Assembly (NCBI GenBank): GCA_965649265.1
Contig: CBFGKC010000001.1
Coordinates: 204,688 to 268,687 of the forward strand
From: a candidate division WOR-3 bacterium
GTDB taxonomy: Bacteria; Hydrothermota; Tepidihabitantia; B3-TA06
Direction: 5' to 3'
Length of the DNA stretch: 64,000 nt
Below the pieces are notes generated by a model that was not told where the DNA came from, did not search any database, and saw only the letters and a list, made by a program, of their open reading frames with translations. Each line of letters starts with the position of its first letter. The first letter of the stretch is position 1. This document shows, piece by piece, positions 1 through 64,000 of the stretch. The position numbers were made by a program, and so were the translations under genes.

Positions 1-1311
1 CAAATACTGAGCAATGACCCCTCTTCCCCTTCTAATGAACCCGTCAAGCTCATAAAGGGCGACTGGCCTGATATCGATATCAATCCGTCGGAGCTCGTGT
101 TTGATATGCCTGCCGGCGGGGAACTTGAGGATTACTCCACTATCTATAATAAAGGCAGGGCCGAGCTCGTTGTATCCGGAGCAACCACATCCACCGCATG
201 GATTTCAGGGTTTGAGCCGAAGGATTTCAATCTTGCTGCCGGTGATTCAACAACCCTCGATGTGGTGATAGATACCACCGGTATGGGGTTCGGAACTTTT
301 GACGGGAAAATCACGTTTCCGACAAACGATCCGGATGAGAATCCGAAACAATACATGGTGCGCCTTGTCATGGGTGAACCGGACATTAAAACCTCTCCCG
401 ATACCCTTGATTTCTTTGTTTCCTATGAAACTCCCACAAGGAACGTAACAAGCGCCAACATGACCGTAAAAAATCAGGGAAACCGGCCGCTTTTCGTATC
501 AAACATGGTCCCATCTACTCAGTGGATTGAGATTGCAGAGCCAAAGGCGTTTGAATTGTCACCGCAATCGTCTAAAACCGTGAAAGTTTCAGTAAACCCC
601 CAGGATCTCAGGCAGGGTGTCTACAACGCTTACATAACCGTTTCCTCGAACGATCTGGATGAGCCTTCAAAAAGAGTTCCGGTTCTTCTTCTTATCGAGG
701 AGTCGCCTCCCAAGATCGCTTGCGCTCCTGATACAGTGATCGTCGACAGGGAAACGATGCACGGCTATTTCTGGGTACAAAATAGCGGAATGCGCGACTT
801 GATTGTCTCCAACATTTCGTCGGAGACCCCCTGGATATACGGGGCATGGCCGAAAGGATTTACCGTAAGGGGACAGGACAGCGCCCAGGTTACGGTCATT
901 GGTGATCCCTCAAAAATTTCAAGCGGGCCTAAGGTTGGAGCAATAAAAATCGTATCAAACGATACTCATGATCCTCAAAAGACTCTTCCGGTCAGGATAG
1001 GGGCGTCATCCGCCGTCGCCGAGGGTGTGCCGAAGGTTTTCGAGTTGTCTCAGGTATCTCCCAATCCCGCATCGGGACGATGCCTCGTGAGCTATGCTGC
1101 CCCGCGTGAAGCAGATGTACTTCTTGCCGTGTACGATGTTTCGGGCAAGAGAGTGAAGGTTATCGAAAGAGGCAAGGTTGTGCCCGGTTATTACCATTAT
1201 CTCTGGACTGGTGAAGATGATCTCGGGAGAGCTCTTCCGCAAGGCGTATACCTCATAAGAATGGAAAGTCCCGATTACAAGGCGACCCAGAGAATTATTC
1301 TTTTACGCTGA
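1..1311 (+). CDS. Secreted multi-Ig-domain (choice-of-anchor D/BACON-like) protein with C-terminal T9SS/FlgD-like domain; 5'-truncated by the window edge
   Basis: Frame is open from base 1. Repeated 'I.SND..P...VPV' Ig-like units; C-terminal 'PNPASG...VYDVSGKRVK...W.G.D..GR.LPQGVYLIR'. Confidence 0.75.
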   Translation, partial: QILSNDPSSPSNEPVKLIKGDWPDIDINPSELVFDMPAGGELEDYSTIYNKGRAELVVSGATTSTAWISGFEPKDFNLAAGDSTTLDVVIDTTGMGFGTFDGKITFPTNDPDENPKQYMVRLVMGEPDIKTSPDTLDFFVSYETPTRNVTSANMTVKNQGNRPLFVSNMVPSTQWIEIAEPKAFELSPQSSKTVKVSVNPQDLRQGVYNAYITVSSNDLDEPSKRVPVLLLIEESPPKIACAPDTVIVDRETMHGYFWVQNSGMRDLIVSNISSETPWIYGAWPKGFTVRGQDSAQVTVIGDPSKISSGPKVGAIKIVSNDTHDPQKTLPVRIGASSAVAEGVPKVFELSQVSPNPASGRCLVSYAAPREADVLLAVYDVSGKRVKVIERGKVVPGYYHYLWTGEDDLGRALPQGVYLIRMESPDYKATQRIILLR

Positions 1312-1384
1312 GAGGTAAAAAAACCGCAAAGCCTGATCGCAAACAGATCCGGCAGCGACAATGGTTAGAGGAGAACTTGTTAGG

Positions 1385-1413
1385 TTGACACAGAGGCCGT
1401 TTCCGAGTATCCT
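1385..1413 (+). promoter_or_regulatory. sigma70-type promoter of the sucC operon
   Basis: TTGACA-N17-TATCCT upstream of the sucC GTG. Confidence 0.55.
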
Positions 1414-1433
1414 TAAAGCCACCAAGGATAAAA

Positions 1434-2576
1434 GTGAAATTACTGGAATATCAAGCTAAGGATTTTTTCAACAAGGCTGGGATACCAACCCCAAGAGAAA
1501 AGCTCGTGCTTACGAAAGCCGAAGCATTGATAGCTGCAAAGGAGCTGGGCCTGCCTTGCGTGCTTAAGGCACAAGTAGGAGTCGGTGGACGTGGAAAGGC
1601 GGGAGGCGTTAAACTGGCCAAGACAAACCAAGAGGTCGAAAAGTATGCCGAAGCTATCATCGGCATGGATATTAAGGGCGAACGCGTCGAGCGTCTCCTC
1701 TGCTCCGAAGCCGTCGACTTCAAAACCGAGTTCTATGCGAGCTTCACGACCGACCGTGCGAATCGCAAGCTTGTCATGATGGTTTCGCCAGCCGGCGGTG
1801 TAGACATCGAAGAAGTCGCGCGCAAAACGCCCGAGCGTATCCTCAAAATTCCCGTAGATCCCCTTATCGGCCTTGCATCTTATCAAACTCGCAATGCGGC
1901 TTCCTTCCTCTCAAAAGATACCGAGATTCAAAAGCAGATCGTCACAGTTCTTACCAAGCTTTATGCGATGTATGAGAAAAACGACCTTTCGCTTGCGGAG
2001 ATAAACCCGCTCGTCGTAACGTCCGACGGTAAGGTGATCGCCCTTGACGCTAAAGTCATCATCGACGACAATGCCTTGTTCCGTCACCCGGATTTTGAGA
2101 CCTACAGGATTCTTTCTCCCGACGAAGCGCTCGAGGAAGAGGCAAAGTCAAAAGGGCTGTCTTACATCAAACTGTCGGGCAGCGTGGGCTGTATCGTGAA
2201 CGGCGCCGGCCTCGCCATGGCCACGATGGACCTCATCAAACATTTCGACGGAGAACCTGCCAACTTCCTTGACGTCGGCGGGTCATCCTCTCCTCAAAAG
2301 ATGCTGGCTGCAATCGATCTCGTGACACGCGACCCGAACGTAAAAGCAGTATTCGTCAACATCTTCGGCGGAATCACACGCTGCGACGATATCGCCAGGG
2401 GCCTTCTTGAAGCGATCACCGCGAACCCCCTCCCCCTCCCTGTTGTCGTGAGGCTCACCGGAACCAACGAACAGGAAGCCCTCAAGATGCTGGAAGGCAC
2501 TTCCTTCATCCCCGCAATCGACATGGCCGACGGCGCAAAAAAAGCGATAAACTCTGCAAAGGGAAAGGGTCGCTGA
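1434..2576 (+). CDS. sucC: Succinyl-CoA ligase (ADP-forming) beta subunit
   Basis: [42 protein letters not shown] motifs. Confidence 0.95.
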
Positions 2577-3445
2577 TGGCTATTTTTGTAGATAAGGATA
2601 CTAAAGTACTGGTTCAAGGCATCACCGGTCGCGACGGTCTTTTTCACGCCGTCAAAATGAGGGAGTACGGCACTCAAGTAGTCGGAGGAGTCACACCCGG
2701 CAAGGGCGGGCAAACGTTCGAGGGCTTTCACGTTTTCGACTCAATGCACGAAGCAGTCGGTAAAACCGGCGCCGACACATCCATCATCTTCGTACCCGAA
2801 CGGTTCGCGAGGGATGCAATAATTGAGGCCGCCGACTCAGGCATAAAACTCGTCGTCTGTATCACTGAGGGTGTACCGGTATTCGACATGCTAAAGGTCG
2901 TAAGCTATCTTTCAAAACTCGGGACTAAACTGATCGGACCCAACTGCCCCGGAGTGATCTCCCCCGGAAAGGCAAAAGTCGGCATCCTGCCCGGTCACAT
3001 CTTCAAGGAGGGAGGGGTCGGCGTCGTTTCGCGTTCAGGCACTCTCACCTACGAACTCGTGAGTCACATAACGAACGCAGGACTCGGCCAGTCCACATGC
3101 GTGGGGATAGGCGGAGATCCCGTAATAGGCTCCAACTTCCTCGACGTGCTCAAACTCTTTCGCGATGACCCCGAGACGCAAGCTGTCGCCCTCGTCGGAG
3201 AAATAGGAGGTTCAGACGAGGAGGAGGCGGCGCGATTCATAAAGGAAGAGCTGGGGAAACCCGCCGTCGCTTTCATTGCAGGCAGAACCGCACCCAAGGG
3301 AAAGCGCATGGGTCATGCAGGTGCAATAATCTCGGGTTCAAGCGGAACTGCCGAGGAAAAAGTTGCGGCTCTAACGGCAGCGGGGATTCCTGTTGCGGGT
3401 GAACCCCGGGAAATAGCTTCTCTTCTCAAGGAAGTAATCAAATGA
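2576..3445 (+). CDS. sucD: Succinyl-CoA ligase alpha subunit
   Basis: [27 protein letters not shown] phospho-His motif. Confidence 0.96.
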
Positions 3446-3693
3446 AACTTAATCGTAAGAATTTTGAGTCCACTGTTACAGAAGAGCCGAGAGGATCGAT
3501 TAAGATCTACAAAGGCCTCTGCAAGGGCTGTGAGATATGCGTTTCACTTTGCCCGAAGGGGATTCTAGCCATCGATGACGACTTGAAGGTTCACGTGGTA
3601 AATCCCAAGGATTGCATTGTGTGCATGATGTGCGAGTGGCACTGTCCCGACTTTGCCATCTTCATAGAGAAGAAGGAGTCTGTAAAATCATGA
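3442..3693 (+). CDS. korD: 2x[4Fe-4S] ferredoxin, 2-oxoacid:ferredoxin oxidoreductase delta subunit
   Basis: Two CxxCxxCxxxCP motifs; position in the operon. Confidence 0.85.
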
Positions 3694-4838
3694 GCAAGGC
3701 CAAATCCCAGAAATCCGCAGGCACCGAAACGGCTGTCCGGAGAAGGCTGGTTTCAGGTAATGAGGCGTGCGCCGAGGCCGCGATTGCGGCAGGAGTGCGG
3801 TTTTTCGCGGGTTATCCGATTACTCCCTCCACAGAGGTTGCCGAGAGAATGGCCGAAGAGTTGCCCAAGCTCGGAGGAATGTTCATCCAGATGGAGGATG
3901 AAATAGCGAGCATAATGGCCATTGTAGGCGCATCGGCCGCAGGTGTCCCCTCGATGACCGCAACGTCCGGGCCCGGCTTCTCACTCATGCAGGAGGGACT
4001 CGGTTACGCCGCGATAACGGAGGTTCCGATAGTCCTCGTGAACGTGATGCGAGGCGGACCGGCAACAGGCCTTCCCACGAAAGGCGCTCAGGGCGATTTC
4101 CAGCAGGCGCGCTGGGGTACTCACGGGGATCATCCAGTCGTAGTGCTCACTCCCAGAGGTGTCGAGGAGTGTTTCAAGCTTACGGTTAGGGCGGTAGATA
4201 TTTCCGAAAGACTCAGGGTGCCCGTGATTGTGCTGACGGACGAATTCGTCGGGCACATGAGAGAGATAGTAACGCTTCCTGATAAGGTCGAGGTTTACCA
4301 CAGACAGCGACCCAGAGTTACGCCTGAAGAGTATCTGCATTACTCCGACGATAACAGCTTTAACGCGCCTTATGCCAGCTTCGGCGACGGGTATTCAATA
4401 CATCTTACGGGTCTTACCCACCGTCAGGACGGCTTTCCTATAAACGATGCAGCATCCATAGCGTGGAACAACGAAAGACTGCGCCGCAAGATAGAGGACA
4501 ACCTTGCATTCCTTGAAGACAACTTCATTGATGACGATCCTGAAGCGGATACGTTGATTGTCGCATTCGGTTCCTCCGCACGAAGCGCTTACGAGGCAAA
4601 ACTTCTATGGGATAAGCCTCTCGCGTACATTCGTCTCCTCACGGTCTGGCCGTTTCCGGATGCAACTGTAAGAAGACTTGCCCATGGCCGCAAGCGTGTT
4701 CTCGTCCCCGAAATGAACGACGGGCAGTTCTGCCGAGAGGTGGAACGCTGTATCGATTCCAGGGTCGAGCTTGTTTCAGTAAAACGCAACGACGGCTCAA
4801 TGCTTACACCACAAGAAGTACTGGAGGCTTTAAGATGA
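3690..4838 (+). CDS. korA: 2-oxoacid (probably 2-oxoglutarate):ferredoxin oxidoreductase alpha subunit
   Basis: GYPITPS, QMEDE, TATSGPG, RGGP motifs; ATG at 3690 after AAGGAG. Confidence 0.9.
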   Translation: MSKAKSQKSAGTETAVRRRLVSGNEACAEAAIAAGVRFFAGYPITPSTEVAERMAEELPKLGGMFIQMEDEIASIMAIVGASAAGVPSMTATSGPGFSLMQEGLGYAAITEVPIVLVNVMRGGPATGLPTKGAQGDFQQARWGTHGDHPVVVLTPRGVEECFKLTVRAVDISERLRVPVIVLTDEFVGHMREIVTLPDKVEVYHRQRPRVTPEEYLHYSDDNSFNAPYASFGDGYSIHLTGLTHRQDGFPINDAASIAWNNERLRRKIEDNLAFLEDNFIDDDPEADTLIVAFGSSARSAYEAKLLWDKPLAYIRLLTVWPFPDATVRRLAHGRKRVLVPEMNDGQFCREVERCIDSRVELVSVKRNDGSMLTPQEVLEALR

Positions 4839-5677
4839 GTTCCAGCCCTTCCTCAGCTGTACCTAAAATCCATTCCTATCTCAGGATGGACGACAGATTC
4901 CCGCATGTCTGGTGTCCCGGCTGCGGGATAGGTATCATGTTCGGCGCTCTGATCCGCGCGATAGATGATCTCAAAATTCCGCGTGAGAAAATGGTTCTTG
5001 CTTCCGGAATAGGATGCACGTCAAGAATGCCGGGTTATCTTGATTCGGATACGTTCCACGTGCTCCACGGTCGCTCTCTTGCCGCCGCCGCAGGCGTCAA
5101 GCTGGCGCGCCCCGACATGGAAGTCGTCGCCGTGGGCGGTGACGGGGATATGCTTGCAATTGGTGGGAACCACTTCATCCACGCTGCGAGACGGAATGTA
5201 GGAATCACCTGCATCGTACTCAACAACTACACCTACGGAATGACCGGAGGTCAGCAGTCTCCTACCACACCAGAGGATATGTTTGCCTCGACCGCTCCCT
5301 ACGGTGTCATCGACGAACCTGCGGACGCGTGTTCTCTTGCCGCCGCCGCAGGGGCCGCATTCGTTGCCCGCACAACCGTTTTCAACTACGTTCAACTGGA
5401 GCGATTCATAAAAAGGGCTATCTCTCACAAGGGCTTTCGTCTTGTCGAGGTCGCGGCGCAGTGCCCCACGTTGTTCGGACGCATGAATCGCATGGGCAGC
5501 CCGAAGGACCTTCTGAATTGGATAAAGGATCGTACGGTCAGCATCGAGACGGCAGCCAAGATGAACAAGGTCGAGTTAGAGAATCGCATCGTCACCGGCG
5601 TATTCGTGGACAGGGATGTTGAGAGTTACCATGAGCGCTATCAACGTTTGATAGAGAAGGTGAAACATGCGGACTGA
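4835..5677 (+). CDS. korB: 2-oxoacid:ferredoxin oxidoreductase beta subunit
   Basis: WCPGCG, GIGC, GDGD...NN TPP motif, YGMTGGQ. Confidence 0.9.
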   Translation: MSSSPSSAVPKIHSYLRMDDRFPHVWCPGCGIGIMFGALIRAIDDLKIPREKMVLASGIGCTSRMPGYLDSDTFHVLHGRSLAAAAGVKLARPDMEVVAVGGDGDMLAIGGNHFIHAARRNVGITCIVLNNYTYGMTGGQQSPTTPEDMFASTAPYGVIDEPADACSLAAAAGAAFVARTTVFNYVQLERFIKRAISHKGFRLVEVAAQCPTLFGRMNRMGSPKDLLNWIKDRTVSIETAAKMNKVELENRIVTGVFVDRDVESYHERYQRLIEKVKHAD

Positions 5678-6212
5678 GGTCAGACTTTCCGGCAGGGGGG
5701 GGCAGGGTCTCATCCTTTCGGGTATTATACTCGCCGAGGCTTGCGGTGTATACGAGAACAAGGAGGTTGTCCAGACACAAAGTTACGGTCCCGAAGCGCG
5801 CGGCGGTGCGTCTCGCTCAGAGGTAGTAATTTCCGAAAACCAGATACGGTATCCATACGCATATGACCCGGACATACTGGTCGCTCTTTCCCAGCCTGCA
5901 TTCGACAGATTCGCACCGTCCATGAAAAAGGATGGACTCATCTTTGCCGATTCCTTCTACGTTCATACCGACCGCAAGGACGTCGTGCTGGCGCCGTTTT
6001 CCGAAACCGCACGTGCGGAGTTGGGACGCGAAGTCGTGGCCAACATAGTTATGTTAGGTGCTCTCTCCTCAACAACCAGGATTGTTACCCTCGATTCGTT
6101 AAAAAAGGCTATCACGCACCGCGTGCGCAGCGTCTTTCTCGAATTGAATCTCAAGGCGCTTGATGCCGGTTACAAACTTGGTGGGGAGATATGGAAAAAA
6201 CGCTCCTCTTAA
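5667..6212 (+). CDS. korC: 2-oxoacid:ferredoxin oxidoreductase gamma subunit
   Basis: GRGGQG, YGPEARGG motifs. Confidence 0.9.
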   Translation: MRTEVRLSGRGGQGLILSGIILAEACGVYENKEVVQTQSYGPEARGGASRSEVVISENQIRYPYAYDPDILVALSQPAFDRFAPSMKKDGLIFADSFYVHTDRKDVVLAPFSETARAELGREVVANIVMLGALSSTTRIVTLDSLKKAITHRVRSVFLELNLKALDAGYKLGGEIWKKRSS

Positions 6213-6607
6213 TAAAGCCGGACGTAGTGGCGCGGAACAAGATAGGTGAGATTCTTGCCGGGGTTGAGGCGCAGGGTTTCGTGATTCTCGGTCTCAAGCA
6301 TCTCATACTCTCGCCGCAGGAAGCGGAGTTGTTCTACGAGGTTCACAAGGGAAAAGATTTTTTCGACGGACTGATCGAGTACATGACATCAGGTCCCATC
6401 ATCGCCTGTTGCTTGAGCCGAGAAGACGCTGTTCATAAACTCCGCGAAATAGTCGGCGATACCGATCCCGTAAAAGCCTTACCTGGTACGCTTCGAGCGC
6501 TTTACGGCGAAAGCATCGAGCGCAACGGGGTACACGCCTCGAATCCAAATGAGGATCCGAGGAACGAGGTTGATTTCTTTTTTTCTACCCATGAATTGTT
6601 ATCGTAA
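6191..6607 (+). CDS. ndk: Nucleoside diphosphate kinase
   Basis: IKPD, GDTDP, PGTLR, NGVHAS. Confidence 0.95.
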   Translation: MEKTLLLIKPDVVARNKIGEILAGVEAQGFVILGLKHLILSPQEAELFYEVHKGKDFFDGLIEYMTSGPIIACCLSREDAVHKLREIVGDTDPVKALPGTLRALYGESIERNGVHASNPNEDPRNEVDFFFSTHELLS

Positions 6608-6618
6608 GGAGGAGTAAG

Positions 6619-7074
6619 ATGTCAAAAGAACAAGTACTCAGGTTTCTTAAGATCGTCTTTGTTACGGCGGCAATGCTCCTTGTCACGGTTTGCATCGGGC
6701 CGATACTTACCGACAGTTACGAGCCGAACGACTCCATAGATCAGGCGGCTTCGATATCCCTTGGATCCATTCAAGCCACCATTGAGCCGTCGGACGATGA
6801 GGATTACTACAAGGTCGTTCTATCAGGTTCCGATCAGGTGAATGTTTCCTATTCTCTCAGCGTTCCCTCAGTACTCATGCCTGAGATTACATTCTACAAT
6901 TCATCCCAGACTTTCCTCGATACGAAAAGGGCAGATACATCCGGACAGTCTCTTTCGGGCACAATATCGACACCGGCTGGGGATTTCTACATAAGGGTTC
7001 GAACCTTTGATTACTCCACATCCGACACCAGTTACACATTGACCCTTAACGAGACTTCTACTGCAAAACGTTGA
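6619..7074 (+). CDS. Exported/lipoprotein with PPC-like (pre-peptidase C-terminal) domain
   Basis: Signal peptide with Cys; 'DSYEPND...A', 'DEDYY', 'YTL' motifs. Confidence 0.6.
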   Translation: MSKEQVLRFLKIVFVTAAMLLVTVCIGPILTDSYEPNDSIDQAASISLGSIQATIEPSDDEDYYKVVLSGSDQVNVSYSLSVPSVLMPEITFYNSSQTFLDTKRADTSGQSLSGTISTPAGDFYIRVRTFDYSTSDTSYTLTLNETSTAKR

Positions 7075-7089
7075 GGTAATAAGAGTCCG

Positions 7090-7977
7090 CTAGATTAAAG
7101 AAATACTTTTGAGGGTCCTGCTTAAGGCGACGTGCGCGGTTATGGCGAGACCTGCCGCAACCCAGAGCAGGGTTTTTAGAAAAGAGCCCGGATGTTTATG
7201 TTTCACAAGATAACGATAAATGCCCTTGTAATGATGCATTTTTACATAAGTTCGGTCGATTCCCTGGATGTTTTCCCCTACGTGATGTACGGCCGACGTC
7301 ACCGGAACGAACCATGTAACGTAGCCGAGTTCGGCAGATCGTTTGCATAAATCCATATCTTCTACATAGAAAAAAAATCCCTCGTCAAATCCTCCAAGCG
7401 TTTCAAACAATTCACGCTTGATCATAAGAAACATTCCGGTGCAAACATCAACGGGTCTCGGTTTGTCAAATGAAATGTCCATATAAAGGTAGCGCTTGAT
7501 CCATGGATTTCGTGGGAAGAGTCTGGTAAGAAGGCTTTTGCGACCGAAGATGAAATCGGCATAACCGGGAAAACGCCGGATGGTTTCCTGGATCCTCCCG
7601 TCAGGATACAGTATTCTTCCCGAAGCTATTCCGCGGCTTGAATCTTTCTCGAGAAAATCAAAAACCTCTAAGATAGCATTTTCTGTGATTTCTGAATCCT
7701 GGTTCAAGAAAAGAAGTGACTTACCTCTGGCAAATCTGGACGCGTAGTTGCAGGCGTAAGCGAAGCCGGTGTTTCGTCCTAGAAAAAAAAATTTCACCCA
7801 GGGGTAGTTTTTTTTCGCTTTTTCAACCTGCCCGTCTCTCGAACCGTTGTCGACCACTATAACCTCAACATCCCGTCTGGGGATAGATGTCAGGCATTTA
7901 GAAAGCAGATTTCCGGGATTATATGCGGGGATTATTACAGATACACTTGGGCGGGAGCTCTTTTTACTTTTGAGCAT
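7090..7977 (-). CDS. GT2 family glycosyltransferase (rhamnosyltransferase-like)
   Basis: VIIPAYN, VVDNGS, NTGFA, GGFDEGFFFYVEDMD. Confidence 0.85.
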   Translation of the reverse strand: MLKSKKSSRPSVSVIIPAYNPGNLLSKCLTSIPRRDVEVIVVDNGSRDGQVEKAKKNYPWVKFFFLGRNTGFAYACNYASRFARGKSLLFLNQDSEITENAILEVFDFLEKDSSRGIASGRILYPDGRIQETIRRFPGYADFIFGRKSLLTRLFPRNPWIKRYLYMDISFDKPRPVDVCTGMFLMIKRELFETLGGFDEGFFFYVEDMDLCKRSAELGYVTWFVPVTSAVHHVGENIQGIDRTYVKMHHYKGIYRYLVKHKHPGSFLKTLLWVAAGLAITAHVALSRTLKSISLI

Positions 7978-8013
7978 GCCCGGTTTTCCAGTTCAACCTT
8001 AAACGAATCAGGG

Positions 8014-8751
8014 CTATCTCCAGAATCTTAAATGGGGAACAAGGAAGAGAGCCTGCCACACGATTCGACGATTGAGTTTCGAAACGCCGACGCGACGATC
8101 CTTGAAGGTAATAGGAATCTCCCGAACCTTGAAACCGGCAAGCCATACCCTGTAGTCGATTTCGATCTGGAACCCGTAGCCGTCGGCGGAAATATTATCC
8201 AATCGTATCTGGCGGAAAATCTTCGTGTGGTAGCATTTGAATCCGGCGGTCATATCCTTTATTGGTGCCCCGGTAATGAATCTTGCGTAGATATTTGCAT
8301 ACTTGGAAAGGAACTTTCGTTTAGGAGGCCAATCTACCACCTCCCCCCCTGGAATGTAGCGAGAACCGATTATCAAATCCGCACCGTCATTCAGCCGCTC
8401 GACGAAGCTGGGCAGGTCACGAGGGTCATGAGAGAAATCGGCGTCCATCTCAAAAGCGTAGTCGTATCCATTTTCGAGCGCCCACTCGAACCCTCTAATA
8501 TAGGCCGTTCCGAGTCCGAGTTTGCCGGGTCTTTCAATGAGAAAGAGTTTCTTATCTGTTTTCATTCTCTCTTTCACCACCTGTGCGGTACCGTCGGGCG
8601 AGCCGTCGTCAATCACAAGTATGTCTGCTTGTGGCAGATGCAGATGTACGGCGTCGAGTATTCCGTAACGAGAAGAATCACGCTCGCCGCCCGAACGCGG
8701 CATAATGTTATCTTTTTCGTTATATGTCGGGATAATCACCACGCCTTTCAT
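8014..8751 (-). CDS. Polyprenol-monophosphomannose synthase (DPM1-like GT2)
   Basis: IPTYNE, DDGSPDGT, GLGTAY, MDADFSH, GSRY. Confidence 0.88.
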   Translation of the reverse strand: MKGVVIIPTYNEKDNIMPRSGGERDSSRYGILDAVHLHLPQADILVIDDGSPDGTAQVVKERMKTDKKLFLIERPGKLGLGTAYIRGFEWALENGYDYAFEMDADFSHDPRDLPSFVERLNDGADLIIGSRYIPGGEVVDWPPKRKFLSKYANIYARFITGAPIKDMTAGFKCYHTKIFRQIRLDNISADGYGFQIEIDYRVWLAGFKVREIPITFKDRRVGVSKLNRRIVWQALFLVPHLRFWR

Positions 8752-8802
8752 TCCTTATTTTATTCGAGTTATAGAATTTGTCAATTGCAAAAATGCGTAG
8801 CT

Positions 8803-8830
8803 TGACATGAGACAGATTCTTGCTATCATT
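8803..8830 (+). promoter_or_regulatory. sigma70-type promoter of the rpsP operon
   Basis: TTGACA-N16-TATCAT. Confidence 0.6.
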
Positions 8831-8872
8831 AAGGTTATTGAAAAACGAGAACTAGACACATAAGGAGATAGA

Positions 8873-9226
8873 TTGGTCAAGATTCGTCTAAAACGAATTG
8901 GTGCGAATAAAAATCCACATTATCGGATTGTTGTAACCGACGCTCGTAAGGCACGTGATGGAGCTTATATCGAGGCGATCGGTAACTACGACCCGCGCGG
9001 TGTTCAGACGTTTGCTCTGAATGAAGCAAGGCTTGAGTACTGGCTTACAAAGGGTGCAGAAATGTCGCCTCGAGTCACGGCGCTTATGCGCCGCAGCAAA
9101 AAGGAACTCAAAACGTCTGGCGCACTTCCCAACGCAGAGGAGGAGGCATCTAACCCTCATGCGGACACCTCCCTCGACACCGGGGAAAAACCTAAAGCTG
9201 AAATCGAATCCAGTGAAGGAGGATAA
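8873..9226 (+). CDS. rpsP: 30S ribosomal protein S16 (TTG start, acidic C-terminal extension)
   Basis: VKIRLKR.G...P.YRIVV.D.R..RDG. Confidence 0.96.
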   Translation: MVKIRLKRIGANKNPHYRIVVTDARKARDGAYIEAIGNYDPRGVQTFALNEARLEYWLTKGAEMSPRVTALMRRSKKELKTSGALPNAEEEASNPHADTSLDTGEKPKAEIESSEGG

Positions 9227-9228
9227 CA

Positions 9229-9459
9229 ATGAAGGAACTATTGGAATACATGGTTAAGGCACTGGTAGACAATCCGAACAACGTTGTCATCGATGAGATA
9301 GCCGGCGAGAAAACGATCATTTACGAACTTCGGGTCGGCGAAGGCGATCTGGGCAAGGTCATAGGTAAGGAAGGCCGGATGGCAAAGGCGATCCGGACGA
9401 TTCTTACCGCCGCTTCGATGAAGAAGGGCAAAAGAGCCCAGCTCGAAATAATAGAGTAA
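9229..9459 (+). CDS. khpA: KH-domain RNA-binding protein KhpA
   Basis: MKELL..MVKALVD.P, DLGKVIGKEGR; directly after rpsP. Confidence 0.92.
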   Translation: MKELLEYMVKALVDNPNNVVIDEIAGEKTIIYELRVGEGDLGKVIGKEGRMAKAIRTILTAASMKKGKRAQLEIIE

Positions 9460-9482
9460 CGTCCTCCATTCGAGGAGGTTTC

Positions 9483-10268
9483 CTGCAGATTACGATCCTT
9501 TCGTGCTTGCCCGAGTATCTGGGAAGCCCCCTTTCAGAGGGTCACGTAAGGATCGCTCAAGAGAAAGGGTTGGTGGAGGTGAAAGTAGTAAATGTGAGGG
9601 ATTATGCGCAGGATTCGTATCGTACGGTAGACGACGAACCCTACGGTGGAGGAGGAGGGATGGTTCTGAAAGTAGAGCCTGTGTGGCGGGCACTCTTCTC
9701 CCTGGGGGCCTTTAATGAGGAGGGTGAGAGGGAAAAAGACAATAAGGGTAGTCTACCGCAAGAGAAACCCTGGGTTGTGTTGCCTACACCAAAGGGTACA
9801 AGGCTGAGGCAAGATGATTTTGAAAGGCTAAGCACAAAAGGTCATCTCGTGTTTCTCTGCAGCCGGTACAAGGGGATAGATGAACGCATACGCGAGATGG
9901 TCGACGAGGAGTGTTCGCTTGGAGATTACGTTATCGGCGGCGGCGAGGCTGCTGCGATAGTAATGATAGAAGGAATAATTCGACTCCTTCCAGGAGTAGT
10001 TGGTGCGCAAGAGTCCATAGAAACAGATTCATACACGTCTGGACTTCTTTCGGCACCGACTTATACGAGGCCTGAGGAGTTCAAAGGCAAGCGTGTTCCC
10101 GAGGTCCTGTTGTCGGGGCATCATGCCCGAATTCAAAGCTGGCGACGCAGCCAGGCTCTGGCGTTGACCTTAAGGCGCAGACCGGATTTGCTCGCGGCAG
10201 CCCAGCTTAGCGATGAAGATAAAAAATTGCTTTCGGAGGTTATAGGTGAACAAACTCGTAGAGATTGA
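9483..10268 (+). CDS. trmD: tRNA (guanine37-N1)-methyltransferase, probable CTG start
   Basis: VDDEPYGGGGGMV, RYKGIDER, SLGDYV, YTRP, LLSGHH. An in-frame CTG at 9483 after GAGGAGG restores the N-terminal strand. Confidence 0.93.
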   Translation: MQITILSCLPEYLGSPLSEGHVRIAQEKGLVEVKVVNVRDYAQDSYRTVDDEPYGGGGGMVLKVEPVWRALFSLGAFNEEGEREKDNKGSLPQEKPWVVLPTPKGTRLRQDDFERLSTKGHLVFLCSRYKGIDERIREMVDEECSLGDYVIGGGEAAAIVMIEGIIRLLPGVVGAQESIETDSYTSGLLSAPTYTRPEEFKGKRVPEVLLSGHHARIQSWRRSQALALTLRRRPDLLAAAQLSDEDKKLLSEVIGEQTRRD

Positions 10269-10716
10269 AAAAGGTCTGCTTCGCTCGGAACTGCCCTCCT
10301 TTGGTCCCGGGGATACTGTCAAGGTCTCCTTCCACGTCCACGAAGGGAAAAAAGAAAAGGTGCAGGCGTTCCAGGGTGTTTGCATAAAGATACACGGTTC
10401 GGGGCCTAACAGGTCTTTTACGCTCCGGAAGGTTTCTCAGGGTATCGGTATCGAGAGGATATTCCCTCTTCACTCACCAATGCTTGAGAAGATTGAGGTC
10501 GTGCGTTTGGGTAAGGTTCGTCGCGCCAGGCTGTACTATCTGCGTGACAAGGTAGGAAAGGGCCTGGCCATCAAGGAAAGGATCATCAAAAAAGATCCTT
10601 CGACTGCAAAGAGCAGGAGAAAAACAGCAAAACCCGTAACACCCGTAACAGTGGATTCCCCCAAGGAGGCAGTAGATGCTCAGGAATCTGGACCTCCAGG
10701 CGTGGCGGAGGGTTAG
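10246..10716 (+). CDS. rplS: 50S ribosomal protein L19
   Basis: F.PGDTVKV, GIERIFPLHSP, GKVRRARLYYLR. Confidence 0.96.
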   Translation: MNKLVEIEKGLLRSELPSFGPGDTVKVSFHVHEGKKEKVQAFQGVCIKIHGSGPNRSFTLRKVSQGIGIERIFPLHSPMLEKIEVVRLGKVRRARLYYLRDKVGKGLAIKERIIKKDPSTAKSRRKTAKPVTPVTVDSPKEAVDAQESGPPGVAEG

Positions 10717-11311
10717 CCTTCTTTGCGGGGTTGATGAAGTGGGCCGGGGGGCGCTTGCCGGGCCGGTTGTGGCCGCGGCAGTCGTACTTCCGCAAGGGTC
10801 AGAGATTCCCGATGTCCGGGATTCAAAAAAACTGACTCACCGCAAACGAGAAGAACTCTTTCAACTCATTGCCGCAAAGGCACTGGGTATTGGAGTGGGA
10901 TTCATCCCACACGATGAAATAGACGAAACCGATATCCTTCGCGCCGCCCTGAGGGCGATGCGCAGGGCCTGCGAGCGTCTCGCCTTGCGCGTTGAACCCG
11001 ATCTCGTTTATGTCGATGGAACCTACGAGATACCGGACCTTCCGTGGCCGCAGGAACCATATCCTCAGGCTGACGCAAACTCGATGTCCGTTGCAGCGGC
11101 CTCAATCATTGCAAAGGTTCTAAGGGACCGGTACATGTCGCAGCTTGACTCTACATATCCCGAATACGGATTTGCAAGGCACAAGGGATACCCCACGCGT
11201 GAGCACGTCGAAGCTCTTCGCCGCAGAGGCCTTTCACCAATACACCGCCGCACGTTTCGTCCATGCGTGGAGTGCAGTGAGGTAGAGGTTCACGAAATAA
11301 AGATAGACTAG
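10676..11311 (+). CDS. rnhB: Ribonuclease HII
   Basis: GVDEVGRG.LAGPV, DSKKL, AAASIIAKV.RD, HKGY, HRRTF. Confidence 0.95.
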   Translation: MLRNLDLQAWRRVSLLCGVDEVGRGALAGPVVAAAVVLPQGSEIPDVRDSKKLTHRKREELFQLIAAKALGIGVGFIPHDEIDETDILRAALRAMRRACERLALRVEPDLVYVDGTYEIPDLPWPQEPYPQADANSMSVAAASIIAKVLRDRYMSQLDSTYPEYGFARHKGYPTREHVEALRRRGLSPIHRRTFRPCVECSEVEVHEIKID

Positions 11312-11759
11312 TACCTGTACTTGTAGTTCACTAATTGCAGGAGGGGGGATTAGTCTTTCTGAGGGAGATAGTCTCAACCGGAGGTGCGGTTTTCAGAAAG
11401 GACTATTAATTTGCAGCCTTGATCCCTCTCTCGCCAATATATCCGGGTGATTTCTGAGTATTGAGACTAAACGTTGACATGTTTCTTTTTCCGAGTAGGC
11501 TTCGCTCTTAGAACGGAATATCGAATAAATATGGATGAAAAGCTAGCGCGAGGGTCGGCTGGCGCTGATGCGACAACGTGAGAGATTTGCGAAAGGTTAG
11601 TCTTCGCAAAGCGACCGTGACCGGACAAGTCACTAGAAAGATCAGAACAGGCCAGCGGCTGCAATGCGTTGGTTACCGGATAAGTCATAAGAAAAAAGAA
11701 GAGGTTAGCATACAGCTTCCAGCTGGAGCTAATAAGACAATTAGGAAAAAGAAAAAAAG

Positions 11760-12022
11760 AAGCATATCGTTCGCAAGGCGGCGCTAACACGACAAGTTGT
11801 TTGTGATATTAACGAGAGGTTGGCGTTCACAGAGCGGCGATAATACGGCAAGCCGCATGATAGATGCGAGGTTAGCGTACGCAGAGCGACGATAACACGA
11901 CAAGCCGCAGGATGTATGCGAGGTTGGCGTACGCAGAGCGACGGTAACACGACAAGTCGCAGGATGTATGCGAGGTTGGCGTACGCAGAGCGACGATAAC
12001 ACGACAAGCCGCTTCGCGACTT
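11760..12022 (+). repeat. 52-bp tandem repeat array abutting tRNA-Ser(TGA)
   Basis: Units start at 11816, 11868, 11920 and 11972 (GAGGTTRGCGTACGCAGAGCGACGATAACACGACAAGCCGC...), with a degenerate copy at about 11760. Confidence 0.92.
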
Positions 12023-12108
12023 GGAGGGTTAGCGTAATGGCAACGCAGCAGACTTGAAATCTGCCGCCCCTTGACCGGGGCTTGGGGGTTCGAGTCCCTC
12101 ACCCTCCG
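12023..12108 (+). tRNA. tRNA-Ser(TGA), CCA not encoded
   Basis: GGAGGGT/ACCCTCC acceptor stem, GCAGA-CTTGAAA-TCTGC anticodon arm, long variable arm, GGTTCGAGTCC T-arm. Confidence 0.95.
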
Positions 12109-12112
12109 TGTG

Positions 12113-12143
12113 CCCCAAGAAGGTACTTTGTACCTTCTTGGGG
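12113..12143. repeat. 31-bp CCCC...GGGG palindrome (REP-like family; may also terminate the tRNA transcript)
   Basis: CCCCAAGAAGGTAC-TTT-GTACCTTCTTGGGG. Confidence 0.75.
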
Positions 12144-12224
12144 TTTGCTGCCAATATTGACATTCCCGATTTCTTCATATAATCAATACTAACTCATAAC
12201 TAACCAACTACCAAGGAGGTATAA

Positions 12225-12611
12225 ATGGATCAAAACCCTGTGATCCCGTCCTCAACAGATCCCATGCAGAAGATACGCTACAGCATAGAAAAAACCCAGG
12301 GCTGGCTGAAATTCCTTGGGATTCTTTCCATTATCGGCGGCGCCGTTCAGGCGATAACCCTCGTTGGCATAATTATAGCATGGCTGCCCATCTGGCTCGG
12401 CATCATTATGACGCAGGCAGGATCGAAAGGCAAGGATTATGCCGAAAAAGGTACCATAGAAGATCTCGTCGAGTACAATGACAAACTCAGGAACTACTTT
12501 ACCATCTACGGCATACTTGCAATAATCGGACTCATCGCCGGTGTTCTCGGCGGCATCGTAATGATTATTCTTGCGATAACCGGGGCCTTTGCCGCATCAC
12601 GTTTCTTCTGA
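12225..12611 (+). CDS. DUF5362-like membrane protein
   Basis: GWLKFLGILSII.G, IIIAWLPIWLG, KLRNYF.IYGI; strong SD. Confidence 0.75.
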   Translation: MDQNPVIPSSTDPMQKIRYSIEKTQGWLKFLGILSIIGGAVQAITLVGIIIAWLPIWLGIIMTQAGSKGKDYAEKGTIEDLVEYNDKLRNYFTIYGILAIIGLIAGVLGGIVMIILAITGAFAASRFF

Positions 12612-12634
12612 CAGCCAAATCGGGATCGAATATT

Positions 12635-12665
12635 AAGGGCGTCTTTGGACGCCCTTTTTCTTTTT
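12635..12665 (+). terminator. Intrinsic terminator
   Basis: AAGGGCGTC-TTTG-GACGCCCTT followed by a T-rich tail. Confidence 0.8.
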
Positions 12666-12735
12666 GGGGAGTTGGGGTTGACAATCGACGCATAAATCAG
12701 TCTAATCCTGATCGAGCAACGAAAGGAGTAAAAGC

Positions 12736-13191
12736 ATGGATAGCGTTCATCCCGAAAATATGAAGGAGCTCTTCAGAAATACCATATACCGTTCAAAGGG
12801 CTGGATTACGGGGCTGGGTTGGCTGGCTTTGGCCTACGGTATCCTGTCTATTTTGAGAGTGGGGGTGTCAACGGCAACGATTTTTGGTTTCACGGGTGCC
12901 TCATCACTGACTTATCCTTTAATTATCAGTGCCGGGTCCGGGTTCCTTGGTTTGGTCATCAGCTCATTGTTGATACCGATGGGAATAGTTCTCATCAATG
13001 CAGGAGGGAATCTCAGGAACTACCTCGCTGCCGAGGACTTCTCCGCGGTTATTGCCTTTCACGGGAAGATCAGAACCTCGGCGATACTTGCCGTGAGTGT
13101 GCTGGTAGTTGATGTCTTTTCAAACATCATAACCGCTTTTCTGTATTACGCAGTAGCGATTATGCCTGGGCTTACAGGATTTGGTGATTGA
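12736..13191 (+). CDS. Membrane protein, diverged paralog of the preceding DUF5362-like gene
   Basis: Shared 'I....GW...LG.L' start and similar 3-TM layout. Confidence 0.6.
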   Translation: MDSVHPENMKELFRNTIYRSKGWITGLGWLALAYGILSILRVGVSTATIFGFTGASSLTYPLIISAGSGFLGLVISSLLIPMGIVLINAGGNLRNYLAAEDFSAVIAFHGKIRTSAILAVSVLVVDVFSNIITAFLYYAVAIMPGLTGFGD

Positions 13192-13222
13192 CTTTTTTCG
13201 ATGCTCAGTATAATCCCTTCTG

Positions 13223-13311
13223 GGAGAGGTGGCCGAGTGGTCGAAGGCGACCGCTTGCTAAGCGGTTGTACGGGTAACACCGTACCGTGGGTTCAAATCC
13301 CACCCTCTCCG
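13223..13311 (+). tRNA. tRNA-Ser(GCT), CCA not encoded
   Basis: GGAGAGG/CCTCTCC acceptor stem, ACCGC-TTGCTAA-GCGGT anticodon arm, long variable arm, GGTTCAAATCC. Confidence 0.95.
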
Positions 13312-13380
13312 TATATAAAATGTTCTCGGGATTTTTAAAAGGAAAATCCCGAGAACAAATCTTAATTTCTTCGGAGTAAA

Positions 13381-14835
13381 ATGTCACAGGGAAATAACAC
13401 AATGTCTGGATCGAAAAATGGTGAAATCAGGGTTCGCATTGCCCCCTCGCCGACAGGTGCCATACACGTCGGTCTTGCGCGCTCGGCACTCTACAACTAT
13501 CTTTTCGCGCGCAAGCACGAAGGAACATTCGTCCTTCGCATTGAGGATACGGACGTTGAGCGCTCGACCCAGGAATCAGCCGACGCAATCGTCAAAGGAC
13601 TTGCCTGGCTCGGTATCACATTCGACGAGGGACCTTACTATCAATCCCAGCGGCTCGACATCTACCGCAAGTACGCAGATGAACTCATCCGCAATGGCCA
13701 CGCTTACCGCTGCTACTGCAGCGCGGAGCGTCTCGAAGAGGAACGCAAAAAGGCTGAGGCCGAAAAGCGGGCGTGGAAATATGACAGACATTGCCTCAAT
13801 CTCTCCGACGAAGAAAGAAAGAGCCTTGAATCCGCAGGTGTAAAGCCTGCGATCCGCCTCCTCATCCCCGAAGGCTCCACAACATTCTCCGACCTCATTC
13901 ACGGTGACGTCACACGCGAGCACAAGGACGTCGAGGATTTCGTCATCCTGCGCTCCAACGGCGTGGCAATGTACAACTTTGCCGTCGTCGTAGACGACTA
14001 TGAGATGAAAATCAGCCACGTTCTGCGCGCGGTCGAACACATCTCAAACACCGCCAAGCAGGTTCTTCTCTACAACGCTTTCGGCTGGCCGATTCCGGAG
14101 TTTGCCCACCTCCCCCTCATTCTCGGCGGGGATAAAAAGAAACTCTCCAAGCGCCACGGCGCCATGTCGCTCGAGGAGTTCCGTTCCCAGGGTTATCTCG
14201 CCGACGCGATGGTCAACTTCCTCGCCCTGCTCGGATGGTCTCCGGGCGAGGACCGCGAACTCATCTCCCGCGAGGAACTCGTAAATCTATTCACCATTGA
14301 GCGCATCAACACATCCAACGCGATATTCGACATGGCCAAGCTCTCATGGATGAACGGCGAGTACCTGCGCAAGCTCGCGCCTGACAGGCTCCTTTCTGAG
14401 TTCAACGACTGGCTTTCCTCGCAGTCCATCACACTTACCGCCGATCCTTCCCTGGTCGACAAGGCCCTTCCGCTCGTCGCCGAACGCTCGCGCACGCTCG
14501 CAGAGGTCTACGACTCCCTCCTCCCTTACATATCCAACGATCTGGTTTACGATGAAGAAGGCCTGAAAAAGCATTTCCGCAAGGATCTCGCAACTGTCCA
14601 CAAACGCCTCACCCTTTACCGCGAGCGTCTTGCGGCCCTGCCGGAGTTCACGAAGGAGGCCGCAGAAGAAACGCTCCGTCTCCTCGTGGAAGAACTCGGC
14701 GTCAAGCCGGGCGAACTCATCCACCCCGTTCGCCTGGCGGTCACGGGCCGCACCGTGGGGCCCCCCCTGTTCGACTGCCTCGACCTCCTGGGCCGCGAGC
14801 GCGTGCTCGCGCGCCTGGCGAAACTGCCGGAGTAA
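13381..14835 (+). CDS. gltX: Glutamate--tRNA ligase
   Basis: RIAPSPTG.HVG (HIGH), LRIEDTD, KLSKR (KMSKS). Confidence 0.96.
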   Translation: MSQGNNTMSGSKNGEIRVRIAPSPTGAIHVGLARSALYNYLFARKHEGTFVLRIEDTDVERSTQESADAIVKGLAWLGITFDEGPYYQSQRLDIYRKYADELIRNGHAYRCYCSAERLEEERKKAEAEKRAWKYDRHCLNLSDEERKSLESAGVKPAIRLLIPEGSTTFSDLIHGDVTREHKDVEDFVILRSNGVAMYNFAVVVDDYEMKISHVLRAVEHISNTAKQVLLYNAFGWPIPEFAHLPLILGGDKKKLSKRHGAMSLEEFRSQGYLADAMVNFLALLGWSPGEDRELISREELVNLFTIERINTSNAIFDMAKLSWMNGEYLRKLAPDRLLSEFNDWLSSQSITLTADPSLVDKALPLVAERSRTLAEVYDSLLPYISNDLVYDEEGLKKHFRKDLATVHKRLTLYRERLAALPEFTKEAAEETLRLLVEELGVKPGELIHPVRLAVTGRTVGPPLFDCLDLLGRERVLARLAKLPE

Positions 14836-14931
14836 CATCCTCGATTTCCTCCTCTCTGCGGTCGAAAAATAAATCCTCATAAGCCCAAGGACAAAGATTG
14901 ACTTCCCCCTCCATCTCGATATTCTTAAAAT

Positions 14932-15651
14932 ATGATTCCTGAAAAGCCCGTGGGTGCAAAAGCCTTCCGCTACTACGACCTCATCATGGCGGCGTTCGTG
15001 ACCGTGCTGCTAGTTTCCAACATCGTATCGACCAAGATAACGCATCTTGGTCCGTTCTCGTTCGACGCGGGGACCCTTCTCTTCCCTCTCGCCTACATAT
15101 TCGGCGACGTCCTCACCGAGGTCTACGGCTACGCGCGTTCGCGCCGCGTGATATGGGTGGGGTTCGCGGCGAACCTCCTCATGTCTGCCATAATCATGCT
15201 GGTTGGTGCGCTTCCTGCTGCGGAAGGCTGGCCGTTCCAGGAGTCGTACATGAACGTTCTCGGGCTCACGCCCCGCATCGTAATAGCGAGCCTGGTTGCC
15301 TACTGGGCGGGTGAGTTTTCCAACTCCTTCGTGCTCGCGAAGATGAAGCTCGCAACCAAAGGTCGCTTCCTCTGGACGCGCACGATAGGCTCCACAATCG
15401 TCGGCGAGGCGGTCGACACGGCAATATTCGCGACGGTCGCGTTCCTGGGCGTGCTCCCCTCCTCCCTGCTAGTTACCGTAATCATCTCCAACTACGTCTT
15501 CAAGGTTGGTGTTGAGATCGTGTTCACGCCGCTGACCTACCTCATCGTGGGCGGTCTCAAGCGCGCGGAAGGAGTCGACTACTACGACCGCAAAACCAAC
15601 TTCAACCCGTTCCTGCTCTCAACAAAGAAAATCTCCGAGCCCGAAGGCTGA
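14932..15651 (+). CDS. Queuosine precursor transporter (YhhQ/DUF165)
   Basis: LFP..YIFGDVLTEVYG...RR, R.IGSTIVGE.VDT. Confidence 0.88.
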   Translation: MIPEKPVGAKAFRYYDLIMAAFVTVLLVSNIVSTKITHLGPFSFDAGTLLFPLAYIFGDVLTEVYGYARSRRVIWVGFAANLLMSAIIMLVGALPAAEGWPFQESYMNVLGLTPRIVIASLVAYWAGEFSNSFVLAKMKLATKGRFLWTRTIGSTIVGEAVDTAIFATVAFLGVLPSSLLVTVIISNYVFKVGVEIVFTPLTYLIVGGLKRAEGVDYYDRKTNFNPFLLSTKKISEPEG

Positions 15652-15776
15652 AGGCTTATCTTGAGGAGGCACGAATCTTCAGGACAGGAAGTCAGCGTTT
15701 TGTTTTAAGCAAAATCGTTAAATACGAAAAAAATGATTGATGCATGAAAAAATCTTAAGTGAAAGAGGAGCAAGCT

Positions 15777-16121
15777 ATGGCCGAATTTCCCCTGTTCATG
15801 CGTAATCCCGTGAACGCAATCGTTCCTCAAATGCAATCGCCAGGTGTCGAAGGTTTCGTCTATGACGGCGTGGACGGCTCGCAGATGGCGTTCTGGACGG
15901 CCGCCAGGTCAGGCAAATCGTCCGAACACACCCACCCGTTCGACGAGTATTTCGTCGTCATCGAAGGGGAGTGCATCTTATATATGCAGGGGGAGGGGCT
16001 GGTGCTCCGCCGCGGCGATGAGTGTTTTATCCCGGGTGGTACCCCGCATTCCACGGAGAACGCGGCAGGTACACGGACCATCCACGCGTTCGCAGGAAAG
16101 AGGGCGGAAAGAAGAAAGTGA
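15777..16121 (+). CDS. Cupin domain protein
   Basis: H.HPFDEY..V.EG...IPGGTPH. Confidence 0.8.
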   Translation: MAEFPLFMRNPVNAIVPQMQSPGVEGFVYDGVDGSQMAFWTAARSGKSSEHTHPFDEYFVVIEGECILYMQGEGLVLRRGDECFIPGGTPHSTENAAGTRTIHAFAGKRAERRK

Positions 16122-16322
16122 ATACTTTCTCCTGCCTTCCCACGGCTTTCTCACGATCACGAGTTTTAAGAGGAACTAAAAAAAGAAACTTGCAGTCGTT
16201 GATGCGCGCGACAGCCCGAATTAGGAGATTAAACAAGGCTTGATACTGTGTAAACAGGCAACCCTGTGTTGCTTTCCTGCGTCATAAACCTATAATTGAT
16301 CTTTCAAAAGTCGGAGGTCCAG

Positions 16323-18527
16323 GTGCAAATAATCTTTGTCTTATCCCTTTTTCAAGCAAGAACCATCGAGGCGGTACGCGTAGATACTCCGCCTGTAATA
16401 GACGGCAAACTCGATGAAGCATGCTGGGTAGAGAATCCGGGTTTCAGCGATTTTATGGAAAACTGGCCCGTTCTTTGCGATCCCGCGTCGGAGTCTACTC
16501 GCGTGGTGGTTCTTTACGACGAAGACAATCTCTACATGGGTTGCTTCTGTCCTTATATAGACTCAAATCAGGTGGTTGCGTGGCTTGTGCCGCGTGGTTC
16601 AATTGGTGATGGGGATGACATCACTATTACTATCGATACCTACAATGATGATCGCAACGCTTTCAGGTTCGCCTTCAATCCCCTTGGCAACCAGCGCGAT
16701 GCCTATCTTTCAGAGGGTGGACGCAGGATTGACGAGTCGTGGGACGGCGTCTGGTATGTAAAAACGTCAATCGATAAATATGGGTGGTATGCGGAGTTAT
16801 CCGTACCTTTCAAAACCTTGCGCTTTAAGCCACAAGATGAGCAGGAATGGGGCTTATGCGTTTCACGCTGGCTGGATAACAGGGCCGAACGAGTGCTGTG
16901 GTCCGACTATTCCCCTGAGGACTTTGGACGCGGTACCATGATCGAACGGTTCGGAACCATTACGGGCATTCGCGGCATAAAACCCGGGCTTCACATGGAA
17001 TTCCTTCCACATCTCACGCAGACACTGCATATGGGCAACACCAGTCCGGATAGCACAGGTTTTGAAGATATCTCACTCGTGCCTATCCAGAACGGAGTAG
17101 TCGGTCTTGACTACAAATGGGCCGTTGCTTCGAATCTCACAATGGACATAACGACGTTTCCCGATTACGGGCAAGTAGAGGCCGACCCCGAAGAAATAAA
17201 CCTTTCACAATACGAGACTTACTTTTCAGAACGAAGGCCGTTCTTTACGGAAGGTGCGAGCATATTCGAATTTCCCTATCTCGATCTGGTATACACGAGA
17301 CGCATCGGCAAGAGACTGCCCGACGGCACAGAGGTTCCCATATACGGAGGAGGAAAGTTTACGGGCAAGGTGGGGGGGACGGAAATGGGATTTCTCGAAG
17401 CCTTGACCGGTTCAACGGAATACACTGACTGGTACGGCAATCAACAAAAAGAACCTCTCTACCTTTACTCGGTCGGTCGGGTCACGCAGGATATTTTCGG
17501 ACGATCCAAGGTTGGACTCATAGCAACTTCCAGAGACAGGCTGGATGCCCCTTACAAGGGTGATCACGTTGTGGGTGCAGATACCAGATTGAGATTTACC
17601 GATGACTGGGACCTGGTTGCCGTAGGTGCGCGTACGCTCTATTCCGATACCGCGGGTACGCCTGACTCGCTCACGCGCAGCGGAGGCAACATATTAGGTT
17701 TGGGTGTAACTCATGCAGGGCTTTTCACATACGGAGCGGATTTATTCTACACGGATTCCACCGCCAACATCAACGCCATTGGTTATATAGGCCGCCCGGG
17801 GAGGTTAAGCGGAAGCGTGGATTTTACTTATCAAAATTCCTGGAATGACAAGTGGATACGCTTCTTAAGCACCGGCGTGTACCCCAATATCGGCAAGTCT
17901 CTAAGCGACAGCCTGTGGTCCTACGGCGCATCCACGAGTACGTCAGCAACGCTCTCCAACAATTGGGCGGTATGGGTGAGCGGGTCTCTCGAAAACTCCT
18001 ATTTTTATGAAGATAACACCCAGCGTTTGACCCAAAACGCCGGAACAGGGTTTTCATCCAACTCGGCCAAGATTTTCTACGGCGGGATAAGCATAAACGA
18101 ATGGGATCAATACATTTATCAGAATGGTCCTCTTTACTTCGGGCATGTGGTCGCATTCAGTCCCAACTTCGGACTTCGTATTGCCAGGAACTGCTTTGTT
18201 TCGGGTTATGCGACACTCGATAGAACGTTCTACGGCGACTGGACTGCCGACTCGCTCTACTATCCACAATGGATGTGGACCGCGGGCGAGGGCATTCGCT
18301 ACACTGCGACTAATAAACTCAGTTTCAGGTTGAACATGCAGCAGAACACGGACGCCGAGCGCTATAACCAGCAGCTTCTGGCAACCTGGGAGATAGCGCC
18401 TCTGAGCTACCTTTACCTTGCTTCAACCATGAATCTTGAAGGCGATCCTCTGACTGCGACTCCATTCGATGTCCACGTAAGCGAGATGGCGTTTTACGCC
18501 AAGGTGGTTTATCTCTTCAGGATATAA
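16323..18527 (+). CDS. CBM9-like sugar-binding plus DUF5916 (probable outer-membrane) protein
   Basis: PVIDGKLDE.W, DESWDGVW, PDYGQVEAD...NLS.YETYFSERRPFF.EG; C-terminal YLFRI. Confidence 0.78.
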   Translation: MQIIFVLSLFQARTIEAVRVDTPPVIDGKLDEACWVENPGFSDFMENWPVLCDPASESTRVVVLYDEDNLYMGCFCPYIDSNQVVAWLVPRGSIGDGDDITITIDTYNDDRNAFRFAFNPLGNQRDAYLSEGGRRIDESWDGVWYVKTSIDKYGWYAELSVPFKTLRFKPQDEQEWGLCVSRWLDNRAERVLWSDYSPEDFGRGTMIERFGTITGIRGIKPGLHMEFLPHLTQTLHMGNTSPDSTGFEDISLVPIQNGVVGLDYKWAVASNLTMDITTFPDYGQVEADPEEINLSQYETYFSERRPFFTEGASIFEFPYLDLVYTRRIGKRLPDGTEVPIYGGGKFTGKVGGTEMGFLEALTGSTEYTDWYGNQQKEPLYLYSVGRVTQDIFGRSKVGLIATSRDRLDAPYKGDHVVGADTRLRFTDDWDLVAVGARTLYSDTAGTPDSLTRSGGNILGLGVTHAGLFTYGADLFYTDSTANINAIGYIGRPGRLSGSVDFTYQNSWNDKWIRFLSTGVYPNIGKSLSDSLWSYGASTSTSATLSNNWAVWVSGSLENSYFYEDNTQRLTQNAGTGFSSNSAKIFYGGISINEWDQYIYQNGPLYFGHVVAFSPNFGLRIARNCFVSGYATLDRTFYGDWTADSLYYPQWMWTAGEGIRYTATNKLSFRLNMQQNTDAERYNQQLLATWEIAPLSYLYLASTMNLEGDPLTATPFDVHVSEMAFYAKVVYLFRI

Positions 18528-18545
18528 GAACCAACCCCGTGGAAG

Positions 18546-19100
18546 TTACCGACTCTTCCAGAGTTCGTATTTAATTAAGCTATGCAGAGCCTCATCGTTG
18601 GAAAAAATAATCGCACCAATCATGAAGTCCTCACCTGTCCTCATGAATGAGATTGTGTTTTTACCTTTATTCAAGACGTTTTCCTGAATCGCTGCTATAC
18701 ATGGGATAAACCCGGAGCTATCAATTAGTTCCCTTAAAAAGTTCACGTGGGCGGTATCCGCCTCAAGTTCAAGCCAGCAAGACAAAAAGGGCTCCTTAAG
18801 GGAATCGGAGTAAGGATCGTTTTCATCCGAGTGGAGGGTAGCCGTATCTTCGTTAGTATTAACAAGAAAGTTCCCACCGCGGTATAAAAACCCCAGGGTG
18901 AAACCGGAATCTTCGGGATCGCTTAAGTCAAAGGAATAACCGAGGCTGTCTTTCTCAGGTAATGGTATATACCAGGAAGAAATGGTATCTTGTCCTACAT
19001 GATGAACTTCTCTGTCGAGCACAATCGTCTGGGGGTTGTTCGTCGAACATTCCAAAAGGGCAAAGAATGTAAGGATTAAACCAATCCGACCTTTCGACAT
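18546..19100 (-). CDS. Hypothetical exported/lipoprotein
   Basis: AAGGAGG SD; signal peptide ending in Cys; own promoter. Confidence 0.6.
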   Translation of the reverse strand: MSKGRIGLILTFFALLECSTNNPQTIVLDREVHHVGQDTISSWYIPLPEKDSLGYSFDLSDPEDSGFTLGFLYRGGNFLVNTNEDTATLHSDENDPYSDSLKEPFLSCWLELEADTAHVNFLRELIDSSGFIPCIAAIQENVLNKGKNTISFMRTGEDFMIGAIIFSNDEALHSLIKYELWKSR

Positions 19101-19213
19101 GTGTTCCTCCTTTCAAAACCTGTATAAAGTTTAGCAAGATTTTCTTTTGAGTCAAGATATTTTTATCACTTGACTTGATTCCTGTTCCGGTTAAACTAAA
19201 CGTGGAGGCAGCG

Positions 19214-20026
19214 ATGCTGGACGTAGAAAAGGCACTCGAATACATAGAGTTCGAAGGAACCGATCTTGACCGCTATCGCTGTCGTTTTCTTTTCAGGGGC
19301 GAGCGTGACGACACCATGGCTACCTGGCTTTTCGGATCCTACCAGAATTCAGACGGCGGCTATCCTCTTCACCTTATCTACGGCGAGCAATCCAATGTCT
19401 CCGAGACGGCAAAAATGCTCGCTTACTCGAGCGAACTCGGCATAGCTAACTCTCCCGTATCCCACAGGGCTCTAGAGTTTCTTAAAACTCGCCAGCATGT
19501 GCTCGGCTTCTGGCAGGAAAGCTCGTCTCAACTTGAACTGGGTGAGGACATGGGTGGTGAATGGGGCAGGCTCTGGCTTTCCGCGTATGTAGGCAGAGCG
19601 CTTTGCATGGCAGGGCAGCGAGAACTCGTTGAAACAAAAAGAGTGCGCAACTACTTTCTTGCATTAAGGGTTAACGGCCATCAGTTTACGACATCGCCTG
19701 CAATTCATTGTCTGGCGCTCGGATTCTTTGCCTTGCTTGAAGGCGCTAACTGCGGAATCGTAAGGGAGGCCCTGCCCTTCGCGATTGCTAATTTCACGAA
19801 GGCCAAAGAACCGAGGCTCATCAATATTCAGGTGCAGTGCCTTCTCGATGCGGGTGTGCAGCCTGAGCACGAGGTGCTTAAGGAGGCAAGAAGACGTCTT
19901 GTAAGACTCGAGGAGCGCGACGGAGGCTGGGGCGAAGACTATGAAGGGCTTCGCACAAGAACCACTATTGACGTGCTTTTACTTCTCTTGAAACTCGGGG
20001 CCTGGAGACTGGTGGAGGAGAACTAG
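19214..20026 (+). CDS. Prenyltransferase/squalene-cyclase-repeat protein
   Basis: QW-type repeats: QNSDGGY, Q...GFW, E.RDGGW. Confidence 0.65.
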   Translation: MLDVEKALEYIEFEGTDLDRYRCRFLFRGERDDTMATWLFGSYQNSDGGYPLHLIYGEQSNVSETAKMLAYSSELGIANSPVSHRALEFLKTRQHVLGFWQESSSQLELGEDMGGEWGRLWLSAYVGRALCMAGQRELVETKRVRNYFLALRVNGHQFTTSPAIHCLALGFFALLEGANCGIVREALPFAIANFTKAKEPRLINIQVQCLLDAGVQPEHEVLKEARRRLVRLEERDGGWGEDYEGLRTRTTIDVLLLLLKLGAWRLVEEN

Positions 20027-20038
20027 AAAGGAGTTTTT

Positions 20039-20983
20039 ATGACAGCTGATACATCAAGCACTGTTCGTTTCAAGCTCAACCTGGACAGGGCGTTTCGCGA
20101 CGTCTGGCAGGTTTTCAAGAAAGGCTGGCTCAGCCTGGCGGGGTTGCAGGTTATCTCCGCGGCATCCGTGGCGCTGTTTTATGTGTTCGCGCTGATTGTT
20201 GCAAAAAATCTGGCCTCTGATTTCAGCGAGCTTGAAAAAAACAACGCCCTTTACCCCCTCATCGCCGTAGGCATCGCTCTGGTCGCGGCCCTCTTCTTTT
20301 TCACGAACTGGGTTTCGGCTTCAAGCGCTCTTGTCGCTCACCGCTCGATGACCGGTGAGGAAAGAAAAGCAGGTCGCGCGCTGGTGGATTCCTGGCCGCA
20401 AACAGGTCGTCTTCTTTTGTTTAACCTGATGATGACCGGCCTCGTTCTTGCGGTATACGCCGCTCTTGCCGTTCCCGTTGCCTTGCTGATCTCTGCATCG
20501 TCTGGAAGCGAGACTAAACTTGGCTGGGCCATAGGGCTTTCATTAGTCTTGATCTTCGTTTTCATCATGGGTCTTGCGGTGCTTGGTTCCTGGCTTTACA
20601 TCAAGCTCGGGTTCGTCTCCTTCGCCATAGTCGTCGAAAAAAAGGGGATCGGGGATGCGATCCGCAGGAGTTTTTCCTTGACCCTGAAAAACTTCTGGGC
20701 GTCACTCGGGGTTATTTTTCTCGGGAGCATGATTGTGAGCGTCGCGGTCAGCGTTCTTATGTACATTATCTCGATTCCACTGATGATCACCTGGGTCGTA
20801 TCCCTGGCGGCCTACTCCAAGGATAACGTGCTGCCCTTGGGCGTCATTATCGGATTTGCCGCGGCCCAATTTCTCGCTCAGATCATCATGGGTATGGGTA
20901 TTTGGTCGCTTTGGGGAGGACTCTACTCCCAGCTGAAGGACAACGCCCCCTCCTCGCTCTCCTCACCCTCCCAGACCTCCTAA
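20039..20983 (+). CDS. Multi-pass membrane protein (GDPD-membrane-domain-like)
   Basis: About 6 hydrophobic helices; 'VVE..G..DAI.RSF.L...FW' motif. Confidence 0.6.
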   Translation: MTADTSSTVRFKLNLDRAFRDVWQVFKKGWLSLAGLQVISAASVALFYVFALIVAKNLASDFSELEKNNALYPLIAVGIALVAALFFFTNWVSASSALVAHRSMTGEERKAGRALVDSWPQTGRLLLFNLMMTGLVLAVYAALAVPVALLISASSGSETKLGWAIGLSLVLIFVFIMGLAVLGSWLYIKLGFVSFAIVVEKKGIGDAIRRSFSLTLKNFWASLGVIFLGSMIVSVAVSVLMYIISIPLMITWVVSLAAYSKDNVLPLGVIIGFAAAQFLAQIIMGMGIWSLWGGLYSQLKDNAPSSLSSPSQTS

Positions 20984-21040
20984 CCATCCTCTCCCCCCCA
21001 GCCCTACCTTTTCCTGAGGGTGAGAGATATCTTTAAACGC

Positions 21041-21553
21041 TCAGATCCACTTCTCGTAAGAGACTATCTCTTCGACCTCCTTGCGGTTCTTGAAGCGGGC
21101 CTGGTCGCGCGCATAGCCGAGCGTCAGAAGCGCTGCGACCTTGAATTCTTTCGGTATGCCAAGGAGTTTCTTGACGTCCTCCTGATAGAATGCGCCCAGC
21201 CAGCATGAGCCCAATCCCTGTTCCACCGCCGCAAGCGTCATGTGATCCACGGCAATCGCAAGATCAACGGCGTATGACGGAACGCCGCAGGTCATTACCC
21301 TTTCCGGTTCCAGGGCAACGGCCGCAATAATCACCGGCGCCTCGGCCACGAACTGCTGTTCTTTTGCCGCTTTTGCCAGCGCCTTGCGCATGGCCGCATC
21401 ACGGACAATCACGAACTTCCACGGCTGCTTGTTGTTTGCAGACGGAGCAAGCCTTGCCGCCTCGAGCACTTTCAAGAGAACATCCTGGGCTATTTCCCTC
21501 TTGTCGTAAGCGCGCACACTCCTGCGATCGCGAATAGCTTTTGAAACGTCCAT
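21041..21553 (-). CDS. Nitroreductase family protein
   Basis: RRSVR.Y, APSANNKQPW, GLGSCW. Confidence 0.9.
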   Translation of the reverse strand: MDVSKAIRDRRSVRAYDKREIAQDVLLKVLEAARLAPSANNKQPWKFVIVRDAAMRKALAKAAKEQQFVAEAPVIIAAVALEPERVMTCGVPSYAVDLAIAVDHMTLAAVEQGLGSCWLGAFYQEDVKKLLGIPKEFKVAALLTLGYARDQARFKNRKEVEEIVSYEKWI

Positions 21554-21611
21554 TAGAACTCCTTGGTTTGAAAAAAGTCTATCAACAATCCACTTGTTGT
21601 CAATAAACGGG

Positions 21612-23342
21612 TCACGTAAATCGATTAGTACCCATTCTTTCTTGCCTGAGCGCGTCCGTAAGAACCCTCGAGATATCATCCCGTGATTCGGCCTTGAGAA
21701 CTGCGAGTCTCACTTTCTCGGCTTCCATCGTTCTTGCGATTGCGGCGAGGATCTTTACTTGAAAATCTTCCTTGTCATCCTGCGGGGTTAAAAGCAGGAA
21801 AACGAAATTCACGGGCAAACCATCTGAAGTGTTCCATTCAATGCCCTTATAAGATCTTCCAAGCGTGAAAACAGGTTCCCTGATGCCTTCTATCCTTGCG
21901 TGAGGTATAGCTATTCCTTTTTCCATGCCCGTTCCCAGTATGCTTTCGCGCATGTTTACCGCTGCGCTCGAAACGGGCTCTTCAGGGGCGTTCTCCTTTC
22001 TCGAAACGGCTTCGCACAGTTCCGCAATGACCTCGGTTGGAGTACTGCCATTAAGATTTTCAATGATTCCGTCGGCAAAGAAATACTTCAATGCATCGAA
22101 CTTGCCCTTTAGCTTCAAGGTTGCCGAAAGTAAAGGGCCTACGACTATCGAGGATACGACGGCCGCAATGACGATGGATTCGAAAACCGCAAGACTGATA
22201 ATCCCGTACTCCAATGCCAGGCCCGAGATGATGATCTCCATTGCTCCGCCGGGGATGAGAGCAATTCCTGCGGCCACAACGTCCTCGGAAGGCATTCTTG
22301 CAAGCTTGGCGCCGAGTATCGCTCCCAGGAACTTTCCGCCCATATCTATAAGCAGAACAATCAATACAATCAGAAGATCAAAATTGGCGAGAAAGTCCAC
22401 ACGGAGTCCTATGGTGACGAAGAAGACGGGTACAAAAAAGGAGTTCACCACCTGGGTTATTGTTTCGCGGGTTTTTTCCTGAATCTGACTCGCTTCCCCT
22501 GCCATTATCCCTGCAACAAGAAACCCGAACGCCGCATGTATGCCGATTAACTGGCTTAGAGCCCCGCAAACGCCTCCCAAAATTACAATAAAACTAAGAA
22601 TGATTCCCGGTTTCGGCAGCGGGCTTTTATTGAACCAACCGGCGAGGCGGTCTACTGCGACCCGGCCAAGTGTAAAACTCACGACAAGGAAAAGAAAGGT
22701 CCCTCCGACTACCTTGAGCATGGAGAGCCAGGCGAACTTACTCTCGAAAACAAGACCAAGAACGAGGGTGAAGAGAACCCATGCCAGGATGTCTTTGAGG
22801 GTGGACGACGCGAGTATATTCAGGCCAAAATCACTCTTTAAGATGTCGAAATCCTGAAGGACTTTCGCTATTACTGGTACGGCTGAGATGCCGACAATCG
22901 TTGCGAAAAGTAATGCAAACGGCAACCTTGCTCCGGCGCTGCCGATGAAGCGCTCGGGCACAATGAGTGCTGCCGCGAATCCCAATACTGCCGGAACCAG
23001 CATTCCTGTAAGGCCCAGTGAGATGGAAGTCCTGCGGTGTCGCCAGATAACGGAGGAGTCGACCTCGAAACCCGTCACGAGAAGCAGAAAAAAAACCCCA
23101 AGCCATGATACGGTATCCAGCATGCTTTTCTGCGTCGCATCCTGGGGGAAGAGGAAGGATTCGATTCCGGGAAAGAACCTTCCGAGGACCGTTGGTCCCA
23201 AGATTACACCGACGAGGATTTCCCCAACCAGAGCGGGCTGCTTGAGCCTGCGAAACAATTCGCCTGCTGCTTTTGCCGTAAATAAAATAATTACTAATTG
23301 TATAAGGAATATGAGTATGTTATGCTCGTTTATAAACTGCAC
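21612..23342 (-). CDS. CPA2 cation:proton antiporter fused to a C-terminal PTS EIIA(Ntr/Fru)-like domain
   Basis: QPALVGEILVGVILGP, FFVPVFFVTIG; C-terminal RE...TG..GIAIPHAR. Confidence 0.85.
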   Translation of the reverse strand: MQFINEHNILIFLIQLVIILFTAKAAGELFRRLKQPALVGEILVGVILGPTVLGRFFPGIESFLFPQDATQKSMLDTVSWLGVFFLLLVTGFEVDSSVIWRHRRTSISLGLTGMLVPAVLGFAAALIVPERFIGSAGARLPFALLFATIVGISAVPVIAKVLQDFDILKSDFGLNILASSTLKDILAWVLFTLVLGLVFESKFAWLSMLKVVGGTFLFLVVSFTLGRVAVDRLAGWFNKSPLPKPGIILSFIVILGGVCGALSQLIGIHAAFGFLVAGIMAGEASQIQEKTRETITQVVNSFFVPVFFVTIGLRVDFLANFDLLIVLIVLLIDMGGKFLGAILGAKLARMPSEDVVAAGIALIPGGAMEIIISGLALEYGIISLAVFESIVIAAVVSSIVVGPLLSATLKLKGKFDALKYFFADGIIENLNGSTPTEVIAELCEAVSRKENAPEEPVSSAAVNMRESILGTGMEKGIAIPHARIEGIREPVFTLGRSYKGIEWNTSDGLPVNFVFLLLTPQDDKEDFQVKILAAIARTMEAEKVRLAVLKAESRDDISRVLTDALRQERMGTNRFT

Positions 23343-23464
23343 GCTGCACTATACACGCGTCATTATGCTTGTCAAGACGGGATATCTTCTCAAATCACAA
23401 AATGCCTGGACCGGGGGGGGGCCGGTCCAGGCGCGCTAAATTCTGGTCTTAATTAATACAGGTG

Positions 23465-24400
23465 TCAGCTTCCGCCAAGCAACTTGTAAAGTATGGCCTT
23501 TTGAATGTGAAGCCTGTTTTCCGCTTCGTCGAGCACGACGGAGTGGGGCCCGTCGAGCACCTCGTCCGTTATCTCCTCGCCGCGGTGGGCGGGCAGGCAG
23601 TGTTCAACCAGGGCATCTGCTTTGGCGTGGCTTACGAGTTCTGCATTCACCTGGAAGGGGGCAAAGGTTTTCTTTCTTTCCTGAGCCTCTGCCTCTTGAC
23701 CCATTGAGGCCCACACGTCCGTGTAGAGCACATCCGCGTCGGCCGCCGCTTCCTTCGGGTCATTGGTAATCAAAACCTCGGCACCCGTCTTTTTGGCGTC
23801 TTCACGGGTTTTCTCGATGAAGTCCTTCCCGGGTTCATAACCCTTGGGACATCCTATGGCCACGCTTGCGCCCAGTTTTGCCGCCGTAAGCATAAGGGAG
23901 TGAGCCACGTTGTTGCCGTCACCAATGTACGCAAGCTTGATAGAGGTCCAGTCGAACGCGTCTTCATTGCCCGCCTTGCCTTTATGATCAAGCACCGTCA
24001 GAAAGTCCGCAAGCGCCTGGCAGGGGTGCTCGGCGTCGGAGAGTGCGTTGACCACCGGCACGGTTGCATACTCTGCAAGCTCTTCCACGGTCTTGTGCGC
24101 GAAGGTTCTTGCGCTTATCGCGTTCACCCACCGGGAGAGATTGGCCGCGACGTCTGGCACCGATTCCCTTTTCCCGAGGCCTATATCCGTCGGCGCGAGG
24201 TATAGCACCTGCCCGCCGAGTTGAAAGAACGCGACGGAGAACGTCACCCGGGTCCGCAGCGACGGTTTCTCGAACACGAGCACCATGGTTTTGCCTTTTG
24301 CAATATCCATCTGCTTGAGTTTTATCTCGTGTGCCGTCTTGAAAAGCTCCTTGATCTCAGCTCCGGTGAGATCGGAAATGGATACTAGATCCTTCTTCAA
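23465..24400 (-). CDS. argF: Ornithine carbamoyltransferase
   Basis: FEKPSLRTR, HPCQALAD, YTDVWASMG, HCLP, EAENRLH. Confidence 0.93.
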   Translation of the reverse strand: MKKDLVSISDLTGAEIKELFKTAHEIKLKQMDIAKGKTMVLVFEKPSLRTRVTFSVAFFQLGGQVLYLAPTDIGLGKRESVPDVAANLSRWVNAISARTFAHKTVEELAEYATVPVVNALSDAEHPCQALADFLTVLDHKGKAGNEDAFDWTSIKLAYIGDGNNVAHSLMLTAAKLGASVAIGCPKGYEPGKDFIEKTREDAKKTGAEVLITNDPKEAAADADVLYTDVWASMGQEAEAQERKKTFAPFQVNAELVSHAKADALVEHCLPAHRGEEITDEVLDGPHSVVLDEAENRLHIQKAILYKLLGGS

Positions 24401-24440
24401 CTATCCTCCTTCGAGATCATTCTTGGTCCTTATTTCAGGA

Positions 24441-26726
24441 TTAATTAACGATGATTACTTTCTTGTTTGTCTCCCCGGTACTTGACGTTGTGCGAATGAA
24501 GTAGACTCCGGCGGTAATCGTGACATCAGATTCGCTCAGATCCCACGTCAGCGGAGCCAATCCTTGAGTCTGTGTTACCTTCCTTCCTGATGCATCAAAG
24601 AGTACCGCTTTCAGCGCCGTGCCTTTAGGTCCTTCAAAGTGAAGGACACCCTTTGATATCGTCTCAAGAAGAGCCACGGGAGCCGGCCTGATCTCCGCAA
24701 GCTCGTGAACTCCGGTGGATACTTTGCCTTTGAAGGAAGTCAAAGCGATATCGTCTACGTACCAGCCGTCGGCTTCTACGCCGCTGTCGGCGCTCAAGAT
24801 GAACCTTATCTGAAAGTCTTTTGAACCGACGAAGTCCGAGAGATCAAAACTCTCCTTTTTCCACGTATTGTCGACTCCGGACCAGTGCTTTAAGGTAACC
24901 CAATCCGCAAGTTGTGAGCTCTTGATCTGCAGCGCGGCCCAATCGAAGCCTTTTTCCAGCTCAAAGTGATGCCAGAAGCTCAACTCGGGTGCCACCCTGT
25001 TCTCAAGATTCAACTTGGGACTCTCGAGATAGTAGAATGAGGGTGAACCGTAATTACCTGTCGGGGAATCGGTAATCGAGTACTTTCCCGAGTGCTTCGA
25101 TGTGGTCGTCAGAGACCAGTTCGAGTTCCATCCGGGATACTGCATGTCATCGAAATTCTCGGTGATGAGCGAGTCACACTTGCCGACAGGGATTTCAAGA
25201 TTATGTATAAATTCATGCCCGGCCGCAGTTATCGTTAATGTCACAGGTATAGCCGAATCGGGTTTCGCCGAAGCCGATACCGTGAGTTCAAACGGGTCAG
25301 AGGAGTTTGAACCCTCGCTGCGCATGGAAAGTGAAGCGATGCTGGCGTCAGGCTTGTCTATTGTAACCCGTGAGTCCTGTGATTCGAGTTTGAGGGAAAT
25401 GGTTTTGGAGGAGTCCTTCACGCTCAGATTCTTGATTCCGACGGTAAGCTCGATCGATTCTCCCGGTGAGATGACGGCGTCCCCTCCGTCGGACCAAGAA
25501 ACCGACATCAGCTCCGGATATACGGACGCCGCTTTTGCCGTTGCCAGCAGAAACGGGTGAGTTTCAGCCAGTTGTTCATCTATGGCGTATTCCTGCCAGA
25601 AATCTTCTCCTATTTCGGGAGTCACGGAGAGTATCCGGTTCTTTGCCTCCGTCTCTCCGTACATCCAGTCGTCGGAGTCCCCGTTTGTGTTATAAAGCAG
25701 GTATCCCGTGATTACACTATAGTACTTTGCCCGCGATTCGATCTCACTCCAGGAACCCGTGCGCGTCGCTTCCTCACCCCAGTCGAAATACGGGAAAGAA
25801 TCGGCACAGCTTAAATCGATATAACCCCATGGGTACAGAAACAGATTGGAATAGCTGTGGAAGTTGAGGCCGAGAACGAAATTGTGAGCCTTGCAGAGGT
25901 TCATAATCGACTGTGTTTCAGGTTCTGAGCCGGGATTCGGACCCCGATAGGAATCCGAGCGAGTATTCGGCGACGATCCTTCGTCATCGTAACCCCACTG
26001 GTACGTGTAATTACGGTTGATATCCACCCCTGGATTCATGGCGCTTCCGGGGCGGCCATTCTTGCGGAACATACCTCCTCCCCCCGGGTCGTTTGCCTCG
26101 TTGATCAGATACCCGTCGGGATTGACCATGGGAACTATCCAGATTTGTCTGTTATCGACGAAATACGTCGCCAAAGGATCCTTCCCGTAGTTTTCACAAA
26201 GCCACCTTGCCCATTCGACACAAATCTGCACGGAGATCGGTTCCCTTGCGTGGTGCAAGCCGGTATAGAGAACCTCAGGTTCGTCCTCCTCCGTCTCCAC
26301 GTTATCCGATATCTTGACCGCCCAGACAGAGTTAGAATCCCACGTCATATCGTTCGTGTCGTTAGGGAGAGCCATCCTGGCCGTCATTATATCGGGGAAC
26401 CGCTCGTGCAGCGAATCGAGAATAGCCACAGCCTCATGGTAGCAATAGTAATTGCCGAAAGGGCCATCTCCGGCCATCTTCGATGCATAATACGACTCCA
26501 GATCGGGCACAAGGACCCTGTATCCGATTCCGGCGTTGTCGAGTAGGGACAGTTCTTGTCCGGTAACTATGACATCGGCCCAGAATCCGGGTTTCACATT
26601 GACCACATCGAGTTCTGCCATCACTTGTGGAGGCGGAGGGGAGGACAAATCTACACGCACTTTCGACCATGTTTCGCCCGAAAGTGCGGAGCCCAAAATC
26701 AGAATGAAAAAGGCTGCATTTTTCAT
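24441..26726 (-). CDS. Secreted M14 zinc carboxypeptidase (carboxypeptidase T-like) with C-terminal sorting domain
   Basis: HHARE, NPDG, RKN, GVDINRN, SEPETQ, FHSYS; C-terminal 'FDASGRKV...AGVYFIR'. Confidence 0.88.
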   Translation of the reverse strand: MKNAAFFILILGSALSGETWSKVRVDLSSPPPPQVMAELDVVNVKPGFWADVIVTGQELSLLDNAGIGYRVLVPDLESYYASKMAGDGPFGNYYCYHEAVAILDSLHERFPDIMTARMALPNDTNDMTWDSNSVWAVKISDNVETEEDEPEVLYTGLHHAREPISVQICVEWARWLCENYGKDPLATYFVDNRQIWIVPMVNPDGYLINEANDPGGGGMFRKNGRPGSAMNPGVDINRNYTYQWGYDDEGSSPNTRSDSYRGPNPGSEPETQSIMNLCKAHNFVLGLNFHSYSNLFLYPWGYIDLSCADSFPYFDWGEEATRTGSWSEIESRAKYYSVITGYLLYNTNGDSDDWMYGETEAKNRILSVTPEIGEDFWQEYAIDEQLAETHPFLLATAKAASVYPELMSVSWSDGGDAVISPGESIELTVGIKNLSVKDSSKTISLKLESQDSRVTIDKPDASIASLSMRSEGSNSSDPFELTVSASAKPDSAIPVTLTITAAGHEFIHNLEIPVGKCDSLITENFDDMQYPGWNSNWSLTTTSKHSGKYSITDSPTGNYGSPSFYYLESPKLNLENRVAPELSFWHHFELEKGFDWAALQIKSSQLADWVTLKHWSGVDNTWKKESFDLSDFVGSKDFQIRFILSADSGVEADGWYVDDIALTSFKGKVSTGVHELAEIRPAPVALLETISKGVLHFEGPKGTALKAVLFDASGRKVTQTQGLAPLTWDLSESDVTITAGVYFIRTTSSTGETNKKVIIVN

Positions 26727-26727
26727 G

Positions 26728-27363
26728 CTAGCTCCTTTCAAGTCGCCTAGTTACGATAGTAAGCCATGCCTTTAAGAGTTTCCCCTCAGGCGATGCCCAC
26801 ACAACCAGGAGCGGCTCATGTTCAAGGTTTCCTTTACTGTCAACCCAGCCTGCCATACTGTATATCGCCACTTTCTTATCTGAATCATAACCCTCAAGTC
26901 TCAGATAGCCGTCCGTCTCCCAGCCGTCTAACCCTTTATTCCTGATTAGACGAGAGATGCGCTTTCCTTGTTTGCGGAGCAAAGTGTTAACCTGGTTACG
27001 CACCGCTTGTCTCGAAAGCGGGGTTTCACCGTAATCCAGGAGTCGGGCCTTGACCACATAGCCCCATGCTTCTTTCCCGCACGGTGTTACGTGCACGTTC
27101 AGCGCGCCACCGTTGTAAGGTTCAATGATGGTATCTAACATCAGTCGAGCCACACGAAAGGCCGTATCGTTCTCTATTCTGGTGACATCCAGAACCTGGA
27201 GTTTATCGGAGAGCATCGTAAGGGTTGCCGTGAGGGTCGTGTCATTTGAGCCGAACTCGAGCGAGTACGAAGGAACCACGGGCGGCCTTTCGTCATACAT
27301 GGCAATCCTCAGGGTGCAGCCTGAAATCAGGAAAGAAACGAGAGCGGCGGAAAGAAAACGCAT
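26728..27363 (-). CDS. Hypothetical lipoprotein
   Basis: MRFLSAALVSFLISGC lipobox; promoter immediately upstream. Confidence 0.65.
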   Translation of the reverse strand: MRFLSAALVSFLISGCTLRIAMYDERPPVVPSYSLEFGSNDTTLTATLTMLSDKLQVLDVTRIENDTAFRVARLMLDTIIEPYNGGALNVHVTPCGKEAWGYVVKARLLDYGETPLSRQAVRNQVNTLLRKQGKRISRLIRNKGLDGWETDGYLRLEGYDSDKKVAIYSMAGWVDSKGNLEHEPLLVVWASPEGKLLKAWLTIVTRRLERS

Positions 27364-27503
27364 CAAAGAGTATAATATAGCCTGAATTTGAGTCAACCCG
27401 GTTGTTTTTGTCATAAAACAGGCACCTCGAAAAAAAGAGCAGGCAAGAAGGCATACAGATCGAAGACCCGTAAATGGGGTCAGGGGAGAGCGTGCCGAGG
27501 AGT

Positions 27504-28376
27504 TTATATCTTTACGGCGGTTCGTTTTCGCTGGCGCAATACCTGGACCGAATCAAACCCCGCTTCCCGGAGAAGCTGCCGCCCCCTTCGTTCAGCGTAA
27601 CCTATCTCGTAATACTTATGCGCGTCCGAACCGTACGTTACCATTCCGCCGGCGGATGCCAGGAGGCGCAGAATATCTTTGCCTGGGAAGGGCTCATCCG
27701 TGGCTTGTCTCCAGCCCGAGGTGTTCAACTCGACCACCAGACCATTGCTTGCGGCGGTGGAGATGATTCTTCCAACCAATTCGGAGTAATCGCCCCTTAA
27801 GTAGTTCTGCGGCGCGTACATGTATTTACGCACGTAATCAAGGTGGCCGAGTATCTGGAACAGGCCGCTCGAGGCCGCTCCAAGCAGGGACTCGAAGTAC
27901 GGGGTAAAGGAGAGCCCCTTGTCTTCGGTCTCCCTCACCCATTTTGAAACGAGTGTACCCTGCACGTAATGCACCGACCCTATGGCATAGTCGAAGGGTT
28001 GTGAGGCCAGGAAATCCTTGATTTCCCTTTCCATCCCCGGGATGAATCCTGCCTCCACCCCGTAAAGTATCTCGAGCCTTCCCTCGTAAACGGTGCGCAG
28101 ACGCTTTATCTCTTCAAGAATCGCGCTCCCCGCGTATCTTTCGGACACATAAGCCTCGTCCTCATGAACGAATTCGGCGTGGTCGCTGAAGCCTATGACC
28201 TTCAGACCCCTTGCGACAGCGGCCCGGCAGGCTCTTTCAGGTGGTATCTGCGAATCTGGAGAGAATGTCGTGTGCACGTGAAGGTCAATGCCGGGGCCGG
28301 CTCCTTCAGGTCGTGCGCTATAAGAATTTTCCCGCTCTCCCTTTCCCGCCGCCGATCTCGTAGATGCGTTTTTCAT
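27504..28376 (-). CDS. PHP-family histidinol-phosphatase (HisJ-like)
   Basis: DLHVH, FSDH, IGSVH, GHLD, ELNTSG, GSDAH. Confidence 0.85.
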   Translation of the reverse strand: MKNASTRSAAGKGERENSYSARPEGAGPGIDLHVHTTFSPDSQIPPERACRAAVARGLKVIGFSDHAEFVHEDEAYVSERYAGSAILEEIKRLRTVYEGRLEILYGVEAGFIPGMEREIKDFLASQPFDYAIGSVHYVQGTLVSKWVRETEDKGLSFTPYFESLLGAASSGLFQILGHLDYVRKYMYAPQNYLRGDYSELVGRIISTAASNGLVVELNTSGWRQATDEPFPGKDILRLLASAGGMVTYGSDAHKYYEIGYAERRGRQLLREAGFDSVQVLRQRKRTAVKI

Positions 28377-28401
28377 TGTAATTCCTTGCTTTGAGATGAC
28401 G

Positions 28402-29376
28402 TCAGGTCTTTCGATGCATCCACACGTCGCGGTTGAGGATGTTTGAGGGTATCTGGCCGGCGAAGACCTTGAGCACCGCGTATGCACAGAGTTCCGACAT
28501 CGCCGAACGCGTTTCGTAAGTTGCCGAGCCTACATGCGGAGCCAGGACGACGTTCTCCAACCTCAAAAGCTCCGGTGAAATGTCCGGTTCCCATTCGTAA
28601 ACGTCAAGGCCGGCCGCCGCAAGGGTGCCTGCTTTAAGAGCCGCGACCAGCGACTTCTCGTCGATTATCGCTCCGCGCGCGGTATTTACAAGAACCGCGG
28701 TCGGCTTCATCCTGAACAACTGGTGGGCGTCAATCAGGTGTTTGGTATACTTTGTCAGCGGAAGATGTATCGAGATGAAATCGGATGTGTGCATGAGGTA
28801 CGAGATATCCACCTTCTTCGCGCCCAGCTCGGTCTCCAGTGCCTCGTTGGGCTTCTCGTCGTAGTACAACACGTTCATCTCGAATCCTCGTGAGGCGAGA
28901 GCGAATCGGGTTCCTATCCTGCCTGTGCCCACGACTCCCAGAGTCTTCCCGCGGATGCCCTGTCCCATGAGGAGCATGGGTCCCCAGCCGTTAAAGCGGC
29001 CTTCGCGGGTAAAACGCTCGCCCTCGCCTATCCTTCGCGCGGCCGCGAAGAGCAGCGCCCACGCGAGTTCGGCGGTGGCGTCCGTGAGCACGTCAGGGGT
29101 GTTTGTGACCACTATCCCTTTTTTGGTCGCGGCATCAACGTCAATGTTGTCGTAGCCCACGGCGAAATTCGCGATGACCTTCAGACGGGGAGCCTGGTCC
29201 ATAAGCTCGGCGTCCACCCTGTCCGAGAGCAGCGGTATCAATGCGTCCGCGGTCCTTATCTTTTCCGCGAGAATTGCGCGCGGAACGGGCATGGGCTGCT
29301 CATAGACCTCTACCTCGTGGTCCGACAGCGCTTCGAGCCCCGAGGGGGGGATGCGCCTGGTAACGTATATCTTCAT
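28402..29376 (-). CDS. D-isomer 2-hydroxyacid dehydrogenase (glyoxylate/hydroxypyruvate reductase)
   Basis: [38 protein letters not shown]. Confidence 0.9.
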
Positions 29377-30392
29377 ATACCGAGTTCTCCTGTCTTGCTC
29401 TTTGTCCTCCTGCGTTTCTGGCTCGGGTACTCGCCGAGATGTTGGCAAGCAATATCCGTAACTACCCTTCCCGACGGCGTTCTCGTGATGAAACCTATCT
29501 TCAAAAGGAAGGGCTCGACCATGTCCACGATGGTGTCCTGCTCCTGCTGCAGGGTGGCGGCAATCGCTTCCAGGCCCACAGGACCTCCGCCGTAGAACCT
29601 GATAATCGAGCAAAGCAGCGTTCTGTCCAGGTCCGTAAGGCCTATCTCGTCCACCCCCTCGAGCGCGAGCGCGTCCGATGCTATCTTCTTCGTGATGTGC
29701 CCGTCGGCCCGGACCTGGGCATAGTCGCGCACACGTTTCAGAAGCGTGTTGGCTATTCGCGGCGTTCCCCTTGCCCGTCTCGCGATCTCGAGCGACCCCT
29801 CCCCGTCCACCTGAACCTCGAGTATCCCCGCCGAGCGTTTGATCACCTTGGCAAGCTCCTCCTCCCCATAGAACTCCACCGACCTTGCGATGCCGAAGCG
29901 CTCACGCATCGGTGCAGAGAGCAGCCCTGGTCTTGTGGTCGCGCCGACCAGAGTGAAGCGCTCCAGTCTGAACCTGTGCGAGCGGGCGTGTGCGCCCTTG
30001 TCGAAAATGAAGTCGACGGCGAAGTCTTCCATGGCCGGATAAAGGAACTCCTCCACGAGCTTCGGGAGCCGGTGAATCTCGTCAATAAAAAGAACCGAGC
30101 CTCGTTCCAGGCCGGTAAGATAGGCAATCAAATCTCCCGCTCTCTCCAGCGCCGGGCCCGACGTCGTCACGATGGACGCATCCATCTCCCTTGCTATCAC
30201 GTTGGCGAAGGTCGTCTTTCCGAGTCCGGGCGGTCCGTGCAGCAGAACGTGATCCATGGGTTCGCCCCTTTTCTTTGCCGCCTCGATGGCTATCGAAAGA
30301 GTCTCCACGAGCCTTGGCTGTCCTATGCATTCCGAAAGCCTCTTCGGCCTCAGATCCCACGTCGCGTTCTCCGGCTCTTTGCCCCCCTCCAT
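29373..30392 (-). CDS. ruvB: Holliday junction helicase RuvB
   Basis: [28 protein letters not shown]. Confidence 0.96.
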
Positions 30393-30420
30393 CAGTATGT
30401 CCTGCCTCGGTTCTCTCTCG

Positions 30421-31056
30421 TTATCTTCTTGCCTTGTATACTGCATCGAACAGCTCCTCGGGGGTTTCGATTGCCGGGTTTTCCTTGAGCGATTCGTCGA
30501 CCATCAATACGGCCTCGGCCCGCTTGTACCCCAGCTGGGATACGAGGACCTCTATAACCTGCAGCCTGAGTTCATCGCTGGTCAAGGGCTCCACGACCTC
30601 CTCCTCCTCGATTCTCATGAGCGCGAACTTTGCCATCTTGCCCGAAAGCGTTGCCGCTATCTTTTCGGCCTTCGACTTCCCGATCCCAGCAAGCTTCGTC
30701 AGCACGCCCACGTCCTTGGCCTCAATGGCCCTGGCGATGGTCCTTATCGGCATGCTGAGCGCCTTTGCGGCGGCAGTGGGGCCGATGTCCTGTACCGTTA
30801 TCAGTTTCGTGAAGAACTCGCGCTCCACCTCGTCCCTGAAGCCTATTAAAAGCGGCTTTGGAGTGCGCTCGGTCTGGTGAAGGTAGATGAAGAGCGAGAG
30901 CGCGGGCCGCTCCTCGAGTGACATCCTTTGAATCCCCAACTCCTTCCATACGATGTGCGGCAGCCTGACTTCGTACCCGATGCTTCCTGAAAGAAGCGTT
31001 ATCTGTTCCTGCTCCTCGTCGCGGGCAATCACGCGTCCTTCAAGATAACCTATCAT
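30421..31056 (-). CDS. ruvA: Holliday junction branch migration protein RuvA
   Basis: MIGYLEG, IGYEV, HhH motifs IGP..A and [13 protein letters not shown]. Confidence 0.92.
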
Positions 31057-31553
31057 CGTTTGTAAAGTGTAGTCTTGTTGACCGCCCTAGTCAAGGCCGC
31101 AGCGGTCAGCGCGACTGCTGCGGCATCCGCCGCGTGGGAGGGCTTCAGGGTTTCCTTAAGTCTCAGCCATTTCGAAACCGCTCTTTCGATCTGCATCTTG
31201 CCGGCGTTGCCGTTACCGGTAAGTGTTTCCTTGATCTCGCGCGGCGTAATCTCGGCTATGTCCAGCCTCCTTTTGTGGGCCATGAGCAGAATCACTCCGA
31301 GAACCTTCCCTAAAGACAGTGCCGATCCCGGCGTGTCGCGGCGGACGAAAGCGGTCTCGACGGCGAGAATGCGCGGCTTGTATTGAGCCTCGATCTCCTC
31401 CAGCCTGTCTGAAATAATTGCGAGGCGAGCCGGCGTCGCCTGGCTCGCCTCTGTTCGTATCACACTCGAATGTAGAAGCTCGAGATCTTTTGCTCCGTCG
31501 ATTATCGCGACACCTGTCGAAGCAAGACCCGGGTCAATACCCATTATTCGCAT
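31053..31553 (-). CDS. ruvC: Crossover junction endodeoxyribonuclease RuvC
   Basis: GIDPG, AVE..F, K..LTGNG.A.K, ADAAAVA. Confidence 0.93.
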   Translation of the reverse strand: MRIMGIDPGLASTGVAIIDGAKDLELLHSSVIRTEASQATPARLAIISDRLEEIEAQYKPRILAVETAFVRRDTPGSALSLGKVLGVILLMAHKRRLDIAEITPREIKETLTGNGNAGKMQIERAVSKWLRLKETLKPSHAADAAAVALTAAALTRAVNKTTLYKR

Positions 31554-31597
31554 ATTCAACCCGTAAACCCCTTCCTTTGCCGGGAAAAGGGACGCGG

Positions 31598-32356
31598 CTA
31601 CTCCTCTGCCGCGGCGAGCTTCTCCATGATCGCCTCAGGGATGTCGAAGTTCGCATAGACGTTCTGCACGTCGTCATGATCCTCGAGTGCGTCAATCAGC
31701 TTAAGGACCTTGTGTGCATCCTTCTCGTCAAGCGTCACCGTGTTCTGAGGTATCTGGGTAAGCTCCGCGTGAAGTATCTCGACGTTCTTTTTCCCTAAAG
31801 CGTCTCTTACAGCCGCAAAAGCCGTAGGTTCCGTGCGGATTTCGTATATTTCACCGTCCTTGCGAAAGTCTTGCGCCCCGGCCTCAAGTGCTATATCGAG
31901 CGCCTGATCTTCCGGGTACTTGTCGGCAGGCAGGTGAATTATTCCGCAGGCTTTAAACTGCCAGGCCACGCTTCCGGCGCCGCCCATGTTGCCGCCGTTA
32001 CGTGAAAGGATGTGGCGAATCTCGCTCAACGTCCGGTTCTTATTATCGGTAAGAACCTGTATCACCACTGCCACTCCTGCGGGTCCGTAAACCTCATAGG
32101 TTACTTCCTCGTACGAAACGCCGGGTAGTTCACCTGTTCCTTTCTTTATGGCCCTGTCGATGTTGTCCATGGGCATGTTTGCGGCGCGGGCCGTGTCCAC
32201 GGCCGTTCGCAGACGGGGATTGGCGTCCGGGTCGCCTCCGCCTGTCTTTGCGGCGGTCGTAATCTCGCGGATGATCTTCGAAAAGAGTTTTCCGCGTTTC
32301 GCGTCAAGCGCGGACTTCTTGTGTTTTATCGTCGCCCACTTGGAATGGCCTGACAT
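31598..32356 (-). CDS. yebC: YebC/PmpR family protein
   Basis: MSGHSKWATIKHKK, TDNKNRT, DDVQNVY.N. Confidence 0.95.
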   Translation of the reverse strand: MSGHSKWATIKHKKSALDAKRGKLFSKIIREITTAAKTGGGDPDANPRLRTAVDTARAANMPMDNIDRAIKKGTGELPGVSYEEVTYEVYGPAGVAVVIQVLTDNKNRTLSEIRHILSRNGGNMGGAGSVAWQFKACGIIHLPADKYPEDQALDIALEAGAQDFRKDGEIYEIRTEPTAFAAVRDALGKKNVEILHAELTQIPQNTVTLDEKDAHKVLKLIDALEDHDDVQNVYANFDIPEAIMEKLAAAEE

Positions 32357-32382
32357 TTGCCTTTACTCCTGGATTTTGAACT

Positions 32383-32865
32383 TTATTTGTTGGTCTCGGT
32401 GCCGTACATGAGCGCTATTACGGTCTTGCCGTCTTCTTCGGAGACGGTAATGACTGCGCTGAAGTTACCCTTCTTAAGGGTTATGATGAAGCTCTCGCCT
32501 TCTTCGCCCGAGCCTGTAAGTCCACCTTCGTTGGACCAGCCCTTGCTCGTAAGGCCTTCGTAGTATTTGCTTACGGTCGAAACCGAGGCCTTGGTCTCAA
32601 GAGAGGCTATTCCGCCTGTGGCGCCTTCGTCGCCCATTCCCGAGAACGATCCGATTACTTTAGCGCCGGGGTAAATAAGCTCCTTGGGCAGATCCTTGGG
32701 GGCTTTGCCGGTAATATTAATATCAACGTCGCCGCCGCCTTCTTTCTCAAGACCTTTCTCGATCATCCGTTCGGTCATTTTCTCCGGCGAGCACGGCGCG
32801 CAGCAGTTCAGCGTAAAAACGGCGGTCAGCGAAAGGACCGCGAGAATAATGAACGTTTTCTTCAT
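32383..32865 (-). CDS. Hypothetical lipoprotein
   Basis: Signal peptide with Cys; 'P.DLP.ELIYPGAK' motif; GGAGGAG SD. Confidence 0.65.
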   Translation of the reverse strand: MKKTFIILAVLSLTAVFTLNCCAPCSPEKMTERMIEKGLEKEGGGDVDINITGKAPKDLPKELIYPGAKVIGSFSGMGDEGATGGIASLETKASVSTVSKYYEGLTSKGWSNEGGLTGSGEEGESFIITLKKGNFSAVITVSEEDGKTVIALMYGTETNK

Positions 32866-32939
32866 TGTTCTCCTCCAATGGTTTGTCTTAGTGTTTATAT
32901 TAAAGCTCCAATACCCTGAAGCATCCTTAAAACAGGCCT

Positions 32940-33518
32940 TTAACCCTTGTTCAGCACAGACCCCAGGCGCATGTAGGCCTTAGGGCCTTCAACGTAAAGA
33001 TCGCCGCCGTATACGTCGTTGGTCACTATGGCGGGAAAGTCCTTAACCTCAAGACGCCTTATTGCCTCGGCACCCAGCTCGGGATAAGCAATCACTTCTG
33101 CAGTCTTGATCGAACGCGCAATGAGAGCGGCCGCCCCGCCTACCGCCGTAAAATAAACCGCGCCGAACTTCTTCATAGCCTCGAGCACGGGAGCGGAACG
33201 CTGGCCTTTTCCTATCATACCCCTCAGCCCGTGCTCGATAAGCAAGGGAGCGTAAGCATCCATGCGGCCGGATGTCGTTGGTCCTGCCGAGCCTATGGGA
33301 TAACCGGGAGGAGCGGGGGAGGGCCCTACGTAGTAGATAATTTGACCCGCCAGATCGAACGGAAGATCCTTACCCTCCTTGATGAGTTCCACGAGACGCT
33401 TGTGCGCCGCGTCCCTTGCCGTGTATATGACGCCCGAAATCAACACGCCGTCGCCCGAGCGCAACTCGGCTATTCTTTCAGGGGTTAAAGGCGTTGTCAC
33501 AATCTTTCGTTCAGACAT
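32940..33518 (-). CDS. Class I fumarate hydratase beta subunit (TtdB-like)
   Basis: TARDAAHKR, GPTTSGRM, IGKG, LGAEAI. Confidence 0.92.
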   Translation of the reverse strand: MSERKIVTTPLTPERIAELRSGDGVLISGVIYTARDAAHKRLVELIKEGKDLPFDLAGQIIYYVGPSPAPPGYPIGSAGPTTSGRMDAYAPLLIEHGLRGMIGKGQRSAPVLEAMKKFGAVYFTAVGGAAALIARSIKTAEVIAYPELGAEAIRRLEVKDFPAIVTNDVYGGDLYVEGPKAYMRLGSVLNKG

Positions 33519-33574
33519 AAAATTCCTTACGAGGACTATATCCATAAGTCAGCAGTTGTCAATATATTTACAGA

Positions 33575-33740
33575 CCCAAAACCCTTACCCCTGCGGGGCA
33601 TCCTTATATGCAGCTTCAGTCCAAGGAAATAACACCCGTACCCCTTCGGGTTCTCCTTATCAAGGGGGGGAGGAGACCGAGTAATCTCCCTCCCCTTGTG
33701 GGTGGGAATAGAAGGGAGGGGGGATTCTCGTATCCCCTCG
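33575..33740. repeat. Cluster of GC-rich palindromic repeats; shares segments with 38899-38992
   Basis: The reverse complement of 33599-33632 matches 38899-38932 at 31/34; ACACCCGTACCCCTTCGGG matches 38973-38991. Confidence 0.7.
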
Positions 33741-33904
33741 CACTCACCACGTCATTCTGAGGACTGCAGACCAAAGGATGCAGGACGAAAGAATCTCATA
33801 GTTTTCAAGAAAAACCGCGTGTTGCTGAGACTGTGGTTTCCCTGTGAGACCCTCACGTCGTTTCGGCCTCCGGCCTTCACTTCTCAGGGTGACGGCTGTG
33901 AGTG
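33741..33904. mobile_element. MITE-like palindromic element with GTCATTCTGAG/CTCAGGGTGAC termini
   Basis: Terminal inverted repeats at 33751-33761 and 33883-33893; internal GAATCTC/GAGACCC arms. Confidence 0.55.
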
Positions 33905-33910
33905 ACGCTT

Positions 33911-34558
33911 CTACGAAGCGTCGGATGAGGGAGGTTTTTCTTGCACCTTCTGCTCCCCAGACTTATCTTTTTTCATTGATGCCCAGTACTCTGTCAGTTC
34001 TCGAGCGAGTTTAGAGGCATTTGGCTCTTCGAGCATGAATGTGATTGCTAATATTGTTAAGCAAAGTGAAGCGATTGCAAGGATAGTTTCAATAACCATC
34101 GCCGTCCACAAAAAAGAGTCCGATGGAAGAACGGCTCCAATAAGCAAGAAAATAATGGCCACAGTAACGGTAACAGAAGATATTACTATCGGTGGAGAAA
34201 TTATCTTTTTGACCTTAGAATAATAAACACCTAATATACCCCATTCTGTCATTTTCAAATTGATATCACGATGTATCGAATTTTTTTTCTTAATCAATTC
34301 TATCATTAATTCCTTAACCAACTCTTCATCTGAAAAGCTGTTAACTAATACTTGCGCGGCATTTAACAATTCTGAGTTCCCCTTCGCCTTTTCAAAACAG
34401 TACAAACTCCTTATCTTTTCAGCTGTTGATTTTCTTTCAGCAACAAGGTTACCTATCCTATAAATATAAAACATCGCGGTCAGCGCAATCAGCGCAGCAA
34501 ACGCCTGGGCGATTGAGGACGAAAGGTAATTGTAGGCTGTGAAAAGTTGATCTCCCAT
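33911..34558 (-). CDS. Hypothetical 3-TM membrane protein, AT-rich (probably acquired)
   Basis: Visibly AT-rich ORF flanked by repeat clusters; own promoter. Confidence 0.65.
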   Translation of the reverse strand: MGDQLFTAYNYLSSSIAQAFAALIALTAMFYIYRIGNLVAERKSTAEKIRSLYCFEKAKGNSELLNAAQVLVNSFSDEELVKELMIELIKKKNSIHRDINLKMTEWGILGVYYSKVKKIISPPIVISSVTVTVAIIFLLIGAVLPSDSFLWTAMVIETILAIASLCLTILAITFMLEEPNASKLARELTEYWASMKKDKSGEQKVQEKPPSSDAS

Positions 34559-34619
34559 GAGCAAAGGATAGGCTGAGTAAAAGGGAAGTCAACCCGCCCC
34601 GAATGTCTGCTTCGCATAC

Positions 34620-34940
34620 ATTCGGGGAACCCCTAGTCACCCCCACCCACCTCCCCCATCAAAGGGGGAGGGCTAGCGTCTGGAAGACGCATTGGCGGAA
34701 GTTCCTTCGCAACTCCATAATAAAGAGCGGCTTTCCCCCGCACGACGCTCTTCCAAAACCTCCCTCCCCTGGTGGGAGGGATAGAGGGAGGGGGGAATCC
34801 CTCACCCGGCGCTATGCGCCACCCTCTCCCGAGGAGAGAGGGCAGGGATTCTCCTCTCCCTATGGGAGAGGAGTCAGAGGTGAGGGTGTCCTATCGTTGA
34901 GAGCAACAGTACCTCCCCCTTGACGGGGGTGAGGGTAACG
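34620..34940. repeat. Cluster of CCCTC(T/C)CCC..GGGAG(A)GGG palindromic repeats
   Basis: For example CCTCCCCTGGTGGGAGGG, CCCTCTCCCGAGGAGAGAGGG and CTCCTCTCCCTATGGGAGAGGAG. Confidence 0.75.
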
Positions 34941-35212
34941 CCCCCAAAAGAACGCTTTATTGTGCCAAGTGCCGGGGAAAACCTTCATTTTGAAACGGAA
35001 GTTTGACTTCCCAAAGTAAGCCGAGAGTCCAACTTCTAACGCTCCTTCGGAGCGTACGCCCCATCCCAGGGGCGGTCTTTGTCCCACTTTTGACCAGCTT
35101 TTTTTCTCCAAAATCCTCCGATTTTGCCCGAAATGTCCCACTTCTGACCAACTTTTGTCCCACTTAGTTATCCACATTTTTGACGCGGTTCGTTAAACCT
35201 GGCCTCCCTTCA

Positions 35213-35247
35213 CCCCACAAAATCGTGAACGATTTTGCGGGGACCCC
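35213..35247. repeat. CCCC...GGGG(ACCCC) REP-like hairpin
   Basis: CCCCACAAAATCG-TGAA-CGATTTTGCGGGG. Confidence 0.7.
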
Positions 35248-35379
35248 GACTCCGCTTTTTCAGTCGGCAAACTTCCCTTGGTTTCTTGAGAGTCGCGGGG
35301 TGTGTGTTTCTTGACATTTTCGTGACTCGGCGTAGTATTGCATGATGTTAAATTTTCCGCGACATTCCAAGGAGGCCGC

Positions 35380-36225
35380 ATGCGCGAGTTTAACGTAAGC
35401 GACGTAATTGAACCGGTTAGAAATCTCTGCATCGAGGCCAACACCGTTCTGCCCGATGATGTGAAACGATCGTTACTCGATGCGGCAAAGACGGAGGAGT
35501 CTCCTGTCGGCAGGGAGATACTCGCGCAAATCACGGAAAATATTGACATAGCTTGCAAGGAAAAGCTGCCCATCTGCCAGGATACCGGGTTCGCAGTACT
35601 TTTCGTAGAGGTGGGACAGGACGTTCACCTTGCGGGAGGGAGTCTGAGGGATGCGATAAACGAAGGAGTCAGAAGAGGTTATACAGACGGATATCTGAGA
35701 AAGTCCATCGTCGAGGACCCGGCGGGCGCAAGGGTGAACACGAAAGACAACACGCCGGCGATTATACATTGGGATATCGTTCCGGGCGATAAGGTGAAGA
35801 TAACGATAGCGCCCAAGGGCGGCGGCAGCGAGAACATGAGCACGGTGAAGATGATGAAGCCCGCGGACGGTTTGGTTGGTGTGGAAAAGTTTGTCGTGGA
35901 TTGGGTTCGCCAGGCCGGCGGCAACCCCTGCCCCCCCGTAATTGTGGGCGTGGGAATCGGGGGGAACTTCGAATACGTTGCCTATCTTGCTAAAAAAGCG
36001 CTGCTTAGGGATATCGGCTCACACAATCCGAATCAGAAGTATGCGGAGGCGGAAAAGGCGATTCTTGAGGGAATAAATGACACCGGAGTCGGCCCTATGG
36101 GTCTTGGAGGCCGGATTACAGCGCTTGCCGTGATGATTGAAACCCACCCCTGTCACATAGCCTCAATGCCCGTGGCCGTCAACATAAATTGCCATGCTGC
36201 AAGACATAAATCGGTCGTTCTCTAG
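35380..36225 (+). CDS. Class I fumarate hydratase alpha subunit (TtdA-like)
   Basis: PICQDTG, GYLRKSIV, KGGGSEN, CPP..VGVGIGG, CHAARH. Confidence 0.93.
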   Translation: MREFNVSDVIEPVRNLCIEANTVLPDDVKRSLLDAAKTEESPVGREILAQITENIDIACKEKLPICQDTGFAVLFVEVGQDVHLAGGSLRDAINEGVRRGYTDGYLRKSIVEDPAGARVNTKDNTPAIIHWDIVPGDKVKITIAPKGGGSENMSTVKMMKPADGLVGVEKFVVDWVRQAGGNPCPPVIVGVGIGGNFEYVAYLAKKALLRDIGSHNPNQKYAEAEKAILEGINDTGVGPMGLGGRITALAVMIETHPCHIASMPVAVNINCHAARHKSVVL

Positions 36226-36340
36226 TTTTCTAGGGCTGTGCAGCGGGGAGGTAAAGAATTTTGCGATCTTTTCGGGAAAGAGGGCCCCAAGACCCGAGCT
36301 GAGAAATGGGTCTAAAAACCCCAAGGAGGAATAAAACAAA

Positions 36341-37648
36341 ATGAGAATCTTAGTTCTCAACTGCGGCTCATCTTCCGTAAAATATATGCTTTATAAGTGG
36401 GGCGAGCGCCGGCCGCTCGCGTCCGGTCTCGTCGAGCGCGTGGGACTTGCCGGCTCCTTCATCAAGCACCAGGTCCCGGGCAGGGAAACCTACGAGGAAT
36501 CTCGCGTGTGCCCCACACATAAAGAAGCAATAGGTTTAGTAATAGAGACACTTACGCACGCCGAGGCAGGCGTGATTCGGTCCCTTGAGGAAATACAGGC
36601 TTGTGGTCACCGCGTTGTTCACGGCGGCGAGCGATTTGCCTCATCGGTCCGAATTACACCTGAGGTGCTTGCAACTTTCAGGGAGCTTTCCGACCTTGCT
36701 CCTCTTCATAACCCGCCCAATATACTGGGTATAGAGGCGGCAATGCACCATTTGCCGGGTATCCCCCACATCGCGGTAATGGATACGAGCTTTCACCAGG
36801 CTATGCCTGCGGAATCCTACATCTATGCCGTTCCCTACGCATGGTATCGCAACTACAAGATTCGCCGCTACGGTTTTCACGGAACCTCGCACCTGTATGT
36901 TTCAAAAAGAGCGGCAGTTATGCTTGGGAAAAAACCGGACGAGGTAAACCTCATCACCTGTCATATCGGCAACGGTGTAAGCTTTACGGCGATTAAGAAC
37001 GGCAAAAGCTTCGATCATTCGATGGGTTTCACGCCGCTGGAGGGGCTCGTGATGGGCACGCGTTCAGGAGATCTGGACCCGGCCATAATCGGATATATCT
37101 CTCAGAAAGAAGGACTTACCGCGCAGCAAGTGATCGATATCCTCAACAAGAAATCGGGAATCCTCGGCATCAGCGAGAAGTACGTTGACCGCCGTGACAT
37201 CCACACGGCAATGGAGCAGGGTGAAAAGCAGGCCGAGCTGGCGTTTAACATCGAGTGTTACCGCGCAAAGAAATATATCGGCTCCTATCTTGCCGCACTT
37301 GGCCATACGGACGCAATCGTCTTCACCGCGGGCGTCGGCGAACGCGGCTGGGAGATGCGCGAGGAAGTATGTCGCGGACTTGAAGAGCTTGGTGTCAAGC
37401 TCGATTTGAAGCGCAACCGCGAAGCGGTGAGTCGTAACCACGAGTTCGTCATCTCGACCGATGATTCCAAGGTAAAGATATTCGTGATTCCGACTGACGA
37501 GGAACTCGTCTTTGTTGAAGACGTTGTCGGTATCCTTGAGGGTACTTACGGAACAAAGGATTTCCGATACTCGTTCGAGGGCCATGATTACCATAACCCC
37601 CTTCGAGACGAGGCTTACGAAAAAGAACTGAAGAAGAATAACAACTAA
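36341..37648 (+). CDS. ackA: Acetate kinase
   Basis: LNCGSSS, GHRVVHGG, APLHNP, RRYGFHGTSH, PTDEEL. Confidence 0.96.
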   Translation: MRILVLNCGSSSVKYMLYKWGERRPLASGLVERVGLAGSFIKHQVPGRETYEESRVCPTHKEAIGLVIETLTHAEAGVIRSLEEIQACGHRVVHGGERFASSVRITPEVLATFRELSDLAPLHNPPNILGIEAAMHHLPGIPHIAVMDTSFHQAMPAESYIYAVPYAWYRNYKIRRYGFHGTSHLYVSKRAAVMLGKKPDEVNLITCHIGNGVSFTAIKNGKSFDHSMGFTPLEGLVMGTRSGDLDPAIIGYISQKEGLTAQQVIDILNKKSGILGISEKYVDRRDIHTAMEQGEKQAELAFNIECYRAKKYIGSYLAALGHTDAIVFTAGVGERGWEMREEVCRGLEELGVKLDLKRNREAVSRNHEFVISTDDSKVKIFVIPTDEELVFVEDVVGILEGTYGTKDFRYSFEGHDYHNPLRDEAYEKELKKNNN

Positions 37649-37840
37649 CCTCAAGAATCGCAAGCGGTCTTTTACCTGTTTTTTCTGCTCGTGAAGAGTT
37701 TACTATCTCTGTCGTACATAAGGATATTCTTGTGGAAAAGCTGATCGTTAAAGAGATTCGGTAAAACCTTGTGGAGAAAAATGGTTACATGAAGCAGTCT
37801 TTATCTACTGCTTTAAGTTTGTTTACGACAGAAAGTGTGG

Positions 37841-38272
37841 TCAGGCCAGCCTTTTCTTTACTGCAAAAAGCGAGCTTTCAGGTTCTTCAAGCATCTGGCA
37901 GGCAAGCTGCTCGGATTCCTCCCATCCCTTTGCAGCATCTATTCGGGCAAGCGTTTCCTTGGTGAGAGAAATTTCGATTGATCTGGAGCAATCTTTCAAT
38001 TCGAATCTCACGCGCGCCTCGCATTCACCGGATACGCTGATATTCCCCTTGCCTAACGTGCAGCAGGAACCTAGCTGTACGCCATCTGTAAAACACGAGA
38101 TGGGTGGTTTGAACCCGGTCATTGTATGTGCGCGCTTTCCGAAAGGGTCATCGCTCAGCTCGCGGTTGGCGATCTGGCCGGCGCGGAACCCCAGAACCAC
38201 ATAGGGGCCGAGGTGTCCGTGAAAACGTTTTATGCAGTCAATTATCTCGTTACTGGAAAGTTCCTTATGCAT
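37841..38272 (-). CDS. FmdE/FwdE family protein
   Basis: FHGHLGPYVVLG.R.G, SCFTDGVQ....CTLGKGN. Confidence 0.85.
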   Translation of the reverse strand: MHKELSSNEIIDCIKRFHGHLGPYVVLGFRAGQIANRELSDDPFGKRAHTMTGFKPPISCFTDGVQLGSCCTLGKGNISVSGECEARVRFELKDCSRSIEISLTKETLARIDAAKGWEESEQLACQMLEEPESSLFAVKKRLA

Positions 38273-38749
38273 AACTTATTCTACTAGAGATATGTTTATT
38301 GTCAAGTTTTTATTTTAAGAAAAGAAATTGATTTTTAAAGTCTGCCATCTATTAAGGGGACTGTAGTCTTGACAATCTTTTACGACGCATATCCTTTCTT
38401 CATGTGAGATAACTTCTTTGTAACCTGTAACTACCTTTCTTTCACCATCGCAAAGGCCTTCGCGGTAATCGAGCCGGTTTATAATGAAAATGGAAACCAA
38501 CGAATGCGAACGTGCTTGGGGGAAAATGGCGTCTTCAAGACACATTGAAAGAACAAGATCAACTGATTCACAAAGTAGAGCGAGTAGCAATTATACCGAT
38601 CGCCCTCTCCGCTATCGTTGGACGGTAAAATGTGAGCGGCGGAAAACGGTTCCGCGCATGCTACTTCCAGTCGCTACAGTAAATCCTGAGGCAACCTGCT
38701 GGACGAAGTTCGGCCCATGCGCATTCCAGGCGTTCCCTCAACCGGCTTC

Positions 38750-38995
38750 GCCGACCTCTTCCGAAGGGCGAGGTAAATCTCACCCTCCCCCTAGCGCTTC
38801 GAAGAAACGCACCCCTCCCGTAGAGAGAGGGATACGTTGATTTGATAAGACCTTATCGCACCACCCCCGTCGAGTTTGGAGGGAAGGGAGGGGGTGTTTT
38901 ATTTCCTTAGCCTGAAGCTGCATATGAGGATGACCTATGAAATATAAGCTTATTTCAAGGGTCAGACCCAGCCCCGAAGGGGTACGGGTGTTACG
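38750..38995. repeat. Palindromic repeat cluster downstream of the LRR gene
   Basis: ACCTCTTCCGAAGGGCGAGGT, CCCTCCCGTAGAGAGAGGG, and the family shared with 33599-33650 and 60304-60357. Confidence 0.65.
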
Positions 38996-38997
38996 GG

Positions 38998-40260
38998 TCA
39001 GTAGTATTTCACCACGTTGCAGTCGGGCAGGGTTTTTTTGAAAGAGCTGATTGCCTCGTCCGTAACCTGGGTACCCGAAACGTCAAGGTATCGCAGATTT
39101 TTCATTTCCTTGAGTTCCAGAAGCCCCTTGTCCGTTATCGCAGTCGAAACGAGCACCAGGTTTTTAAGCGAAGGCAAGGTCTTAAGAACCTCAACGTCAT
39201 CGTCCGTCAGACCGGTCGAAGCCAGGTCCAGACGCCTAAGATTCGAGAGCCCCGACAGGTGTTTGAGCCCGTTGCCCGATAAGACCGATTCACCCCCTCC
39301 CCCTATGCTGAGCGAATAGAGGTGCTTGAGATCACTGAGGCATTTCAACTCATCGTCCGTGACGCCGGTGCCGGTTAGATCGAGCCTCTCCAGATTGGTC
39401 ATCCGTGCAATCCGGGGCAGATCGTCCTCGTAAACGCCGGAGTAAGGAAGTGATAATGATTTGAGCGTGTTCGTGCGCGCAAGATACTCCAGCACCTCGT
39501 CGGCAATCTCGGCCTGGATAATCGTCAGCTCCTGGAGGGCGGGCAGGGTGGGTAGGAAACTCACCCATCCCGTGTCCGCTACTTCCCAGTATCTCGTCAA
39601 TGCGCGAAGGTTCTTGTGTCCCCTGAGCGCAAAAAGCTCCTCGTCGGGCGTGGAAGCGAGTGTCAGTTCGCGTAGATTCGCAAGTCCGGCAATCACTCCC
39701 ACCGAACCTTCGGGCAGGAGGGTAACCTCGAAGTCGAGCGTCACCAATCCCTTGCATGCGGCAAGGTCTCGAATCATGCTTTCTGAAAGCTCCCCTGCGG
39801 TGAAGTACAACCCGGAGAGGTTCTTTAATCCGGTGACGACACTCGAGTACTCGACGGAGTCCTCGATGGAGCCAACAAAGAAAAGCGAGCGAAGGTTCTC
39901 GTACTCTGCCGCTCTCGCCAGGTCATAACCAGGCACTATCCCTGTGATAATCTGTTCGGGATCATCGACGACTATCGAATCCGGCGTGGTCAGATCGACC
40001 CCGACCACCCTGCCGTTGACCTGGAGGGTGTTTGCTTGCGGCTTGTAGTCAATCTCTGTTTCGCCCTGCCACGGGTAGTAATATTCGAAGTCGGGGTTTG
40101 CGGCTAGATTAAGGAAGTGCTCGCCCGGCTTCCAATCCGTCGTGTTGACCTCCTCCTCGTATGCCCCCTCCCTTGTTATCACCAAATCACCTTCCGCCGG
40201 GGTCACCAGAACAACCGTGAGCGCCAGCCCCCATCCGAGGGCTTTACTTGCATATTTCAT
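38998..40260 (-). CDS. Secreted leucine-rich repeat protein
   Basis: Signal peptide; LxxLxLxxTxVTDxxL repeats of about 24 aa. Confidence 0.85.
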   Translation of the reverse strand: MKYASKALGWGLALTVVLVTPAEGDLVITREGAYEEEVNTTDWKPGEHFLNLAANPDFEYYYPWQGETEIDYKPQANTLQVNGRVVGVDLTTPDSIVVDDPEQIITGIVPGYDLARAAEYENLRSLFFVGSIEDSVEYSSVVTGLKNLSGLYFTAGELSESMIRDLAACKGLVTLDFEVTLLPEGSVGVIAGLANLRELTLASTPDEELFALRGHKNLRALTRYWEVADTGWVSFLPTLPALQELTIIQAEIADEVLEYLARTNTLKSLSLPYSGVYEDDLPRIARMTNLERLDLTGTGVTDDELKCLSDLKHLYSLSIGGGGESVLSGNGLKHLSGLSNLRRLDLASTGLTDDDVEVLKTLPSLKNLVLVSTAITDKGLLELKEMKNLRYLDVSGTQVTDEAISSFKKTLPDCNVVKYY

Positions 40261-40630
40261 ACTTCCTCCTTATGGCGAGATATCCTATCTCCGTAAAAAA
40301 AGTTGTCAACGGTCCGCGGCGCCCGCCGGAGAAAAGTTGATCGCGGCCTGGGGCGTTGGTAATCGTGTTATTGAATAATCGGTAGTACCCGGGATACATC
40401 AAAATACCTATTGACGCGGGCCGTCACGTTCACATAATCATTAAGTTAAATGTTTCTGAGAACGGATTTAAGCAAATCAGGAGGAAGAATGCTTAAACGC
40501 GACGGGCTGGGAATTTATAAAGAGGTGCTTACCGCGGACCGCAGGCCTTGCGCCTTCAAATCCCTTCTTTCGTCATGTTTTTCTCCAATTTCAGTGGTGC
40601 GTGATTCGTTATCCCCTCCGGGAGAGCGCT

Positions 40631-41440
40631 ATGTCTGATCGGATTCGAATACTTCTGGTGGACGACGAGACGGATTTTCTGACCGCCACCGCGCGGATAA
40701 TCTCTTCTCTCGGTTACGAAGTCGAGTGCGCGGTCTCCGGCGACGAAGCGCTGGTAATGTACAAGGATTCAAGCTGCGACCTTTTGATAACCGATTTGAA
40801 GATGCCGGTAATGGACGGATTCGAGCTCATACACAAGATAAGAGCTATCAACTCGACCCAGAGGATCATAGTTTCCACCGCGATGCATTCACAGGTCGTG
40901 CCGTGGAACAAGCGCTTTGCGCGTTCGGACACGCCGGGCGAGGGAGTCGAGATGAGCACCATCAATTTCCTTCTCAAGCCTTTCTCGAAAAAGACCCTCG
41001 CGACCGCGATCGAGAAGACGCTTATGGGTGAGATGTTCTGGCCCGGATGCGAGGTCTTTACAAACAAGGCCGGACGTAAAATGCCCGCAACGCCGGCAGG
41101 CGATGAGGACTATCACGAGCCTCTCGACTGCTTCTATTTCATCGATCTCTATCACATATGGCGAAACAGCGTCAGTCTCAATGTTACAAAAGATGACCTC
41201 GCGGGCACTATCTACATTAAGGAGGGTGAGGTAATCCACGCCGAGACGGATGCCCTTACCGGTGAGGAGGCGCTCGAGGAGATACTTTCGTGGAAGGAGC
41301 CTTTAATAAAACTTAGCCCGTATCCTCCGGGAGTAGAGCGAACCATCAATGCATTCTCGTCACCCTCACCACTCACGAGAGAAGGAAAGCCTCCTCGAGC
41401 CGGTGAAGCAAACGATGACGCGTGCGGCAGTCAGCAATAA
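40631..41440 (+). CDS. Response regulator: receiver plus DUF4388-like domain
   Basis: ILLVDDE, TDLKMPVMDG, KPF; C-terminal G.IYI.EG.VIHAE....GEEAL..IL.W. Confidence 0.8.
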   Translation: MSDRIRILLVDDETDFLTATARIISSLGYEVECAVSGDEALVMYKDSSCDLLITDLKMPVMDGFELIHKIRAINSTQRIIVSTAMHSQVVPWNKRFARSDTPGEGVEMSTINFLLKPFSKKTLATAIEKTLMGEMFWPGCEVFTNKAGRKMPATPAGDEDYHEPLDCFYFIDLYHIWRNSVSLNVTKDDLAGTIYIKEGEVIHAETDALTGEEALEEILSWKEPLIKLSPYPPGVERTINAFSSPSPLTREGKPPRAGEANDDACGSQQ

Positions 41441-41616
41441 ACAAGTATCTGCATCAAGCCCGGGGGTCGTTAGGGAATAAACTAGCGTGTGTCCGAGTAT
41501 CTATCGCCACACACGCTTAGCAAAAACATGAGAGCGTCGCGAGATATCAACGCCGCGGCGTGCCGCACATTCGATTCGGGTAATAAACGCCCAAAGCGCC
41601 GCTTCGCGCTCGCGAG

Positions 41617-43098
41617 TTACTTTGAATTCAGTGTTTCCCTGGATACGAGCGCGAGAGAATCCCCTGCAAATCTGAAATAATAAAGTGAGGAACCGCTCTC
41701 CGCATACTTTTCTCGAACGGCTGCAAGGTCCCTCGGCGTCCCTCTATAGGCGTCGTTGGATGCAAGCACGACCAGATCCTTGCCGGTCATCCAGTCCACG
41801 GGTTCGTGAAGATGTACGTGGCTGGGCAGACCGTCCAGGAATATCACGTCACGCTCGGCAAAGTCCGCCGTCCCCACGACCTCTCTGGCAAGCCTTTGAG
41901 TCAGGCCGCTCGTTTTCACGAACTCCCGCTCGATCAACAGCGTTCCCGCAACGTTAGCAGAAAGGTAGAGTCCTGAGCAAATACCCGTGATCCAGAGCAG
42001 GGCCGTCCTTCCTTTTTGCCTGAAATATTCCCAGATACTTGAAAAGATTAATCCGGCAAAACCGGCGAGGAATATCGAAGGCAGGTATGCATAGCGCGCG
42101 CTTATCTTGATGGAAAAGGGAAGAAATACGAGAAGCGAAATAATCGTCGCGAGGAAACTCCAGAGCTGCGCTCTCGATAATTTCTTGAGTGACGCGAGTA
42201 CCACGGTCAAAGGCAGCGTCAGTGCTGTAGCGCCCGCGAGAAGCCAGTACAGAATCAACAGCGGGCGCGGCAGAATCTCAAGAACGCCTGCAACATAGGG
42301 ATGCCGGGGGTTCGGCATGATGAGCCACACCCAGTAGTCAAACACATTCGTAAATATGTGCCATCCCGGGCGGTAAGGCGAATCGCCGCCCACGTATTTC
42401 ATCGCCCAGCCGGTCTGAACCAGAAGGTAGAGTGCGAAGAGGAGTCCGAATGCCAGGTAGGGCCAGAAGAACCCTTTCCCCCTCTCATCCCTCTTGACCA
42501 TCACAAGATCGTAAGAGAGTATGAGGAAAGGAAGAGCAGCCGAAGTTTCCTTGGTCATGAAGGCAAGAACCATACTCGCAAGCGAGAGTGCCAGCCACCC
42601 CTTTCCCTTCTCCTGCCTGAACCTTATGTGGCCGTAAAGTGAAAGCAGTATGAACAGGACGGCGAAGAGTTCCACGCTCGAGGATATCCATGTTATACCC
42701 TCGTAGTGCGAGAACGAGACGAGAAAGAGAAGTGCTGCCGCCGCCGGGGCCGTTAAACTCCTCGCGACCCTTCTGACCGTGAAGAATACGAGCGTCGTGA
42801 TGACGAGATGCAGGAAGAGGTTCGCGATCACGTAGGGAAGGGGGGTCCCTCCGAAGAGCGCGCCTCTGGCCATGATGAGCGTCATGTTCAGAGGCCTGAA
42901 GAAATCGTTGCCTCCGTGGAGCACCGTTTCCAGGAACGGCCTTGCCTTGTATGCTTCATAAATCGAAAGCGCGGTGTAGTCGTCCCCAATAAATCCGTTC
43001 TTCAAAAGCGGCATGAAGATGATGATACCTGCAAGCCACAAGGCCGCGAGTATCCACCATTGACGGGTGCTTGCTTTCGCTTCATCCATGATCGTCAA
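41617..43098 (-). CDS. Polytopic GT-C-type glycosyltransferase-like membrane protein
   Basis: F.GDDY, FRPL, H.E...WIS, KE, ARY.YLP; about 11 TM helices. Confidence 0.7.
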   Translation of the reverse strand: MTIMDEAKASTRQWWILAALWLAGIIIFMPLLKNGFIGDDYTALSIYEAYKARPFLETVLHGGNDFFRPLNMTLIMARGALFGGTPLPYVIANLFLHLVITTLVFFTVRRVARSLTAPAAAALLFLVSFSHYEGITWISSSVELFAVLFILLSLYGHIRFRQEKGKGWLALSLASMVLAFMTKETSAALPFLILSYDLVMVKRDERGKGFFWPYLAFGLLFALYLLVQTGWAMKYVGGDSPYRPGWHIFTNVFDYWVWLIMPNPRHPYVAGVLEILPRPLLILYWLLAGATALTLPLTVVLASLKKLSRAQLWSFLATIISLLVFLPFSIKISARYAYLPSIFLAGFAGLIFSSIWEYFRQKGRTALLWITGICSGLYLSANVAGTLLIEREFVKTSGLTQRLAREVVGTADFAERDVIFLDGLPSHVHLHEPVDWMTGKDLVVLASNDAYRGTPRDLAAVREKYAESGSSLYYFRFAGDSLALVSRETLNSK

Positions 43099-43219
43099 TC
43101 ATCCTCTCATAAATCCTCGGAGCAAGAAATCGTCCCGCAGCATCGAGGTTGTATGACTCTCGAGTCGTACGGCAGGTCATATGGTTCAATCCGGTCGGCG
43201 CCCGGGATTCAAGACGGGC

Positions 43220-44764
43220 TCAGTTCTCCACTTGGTCGGTGGAGTGATCCACCTCGCGGGAGCAGATAACGTCGTTGGTGTCCGCGAGTATTACCGTATA
43301 CTCTCCGGCTGCGGCGTAGATGTCCGCCTTCACTTCAATGGCTATGCCGTAGGTGTTTGCCCAGTCGGCAAGTTCTTCGAAGCGCTGAACCGCAAGAAAG
43401 TCCGCTATCCTGGGTTCCGCCTTCACGAGCACGGTGCGTCCCTCGAGTCTTTTGGAGTACTGCGCAAGGGTGCGCTCTATCTCTGAAAGCAAATAATCTC
43501 TAGACGGTATCCTTCCGAGCCCCCGGCAGACTGCGCATTCCTCTGTCAGGTGTACAAAGAGCCCGGGACGCTTGCGCTCGCGCGTTATCTCGATAAGCCC
43601 GAAGCGGCTGAAGCCGGAGAAATCGGTATGCGCCCTGTCCTCGTGGAGATACCTCTTGAGTTCCTTGAGAACCGTGGCCATATTGTCCTTGGAGCGCATG
43701 TCTATGAAGTCTATGATCAGGAGACCCGAGAGGTCGCGAAGCATTATCTGTCTTGCAATCTCCGATGCCGCCTCCATGTTGGTCTGGAAGATGAGCTTCT
43801 CGGGCTGTTCCTCGCCGGAGAACCGCCCCGTGTTGACGTCGATGGCAACTAGGGCTTCGGTATGATCAATCGTGATAAAACCACCGCTCTTTAGCCAGAT
43901 CTTGCGTTCAAAAACCTTCTTGATCTCGTGCTCGACGCCGAAGCGTTCGAAGATGGGCAAGTTGTCCGTGTAGAGGCGGACCCTTGAGCGGAGTTTAGGC
44001 GCGTTGCGTCTGAGGTAGCGCAGGATGTTTTCGTATTCCACGCGCGAATCCACAAGAACGTTCGCGATTCCTTTGGTAAACTGGTCCCTTATCAACTTCA
44101 AAGAGACGAGCGGTTCCTCGTAAAGAAGAGCAGGGGCCTTTTCCCTCGTCGCGCTTTCCGCAATGGTAGACCACATCTCGTTGAGATTGTCGAAGTCGAG
44201 TTTGAGATCGGCGTCGGAGGCCTTTTCAGTCGCGGTTCTCACAATCAAACCGACCTTGCCCTGCTTCAGCTTGGAGGCTATCGCGCGCAGCCTTGAACGT
44301 TCGGCGCGATCCTTTATCCTTCTCGAGACGCCGATGTGATTGATGGATGGAGTGAGAACAAGGTAACGGCCCGGGAGGAATATGAAAGAAGAAAGGCGCG
44401 CACCTTTCTTCCCGAGCGGTTCCTTGACCACCTGAACAAGTATCTCCTGGCCGGTCTTGAGATCGAGTTTGAATTCCTTTTCGATCTTTTGGCTCTCCTC
44501 ATCCTCCATCTCGGTGCCGTACTCTTCCGACAACGCCTTGTCGGGTATGTCGGAAAGAGGCAGGAAGCCGTTTTTTGAAAGCCCGATGTTAACAAAGGCT
44601 CCTGCAAGTCCATGAACGATGTTTTCGACCTTTCCTTTGTAGATCCTGCCGACCAGGTTTTTCTTCTCGAGCCTTTCTGAATAAAACTCTATAAGCTTAC
44701 CCTCGTCCAGTACCGCCGTGCGAATCTCGAAACGCCCTACGTTGATCAATATCTCTTTTTTCAT
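43220..44764 (-). CDS. rng: RNase E/G family ribonuclease
   Basis: IYKGKV S1 domain, KEP.G.KGA, IDVNTG, IIDFIDM, CxxCxG.G. Confidence 0.9.
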   Translation of the reverse strand: MKKEILINVGRFEIRTAVLDEGKLIEFYSERLEKKNLVGRIYKGKVENIVHGLAGAFVNIGLSKNGFLPLSDIPDKALSEEYGTEMEDEESQKIEKEFKLDLKTGQEILVQVVKEPLGKKGARLSSFIFLPGRYLVLTPSINHIGVSRRIKDRAERSRLRAIASKLKQGKVGLIVRTATEKASDADLKLDFDNLNEMWSTIAESATREKAPALLYEEPLVSLKLIRDQFTKGIANVLVDSRVEYENILRYLRRNAPKLRSRVRLYTDNLPIFERFGVEHEIKKVFERKIWLKSGGFITIDHTEALVAIDVNTGRFSGEEQPEKLIFQTNMEAASEIARQIMLRDLSGLLIIDFIDMRSKDNMATVLKELKRYLHEDRAHTDFSGFSRFGLIEITRERKRPGLFVHLTEECAVCRGLGRIPSRDYLLSEIERTLAQYSKRLEGRTVLVKAEPRIADFLAVQRFEELADWANTYGIAIEVKADIYAAAGEYTVILADTNDVICSREVDHSTDQVEN

Positions 44765-47188
44765 CTAGGAACTCTCCTCGAAAAGTGTTGAAAGGCCCTG
44801 TCCTCGCTTGACATAAGCATCCACGCGCTCCGCGCGGAGCAGGCGGGCCTCGGGTGTAGTAATGTTGTAGATTTTAGCGAGCGAATCCCAGAGCTTGACG
44901 CGGTTGGCCTGACCCAGGAATAACGTCAAATGGCCGTCTTGCATATCGGCGTGAACTAAATACTCATCACCGGCAATGCGCTGCTTCAGTGTTCCTTCGT
45001 CGACCGGAGGCGCAGGCCGGATTTCGTAATGCAGAATGTCGGCCGTTTTCGTTATCGCCTGAGCGCCTGGAGGAAGAATCCTTGACGCGAGAATTCCCAA
45101 CCCACGCGGCATGTGGGGTGCAAGAATCTCCTCGACTGGTTTTGCCGGACGCTCGGCGAGGAAGAAGTCCAGATATTCTCCGCGGCTTGTGACGCCCACG
45201 GGCTTGGGAAAACCGAAACTTGCCCTGGGGTGTGGTGAAAAACCCTCGGAGTAAGAGAGCACGAGACCAGAGCGCCTTAGCAGACGGTACATCGCGCGAA
45301 CAAGATCGAGGTGACTTGCATATCTGAAGGGTTCACCAACCTCGAGCTTGATTCTTACCCTGAACTCGTGTGACGTGCCTGCGACAGTCGTGCGCATTCT
45401 CTTCGAGGGCTTCTCGTTAGCGATGCCGGGTGTTTGCGCGGTTGCTACGGTCGCCGTGTTTGTGCAGTCGGCGCCGCAGCCGTTGCACGGGCCGGTGAGA
45501 CAGTCGGCAAGGACGATTCCTTCGAGCGCCCTTTTGTATTCCTTAAGGAGAAAATCCCTTGATACCCCGGTCGATATGAACTCCCAGGGAAGGCCGTGAC
45601 CGGTATCCAGCGCCTTGGTGTAATCGCCCGGATCAATCGATTCCTGTTCAAGGACCTCAAGCCAGCGTTCAAGCTTGAATTGCTCGCTCCATTCCTGGAA
45701 GTAACCTCCCCGCTGGAGGACTCCTTCCAGTACTTCCGCCATTCGTTCGTCTCCTCTCGCAAGAAGCGCCTCTACAAAGCTTGCCTGAGGCCTTGCCCAC
45801 TTTGTTTTCACCCTCTTTGAGCCTATCTCTTCCTTCATGCGGAATATCCTTTCCTCTAGTACCGGGATATCGGTGAAGGGCGCCCATTGAAAGGGTGTGT
45901 GTGGTTTGGGGACAAACGAGGCTATGTGAATGTTAACGGCCAGACCTTTGACCGCACGCAAGATCTCTCTGACAAAGTCTATGCTCGCGTCGACGTCTTC
46001 CGGAGTTTCGCCGGGCAGGCCGACCATGAAGTAAAGCTTCACGTGCCGCCAGCCCAGGCGCGCGGCGGTTCTGGCCGTTTCGATGATTTCTTCGTTTGTG
46101 ACGTTCTTGTTTATTACCCTTCGCAGCCTCGGAGAGGCGGTTTCGGGCGCAAAGGTGAGGCCTGTTTTCTTTATCTCCCTGAGCCTCTGGCCCAGACGCT
46201 CCGAGAAGGTTTCGCCCCGAAAGCTCGGAAGCGAGATGGAAGTGCGTGTCGCCGAAAGTTTCTCGTTCAATCTTGCCAGCAGCTGGTCGAGACAAGGATA
46301 ATCGGAGACCGCGAAAGAGAGAAGAGAGACCTCATCCCAGCCGGTCGCCGCGAGTCCTTCTTCGGCCAGTGCCAGAATCTCATCGGCGGGGCGCTGCCTC
46401 ATGGGACGATTGGTGAAGCCCGCCTGGCAGAAGCGGCATCCGCGAAGGCATCCGCGCCCTATCTCGACCACTAGCCGGTCGTGCTCAATCTCGCCTATGG
46501 GAACCACCTGACGTGTGGGAGCGTCCTCGATATTGAGTTGTTTGGCAAACCTGCGGTTGATCCTCTTCGAGCGTCCGTGAACGGAAGGCACCCATATTCC
46601 CTCGATCTCTGCGAGGCCGGCTAGGCGTTCCGCCTTATTCCCGGTTCCAAGAAGAACGGCGACCATTTCCCCGACGGCGTCCTCCGCGTCGCCGACGAGA
46701 AAGGCGTCAAAAAAGGGTTCGAGGGGGAGGGGGTTAACGGTGCAGGGACCTCCCCCGACGATCAAGGGGTCTTGCGCTCCGCGGTTCGCCGATCTCAAGG
46801 CGACTCCCGAAAGCTCGAGCGCTGCGAGCGCGTTGGTGTAACCCAGTTCACTCTGAAGGCTTATCCCGAGCATGTCGAATTCCCTGAGGGGAGTGCGTGT
46901 TTCCAGGCTCGCAAGCGGTACGCCCTCGCACTTCATCTTGTCGAGCATATCCGTCCAGGGGATGAACGCGCGCTCGGCCCTCGCGTCCGGTATCCGGTTT
47001 ATCACGTGATACAGCACTCGCAGCCCGTAGTTGGACATTCCTATCTCGTACACGTCCGGAAAGACCAGTGCGATTCTTGCCTTTGCATCCCTTGCCATCT
47101 CGGCGAAGAGCTCGGAGCCGGTGTAGCGGATAGGATGTTCAACCTGGGGCAAAAGGTGTTCGAACGTCTCCTGCCACGAAGTCATCAT
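44765..47188 (-). CDS. B12-binding radical SAM protein (TIGR03960-like) fused to a TIGR03936/DUF2344-like domain
   Basis: PDVYEIGMSN, RGCLRGCRFCQAG, FVPKPHTPFQW; C-terminal SHLDL...YSEGFSPHP. Confidence 0.88.
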   Translation of the reverse strand: MMTSWQETFEHLLPQVEHPIRYTGSELFAEMARDAKARIALVFPDVYEIGMSNYGLRVLYHVINRIPDARAERAFIPWTDMLDKMKCEGVPLASLETRTPLREFDMLGISLQSELGYTNALAALELSGVALRSANRGAQDPLIVGGGPCTVNPLPLEPFFDAFLVGDAEDAVGEMVAVLLGTGNKAERLAGLAEIEGIWVPSVHGRSKRINRRFAKQLNIEDAPTRQVVPIGEIEHDRLVVEIGRGCLRGCRFCQAGFTNRPMRQRPADEILALAEEGLAATGWDEVSLLSFAVSDYPCLDQLLARLNEKLSATRTSISLPSFRGETFSERLGQRLREIKKTGLTFAPETASPRLRRVINKNVTNEEIIETARTAARLGWRHVKLYFMVGLPGETPEDVDASIDFVREILRAVKGLAVNIHIASFVPKPHTPFQWAPFTDIPVLEERIFRMKEEIGSKRVKTKWARPQASFVEALLARGDERMAEVLEGVLQRGGYFQEWSEQFKLERWLEVLEQESIDPGDYTKALDTGHGLPWEFISTGVSRDFLLKEYKRALEGIVLADCLTGPCNGCGADCTNTATVATAQTPGIANEKPSKRMRTTVAGTSHEFRVRIKLEVGEPFRYASHLDLVRAMYRLLRRSGLVLSYSEGFSPHPRASFGFPKPVGVTSRGEYLDFFLAERPAKPVEEILAPHMPRGLGILASRILPPGAQAITKTADILHYEIRPAPPVDEGTLKQRIAGDEYLVHADMQDGHLTLFLGQANRVKLWDSLAKIYNITTPEARLLRAERVDAYVKRGQGLSTLFEESS

Positions 47189-47364
47189 TACGCAATGTTA
47201 TCTTAAAGAGGCCTCAAGTCAACTACGCGCGGGCTGTGAATCATAAGAGACTGCTTCTTAACCGTCACAGACGACCGCCGGAATATATTCACGAAGTTTC
47301 CAGAAAACAGCGTCGTTATCCCTGCAAGTGCTGAACTCACCAATGTGGATCAGGGGGGAGGGGG

Positions 47365-49461
47365 CTAGATTTGGTGCTCGAACTGAAGCTTGTAGAGGCC
47401 GTAGTAAACGCCTTTGCGATTCATAAGCTCATCATGGTTGCCTTCCTCCACAATCTTGCCGTGGTCGAGCACGATGATCCTGTCCGCGTCCCGGACCGTG
47501 GAAAGTCTGTGCGCAATAATCATAGCCGTACGGCCTTCCAGAAGTTTGTGAATCGCGTCTTGAATGAGCGCCTCGGTCTTTGTGTCGACCGATGACGTCG
47601 CCTCGTCCAACACCAGAATCGATGGGTCGAATGCGAGCGCGCGAGCGAACGAGATGAGCTGGCGCTCGCCGACCGAAAGGTTCACGCCCCTTTCCTGAAC
47701 ATCGGCATTGTATCCTTCGGGAAGCCTCGAGATGAAAACGTCCGCGTTAGTCGTGCGCGCCGCGGCCGCTATTCTTTCATGCGGGAGATCGCTGCGAAGC
47801 CGTATGTTCGTCTCGATATCACCGATGAACAGGAAGACGTCCTGCATCACTATCCCTACCTTTGAGCGCAGATCATTTTTGTCGATCTCGCGCGTGTTCC
47901 GGCCGTCCACCAGAATCTGGCCCTTCTGTATTTCGTAGAATCGCGATAGAACATTGATAACAGAAGTCTTCCCCGCCCCGGTAGCCCCTACGAATGCGAC
48001 GCGCTCGCCGGGCTTTATCTTGAACGAGACGTCTCTTAAAACCCATTCCTCGTCGTTGTAAGCGAACCATACGTTTTTGAATTCTATCTCGCCCTTGATG
48101 GATGAAGGCAGAGCCTTTCCTTGATACTCCTCCTCCTTCTCGTCCATGAGCATGAATATGCGCTCGCCCGATGCCATCGCCTGCTGAAGAAGGTTGAACT
48201 TATCCGTCAAATCCCTTATCGGCGTGAAGAAAATGTCTATATACCTCAGGAAAGCGACGAGGAAACCCAGCTCGAAGAAGTTGTGCAGCCCTACCCAGCG
48301 CGAACCGAACCAGATTATGGCGGCAAGCGCGATTACCGCGAAGAAATCCACAATCGGCCTGAACGTCGCGAAGACCATCATTTGCCCGAAGCGCGCCTCG
48401 AAGAAGCTTTCGTTGAGCTTGTGAAACTCCCGAAGTCTCTTTAGCTCCTGCCTGAATACCTGCACAACCTTGATGCCGGAAAGGTTCTCGTTCAGGAACG
48501 CGTTAATCCTCGCAATTCTTACCCTGACCTTGCGGAAAGCGTCGCGAAGCCGCGTGCGGAAGATAACGGTCGCGACCAGCATAGGCGGCACTATCGCGAA
48601 GAGAACAAGGGCAAGCCGCCAGTTATAGATAGGAAGGTAGATGAGAAGCCCGACTATGACGAAGCCGTCATACAAAAAGCTCGTGACGACGTCGGAAAAG
48701 AACTGGCTAAGGGTTTCCACGTCGTTCGTCACCCTAGTGACCATGCGTCCCACGGGGTTTCGGTCAAAAAAGCGAACGGGCAGGCGTTCGAGGTGTTCGA
48801 ATATCTTGCTCCTCAGGCGGTGCATGGAGCGCTGACCCGCAACGGTCGTGAGAACCGTCTGCCCGAAGCTTGAAAGAAATTGAAGAATCCCTATCCCAAG
48901 GAAAAACAGAGCGAGCTTTATTACACCCTGCCAGTCGGAATCCCTTATCGCGATCAGCGCTTTTAGCGGGAAGCGGACGCGGTCGGGCAGATCTGAATAC
49001 GGCACAAGCAGCCTGTCGTTCCCGGCTTTCATGTACGACGAAATGACTTCGGGAGCAAGCTTTCCTTTGGCCTTTCTCGTTTCCATGAGATAATATTCGC
49101 GGCTGTCGGCCTCCTGTCCGGTGCGCGGTTTTATCTCCTTCACATACTGCTGGGGTACCGCGTAAAGCACCTCGCCCGGCTTGTGCACGGAGTACAGCCT
49201 GTCCTCCACCTTGTATACATTATCTTTGAAATCCTTGATCTGGGAAGGCTCAAGGTACACAAGAGTGGCCACCCTGTATATCTGGTTGTCAATCGCGCGC
49301 TGGAAGAGCACGGGCTGGATGATTTGGGCAAACGCGATCAAAATTCCAAGAAGTGCCGCAAGCCCTATCATCCACTTGTCGCGCTCGAGGTACGTGATCA
49401 GCCTTGCGGTTATCTTGGAATCGTAGAGTTTACCGAGCTTTTCTTCTTCCTGTACGAACAT
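47365..49461 (-). CDS. ABC exporter subunit (TMD+NBD) with a large insertion after TM1
   Basis: GATGAGKT, LSVGERQ, VLDEA, AHR. Confidence 0.92.
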   Translation of the reverse strand: MFVQEEEKLGKLYDSKITARLITYLERDKWMIGLAALLGILIAFAQIIQPVLFQRAIDNQIYRVATLVYLEPSQIKDFKDNVYKVEDRLYSVHKPGEVLYAVPQQYVKEIKPRTGQEADSREYYLMETRKAKGKLAPEVISSYMKAGNDRLLVPYSDLPDRVRFPLKALIAIRDSDWQGVIKLALFFLGIGILQFLSSFGQTVLTTVAGQRSMHRLRSKIFEHLERLPVRFFDRNPVGRMVTRVTNDVETLSQFFSDVVTSFLYDGFVIVGLLIYLPIYNWRLALVLFAIVPPMLVATVIFRTRLRDAFRKVRVRIARINAFLNENLSGIKVVQVFRQELKRLREFHKLNESFFEARFGQMMVFATFRPIVDFFAVIALAAIIWFGSRWVGLHNFFELGFLVAFLRYIDIFFTPIRDLTDKFNLLQQAMASGERIFMLMDEKEEEYQGKALPSSIKGEIEFKNVWFAYNDEEWVLRDVSFKIKPGERVAFVGATGAGKTSVINVLSRFYEIQKGQILVDGRNTREIDKNDLRSKVGIVMQDVFLFIGDIETNIRLRSDLPHERIAAAARTTNADVFISRLPEGYNADVQERGVNLSVGERQLISFARALAFDPSILVLDEATSSVDTKTEALIQDAIHKLLEGRTAMIIAHRLSTVRDADRIIVLDHGKIVEEGNHDELMNRKGVYYGLYKLQFEHQI

Positions 49462-51230
49462 TACTTTATCCCCTGAAGTTTCGCGAACAGGGCGTAGAGC
49501 CCTTCGTGTTTCATGAGCTCGGCGTGCGTGCCGCGCTCAACAATTTTTCCCGCATCCAGCACAAGTATCTCGTCGGCGAAGGCGAGACTGCGCGGCCTTG
49601 CCGAGACAATTATCACCGCGCGCTCGCGCATTATGCCCTTCAGAGCCGTCAATATCTCGATCTCGGTGTCGGCATCAACCGCCGACAGCGCGTCGTCGAG
49701 AATAAGAATCCTGGGGTCGGTGAGAACGGCGCGTGCGATGGTCAAACGCTGTTTCTGTCCGCCGGAAACGGTCACGCCTCTTTCCCCAAGCAGCGTATCG
49801 TAACCCTGGGGGAATTCGAGAATCTCGTCGTGGATGCCTGCGATCTTCGCCGCCCTCTCCACCTCGTCCTGGCTCACTTCCCTGTCAATACCGAAGCCTA
49901 TGTTCTCCTTCACCGTTTCCGAAAAGAGAAACGTGTCCTGCGGTACCATGCCAATCGCCTCGCGGAGAACCTTCAAGGGCACCTTCGAAATCTCATGGCC
50001 GTCAACCTCTATGCTCCCGGCCGGCGTCTCATAGAACCTTGGAATCAAGGAAACGAGCGTTGATTTGCCCGCGCCGAGCGTTCCGATTATCCCTAAAATC
50101 TTGCCCGGCTTGAGCGAGAAGCTTATATCCTCGATTGCCGGATGGTCCACGCCGGGGTAGGTGAAGGTAAGTTTGTTGAATTGAATCTCCCCCTCTATTT
50201 TATCCAGAGGCAGTGTGTCCGGCGTATCGGCTATGTCGGGCACCGTATCGAGAATCGTGTTCACCCTGGCCATTGACGCGGCGCCGCTCTGGATCATGTT
50301 CATGAGCCAGCCGATTGCGCTCATTGGCCATATGACCATCGCCAGGTTCAGCTGGAATGCGGTGAAATTTCCCACCGTGAGCTGTCCCAGAATCATGTAG
50401 CGGCCGCCCAGCAAGAGCACGAGGAAGAACGATATCCCGGAGAGGAACATGATTATCGGGAACAGGAGTCCCCACACCTTGATCAGATTGATGTTCTGGC
50501 GGACGTAGTCCTTGCTCACGAGGTTGAATGAACGCGTCTCACCCTCCTCCTGGCCGTAGGCCTTGACTACCCTGATGCCCGAGATGTTCTCCGAGACGCG
50601 CGCGCTCATGGCCGAGAATGAATCACGTACCTCTTTCCAGCGTGTCCGCAGGAGCGGCCCGAACTGAACGATTACCACCATCAGGATCGCAAGTGGAATG
50701 AGGGTAAAAATGGTCAGATATCCGGTCGCAGGCGTCTGCAGAGTAACCATCGCGATGATGTTCATTACACCCAGAAAGACGACATCTACCAGCATGATGA
50801 AACCGAAGGTCATGGCCTGGAATATGGCGTCGAGGTCGTTGGTGGCGTGAGCCATCAGGTCCCCTACCTGCTGCTTGTTGAAGAACGTGAACGAGAGCTT
50901 TTGCAGGTGTTCGAGCAAATCCTTCCTGAGGTTGGTCGTTACGCGTATGCCCGTGCCGGAGAGCCAGTAGCGCCAGAAGAAACGGCCTATAGAGATGAGC
51001 GCGCCCGCGCCCAGAATGGCCAGAACCAGGAGCAAGATGTTTCCTTGCTTGCCCTTCTCGGCGACGTCGTCCAGCGCCGGCGCTATGAAGCGCGGCATTA
51101 CCACCTGGGCAAGGTCGATGAGGATCAAAAAAATGGTTCCGCCGACGGCCTTCCACCAGTGCGGTTTCAGGTAAGGCAGTAACGTCTTGAAGGCGCGTAC
51201 GCCTGCGCCTTTTGGCTTTTCACGAGACAT
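49461..51230 (-). CDS. ABC exporter partner subunit (heterodimer, degenerate site)
   Basis: GTLGAGKS, VSGGQKQ, LILDD (catalytic E replaced by D), switch His absent (SAR). Confidence 0.92.
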   Translation of the reverse strand: MSREKPKGAGVRAFKTLLPYLKPHWWKAVGGTIFLILIDLAQVVMPRFIAPALDDVAEKGKQGNILLLVLAILGAGALISIGRFFWRYWLSGTGIRVTTNLRKDLLEHLQKLSFTFFNKQQVGDLMAHATNDLDAIFQAMTFGFIMLVDVVFLGVMNIIAMVTLQTPATGYLTIFTLIPLAILMVVIVQFGPLLRTRWKEVRDSFSAMSARVSENISGIRVVKAYGQEEGETRSFNLVSKDYVRQNINLIKVWGLLFPIIMFLSGISFFLVLLLGGRYMILGQLTVGNFTAFQLNLAMVIWPMSAIGWLMNMIQSGAASMARVNTILDTVPDIADTPDTLPLDKIEGEIQFNKLTFTYPGVDHPAIEDISFSLKPGKILGIIGTLGAGKSTLVSLIPRFYETPAGSIEVDGHEISKVPLKVLREAIGMVPQDTFLFSETVKENIGFGIDREVSQDEVERAAKIAGIHDEILEFPQGYDTLLGERGVTVSGGQKQRLTIARAVLTDPRILILDDALSAVDADTEIEILTALKGIMRERAVIIVSARPRSLAFADEILVLDAGKIVERGTHAELMKHEGLYALFAKLQGIK

Positions 51231-51276
51231 GAACCATAAGTTTACACTAAAATCACGGTTTGTCAACTAGTTAGAG

Positions 51277-51313
51277 CCCCAAGAAATTACAATATAATTT
51301 CTTGGGGGACCCC
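51277..51313. repeat. 31-bp CCCC...GGGG REP-like hairpin
   Basis: CCCCAAGAAATT-ACAATAT-AATTTCTTGGGG. Confidence 0.75.
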
Positions 51314-51414
51314 CTGCACCCCAAATCATCGCCTCATTTTGCTCCCCCTCCCAATCTGGGCGTGGGTTTGACTTCCCCGCCCTCGCTCCTAATATATAAA
51401 AAGAAAGGAGCATC

Positions 51415-51720
51415 ATGCTGGTTCAGTTCACCATGTTTCCCGCGGACAAGGGCGAGTCAGTGTCCCCCTACGTCGCGCGCGTCCTGGAACTCGTCGACTC
51501 CTCAGGCCTTGCATACAAGTTCGGACCCATGTCCACCGTTGTAGAGGGCGAATGGGACGAGGTCTTCTCACTCCTGAAACGCTGCCGCGACGAGCTTCGT
51601 AAGGACTCCAACCGCGTCTACATCGTCATTAGTGTCGACGACCGCAAGGACGCAACCGGTCGCCTGGAAGGCAAGGTGCGCTCGGTCGAAGAAAAGCTCG
51701 GCAAGAAGGTATCCGGGTAG
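51415..51720 (+). CDS. MTH1187/YkoF-like thiamine-binding family protein
   Basis: SVSPYVA, GL.Y..GPM.T.VEGEWDE, D.R...RL.GKV.SVE. Confidence 0.85.
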   Translation: MLVQFTMFPADKGESVSPYVARVLELVDSSGLAYKFGPMSTVVEGEWDEVFSLLKRCRDELRKDSNRVYIVISVDDRKDATGRLEGKVRSVEEKLGKKVSG

Positions 51721-51765
51721 GGAATACATCCCGGGCCCCCGCTGTACTGACAATAAGGAGGTTTT

Positions 51766-52887
51766 TTGAAACGTTTCGTGCCTTTAGCAGTCGCGTTGGT
51801 CGCCGTATTTCTTTTCGGGTGCGGAAAGGTCGAAAATATCACGAAGGAAGAGTATTTGTTTGTCAAAAAAAAGATAGCAGACAGCTACGACTTCTTAAGC
51901 CTCGCGGGTTTATCCATCCAAGGAGGAATAACATATGAATCCCACAGAGGTTTTCATTTAAGCATACCAATCACGAGAGGTTACGGCAGGACTCTTGCTC
52001 GTGCCGCCCTGAATCATAAGCGGGCGTGTATCGAGGCCTTGTTTGCCGCAAAAAGGGCGTGTTTTCTTAACAAAAACAAGATAGACTTCCGATCCTTCAA
52101 CCTCGCCCACGAGCGATACGGCAGGCTCGGAATGACCTACACTAAAGAGCTTCGTGAGCTTGACTCCGTTCTCACCTTGCTTGAGCCTCAGGTCAGGAAG
52201 TTTTTTTTGAAAAGGGTATCCCGCTCGATTTCCGTGATTATGACTACGCGAAACATCTTTATCCTGAAAAAGCTGTCCCATACCGATTGGATTCAAAAAT
52301 CCTCGAACGCGCTTCATGGCTTGCATACGATCTGGGTATCTGCGATGAGCCGTTGCTCATCGAGGTCGAAGAAAATGGTAGGCTTCTTGTCGACGGCAGC
52401 CCCGATTCAATAAAAAAACGCATCCATTCGGCGTCAGACGGAGATATTTACCACCTGGTTCATGTTATCCCTGAGTCAGGTGTTAGCTGCGGAAAGCTGC
52501 TCGGGATTATCGATTCAATAAGGGAATTCGGTACTCAGCGGGTGTGTTTGTCGAACAACCTGTCAACGCCAATATGGCTGGAGCCGCCCCATGGTGATCC
52601 CGTGGGAGGATGGAATCAAGAATTTTTCGGGGCCCGTAATTCTTTTAGAAAAGGGCGATTCAGTCAGAATCAGGAATGAATCAACGTCCTTAAATCTCGG
52701 GCAGTTGATGGACAGGTTAAGCGTCGTCCTGAAAGAGAGAGACCAAAAGCGGGTGATACTCCTTGTGGATGACGAGGCTTCGTGCGGATTCCTTATCGAA
52801 ACGGCAAAGGCACTGCGCAAGGCAGACATCGAGGTCATACTCTTTTTCTCGGGCAAGCACCCATATTATCCCTACATGTTACACTAG
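51766..52887 (+). pseudogene. Frameshifted lipoprotein with two ExbD/TolR-like C-terminal segments
   Basis: Lipobox FLFGC; three overlapping same-strand ORFs; T8 run at 52201-52208 at the first junction. Confidence 0.55.
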
Positions 52888-52957
52888 AAACAGAACTGTC
52901 CATAACTTCACCATTCTCGAGCATTGACACAAGCGTATTGGTGAATAAAGTTACCGC

Positions 52958-54253
52958 ATGCTATGGAGTGCGGACCCCTGGTTTACGGCTACTTTCAGGG
53001 AAGCGCAGGAGGCTAAGCTGAGGGGGGACGCGAAGCGCGCGGAGAAGCTCTGCCGTTCGCTTTATGAGAAGGCGCTCGAAGCTGGGGAGCCGGAGACCGT
53101 AAAAAAGGCGCGCTGCGAATGGATATCCTTCCTTGGCTACGCTTGCCGCTACGAGGAGGCCAAGCTCGAGGCGGAGCGTTTCCTCGAGGAGCTCAAGGAC
53201 CCGCGAGATCGCCTTATGCGCATAGAGGTGGAATACTTCCTTGCCAATTTTCTCTACTACCTTAACGAGTATGACTACACCATCGAACTTGCCCAGACGC
53301 TGCTTTCGACTTTCGAAGAGGAGGAGAACCCGTCGCTGCGCGCAAGGGTATACAACATGCTGGCGCTCGCCGAGCGCCACATCGGTCTCTATGAACAAGC
53401 CATAGAGCACTTCCACGAGGCGGTTCTCATTTTGCGAATGCACGACCTTTCCGATGACGGCGGCTACGACGGCAACCTTGCGCTTTTGTATGAGGACAGG
53501 GGCAGGTACAGGGACGCTCTCGAATCGTACCAGCTGTGCCTTGCCAAGGCAAATGCCGCCCGCAGCGAGGAGATGATTACCTTTGCCGTCATGGGCATAG
53601 GCATGGTCTATCACATGCTTGGCCGCTTTACCGAAGCGTCGACTTTCCTGAACGAGGCAATGGTCAAGGCCGAAAGGATGGGAAACCTGATTCTTACCCA
53701 GAACATTCATGTGGCACTCGCCGAGTTCGTGCTCGAGAAAGGTGATCTTGTCACCGCCTTCGACCACGCCACGGCGGCGCTGCTCATGGCACAGGAGGCC
53801 GACATCCCCGAGCTCGAAGCCGACGCGCGCGTCGTCTACGGCCATACACTCCTCAAACGCAACAATCGGGGCGATACCGAGGAAGCGCTTGCCCAGGCCA
53901 GGAATGCCGCAAAGGCTTATACCCAGCTGGGTTTGGGATTCGGAGTATCTGAAGCACTGAATCTCGAAGCCGAGGCGCTTCTTGCGCTCGGTTCATGCGA
54001 GGAGGCCGTAAAGAAGGCCCTGGAGGCTGTCGAGGTCGGCGAAGAGTATGGCGAGGATCTAGAGCGGATATACACTACCGCAGCGCGCGCGCTTGCAAGT
54101 CGCGGTAATGATGCAGAGGCGCGCGAGTTGGAGGCGAAGGCCAGGGAGGCGGTTCTGGGAAAGGCTGAACTCCTCGATCCCGAGAATAGAAAGGTATTTC
54201 TTTCAAGACCCGCGAACAGGGCAATCCTTCTTCCCCGGGAAATTACGGAGTAA
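52958..54253 (+). CDS. Tetratricopeptide repeat protein (MalT-like TPR)
   Basis: Repeated N.LA....G.Y..A...F/Y..A helices. Confidence 0.8.
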   Translation: MLWSADPWFTATFREAQEAKLRGDAKRAEKLCRSLYEKALEAGEPETVKKARCEWISFLGYACRYEEAKLEAERFLEELKDPRDRLMRIEVEYFLANFLYYLNEYDYTIELAQTLLSTFEEEENPSLRARVYNMLALAERHIGLYEQAIEHFHEAVLILRMHDLSDDGGYDGNLALLYEDRGRYRDALESYQLCLAKANAARSEEMITFAVMGIGMVYHMLGRFTEASTFLNEAMVKAERMGNLILTQNIHVALAEFVLEKGDLVTAFDHATAALLMAQEADIPELEADARVVYGHTLLKRNNRGDTEEALAQARNAAKAYTQLGLGFGVSEALNLEAEALLALGSCEEAVKKALEAVEVGEEYGEDLERIYTTAARALASRGNDAEARELEAKAREAVLGKAELLDPENRKVFLSRPANRAILLPREITE

Positions 54254-54600
54254 TTTCTCGGGGACCCCTCCTTAAGCCCCACAAAAATACTTCGTATTCT
54301 CGCGGGGCCCCCGCGACTTTCAAAGAAAATCATCAGAAGTTTGGTCTTCCTTAACTCCTTGTTCGACGCCAAACTTCGCTGCATCCCAGACGTCTTCGAG
54401 TGTTATCGGACATAAACCTATATTTAAATCTCACCAGACTGCTCCACATCGCAGCGGGGACCCCAGACCTTTATCCCAAGAATTTGCGCTCGTTCTCCTA
54501 ACTCGGCGCATCTTCTTGTGACCACCCCACGCTGCTGCTTCGTACCACCGCGGAGACCCCACCTGCACCCAACAAGGATACTCCGGCATCCTTTTGGGGT
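54233..54600. repeat. Cluster of CCCC...GGGG REP-like hairpins
   Basis: Hairpins at 54233-54263, 54277-54307 and 54568-54599; GGGGACCCC junctions. Confidence 0.7.
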
Positions 54601-54629
54601 AAAAATAGAGCCGGGCAAACCCGGCTCTC
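54601..54629 (-). terminator. Intrinsic terminator of the RHH-SecB-like gene
   Basis: AGAGCCGGG-TTTG-CCCGGCTCT-ATTTTT on the minus strand. Confidence 0.7.
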
Positions 54630-54648
54630 ATCTAAGTAAAAAATTCCT

Positions 54649-55257
54649 TTAGCTGAACTTTACGCGAAGATCAAGATTCGAGATAAGTCTTTCAAGAAGC
54701 TCCCTGAAAAGCCTGTTCGGGAAGTTGGAAAGGCGAGTCTTTTCCAGGCTGCGGGATATCTCCTTCGACAGGGGGCGAATAGCCTGGTAGGTCTCGTGAA
54801 AGACCGCCGAGAAACGAATCTCCTCGTTATTGGATTTGTCGCGTATGGTGGCTACATAAATAGACTTGGCTGTAAGTTCCCTCTCATCCGAGTCGAGAAT
54901 TTCCTGATTCTCATCCACCGTAATGCCGAGTTCGCCCTCGAGATGAAGCTTTCCGGCAGGCTTTTCCATCTTTGCCTCAAACATGTTCAGGTCAATAAGG
55001 CGCAGCTTGGCCTTGGGCGAATCGTGAAGCAGATCGGATTCGATTGCGGAATCCAGATCGTCAACAATGGTATCCTTCATGCTCTTGAGAAAGCGCTCGA
55101 ACTCCCTGGTGCTCGCGCCGCGGGCAAGAAGGTAAAGAATGTATTGGTTAAGACTTATGCGGTCCGTAAGCGACTGCTCCGCAAGGGTGCGGTGCAGGGA
55201 TACAGGAATCCGCACAAGAAAACGACCGCTAAAGTCTTTTATAAGTTTTCTTCTCAT
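54649..55257 (-). CDS. HicB-type RHH DNA-binding domain fused to a putative SecB-like domain
   Basis: N-terminal FSGRFLVRIP.SLH..LA......ISLNQYI.YLL; C-terminal beta-rich region ending P.RLFRELLERLISNL. Confidence 0.65.
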   Translation of the reverse strand: MRRKLIKDFSGRFLVRIPVSLHRTLAEQSLTDRISLNQYILYLLARGASTREFERFLKSMKDTIVDDLDSAIESDLLHDSPKAKLRLIDLNMFEAKMEKPAGKLHLEGELGITVDENQEILDSDERELTAKSIYVATIRDKSNNEEIRFSAVFHETYQAIRPLSKEISRSLEKTRLSNFPNRLFRELLERLISNLDLRVKFS

Positions 55258-55343
55258 GGTCTCTCCTTAGTTAATGTCAAAATGATACTGAGGATGACAC
55301 TTTTGTCAAGAGCAGAAAATGTCATTAAAGCTACTATGGACTA

Positions 55344-56033
55344 TTATTTCCCTTCTAAATCCACCTGATTTTCTTCGTCAAGATTCCCCTTCACTCGCTC
55401 GGTCTTTTTCCCCAAGTTAATTCCAGCCGTAAGATAGGGGCCGTAAATGCCGGTCGGATCCAGTGTGAAGAGGGGTGAGGGGTATACCGGGAAAAGGTAC
55501 CCTCCGGTTACGAAAATTCCGAGAAACCTATCCTCTTTAAACGGAATATTCCCTTGCAAGGTCAGGGAAGCACCGGCGTTCGCCTGCCACAATGTCGACC
55601 TATAGATGTTAAGGGTGGTATCATTGATTGCATCGTTCAACTCGATCAAGGCAAACGAGCCGCCGAACTCTATCGCCGGCTTTATAAAAAGCCATTTGAA
55701 GGGTTCGAAACATAATCCTATTTCAAGATTTCCAATTCCGTAGCCAATGGAAGCATTGTAAAATTGACCGAAACTATTGTGTTTTATGAACCCGCCGCCC
55801 CAGGCGCCGATAGATAGAATGCCGAACCTTCCCCAACCCTGGCCGGTAGGTGTAAGAAATAGTGCGGAGGATATTGGCATATACAGATTGTCTGACGTAT
55901 CACCATTTATATTATCAAGCTGCGCATCAAGAGTAACCAAGATACCGGTTGCCGATACCCCGCCCCAGTTTTCAATCTTTAATCCCCAGGCAACCGTCAC
56001 CAAAACTAAACTTGCAAATATCGCTTTCTTCAC
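55344..56033 (-). CDS. Hypothetical exported beta-barrel-like protein
   Basis: Signal peptide; Gly/aromatic-rich alternating strands. Confidence 0.6.
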   Translation of the reverse strand: MKKAIFASLVLVTVAWGLKIENWGGVSATGILVTLDAQLDNINGDTSDNLYMPISSALFLTPTGQGWGRFGILSIGAWGGGFIKHNSFGQFYNASIGYGIGNLEIGLCFEPFKWLFIKPAIEFGGSFALIELNDAINDTTLNIYRSTLWQANAGASLTLQGNIPFKEDRFLGIFVTGGYLFPVYPSPLFTLDPTGIYGPYLTAGINLGKKTERVKGNLDEENQVDLEGK

Positions 56034-56221
56034 ACATTCTCCTTGACGTCAGTCCTTATCCAGATACCGAAGCATATTCCCCAAAACCGGCCTGTCAAGT
56101 GTATTGATTTTATACATAATAGCACAAAGAGATAACCGCCGGTTGTACAAAAGGGTAACTTACATTCACAGCCATTTTTCTTAAGTGTCAAACAAGCGCG
56201 GCATATGTTTGACAAAACACT

Positions 56222-56237
56222 TGGCACAGCGCTTGCT
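56222..56237 (+). promoter_or_regulatory. sigma54 -24/-12 promoter
   Basis: TGGCACAGCGCTTGCT matches TGGCAC-N5-TTGCW exactly. Confidence 0.8.
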
Positions 56238-56247
56238 TATAATAAAA

Positions 56248-56330
56248 GTGACACGCTAGAGCCACCAAACCTCCTTTGGTTTTGGATGTTTGACAATGGG
56301 GGCCGCGACCGCGGCCCCTTCCATTTTTTT
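56248..56330 (+). ncRNA. Candidate sigma54-dependent small RNA with anti-SD loop
   Basis: Lies between the sigma54 promoter and an intrinsic terminator; hairpin ACCAAA-CCTCC-TTTGGT; no SD-led ORF on this strand. Confidence 0.6.
56295..56330 (+). terminator. Intrinsic terminator
   Basis: GGGGCCGC-GACC-GCGGCCCC followed by TTCCATTTTTTT. Confidence 0.8.
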
Positions 56331-56584
56331 AGCCCCAAGAAATTACTCCGTAATGCTCCGAAATCGTCGTCGTTGCACGTCCTTGGGGACCCCAGCGTCC
56401 CTCGGACACAATGGTCCTCGGAACGCTTTTCTTTTGTCTCAAGTTAGTACCGAGTGTTTTCTTAGGAAATCCTTAATGTTCTTTCGACACCAAAGTCTTC
56501 TGGACGCCTTTTCAGCACCACAAAATTCATCACATTTTTTGCGGGGTCCCCAAAAGAGTGCCTCCGGCAGTCTTTTGGGGTCTA

Positions 56585-58120
56585 TTATTGTATCTCTTCG
56601 AGCTTTTTGCGGGCAAGCGTGCCGGTCTCGCCGCGCGGGTCGAGTGTGCAAGCTTCTCTAAAACACGTGCGGGCGCGATATAAATCAGCCTTCCCTTCGC
56701 CGTTGGTGGAGCACTTCGAGCGTTCAAGATACGCAAGCCCGACGTTAAAGCGCACGTCGGCCAACCCTTCGAACCTGAATCCTTGAATCTTGACGAGTTC
56801 GAGCGCGCGTTCGTAGTGCGTTATGGTGTTGTCCCACTCGCCTTTTGCCAGAGCGACATACGCGAGATCGAGCCTAGCCTGTGTCTCCGTAGCCATATCC
56901 GGGTAGTACTCGAGCGCACGGTGCAGGAAGTTCGAGGCTTCGGGGAGGTTTCGCTCGGCTATGTAACGTTCTCCAATTTCGAGAGATATGCGCGGGAGCG
57001 CCAGCGGGTTGTATCCCGAAAGATTAAGCCGCTCCAGTGCGGGTGCGATGCTCGAGGCCTCGAAAACGGTTCTTGAATGTTCAAGAAGCGCATACACCAT
57101 ACCGGAGTAGGCAAGCGTACGCAGCGTGTCGCCCGGCGGAATCGTGCGCAATAGATTCGCAAACGTTTCGGCGGATAGGTCGTAGCGTTCCTTGAGGCCT
57201 AGTGCGGATGCAAGAAGTATGCGCGCCTCGAGTATGCGGTGAGTATCCGAAGTCACGGCTAAAAGGGAGTTAAGGATGATTGTTGCTGAATCGGGCATCC
57301 AGCGCCGGACCATGATAGCCGCGTAGCGCACTGACGCCTCATCCCAGAAACGCGAGTCGCGATGCTCCCTGTGGAGTGTCTCCCACGCATCGAGCGCGGT
57401 CCAGTTGTCGCCCCTGGCGTTTGCCGCAGTGCCGGACCAGTAAAGCGAATATGGTGTAAGCCGCTCAAGATACGGCATGTACATATCCTGTCCCTGGTAT
57501 TCCTGGGTGATGAGGCTGAAATAACCTGTTGCCGTGTCGAGGGACTCGCGCGTGGACTTTGCTACGTAGGTCAGACCAAGCCCCTGGACTGCAAGCATTA
57601 TGGCCAGGGGGTCCGAGAAGCGCTCTAGCGAACGCTCGAAGCGCGAACGCGCGTATACGAGCGAATCCATGTTCTGCATCGTTCTCAAGAGTTCGTAGAA
57701 CTTGAGGACTTCCGCGGTTTCCTTGAGATAACTGTCTTCGGGGATACGGTCAAGATTCGTCTCGGCCCAGTCTCTGCGGCCAAGCCGCGAGTAGGCCTCG
57801 GCGGCCACAAGAAGCTGCTCCTCGTCCCACTTCACGCCTGTCTCCTTCTCCACATAAAAGAGCACGAGCAAAGCCTTTGCCGGATTTTCCTTGCGGTTGT
57901 AGAGGGCCGATAGCACGGTCGCGGCCTTGAGGCGCTCGTCCGCAGGACGCAAGGAATCCTCGACCATCTTCACGAGGCCGCGCTCGGGATCGCCCCGCTC
58001 GAGAAGCGAGTCCAGGAGCACCTCCACACGCGCCGGCTCCACCGACGGCCGCATAATGCCTGCGTCCCAGAACCCGAAAATTGCAGTGGATATCAAGAAT
58101 AAAATTACCGTGTACCTCAT
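56585..58120 (-). CDS. Exported TPR protein
   Basis: Signal peptide MRYTVILFLISTAIFG; TPR-like helices throughout. Confidence 0.75.
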   Translation of the reverse strand: MRYTVILFLISTAIFGFWDAGIMRPSVEPARVEVLLDSLLERGDPERGLVKMVEDSLRPADERLKAATVLSALYNRKENPAKALLVLFYVEKETGVKWDEEQLLVAAEAYSRLGRRDWAETNLDRIPEDSYLKETAEVLKFYELLRTMQNMDSLVYARSRFERSLERFSDPLAIMLAVQGLGLTYVAKSTRESLDTATGYFSLITQEYQGQDMYMPYLERLTPYSLYWSGTAANARGDNWTALDAWETLHREHRDSRFWDEASVRYAAIMVRRWMPDSATIILNSLLAVTSDTHRILEARILLASALGLKERYDLSAETFANLLRTIPPGDTLRTLAYSGMVYALLEHSRTVFEASSIAPALERLNLSGYNPLALPRISLEIGERYIAERNLPEASNFLHRALEYYPDMATETQARLDLAYVALAKGEWDNTITHYERALELVKIQGFRFEGLADVRFNVGLAYLERSKCSTNGEGKADLYRARTCFREACTLDPRGETGTLARKKLEEIQ

Positions 58121-58424
58121 AATTGACCTCGGCGGATAATTTAATCGGAAAATGGCGCTTGTCAATCGGTAAAAAGCTGGGAAGGGTAAGGAATTTTCTG
58201 TAAGAAAACACCACGTGATAGATCTCCCACCCCTTAACGAAAAGGTACTAACTCCTTATCGGGGTTCCCAACCGAATGCGACACTGAGTGACGACGCTTG
58301 CGGAGTAACCTAACGACAGGGCATACAATGGTTGACGAAAAGCGTATGGTCAGGTTTCTATGGCACGCGTCAGGTTGATGCGTAAAATGCGGGTGTGAGT
58401 GAGATGTAAAAATGGAGGTTCTTC

Positions 58425-58688
58425 ATGATTATTGAAAACGTCGCCAAGGCGTATGAGGCGATATCGCTTGCACTTAAGCGCTGCGACCGCGACCGGCTCG
58501 AAAACGGTTTACGCGACGCGCTGGAATCGGCGCGCGAGGACTTGCTCAAGGCGCTCGAGGAACTCAAGTCGGTGCAGGGTGACGACAAGAAGTTCTACGA
58601 CGCGATTCTCAAGTACGCGCTCTCGAAGAAGGCCGAGCTGGGCGACAACATCACGGACATTCTGCGCTTCCTGGGCCAGGGAAAATGA
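58425..58688 (+). CDS. Small helical hypothetical protein (first gene of the terminase module)
   Basis: GGAGGT SD; closely coupled to the next ORF. Confidence 0.65.
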   Translation: MIIENVAKAYEAISLALKRCDRDRLENGLRDALESAREDLLKALEELKSVQGDDKKFYDAILKYALSKKAELGDNITDILRFLGQGK

Positions 58689-58689
58689 A

Positions 58690-58926
58690 ATGGACGCCCT
58701 TGCGCTCATAAGGGACGTGGGCGTTCCCGTGGGGCTGCTCGCGTTCGCGTCCATCGCGCTCTGGCGCGCGTGGTCGCTCGAACGCCGCCTGCGCGAGGCT
58801 GATCTCAAGGGGCGTCTGGAAAAGCTTGCCGAACGCGAGGATGAACTCTACGCCCTGTACCGCGCGCTCGCACTGCGCGAACTCGAGGCGCTTGCCGAGA
58901 AAAAAGTCGAGGATCACGATGGGTAA
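58690..58926 (+). CDS. Single-TM plus coiled-coil small protein (holin-like architecture)
   Basis: MDALALIRDVGVPVGLLAFASIALW TM followed by a charged coiled coil. Confidence 0.55.
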   Translation: MDALALIRDVGVPVGLLAFASIALWRAWSLERRLREADLKGRLEKLAEREDELYALYRALALRELEALAEKKVEDHDG

Positions 58927-59269
58927 AAAGAAGACTCTTGAACCCCCTTTTGACATCGTAGCCTTCAGGCGCAAGGCCATTGCCCAGCTCGAGGAATCCC
59001 GCAATCAGTATCTCGAGACGGTCAAAAAGGCCGCCGGAGAAGACGATATCGCGGCACTCGAAAAAGTGGCACGCCTTCTGCCCGGACTCCTTAAGACCGA
59101 GGAGAAGTTCATTGAAGAGGCGGTAAAGAGCGAACGCAGGCAAAACCTCGAGATTTTCCTCGAACCGCTTTTCCGCGTGCTCCGGGGCGTGTTCGGCCAG
59201 GAGTTCGACGCGAAACGAGAAGAGATTTTAACTTCGCTCGAGGCCGAGCTCGATTCTGATGTCTACTGA
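58919..59269 (+). CDS. Helical protein, positional small-terminase candidate
   Basis: ATG after GAGG; overlaps both neighbours; immediately upstream of TerL. Confidence 0.5.
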   Translation: MGKKKTLEPPFDIVAFRRKAIAQLEESRNQYLETVKKAAGEDDIAALEKVARLLPGLLKTEEKFIEEAVKSERRQNLEIFLEPLFRVLRGVFGQEFDAKREEILTSLEAELDSDVY

Positions 59270-60953
59270 AGATAAGACCCTGCTCCGCGCGTTCTTCGAG
59301 CGCCTGAGCGCTCACGTGCCTCTGCTTGAGCGCTACAGAAAAGACCCCGCGCTCTTCTTTTCGGAGCGCGGGGTCCGCTTCTTTCGCGAGTTCCAAAAGC
59401 TCTTCTCGGAGCTCTACTCGCAGAAGACCCGCAAGGCCGTGGTTCTGGCGCCTCGCGGCGGCGGCAAGACCTTCGGCGCGGCCATGCTCGCGACCGCGTT
59501 CTTTTTGTTCAGGGACTTCGACGTCGGCATCGTGGCAGGCTCGGAGACGCAGGCGCTTGCGCTCTTTTCATACATCGCCGAGTGGCTGGAAATTGAGGAT
59601 ATAGGGGAGTTCGTCGAGCGCATGACTCGCACGGAGATAACGGGCATAAGCGGTAACCGCATAGTCGCGCGAACGGCTTCCGCGCGGTCCATAAGAGGCC
59701 TGCATCTCGGACGCTCGAAGAGGGGCGCACTCCTGATCATAGACGAGGAAGCCGAGGCCGACGAGGAGGTGGTTCGCGCGGCGCGTTACACCGTGAGGAC
59801 GGCGGAACCAGCCCTGATCATGCGGCTCTCGACGTACCACAAGCTTTCGGGCAGCTTTGCCGATCTCGTGGAAAATCATGCAAGCGCAGGATACGAGCTT
59901 TACAAATGGTCGAGCTTCGACGCGGCGAAGCCATGCGAGTTCGACTGCGCGAGCTGTCCGGTCAAAGAGTTCCAGGAGCGCTACTGCCGGGGAACGGCAA
60001 GGACGGCCCAGGGCTGGATAGACGTACGCGAGATAGTGGGCGAGTGGCGTGACTCCTCAAGAGAAACGTTCGAGGTCGAGGTGATGGGCATGCGGCCCGC
60101 GTCCGCAGGCCTCGTAATCTCACCCGAGGCGATAGACCGCGCGGTGGTGAAGGTAGGAGAGTATGACGAGTTCGGAAAAAAATCTGAACACATATCGATT
60201 CCGAGGGGGGAGGGGGAAGAGGAAAGTGCGTGTCACGGGGGGTGTTATATCAATAATTCTTTGAGCGAAGCCCGGAATGGACGCGCTCAAACTAATAATG
60301 AGAATGACCTATGGAATGCAATCGCATCCCAAGGGTCAGACCCTGCCCCGAGGGGTAGAGAGTCCTCTCGCGGAAATGATTCCCTCTTGAATTGGTCCGA
60401 AAAGGGGGTCCGGGAAGGGAGGATTATGTGTTACGGGTTGGATTGGGGGTTTGCGGGCATGACCGCGGTGGTTGTGCTTTCCATTGTGGGTGGGGAGGTG
60501 CGGGTCGTTCACACGGAGTCGTTCGAGCGGCAGGGCATCGAGGAGATCGTCCGGCGGCTGAAGGAACTCCGGGAGCGTTTCGGGGCAAGGGAGGTTTTTG
60601 CCGACTCCTCGCACCCGTTCGAGAACTCGCGGCTTCGGGACGAGGGCTTTGCGGTGTGGGGTCCGAACCAGGGGACGCTGGGCGTGCCGTTCGTAAGTTT
60701 CAAGGAGGAGGGGGTGGCCATGCTTTCGTGGCTCTTCGAGAAGGGGAGGATAAGGATTCCTGAAAGCGAGGTAACACTTTTGAGACAGCTTCGCTCGTGG
60801 CGCCGGGACGCACAAGGACATATCGTGAAAAAGAACGATCATTTCCCTGACGCACTCGTCGCGGCAATGATGAAACTGAAGCTGGCGGGCGCGGGCGGAA
60901 GTTCCAGGCCTCGCGTGTACTCGACATCGAGGAGACGTTTTACGACGATTTGA
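59259..60953 (+). CDS. Phage terminase large subunit-like protein
   Basis: Walker A APRGGGKT, AGS..QA, Walker B LLIIDEE, nuclease GLDWG, FADSS, C-terminal KKNDHFPDAL. Confidence 0.85.
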   Translation: MSTEDKTLLRAFFERLSAHVPLLERYRKDPALFFSERGVRFFREFQKLFSELYSQKTRKAVVLAPRGGGKTFGAAMLATAFFLFRDFDVGIVAGSETQALALFSYIAEWLEIEDIGEFVERMTRTEITGISGNRIVARTASARSIRGLHLGRSKRGALLIIDEEAEADEEVVRAARYTVRTAEPALIMRLSTYHKLSGSFADLVENHASAGYELYKWSSFDAAKPCEFDCASCPVKEFQERYCRGTARTAQGWIDVREIVGEWRDSSRETFEVEVMGMRPASAGLVISPEAIDRAVVKVGEYDEFGKKSEHISIPRGEGEEESACHGGCYINNSLSEARNGRAQTNNENDLWNAIASQGSDPAPRGRESSRGNDSLLNWSEKGVREGRIMCYGLDWGFAGMTAVVVLSIVGGEVRVVHTESFERQGIEEIVRRLKELRERFGAREVFADSSHPFENSRLRDEGFAVWGPNQGTLGVPFVSFKEEGVAMLSWLFEKGRIRIPESEVTLLRQLRSWRRDAQGHIVKKNDHFPDALVAAMMKLKLAGAGGSSRPRVYSTSRRRFTTI

Positions 60954-60976
60954 TAGGCGGGGTATTTATTAGGGGT

Positions 60977-61629
60977 CCCCATTAAAGCGCGGAGCGATTT
61001 CATGGGGTGCAAGGACGATCATTTTGTTACCAGATAGGTTGTGATAGAATGATGTATGGGATGCGCCAATCCGGAGATAAAGCCCTGTTTTTGATACTGA
61101 AGTTTGAAATCCGGTGATTGATTCAGGGCCAAACTTCTTAACGACTTTCCGGGAAAGTCGTCGGGGTCCCCACGGCGGTGCAAAGCAACGGCGTGGGGTG
61201 TGTTTCGGGGCCCCCGGAAGGAGACGCAGTATCCTTCTGGGGTTTTGTTCGACATCAAGGCGACTTTTTGCAGCGAGTTGAGAGGATGGTAACAGAATAT
61301 CGGTCATAGATCCCCCCGCCCTTCGGGCACTTCCCTTTACTAAAGGGGGTAAGTTCAATACCCCCCTTATGAAGGGGGGGAGGGGGGATCCGACGAAGAT
61401 CCCCCCGGTCACTCCTTTAGAGTGCCCACCTCCCTTCAAAAGGGAGGCAGGTAGCGGCTGGAAGCCGCATGGGCCGAACGTGCGCTCGAAGCACTTACGT
61501 TCGGCATACGGTCTTCCAGATCGTACACCGTCCCCTGAAGACTCCGGAGGAGGATACCCCTCACGTCAAGGAGGGGGAAAAGGGATGTATTTCGGGGTCC
61601 CCATGAAAATACCCTGTATTTTCATGGGG
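60977..61629. repeat. Repeat-rich intergenic region with 31-bp CCCC...GGGG hairpins and CCCC-TT..AA-GGGG repeats
   Basis: Hairpins at 60977-61007, 61168-61198, 61212-61242 and 61599-61629. Confidence 0.7.
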
Positions 61630-61636
61630 TAATTTT

Positions 61637-61659
61637 AAGCGGCGCCTTTGGCGCCGCTT
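61637..61659 (-). terminator. GC-rich hairpin, probable terminator
   Basis: AAGCGGCGCC-TTT-GGCGCCGCTT. Confidence 0.55.
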
Positions 61660-61690
61660 GCGAGTTCGGGTTTAGAAAGTGACTTTCTTT

Positions 61691-61990
61691 TTAGAAGGCC
61701 GAATCGGGCACTCTTGGGCCTAAAGAGGCGTCGAGGAAGCGGACCCGGTTGTCGCCGTACTCCTCTTTGATGAGGAGCTTGAGCGATGGAGTGACGTGGT
61801 AGGCGAAAACTTCTATCTCGAGGCTGCCGCCTGGTTCGCGCCTTACGGTTATTCCCTTTACTTCCGGATGGGTCAAAACCGCCATGTTAGAGCCGAAATC
61901 AATCAGCTTGCTTCCGTAGTCCCTGTTTGGGCGTCCGGGTTGAAGCCAGTCGTCTCCATCCAGGGTTTCGAACTCATCACCTAAAAACAT
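61691..61990 (-). CDS. Small hypothetical protein
   Basis: GGAAGGA SD; probably co-transcribed with the Pro-rich peptide. Confidence 0.6.
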   Translation of the reverse strand: MFLGDEFETLDGDDWLQPGRPNRDYGSKLIDFGSNMAVLTHPEVKGITVRREPGGSLEIEVFAYHVTPSLKLLIKEEYGDNRVRFLDASLGPRVPDSAF

Positions 61991-62025
61991 AATTCATTCC
62001 TTCCTGAATCAGTTAAAGGGTTTCC

Positions 62026-62241
62026 TCACGTTTTGGGCGGAACAGGTGGTTCGGGGACGGGTATGGGTGGTGGAAGAGGCGGACTTGTGGTCGTGAGGCT
62101 GTCTGGTTCGGAGATATAGATTGTTCCTTGAGGGGCGTCGGTAACTCCCGGCGTAAGGGTCGCCACGAGAGGCGCCGCTGCTCCGGATAATACTATCGTG
62201 ATGATTCCTGCAATCACAAGGAATCTGGCAATTGTTTTCAT
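62026..62241 (-). CDS. Secreted Pro/Thr-rich peptide (71 aa)
   Basis: AAGGAGGT SD; signal peptide; C-terminal SPPLPPPIPVPEPPVPPKT. Confidence 0.7.
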   Translation of the reverse strand: MKTIARFLVIAGIITIVLSGAAAPLVATLTPGVTDAPQGTIYISEPDSLTTTSPPLPPPIPVPEPPVPPKT

Positions 62242-62297
62242 TATGCGAACCTCCTTTAGTTCGACAAACATCGCTTAGAAGAGCAAAGTCACATTAA

Positions 62298-62313
62298 AGC
62301 AAGATTGGAACCA
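62298..62313 (-). promoter_or_regulatory. sigma54 -24/-12 promoter of the peptide gene
   Basis: TGGTTCCAATCTTGCT (GG-N10-GC with TTGCT). Confidence 0.65.
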
Positions 62314-62385
62314 TGTTCCATAAAGCATGTGATTGCGAGATATGCGCAACAAAATTCCTGCCGGAGGTGCCGGACAAGCTGCAAG

Positions 62386-62481
62386 TTATGTCTCTTTTAT
62401 GTTACAATCCGGGAATGCTAAAAGACAAGTTGTGGATTTAAGGAGGTTAGAGAATCAAAATTATGTCGCTGAATTGTGACA
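62386..62481. promoter_or_regulatory. Two putative enhancer (UAS) sites
   Basis: TTATGTC-N8-GTTACA (62386-62406) and TTATGTC-N8-GTGACA (62461-62481), i.e. TGT-N12-ACA dyads. Confidence 0.55.
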
Positions 62482-62485
62482 CATG

Positions 62486-64000
62486 TCAGAGGCTTTTTGT
62501 GCGGGCAATGCCGTAGCGGGTAATGAGTCTTGAAAGGTGCTGGCGGGAGATGCCAAGGTGTTTTGCCGCGCGGCTTACGTTCCCCCTGGTCTCGAGGAGG
62601 ATGCGTCTTATCAGCTCTTCCTCCTCTATCTTGCGCGCATCCTTCAGGCTTTGCGTATCGAAAGGCACTGCGGGGAAGAAGCGCTGATCCAGGAACTCCT
62701 TCGTTATCCTCTTGCCTCGCGCGAGTATGACCGCTCGCTCCAGGACGTTCGCAAGCTCCCTGATATTCCCAGGCCAGGGGTAGGCTAAAAAGGCTTCCAT
62801 GACGTCTTCGCCTATCTCGTTGACTTGCTTGTTGAGTTCGAGAGAGGAGCGCTCGACGAACAGTCTGCAGAGCTCGGGAATGTCCTCTTTGCGTTCTCGC
62901 AGCGGCGGTATGTACAGCCTGAAAGTGTTTATGCGATAGTACAAGTCCTCCCTGAAACGCCCCTCCCTGGTCTCCTTTTCGAGATCCTTGTTTGTCGCGA
63001 AAATGAAGCGCACGTTGATTCTTCGTTTTGACGATTCGCCGAGCCTGCGGATGACCCTTTCCTCGATCACCTCCAGGAGCTTGGCCTGCATGGTAGAGGA
63101 GGTGTTGGTAATCTCGTCGAAAAAGACCGTTGAGCCGTCCGCCGCCTCAAGCAGGCCTATCTTGCTCTCTAGCGCGCCGGTGAAGGAGCCTTTGTGATAG
63201 CCGAACAGCTCGGCCTCAAAAAGGTTTTCGGGCACGATTCCGGAGTTGATTGAGCAGAATTCCCGGCCGCGGCGAAGGCTTTTCTCGTGAATGAGTCTTG
63301 CCATTACGCCCTTGCCCGTGCCTGTTTCTCCCTCGAGGAGGACGTTGGCCTCCGAGCGTGCGGCGCGCTCTATCTGGCTGTAAAGCTCTCGCGTCGATGC
63401 GGCATTCCCGAGAACGACGCCCGATTTTTCCCATTTGCGCCTTTCCCTGGTCAGTCTTATCTCCTCGCGCATCTTTGCGAATTCCGACGACTTGTCGATG
63501 GTCGCCGCGAGTATATTGCCGAGAGATTCGAAGTAGGCGGCGTTTTCAGGGTCGAAAAGGCCCGTAATCGGGCTGTCCAGATAGATGGTTCCCAGAAGCT
63601 TGGAACTGGTCTTCAACGGTATGCAAAGAATGGAGCGTATCTCGTTCAAAAGAAGACTCTTGGAGCGGTTGAATCTCCAGTCAGTCGTCGCGTCGGCCGT
63701 GTATATGGGTTCAAGGCCCTGGGTAATGCGCCTCATGACGGTCTCGGAGATGCGCCGGGCCTCGTGTCTTGAAGGCGCGTCCGTTTGCTTTGATGCCACG
63801 GCGTAAAGCTTGGAGTCCTCGTGCAAAAAGATGATTCCTCTCGCCGCGGACGTAAGTTCGAGGATCACGGCGAGAACCTGTATCATGAAGTCTTCTTCGC
63901 CGAGGCGGTAGTTTATCAGCTCGCTGATTCGCTTGAACCCTTCCAGGTACTGCGGAGCAAGTCCTTTTTGTTCGCGCCATCGCGAAAAATGTTCCGCGCG
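62486..64000 (-). CDS. sigma54-dependent enhancer-binding protein (GAF-AAA+-HTH); N-terminus beyond the window
   Basis: GETGTGKG, ELFGY..GSFTGA, FFDEI, FREDLYYR, WPGNIREL, Fis-type HTH; frame open to the window end. Confidence 0.93.
   Translation of the reverse strand, partial: RAEHFSRWREQKGLAPQYLEGFKRISELINYRLGEEDFMIQVLAVILELTSAARGIIFLHEDSKLYAVASKQTDAPSRHEARRISETVMRRITQGLEPIYTADATTDWRFNRSKSLLLNEIRSILCIPLKTSSKLLGTIYLDSPITGLFDPENAAYFESLGNILAATIDKSSEFAKMREEIRLTRERRKWEKSGVVLGNAASTRELYSQIERAARSEANVLLEGETGTGKGVMARLIHEKSLRRGREFCSINSGIVPENLFEAELFGYHKGSFTGALESKIGLLEAADGSTVFFDEITNTSSTMQAKLLEVIEERVIRRLGESSKRRINVRFIFATNKDLEKETREGRFREDLYYRINTFRLYIPPLRERKEDIPELCRLFVERSSLELNKQVNEIGEDVMEAFLAYPWPGNIRELANVLERAVILARGKRITKEFLDQRFFPAVPFDTQSLKDARKIEEEELIRRILLETRGNVSRAAKHLGISRQHLSRLITRYGIARTKSL

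Follow-up and report, generated by a model that had tools for sequence, protein, structure and literature searches.

The window that we have analysed, i.e. the whole 64,000-nucleotide stretch of DNA from a “Stahlbacteria” (WOR-3) bacterium, carries on its plus strand a predicted small RNA of ~83 nt (56248-56330), the start of which has been placed from the -12 GC of its promoter and the end from its terminal T-run; a re-reading of the letters has found each of the features of the original prediction at its place. The divergent neighbour on the minus strand (55344-56033), which is syntenic with the type-1 copies of the RNA, encodes a protein of 229 aa that has a signal peptide, matches no Pfam family and is possibly an outer-membrane β-barrel, as judged from its sequence. 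This neighbour has been rejected as a conserved Shine-Dalgarno (SD) target, since its gene, although SD-led in the window, starts without a leader in genus g3. On the other side of the RNA, the first credible genes, at 56585-58165, are minus-strand ones, and on the plus strand no ORF, however short, begins before 58432, which bears out the claim that no plus-strand gene follows the RNA.

The element has been recovered by blastn in each of the ten other family genomes and in none of 50 genomes of other families (0/50). Covariance model R1 likewise matches 10/10 family genomes, at 89.6-112.2 bits, the homologues taken together scoring 88.7-112.2 bits; among 121 other genomes of the class it gives one match only, of 27.8 bits (G120, 75% GC), which has been counted among the weak, rejected matches. 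Three matches from the same order (G012, G011 and G013, 17-22 bits) have been rejected, as they have neither the CCUCC loop nor the GG-N10-GC promoter; a 30-bit match (G002:C72, locus L055) has been rejected, having no sigma-54 promoter and its CCUCC inside a stem; and four pattern matches (L057, L062, L063 and L072) that the model does not match have been dropped. The family copies, together with copies added by pattern scans of public contigs, make up the 20 distinct sequences that are compared here. The promoter, the CCUCC loop and the terminator, for which a search in related genomes had been proposed, are all three recovered in 20/20 copies, and the joint preservation of promoter, transcribed core and terminator upholds the claim of a stand-alone sigma-54-type small RNA gene. 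Conservation across the homologues starts at the predicted transcription start, four genera share a core that hardly varies, GACACGCTAGAGCCACCAAACCTCCTTTGGTTTTGG(G)ATGTTTGAC, and the RNA fold has a z-score of -3.48 against shuffles. When the window is searched with Rfam at gathering thresholds, two tRNAs and nothing else pass; in a permissive search of 55900-56700, the best match, AniS, reaches 19.4 bits (E=1.2), below the threshold of 50. No Rfam family thus matches the RNA, as expected from the statement that it could not be assigned to a known one. As read from this comparison, the locus is a real, previously uncatalogued gene for a putative small regulatory RNA, confined to one family of the uncultured “Stahlbacteria” (WOR-3).

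The promoter, TGGCACAGCGCTTGCT (56222-56237, plus strand), has its GG and GC 10 nt apart and is perfect, as had been claimed; nothing else in the 64-kb window matches TGGCACNNNNNTTGCW without a mismatch, and two-mismatch matches number 21, as chance predicts (22 matches in total against a shuffle mean of 22.8). The pattern TGGCA[CT]-N5-[TAG]TGCT is present in 20/20 distinct copies, at a fixed distance of 23-24 nt ahead of the conserved core, and a promoter scan at the RNA start on the plus strand calls no sigma-70-type site. The genome encodes rpoN (Sigma54_DBD match, 151 bits), the absence of which would have spoken against the original prediction, and nine Sigma54_activat proteins, while each of the 11 family genomes has at least two activators. 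By the GG/GC spacing, rpoN, the activators and an upstream dyad, the promoter fits the sigma-54 class, and the RNA is predicted to be sigma-54-dependent.

The upstream dyad is located at 56129-56149 on the plus strand, and in the window consists of a degenerate left half, GAGATAA (56129-56135), and a good right half, TTGTACA (56143-56149), which precedes the T of TGGCAC by 79 nt. Among the 19 loci with at least 110 nt of upstream sequence, the full dyad GTRYAA-N3-9-TTRYAC occurs at -90 to -92 from the -24 element in 16, and the right half-site TTRYACA occurs at -79 to -81 in 17. The strict dyad pattern has five matches in the genomes of five relatives, every one of them at the small RNA loci, and the dyad is retained in the type-2 copies, where the divergent neighbour gene is absent. 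The dyad therefore appears, from these matches, to be almost private to the promoter of the RNA, and its conserved position, within the ~70-150 bp upstream that is usual for activator sites, is enhancer-like, making it a candidate activator site. Activators whose main output is a small RNA exist, and the near-private dyad recalls them.

A second symmetry, the perfect 9-bp inverted repeat TGTCAAACA (56186-56194)-N11-TGTTTGACA (56206-56214), had been noticed earlier next to the promoter, its centre lying ~48 nt ahead of the predicted transcription start. The repeat is perfect as described, but it is not the conserved enhancer, since what the relatives share is the dyad ~90 nt upstream of the -24 element: at the aligned position, the other 19 copies have different, mostly weak dyads, and only L070 has a repeat, GTCAAATA..TATTTGAC. 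As judged by this alignment, the 9-bp repeat is lineage-specific, and it could be the site of a second regulator or a DNA-bending site. A genome-wide search in this genome for the two dyad types beside sigma-54 promoters has been uninformative; on a looser look, a sigma-54 promoter at G000:C26:13360 has a similar dyad, TATAAC-CGG-TTATA, 87 nt upstream.

The RNAalifold consensus of the transcribed region contains a first stem-loop at 56250-56290, with a 12-nt apical loop, CCAAACCUCCUU (56265-56276). Among the 20 sequences, four of its 13 pairs vary, always in the 5' arm, and all 13 stay intact; there is no double compensatory change, and each change is a transition facing U or G that leaves the position paired regardless, so that this stem is a weak test of the fold. 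The original prediction had drawn a shorter hairpin, ACCAAA-CCTCC-TTTGGT, the sequence of which is present at 56264-56281 and which places CCUCC in the loop just as the longer hairpin does; over the 20 homologues, however, the longer hairpin is paired in 100% of cells against 95.8% for the 6-bp one, and is the best-supported fold, the drawn fold probably not being the native one. The exposure of CCUCC is borne out by the folding of six homologues, where the computed unpaired probability of CCUCCUU is 0.74-0.94.

The stem-loop is followed by the intrinsic terminator (56298-56330, plus strand), a GC-rich stem-loop (stem 56298-56319) with a conserved UUCC and a U-run (T7, 56324-56330). An independent terminator scan has found it, and three of its eight consensus pairs have compensatory double changes (in nine, four and eight sequences) with 100% of cells paired, both of which corroborate the earlier reading of a GC-rich terminator with a T7 tail. 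All 20 copies terminate in a hairpin; the U-run is interrupted in some of the genus g3 copies. Over the whole consensus structure, 417 cells are paired at 100%, against 34-57% when the partner columns are slid as a control, and the covariation score is reached by 0/500 shuffles.

The 3' half of the apical loop and the 3' arm form the proposed seed, CCUCCUUUGGUUUUGG (56270-56285), which contains the anti-SD core CCUCC (56270-56274) and is invariant in 20/20 copies, including the type-2 paralogues, where the 5' half of the loop differs. In this genome the 16S rRNA gene has GGATCACCTCCTTTCT at its 3' end, and ACCUCCUUU of the RNA is identical to this 3' tail; ACCTCCTTT (56269-56277) is therefore a 9-nt identity to the anti-SD tail, and the claim that the loop repeats the letters of the 16S tail holds against the genome's own gene. 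Since these anti-Shine-Dalgarno letters are displayed in a hairpin loop, the RNA most likely silences genes by masking their ribosome-binding sites, as far as can be told from its sequence.

The same letters on the opposite strand read as an SD, so that the RNA could also be the complement of a minus-strand gene for a small protein or a type I toxin, with the AAGGAGG complement of the loop as its SD, or else the locus could act in cis, as the leader or attenuator of a gene downstream; we consider this pair of readings extremely improbable. In 20/20 copies, AAAGGAGG on the minus strand is followed 3-5 nt on by GTG or ATG, but the ORFs that begin there range from 8 to 73 aa and have in common only their first five residues, which lie inside the RNA core (MALAC in 15/20, variants in the rest). 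The plus-strand ORFs, of 7-46 aa, share only MFD and have no SD, and no conserved small ORF has been found on either strand of the RNA in the 20 copies. The toxin-antitoxin alternative that had been raised against the RNA therefore fails on length and on shared residues, and a type I pair has been rejected, as the strand opposite the RNA carries no conserved small (hydrophobic) ORF. As for a leader, the type-2 copies do have a same-strand gene ~30-40 nt past the terminator, but the type-1 copies, that of the window included, have a convergent gene downstream, and at the type-2 loci L021 and L024 the downstream gene has its own sigma-70 promoter (TTGACT-N16-17-TATCCT), placed for a leaderless start.

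For a trans-acting RNA that masks ribosome-binding sites, complements of the seed would be expected ahead of start codons, and exact complements of 13-16 nt have indeed been found at translation-initiation regions. Of the five occurrences of CAAAACCAAAGGAG in the genome, one is the antisense of the small RNA and four lie in translation-initiation regions; its 83 other composition-matched permutations occur 0.14 times on average and twice at most, the real sequence ranking 1/84. AAAACCAAAGGAG has 24 sites outside the small RNA in the 11 family genomes, and ten of the 15 that have been inspected are located 2-17 nt ahead of an ORF start; the SD-preserving control motif CAAAACAAAGGAG has 14 sites in the family and another control three, so that the excess is modest, A/C-rich leaders being common. 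The energy-based target ranking gives no excess for the real seed over controls with shuffled flanks and CCUCC kept: the real seed has 78 start windows at or below -24 kcal/mol and the ten controls 13-91, which places it second of 11. The candidate targets, selected by their sequence, are mostly secreted or envelope proteins and include a porin of the Porin_O_P (phosphate-porin) family; the candidate 5' leaders comprise those of the porin (C2:46207-47217), of C6:147541-147903 and of C7:38698-39057. Among the Porin_O_P orthologues, ACCA(A/G/T)AGGAGG precedes the start in 6/8 with a recognisable SD-led start region, and two further loci have no such region. In this genome, the orthologues of the relatives' candidate targets show no more than partial complementarity, and the evidence on targets is, taken together, mixed.

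The genome holds 297 AAAGGAGG sites, and a strong SD precedes 29% of its ORFs of at least 120 aa, against 2.7% in the control. By a crude count, 9.5% of the same ORFs carry a leaderless signature, against 0.6% in the control, and the sizeable leaderless class that had been supposed for this genome is thus present; the class amounts to about a tenth of the genes, and orthologues in the family vary between SD-led and leaderless. It is conceivable, if rather unlikely, that the RNA is a global decoy, i.e. an RNA that, once induced to high copy, acts like a free 16S 3' tail, coats the strong SDs and favours leaderless and weak-SD mRNAs. The 9-nt identity of the loop to the 16S tail is what such a decoy would have, an energy scan attributes most of the pairing potential to CCUCCUU and not to the flanks, and strong SDs and a distinct leaderless class exist side by side; the two start types of the 229-aa neighbour gene further suggest that both translation modes are actively used in the family. 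Against this reading, one small RNA would need to titrate hundreds of mRNAs; the invariant stretch runs far past the anti-SD (UGGUUUUGG, GAUGUUUGAC), a hint of specific partners; and the exact extended complements are enriched at a few start regions. Known small RNAs with an anti-SD loop act, moreover, on defined regulons, as the available text on NfeR1 describes (PMC10746234). A more specific version, which we hold to be distinctly unlikely, would have the RNA as an inducible free copy of the anti-SD tail, raised to a high level by a dedicated activator, possibly the syntenic kinase-STAND-TPR-GAF protein of 1,700 aa; the RNA would then mask strong ribosome-binding sites genome-wide and shift ribosomes to leaderless mRNAs. 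Strong-SD and leaderless genes coexist in this genome, and the seed repeats nine letters of the 16S tail, which makes the locus a natural test case for the specificity of anti-SD small RNAs.

Alternatively, the RNA, instead of pairing with mRNAs, may imitate the 16S 3' end to capture or titrate a protein with affinity for this tail, for instance an initiation factor, an enzyme that processes or modifies rRNA, or a ribosomal protein; this strikes us as very unlikely. Besides the identity to the 16S tail, this would account for the ~45 nt that are near-invariant in four genera, beyond the needs of the seed itself, and would agree with the chaperone search, which covered Hfq and CsrA and has detected neither in the genome. 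Sigma-54-dependent small RNAs that sequester proteins exist, for example CrcZ. Known sponges, however, have several copies of their motif and this RNA has a single one, no partner gene is conserved next to it apart from TPR and unknown proteins, and the complementary sites are enriched at start regions.

We therefore return to the masking of individual ribosome-binding sites, and regard as fairly probable the complete model, in which a stand-alone, trans-acting RNA of ~83-100 nt, dependent on sigma-54 and an enhancer, occludes SDs in one Candidatus Stahlbacteria family. An enhancer-binding protein on the dyad ~90 nt upstream of the -24 element would activate the sigma-54 RNA polymerase at TGGCAC-N5-TTGCT; transcription would begin near 56248 and end at the intrinsic terminator; and the 5' stem-loop would form, its 12-nt apical loop offering CCUCCUU, the letters of the 16S anti-Shine-Dalgarno core. 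The loop would pair with AAGGAGG ribosome-binding sites and, where a short leader contains (C)CAAAACCA, pairing may spread into the G-U-rich 3' arm, up to 16 bp; the duplex would block binding of the 30S subunit and the target would be translationally repressed. A full regulatory module can in this way be read from the sequence, in which a near-private dyad and a sigma-54 promoter come with an invariant seed, a terminator and a few envelope candidate targets, and its parts are small enough for reconstitution in E. coli.

This kind of RNA, a sigma-54-dependent, SD-occluding small RNA, is already known, and it is the RNA itself that has no earlier description. RsaE and RNAIII are other small RNAs with C-rich loops. 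Our literature search has found no description of this RNA or of any small RNA acting as a decoy of the 16S tail; the literature that mentions Stahlbacteria by name is concerned, in its available texts, with metabolism, taxonomy or RNA polymerase, and riboregulation in WOR-3/Stahlbacteria is essentially uncharted. The nearest likenesses of the transcription unit are Qrr1-5 (activated by LuxO), GlmY/GlmZ (GlrR; transcriptional control is addressed in PMC3045617) and CJnc230 of Campylobacter, which is RpoN-dependent according to the available text of PMC11187230: like the RNA of the window, they are stand-alone small RNAs whose -24/-12 promoter is accompanied by an activator dyad upstream. The WOR-3 RNA, in contrast, is related to none of them in sequence or structure, belongs to another phylum, has no detected Hfq, and has an anti-SD loop for a seed instead of the Qrr or GlmZ seeds. 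The combination of an enhancer-dependent promoter with a small RNA, known from Proteobacteria, would thus have arisen also in a deep uncultured lineage without detectable Hfq.

With respect to the seed, the closest likeness is found in the Alpha-r14 (“cuckoo”) RNAs, such as NfeR1, where an anti-SD motif in an unpaired hairpin region occludes the ribosome-binding sites of several mRNAs (PMC10746234). That family is defined, in the available text of the same source, by two or three hairpins, each with CCUCCUCCC, NfeR1 having three (PMC10746234); membership of the WOR-3 RNA has been rejected, as it has a single CCUCCUU loop and no CCUCCUCCC, and its one loop, CCAAACCUCCUU, is continuous with an invariant 3' arm. 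NfeR1 is described there as activated by LsrB and repressed by NtrC, and would therefore have no sigma-54 promoter (PMC10746234). NcS25 of Burkholderia cenocepacia is, like the RNA of the window, a short RNA that adjoins an outer-membrane protein gene (PMC10117139); its proposed seed, 7 nt long and single-stranded, is complementary to the SD, its pairing is proposed to extend by partly opening its own structure, and its target is a porin mRNA (PMC10117139). The available text of that report describes constitutive expression and no sigma-54 dependence (PMC10117139); the WOR-3 RNA is unrelated to it in sequence, and its own link to a porin is a predicted one.

The activator of the RNA had been sought in the gene at 62486, which we retain as a candidate on the grounds of its position. 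The window contains the C-terminal part of this giant enhancer-binding protein (62486-64000, minus strand), with a matched sigma-54 activation domain; the gene continues to G000:C1:272335 and encodes 1720 aa, with an assembly gap, and the G003 orthologue has the architecture Pkinase - AAA_16/STAND - TPR - GAF - Sigma54_activat - HTH_8. It is located ~7 kb from the RNA, with the same gene order, in 4/4 loci that are long enough (the window, L103, L104 and L069), so that the proposal stands as far as synteny across genera goes; synteny is, however, its only link with the RNA, and the promoter adjacent to the activator gene carries a different dyad. A search of the class with the giant activator has found its architecture class-wide, at 28-36% identity; the activator is therefore not co-restricted with the RNA, which does not settle the assignment. 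The adjacent promoter is a weaker sigma-54-like site, TGGTTCCAATCTTGCT (62298-62313, minus strand), a two-mismatch match that closely follows the activator gene and precedes an ORF for a 99-aa secreted, proline-rich protein (61691-61990); its counterpart in genus g3 is TGGCCCTTGATTTGCT, with TGTCACAATATTGTGACA-type palindromes ahead of it that form a dyad unlike that of the small RNA.

The features of the predicted small RNA (56248..56330, plus strand) lie where the original prediction had placed them, as direct reading of the sequence confirms: the inverted repeat TGTCAAACA-N11-TGTTTGACA (56186-56214), the sigma-54 promoter TGGCACAGCGCTTGCT (56222-56237, plus strand), the hairpin containing CCTCC (56264-56281, plus strand), and the terminator, with its GC-rich stem (56298-56319, plus strand) and T7 tail (56324-56330), which is also found by an independent terminator scan. 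The promoter is the sole zero-mismatch match to TGGCACNNNNNTTGCW within the 64-kb window, where two-mismatch matches occur at chance level; rpoN, on which the prediction depended, is present in the genome, and no plus-strand gene lies downstream of the RNA. The 16S rRNA of the same genome has the 3' end GGATCACCTCCTTTCT, so that ACCTCCTTT (56269-56277) is identical to nine letters of the anti-Shine-Dalgarno (anti-SD) tail, as had been claimed. The word ATGTTTGACAA occurs twice in the window: at 56205-56215 it forms the right-hand half of the inverted repeat, and at 56287-56297 it lies inside the RNA, as part of the conserved core. The duplication has been seen only in the window.

The intergenic region, used as a blastn query, is matched over its central ~120 nt in all 10 other genomes of the family (four genera), and 50 genomes from other families gave no match. 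A covariance model, for which 13 copies were used, scores 89.6-112.2 bits in 10/10 family genomes, with a single match of 27.8 bits in 121 further genomes of the class; matches of 17-22 bits, obtained with laxer filters in three genomes of the same order, were rejected, having neither the loop nor the promoter on reading. Exact-pattern scans have added five stretches from public genome contigs (four model-confirmed; Candidatus Stahlbacteria) and 12 from metagenomes (nine model-confirmed), and the deduplicated set consists of 20 distinct copies. The promoter, the core with CCUCC and the terminator are kept in every one of them, which is the outcome that the original prediction had looked for in relatives; as judged by this comparison, the element is a conserved gene.

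The promoter has the form TGGCA[CT]-N5-[TAG]TGCT in 20/20 copies and is located 23-24 nt ahead of the conserved core; since the ~10 nt that separate the two vary freely, conservation sets in at the predicted transcription start (56248). The core GACACGCTAGAGCCACCAAACCTCCTTTGGTTTTGG(G)ATGTTTGAC hardly varies, and it is followed by a linker of varying length, short in the window's genus and long enough for a middle hairpin outside it, and by the terminator, in whose stem three pairs have changed on both sides in a compensatory manner (in 9, 4 and 8 sequences) and whose 3' side carries a conserved UUCC ahead of the U-run. All 417 cells of the complete structure are paired (100%, against 34-57% in slid-partner controls), and none of 500 shuffles attains its covariation score. 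The consensus 5' hairpin (56250-56290) has a 12-nt loop, CCAAACCUCCUU, and varies exclusively in its 5' arm, always with pairing kept; this is a weak test of pairing, as every substitution is a transition facing U or G. The shorter hairpin proposed initially agrees with the consensus fold in looping out CCUCC, but 5 of the 119 cells of its stem do not pair. In six folded homologues, CCUCCUU is unpaired with a probability of 0.74-0.94.

Two subtypes occur: type 1, to which the window copy belongs, has the loop CCACCAAACCUCCUU, while type 2 has CCAUAAAGCCUCCUU and comprises four copies, representing a second copy of the RNA in the genomes G002 and G005. Common to both is CCUCCUUUGGUUUUGG(G)AUGUU, which we take to be the seed. 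A small-ORF reading fails on both strands, where no ORF is conserved; this includes the minus-strand ORF that would have pointed to a type I TA-like pair. That the RNA serves as a leader or attenuator is likewise at odds with the genes downstream, which are convergent or have promoters of their own.

The 9-bp inverted repeat is not preserved: different, mostly weak dyads occupy the aligned position, and a similar GTCAAATA/TATTTGAC repeat is found at a single other locus (L070). What is conserved is a dyad further upstream, GTRYAA-N3-9-TTRYAC, located at -90 to -92 from the first T of TGGCAC; among the 19 loci that extend far enough upstream, 16 have it complete and 17 have its right half at -79 to -81. 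In the window, the right half TTGTACA (56143-56149) is intact and the left half is degenerate. The dyad also occurs at type-2 loci, which have no divergent neighbour, and thus belongs to the promoter of the RNA. A strict search of five relatives' genomes has given five matches, all at loci of the RNA; G001 and G004, where the dyad departs from the pattern, gave none. Outside the window, at G000:C26:13360 (plus strand), the sigma-54 promoter TGGCACAACACTTGCT precedes the gene of a 130-aa secreted protein, with a similar dyad, TATAAC-CGG-TTATA, 87 nt upstream; this promoter may be co-regulated with the RNA.

The loop is complementary to AAGGAGG, and exact complements extend 5' of the SD. The motif CAAAACCAAAGGAG occurs five times in the window's genome, once as the antisense of the RNA itself and four times at start regions (of a 120-aa protein, a Porin_O_P-family protein, a 119-aa lipoprotein and a beta-helix lipoprotein); its other 83 composition-matched permutations occur 0.14 times on average and twice at most. 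At the family level, the 13-mer target motif has 24 sites outside the RNA, 10 of the 15 inspected preceding an ORF start, and 6 of the 8 porin orthologues whose start region is recognisably SD-led keep ACCA(A/G/T)AGGAGG. Three results count against specificity: SD-preserving control motifs have 14 and 3 sites in the family, against the 24 real ones; the orthologues of relatives' candidate targets are only partly complementary in the window's genome; and RNAduplex, over 6,274 start windows, gives 78 windows at <=-24 kcal/mol for the real seed and 13-91 for ten seeds with shuffled flanks. All in all, SD occlusion is the natural mechanism to propose, with these genes as candidate targets: the loop would pair with AAGGAGG ribosome-binding sites and so occlude the SD. 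Searches for Hfq and CsrA have detected neither.

By a crude count, 29% of ORFs have a strong SD (control, 2.7%) and 9.5% a leaderless signature (control, 0.6%), so the premise that leaderless genes are numerous holds. A broader role, in which the RNA would act as a copy of the anti-SD tail and mask strong SDs generally, seems to us improbable. The leaderless layout (TTGACn, a 16-17 nt spacer, a -10-like hexamer, 6 nt, ATG) has been seen after the type-2 copies L021 and L024, and in the orthologues of the 229-aa neighbour gene in the genus g3; this gene is SD-led in the window's genome, so that an orthologue has switched its mode of initiation within one family.

Type-1 loci share one gene order: a HicB-domain gene (in the window at 54649-55257, minus strand, coding for 202 aa with the HicB-family domain at the N-terminus), the divergent 229-aa signal-peptide protein (55344-56033), the RNA, a TPR protein convergent with it, two unknown genes, one of which weakly matches a terminase, a 99-aa ORF for a proline-rich secreted protein (within 61691-62313, minus strand) and a giant sigma-54 activator (62486-64000, continuing to G000:C1:272335, minus strand). 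The HicB-domain protein is kept beside the RNA, at 62-70% identity, in every long locus from relatives; in g3, the start region of its gene contains CAAAACAAAGGAG, a variant of the target motif with a one-base deletion. The 564-aa protein with the weak Terminase_6C match (59259-60953, plus strand; E=4.8e-5) keeps its place between the RNA and the activator in g3, at 65-76% identity. Type-2 copies are located after a 5'-nucleotidase gene, and the gene that follows the RNA (L021 and L024 read) has its own sigma-70-type promoter, positioned for a leaderless start.

The activator had been named as a candidate regulator, and its position, ~7 kb from the RNA and in the same order in 4/4 loci that are long enough, speaks for it; the window's genome encodes nine sigma-54 activators, those of g3 only two or three. 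What lies in the window from 62486 onwards is the C-terminal part of a protein of 1,720 aa, which has a Ser/Thr kinase domain at its N-terminus and further contains a STAND-type NTPase, TPR repeats and a GAF domain; the G003 orthologue reads Pkinase - AAA_16/STAND - TPR - GAF - Sigma54_activat - HTH_8. Directly after its gene, ahead of the 99-aa ORF, lies a weaker sigma-54-like site, TGGTTCCAATCTTGCT, which has a TGTCGC/GTGACA palindrome upstream of it; its g3 counterpart, TGGCCCTTGATTTGCT, is preceded by the perfect palindrome CTGTCACAATATTGTGACAG. These palindromes, of the type TGTCACA-N4-TGTGACA, are unlike the dyad of the RNA, and the site is probably the activator's own adjacent target; this different dyad, and an architecture found across the whole class, count against a simple assignment of the activator to the RNA. 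The window's genome has three such paralogues (contigs C1, C4 and C7), and the copy in the window is interrupted by an assembly gap with a duplicated stretch on its flanks.

In design, the RNA resembles the sigma-54-dependent Qrr and GlmY/Z, and in its seed the anti-SD-loop RNAs NfeR1 (PMC10746234) and NcS25 (PMC10117139), with no sequence relation to any of them. It fails every Rfam model (best match AniS, 19.4 bits, E=1.2), the original prediction having likewise assigned it to no known family, and the literature searched, main texts only, contains no description of it. By these comparisons, the RNA is a new family of an already known kind, i.e. a sigma-54 small RNA with an anti-SD seed, and it falls in a lineage for which the retrieved literature describes no small RNA.

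The locus is flanked by copies (56333-56393, plus strand; 56543-56582, minus strand) of a REP-like hairpin family, CCCC-stem-loop-stem-GGGG-ACCCC, that is spread genome-wide, with at least 36 copies having stems of at least 10 bp. Its words GGGGACCCC (window positions 35239, 51305, 54260 and 54456) and GGGGTCCCC (60972, 61163 and 61594) add up to 186 occurrences in 2.74 Mb, where similar control words have 6-22, and copies are also found by blastn in the sister genome G001.
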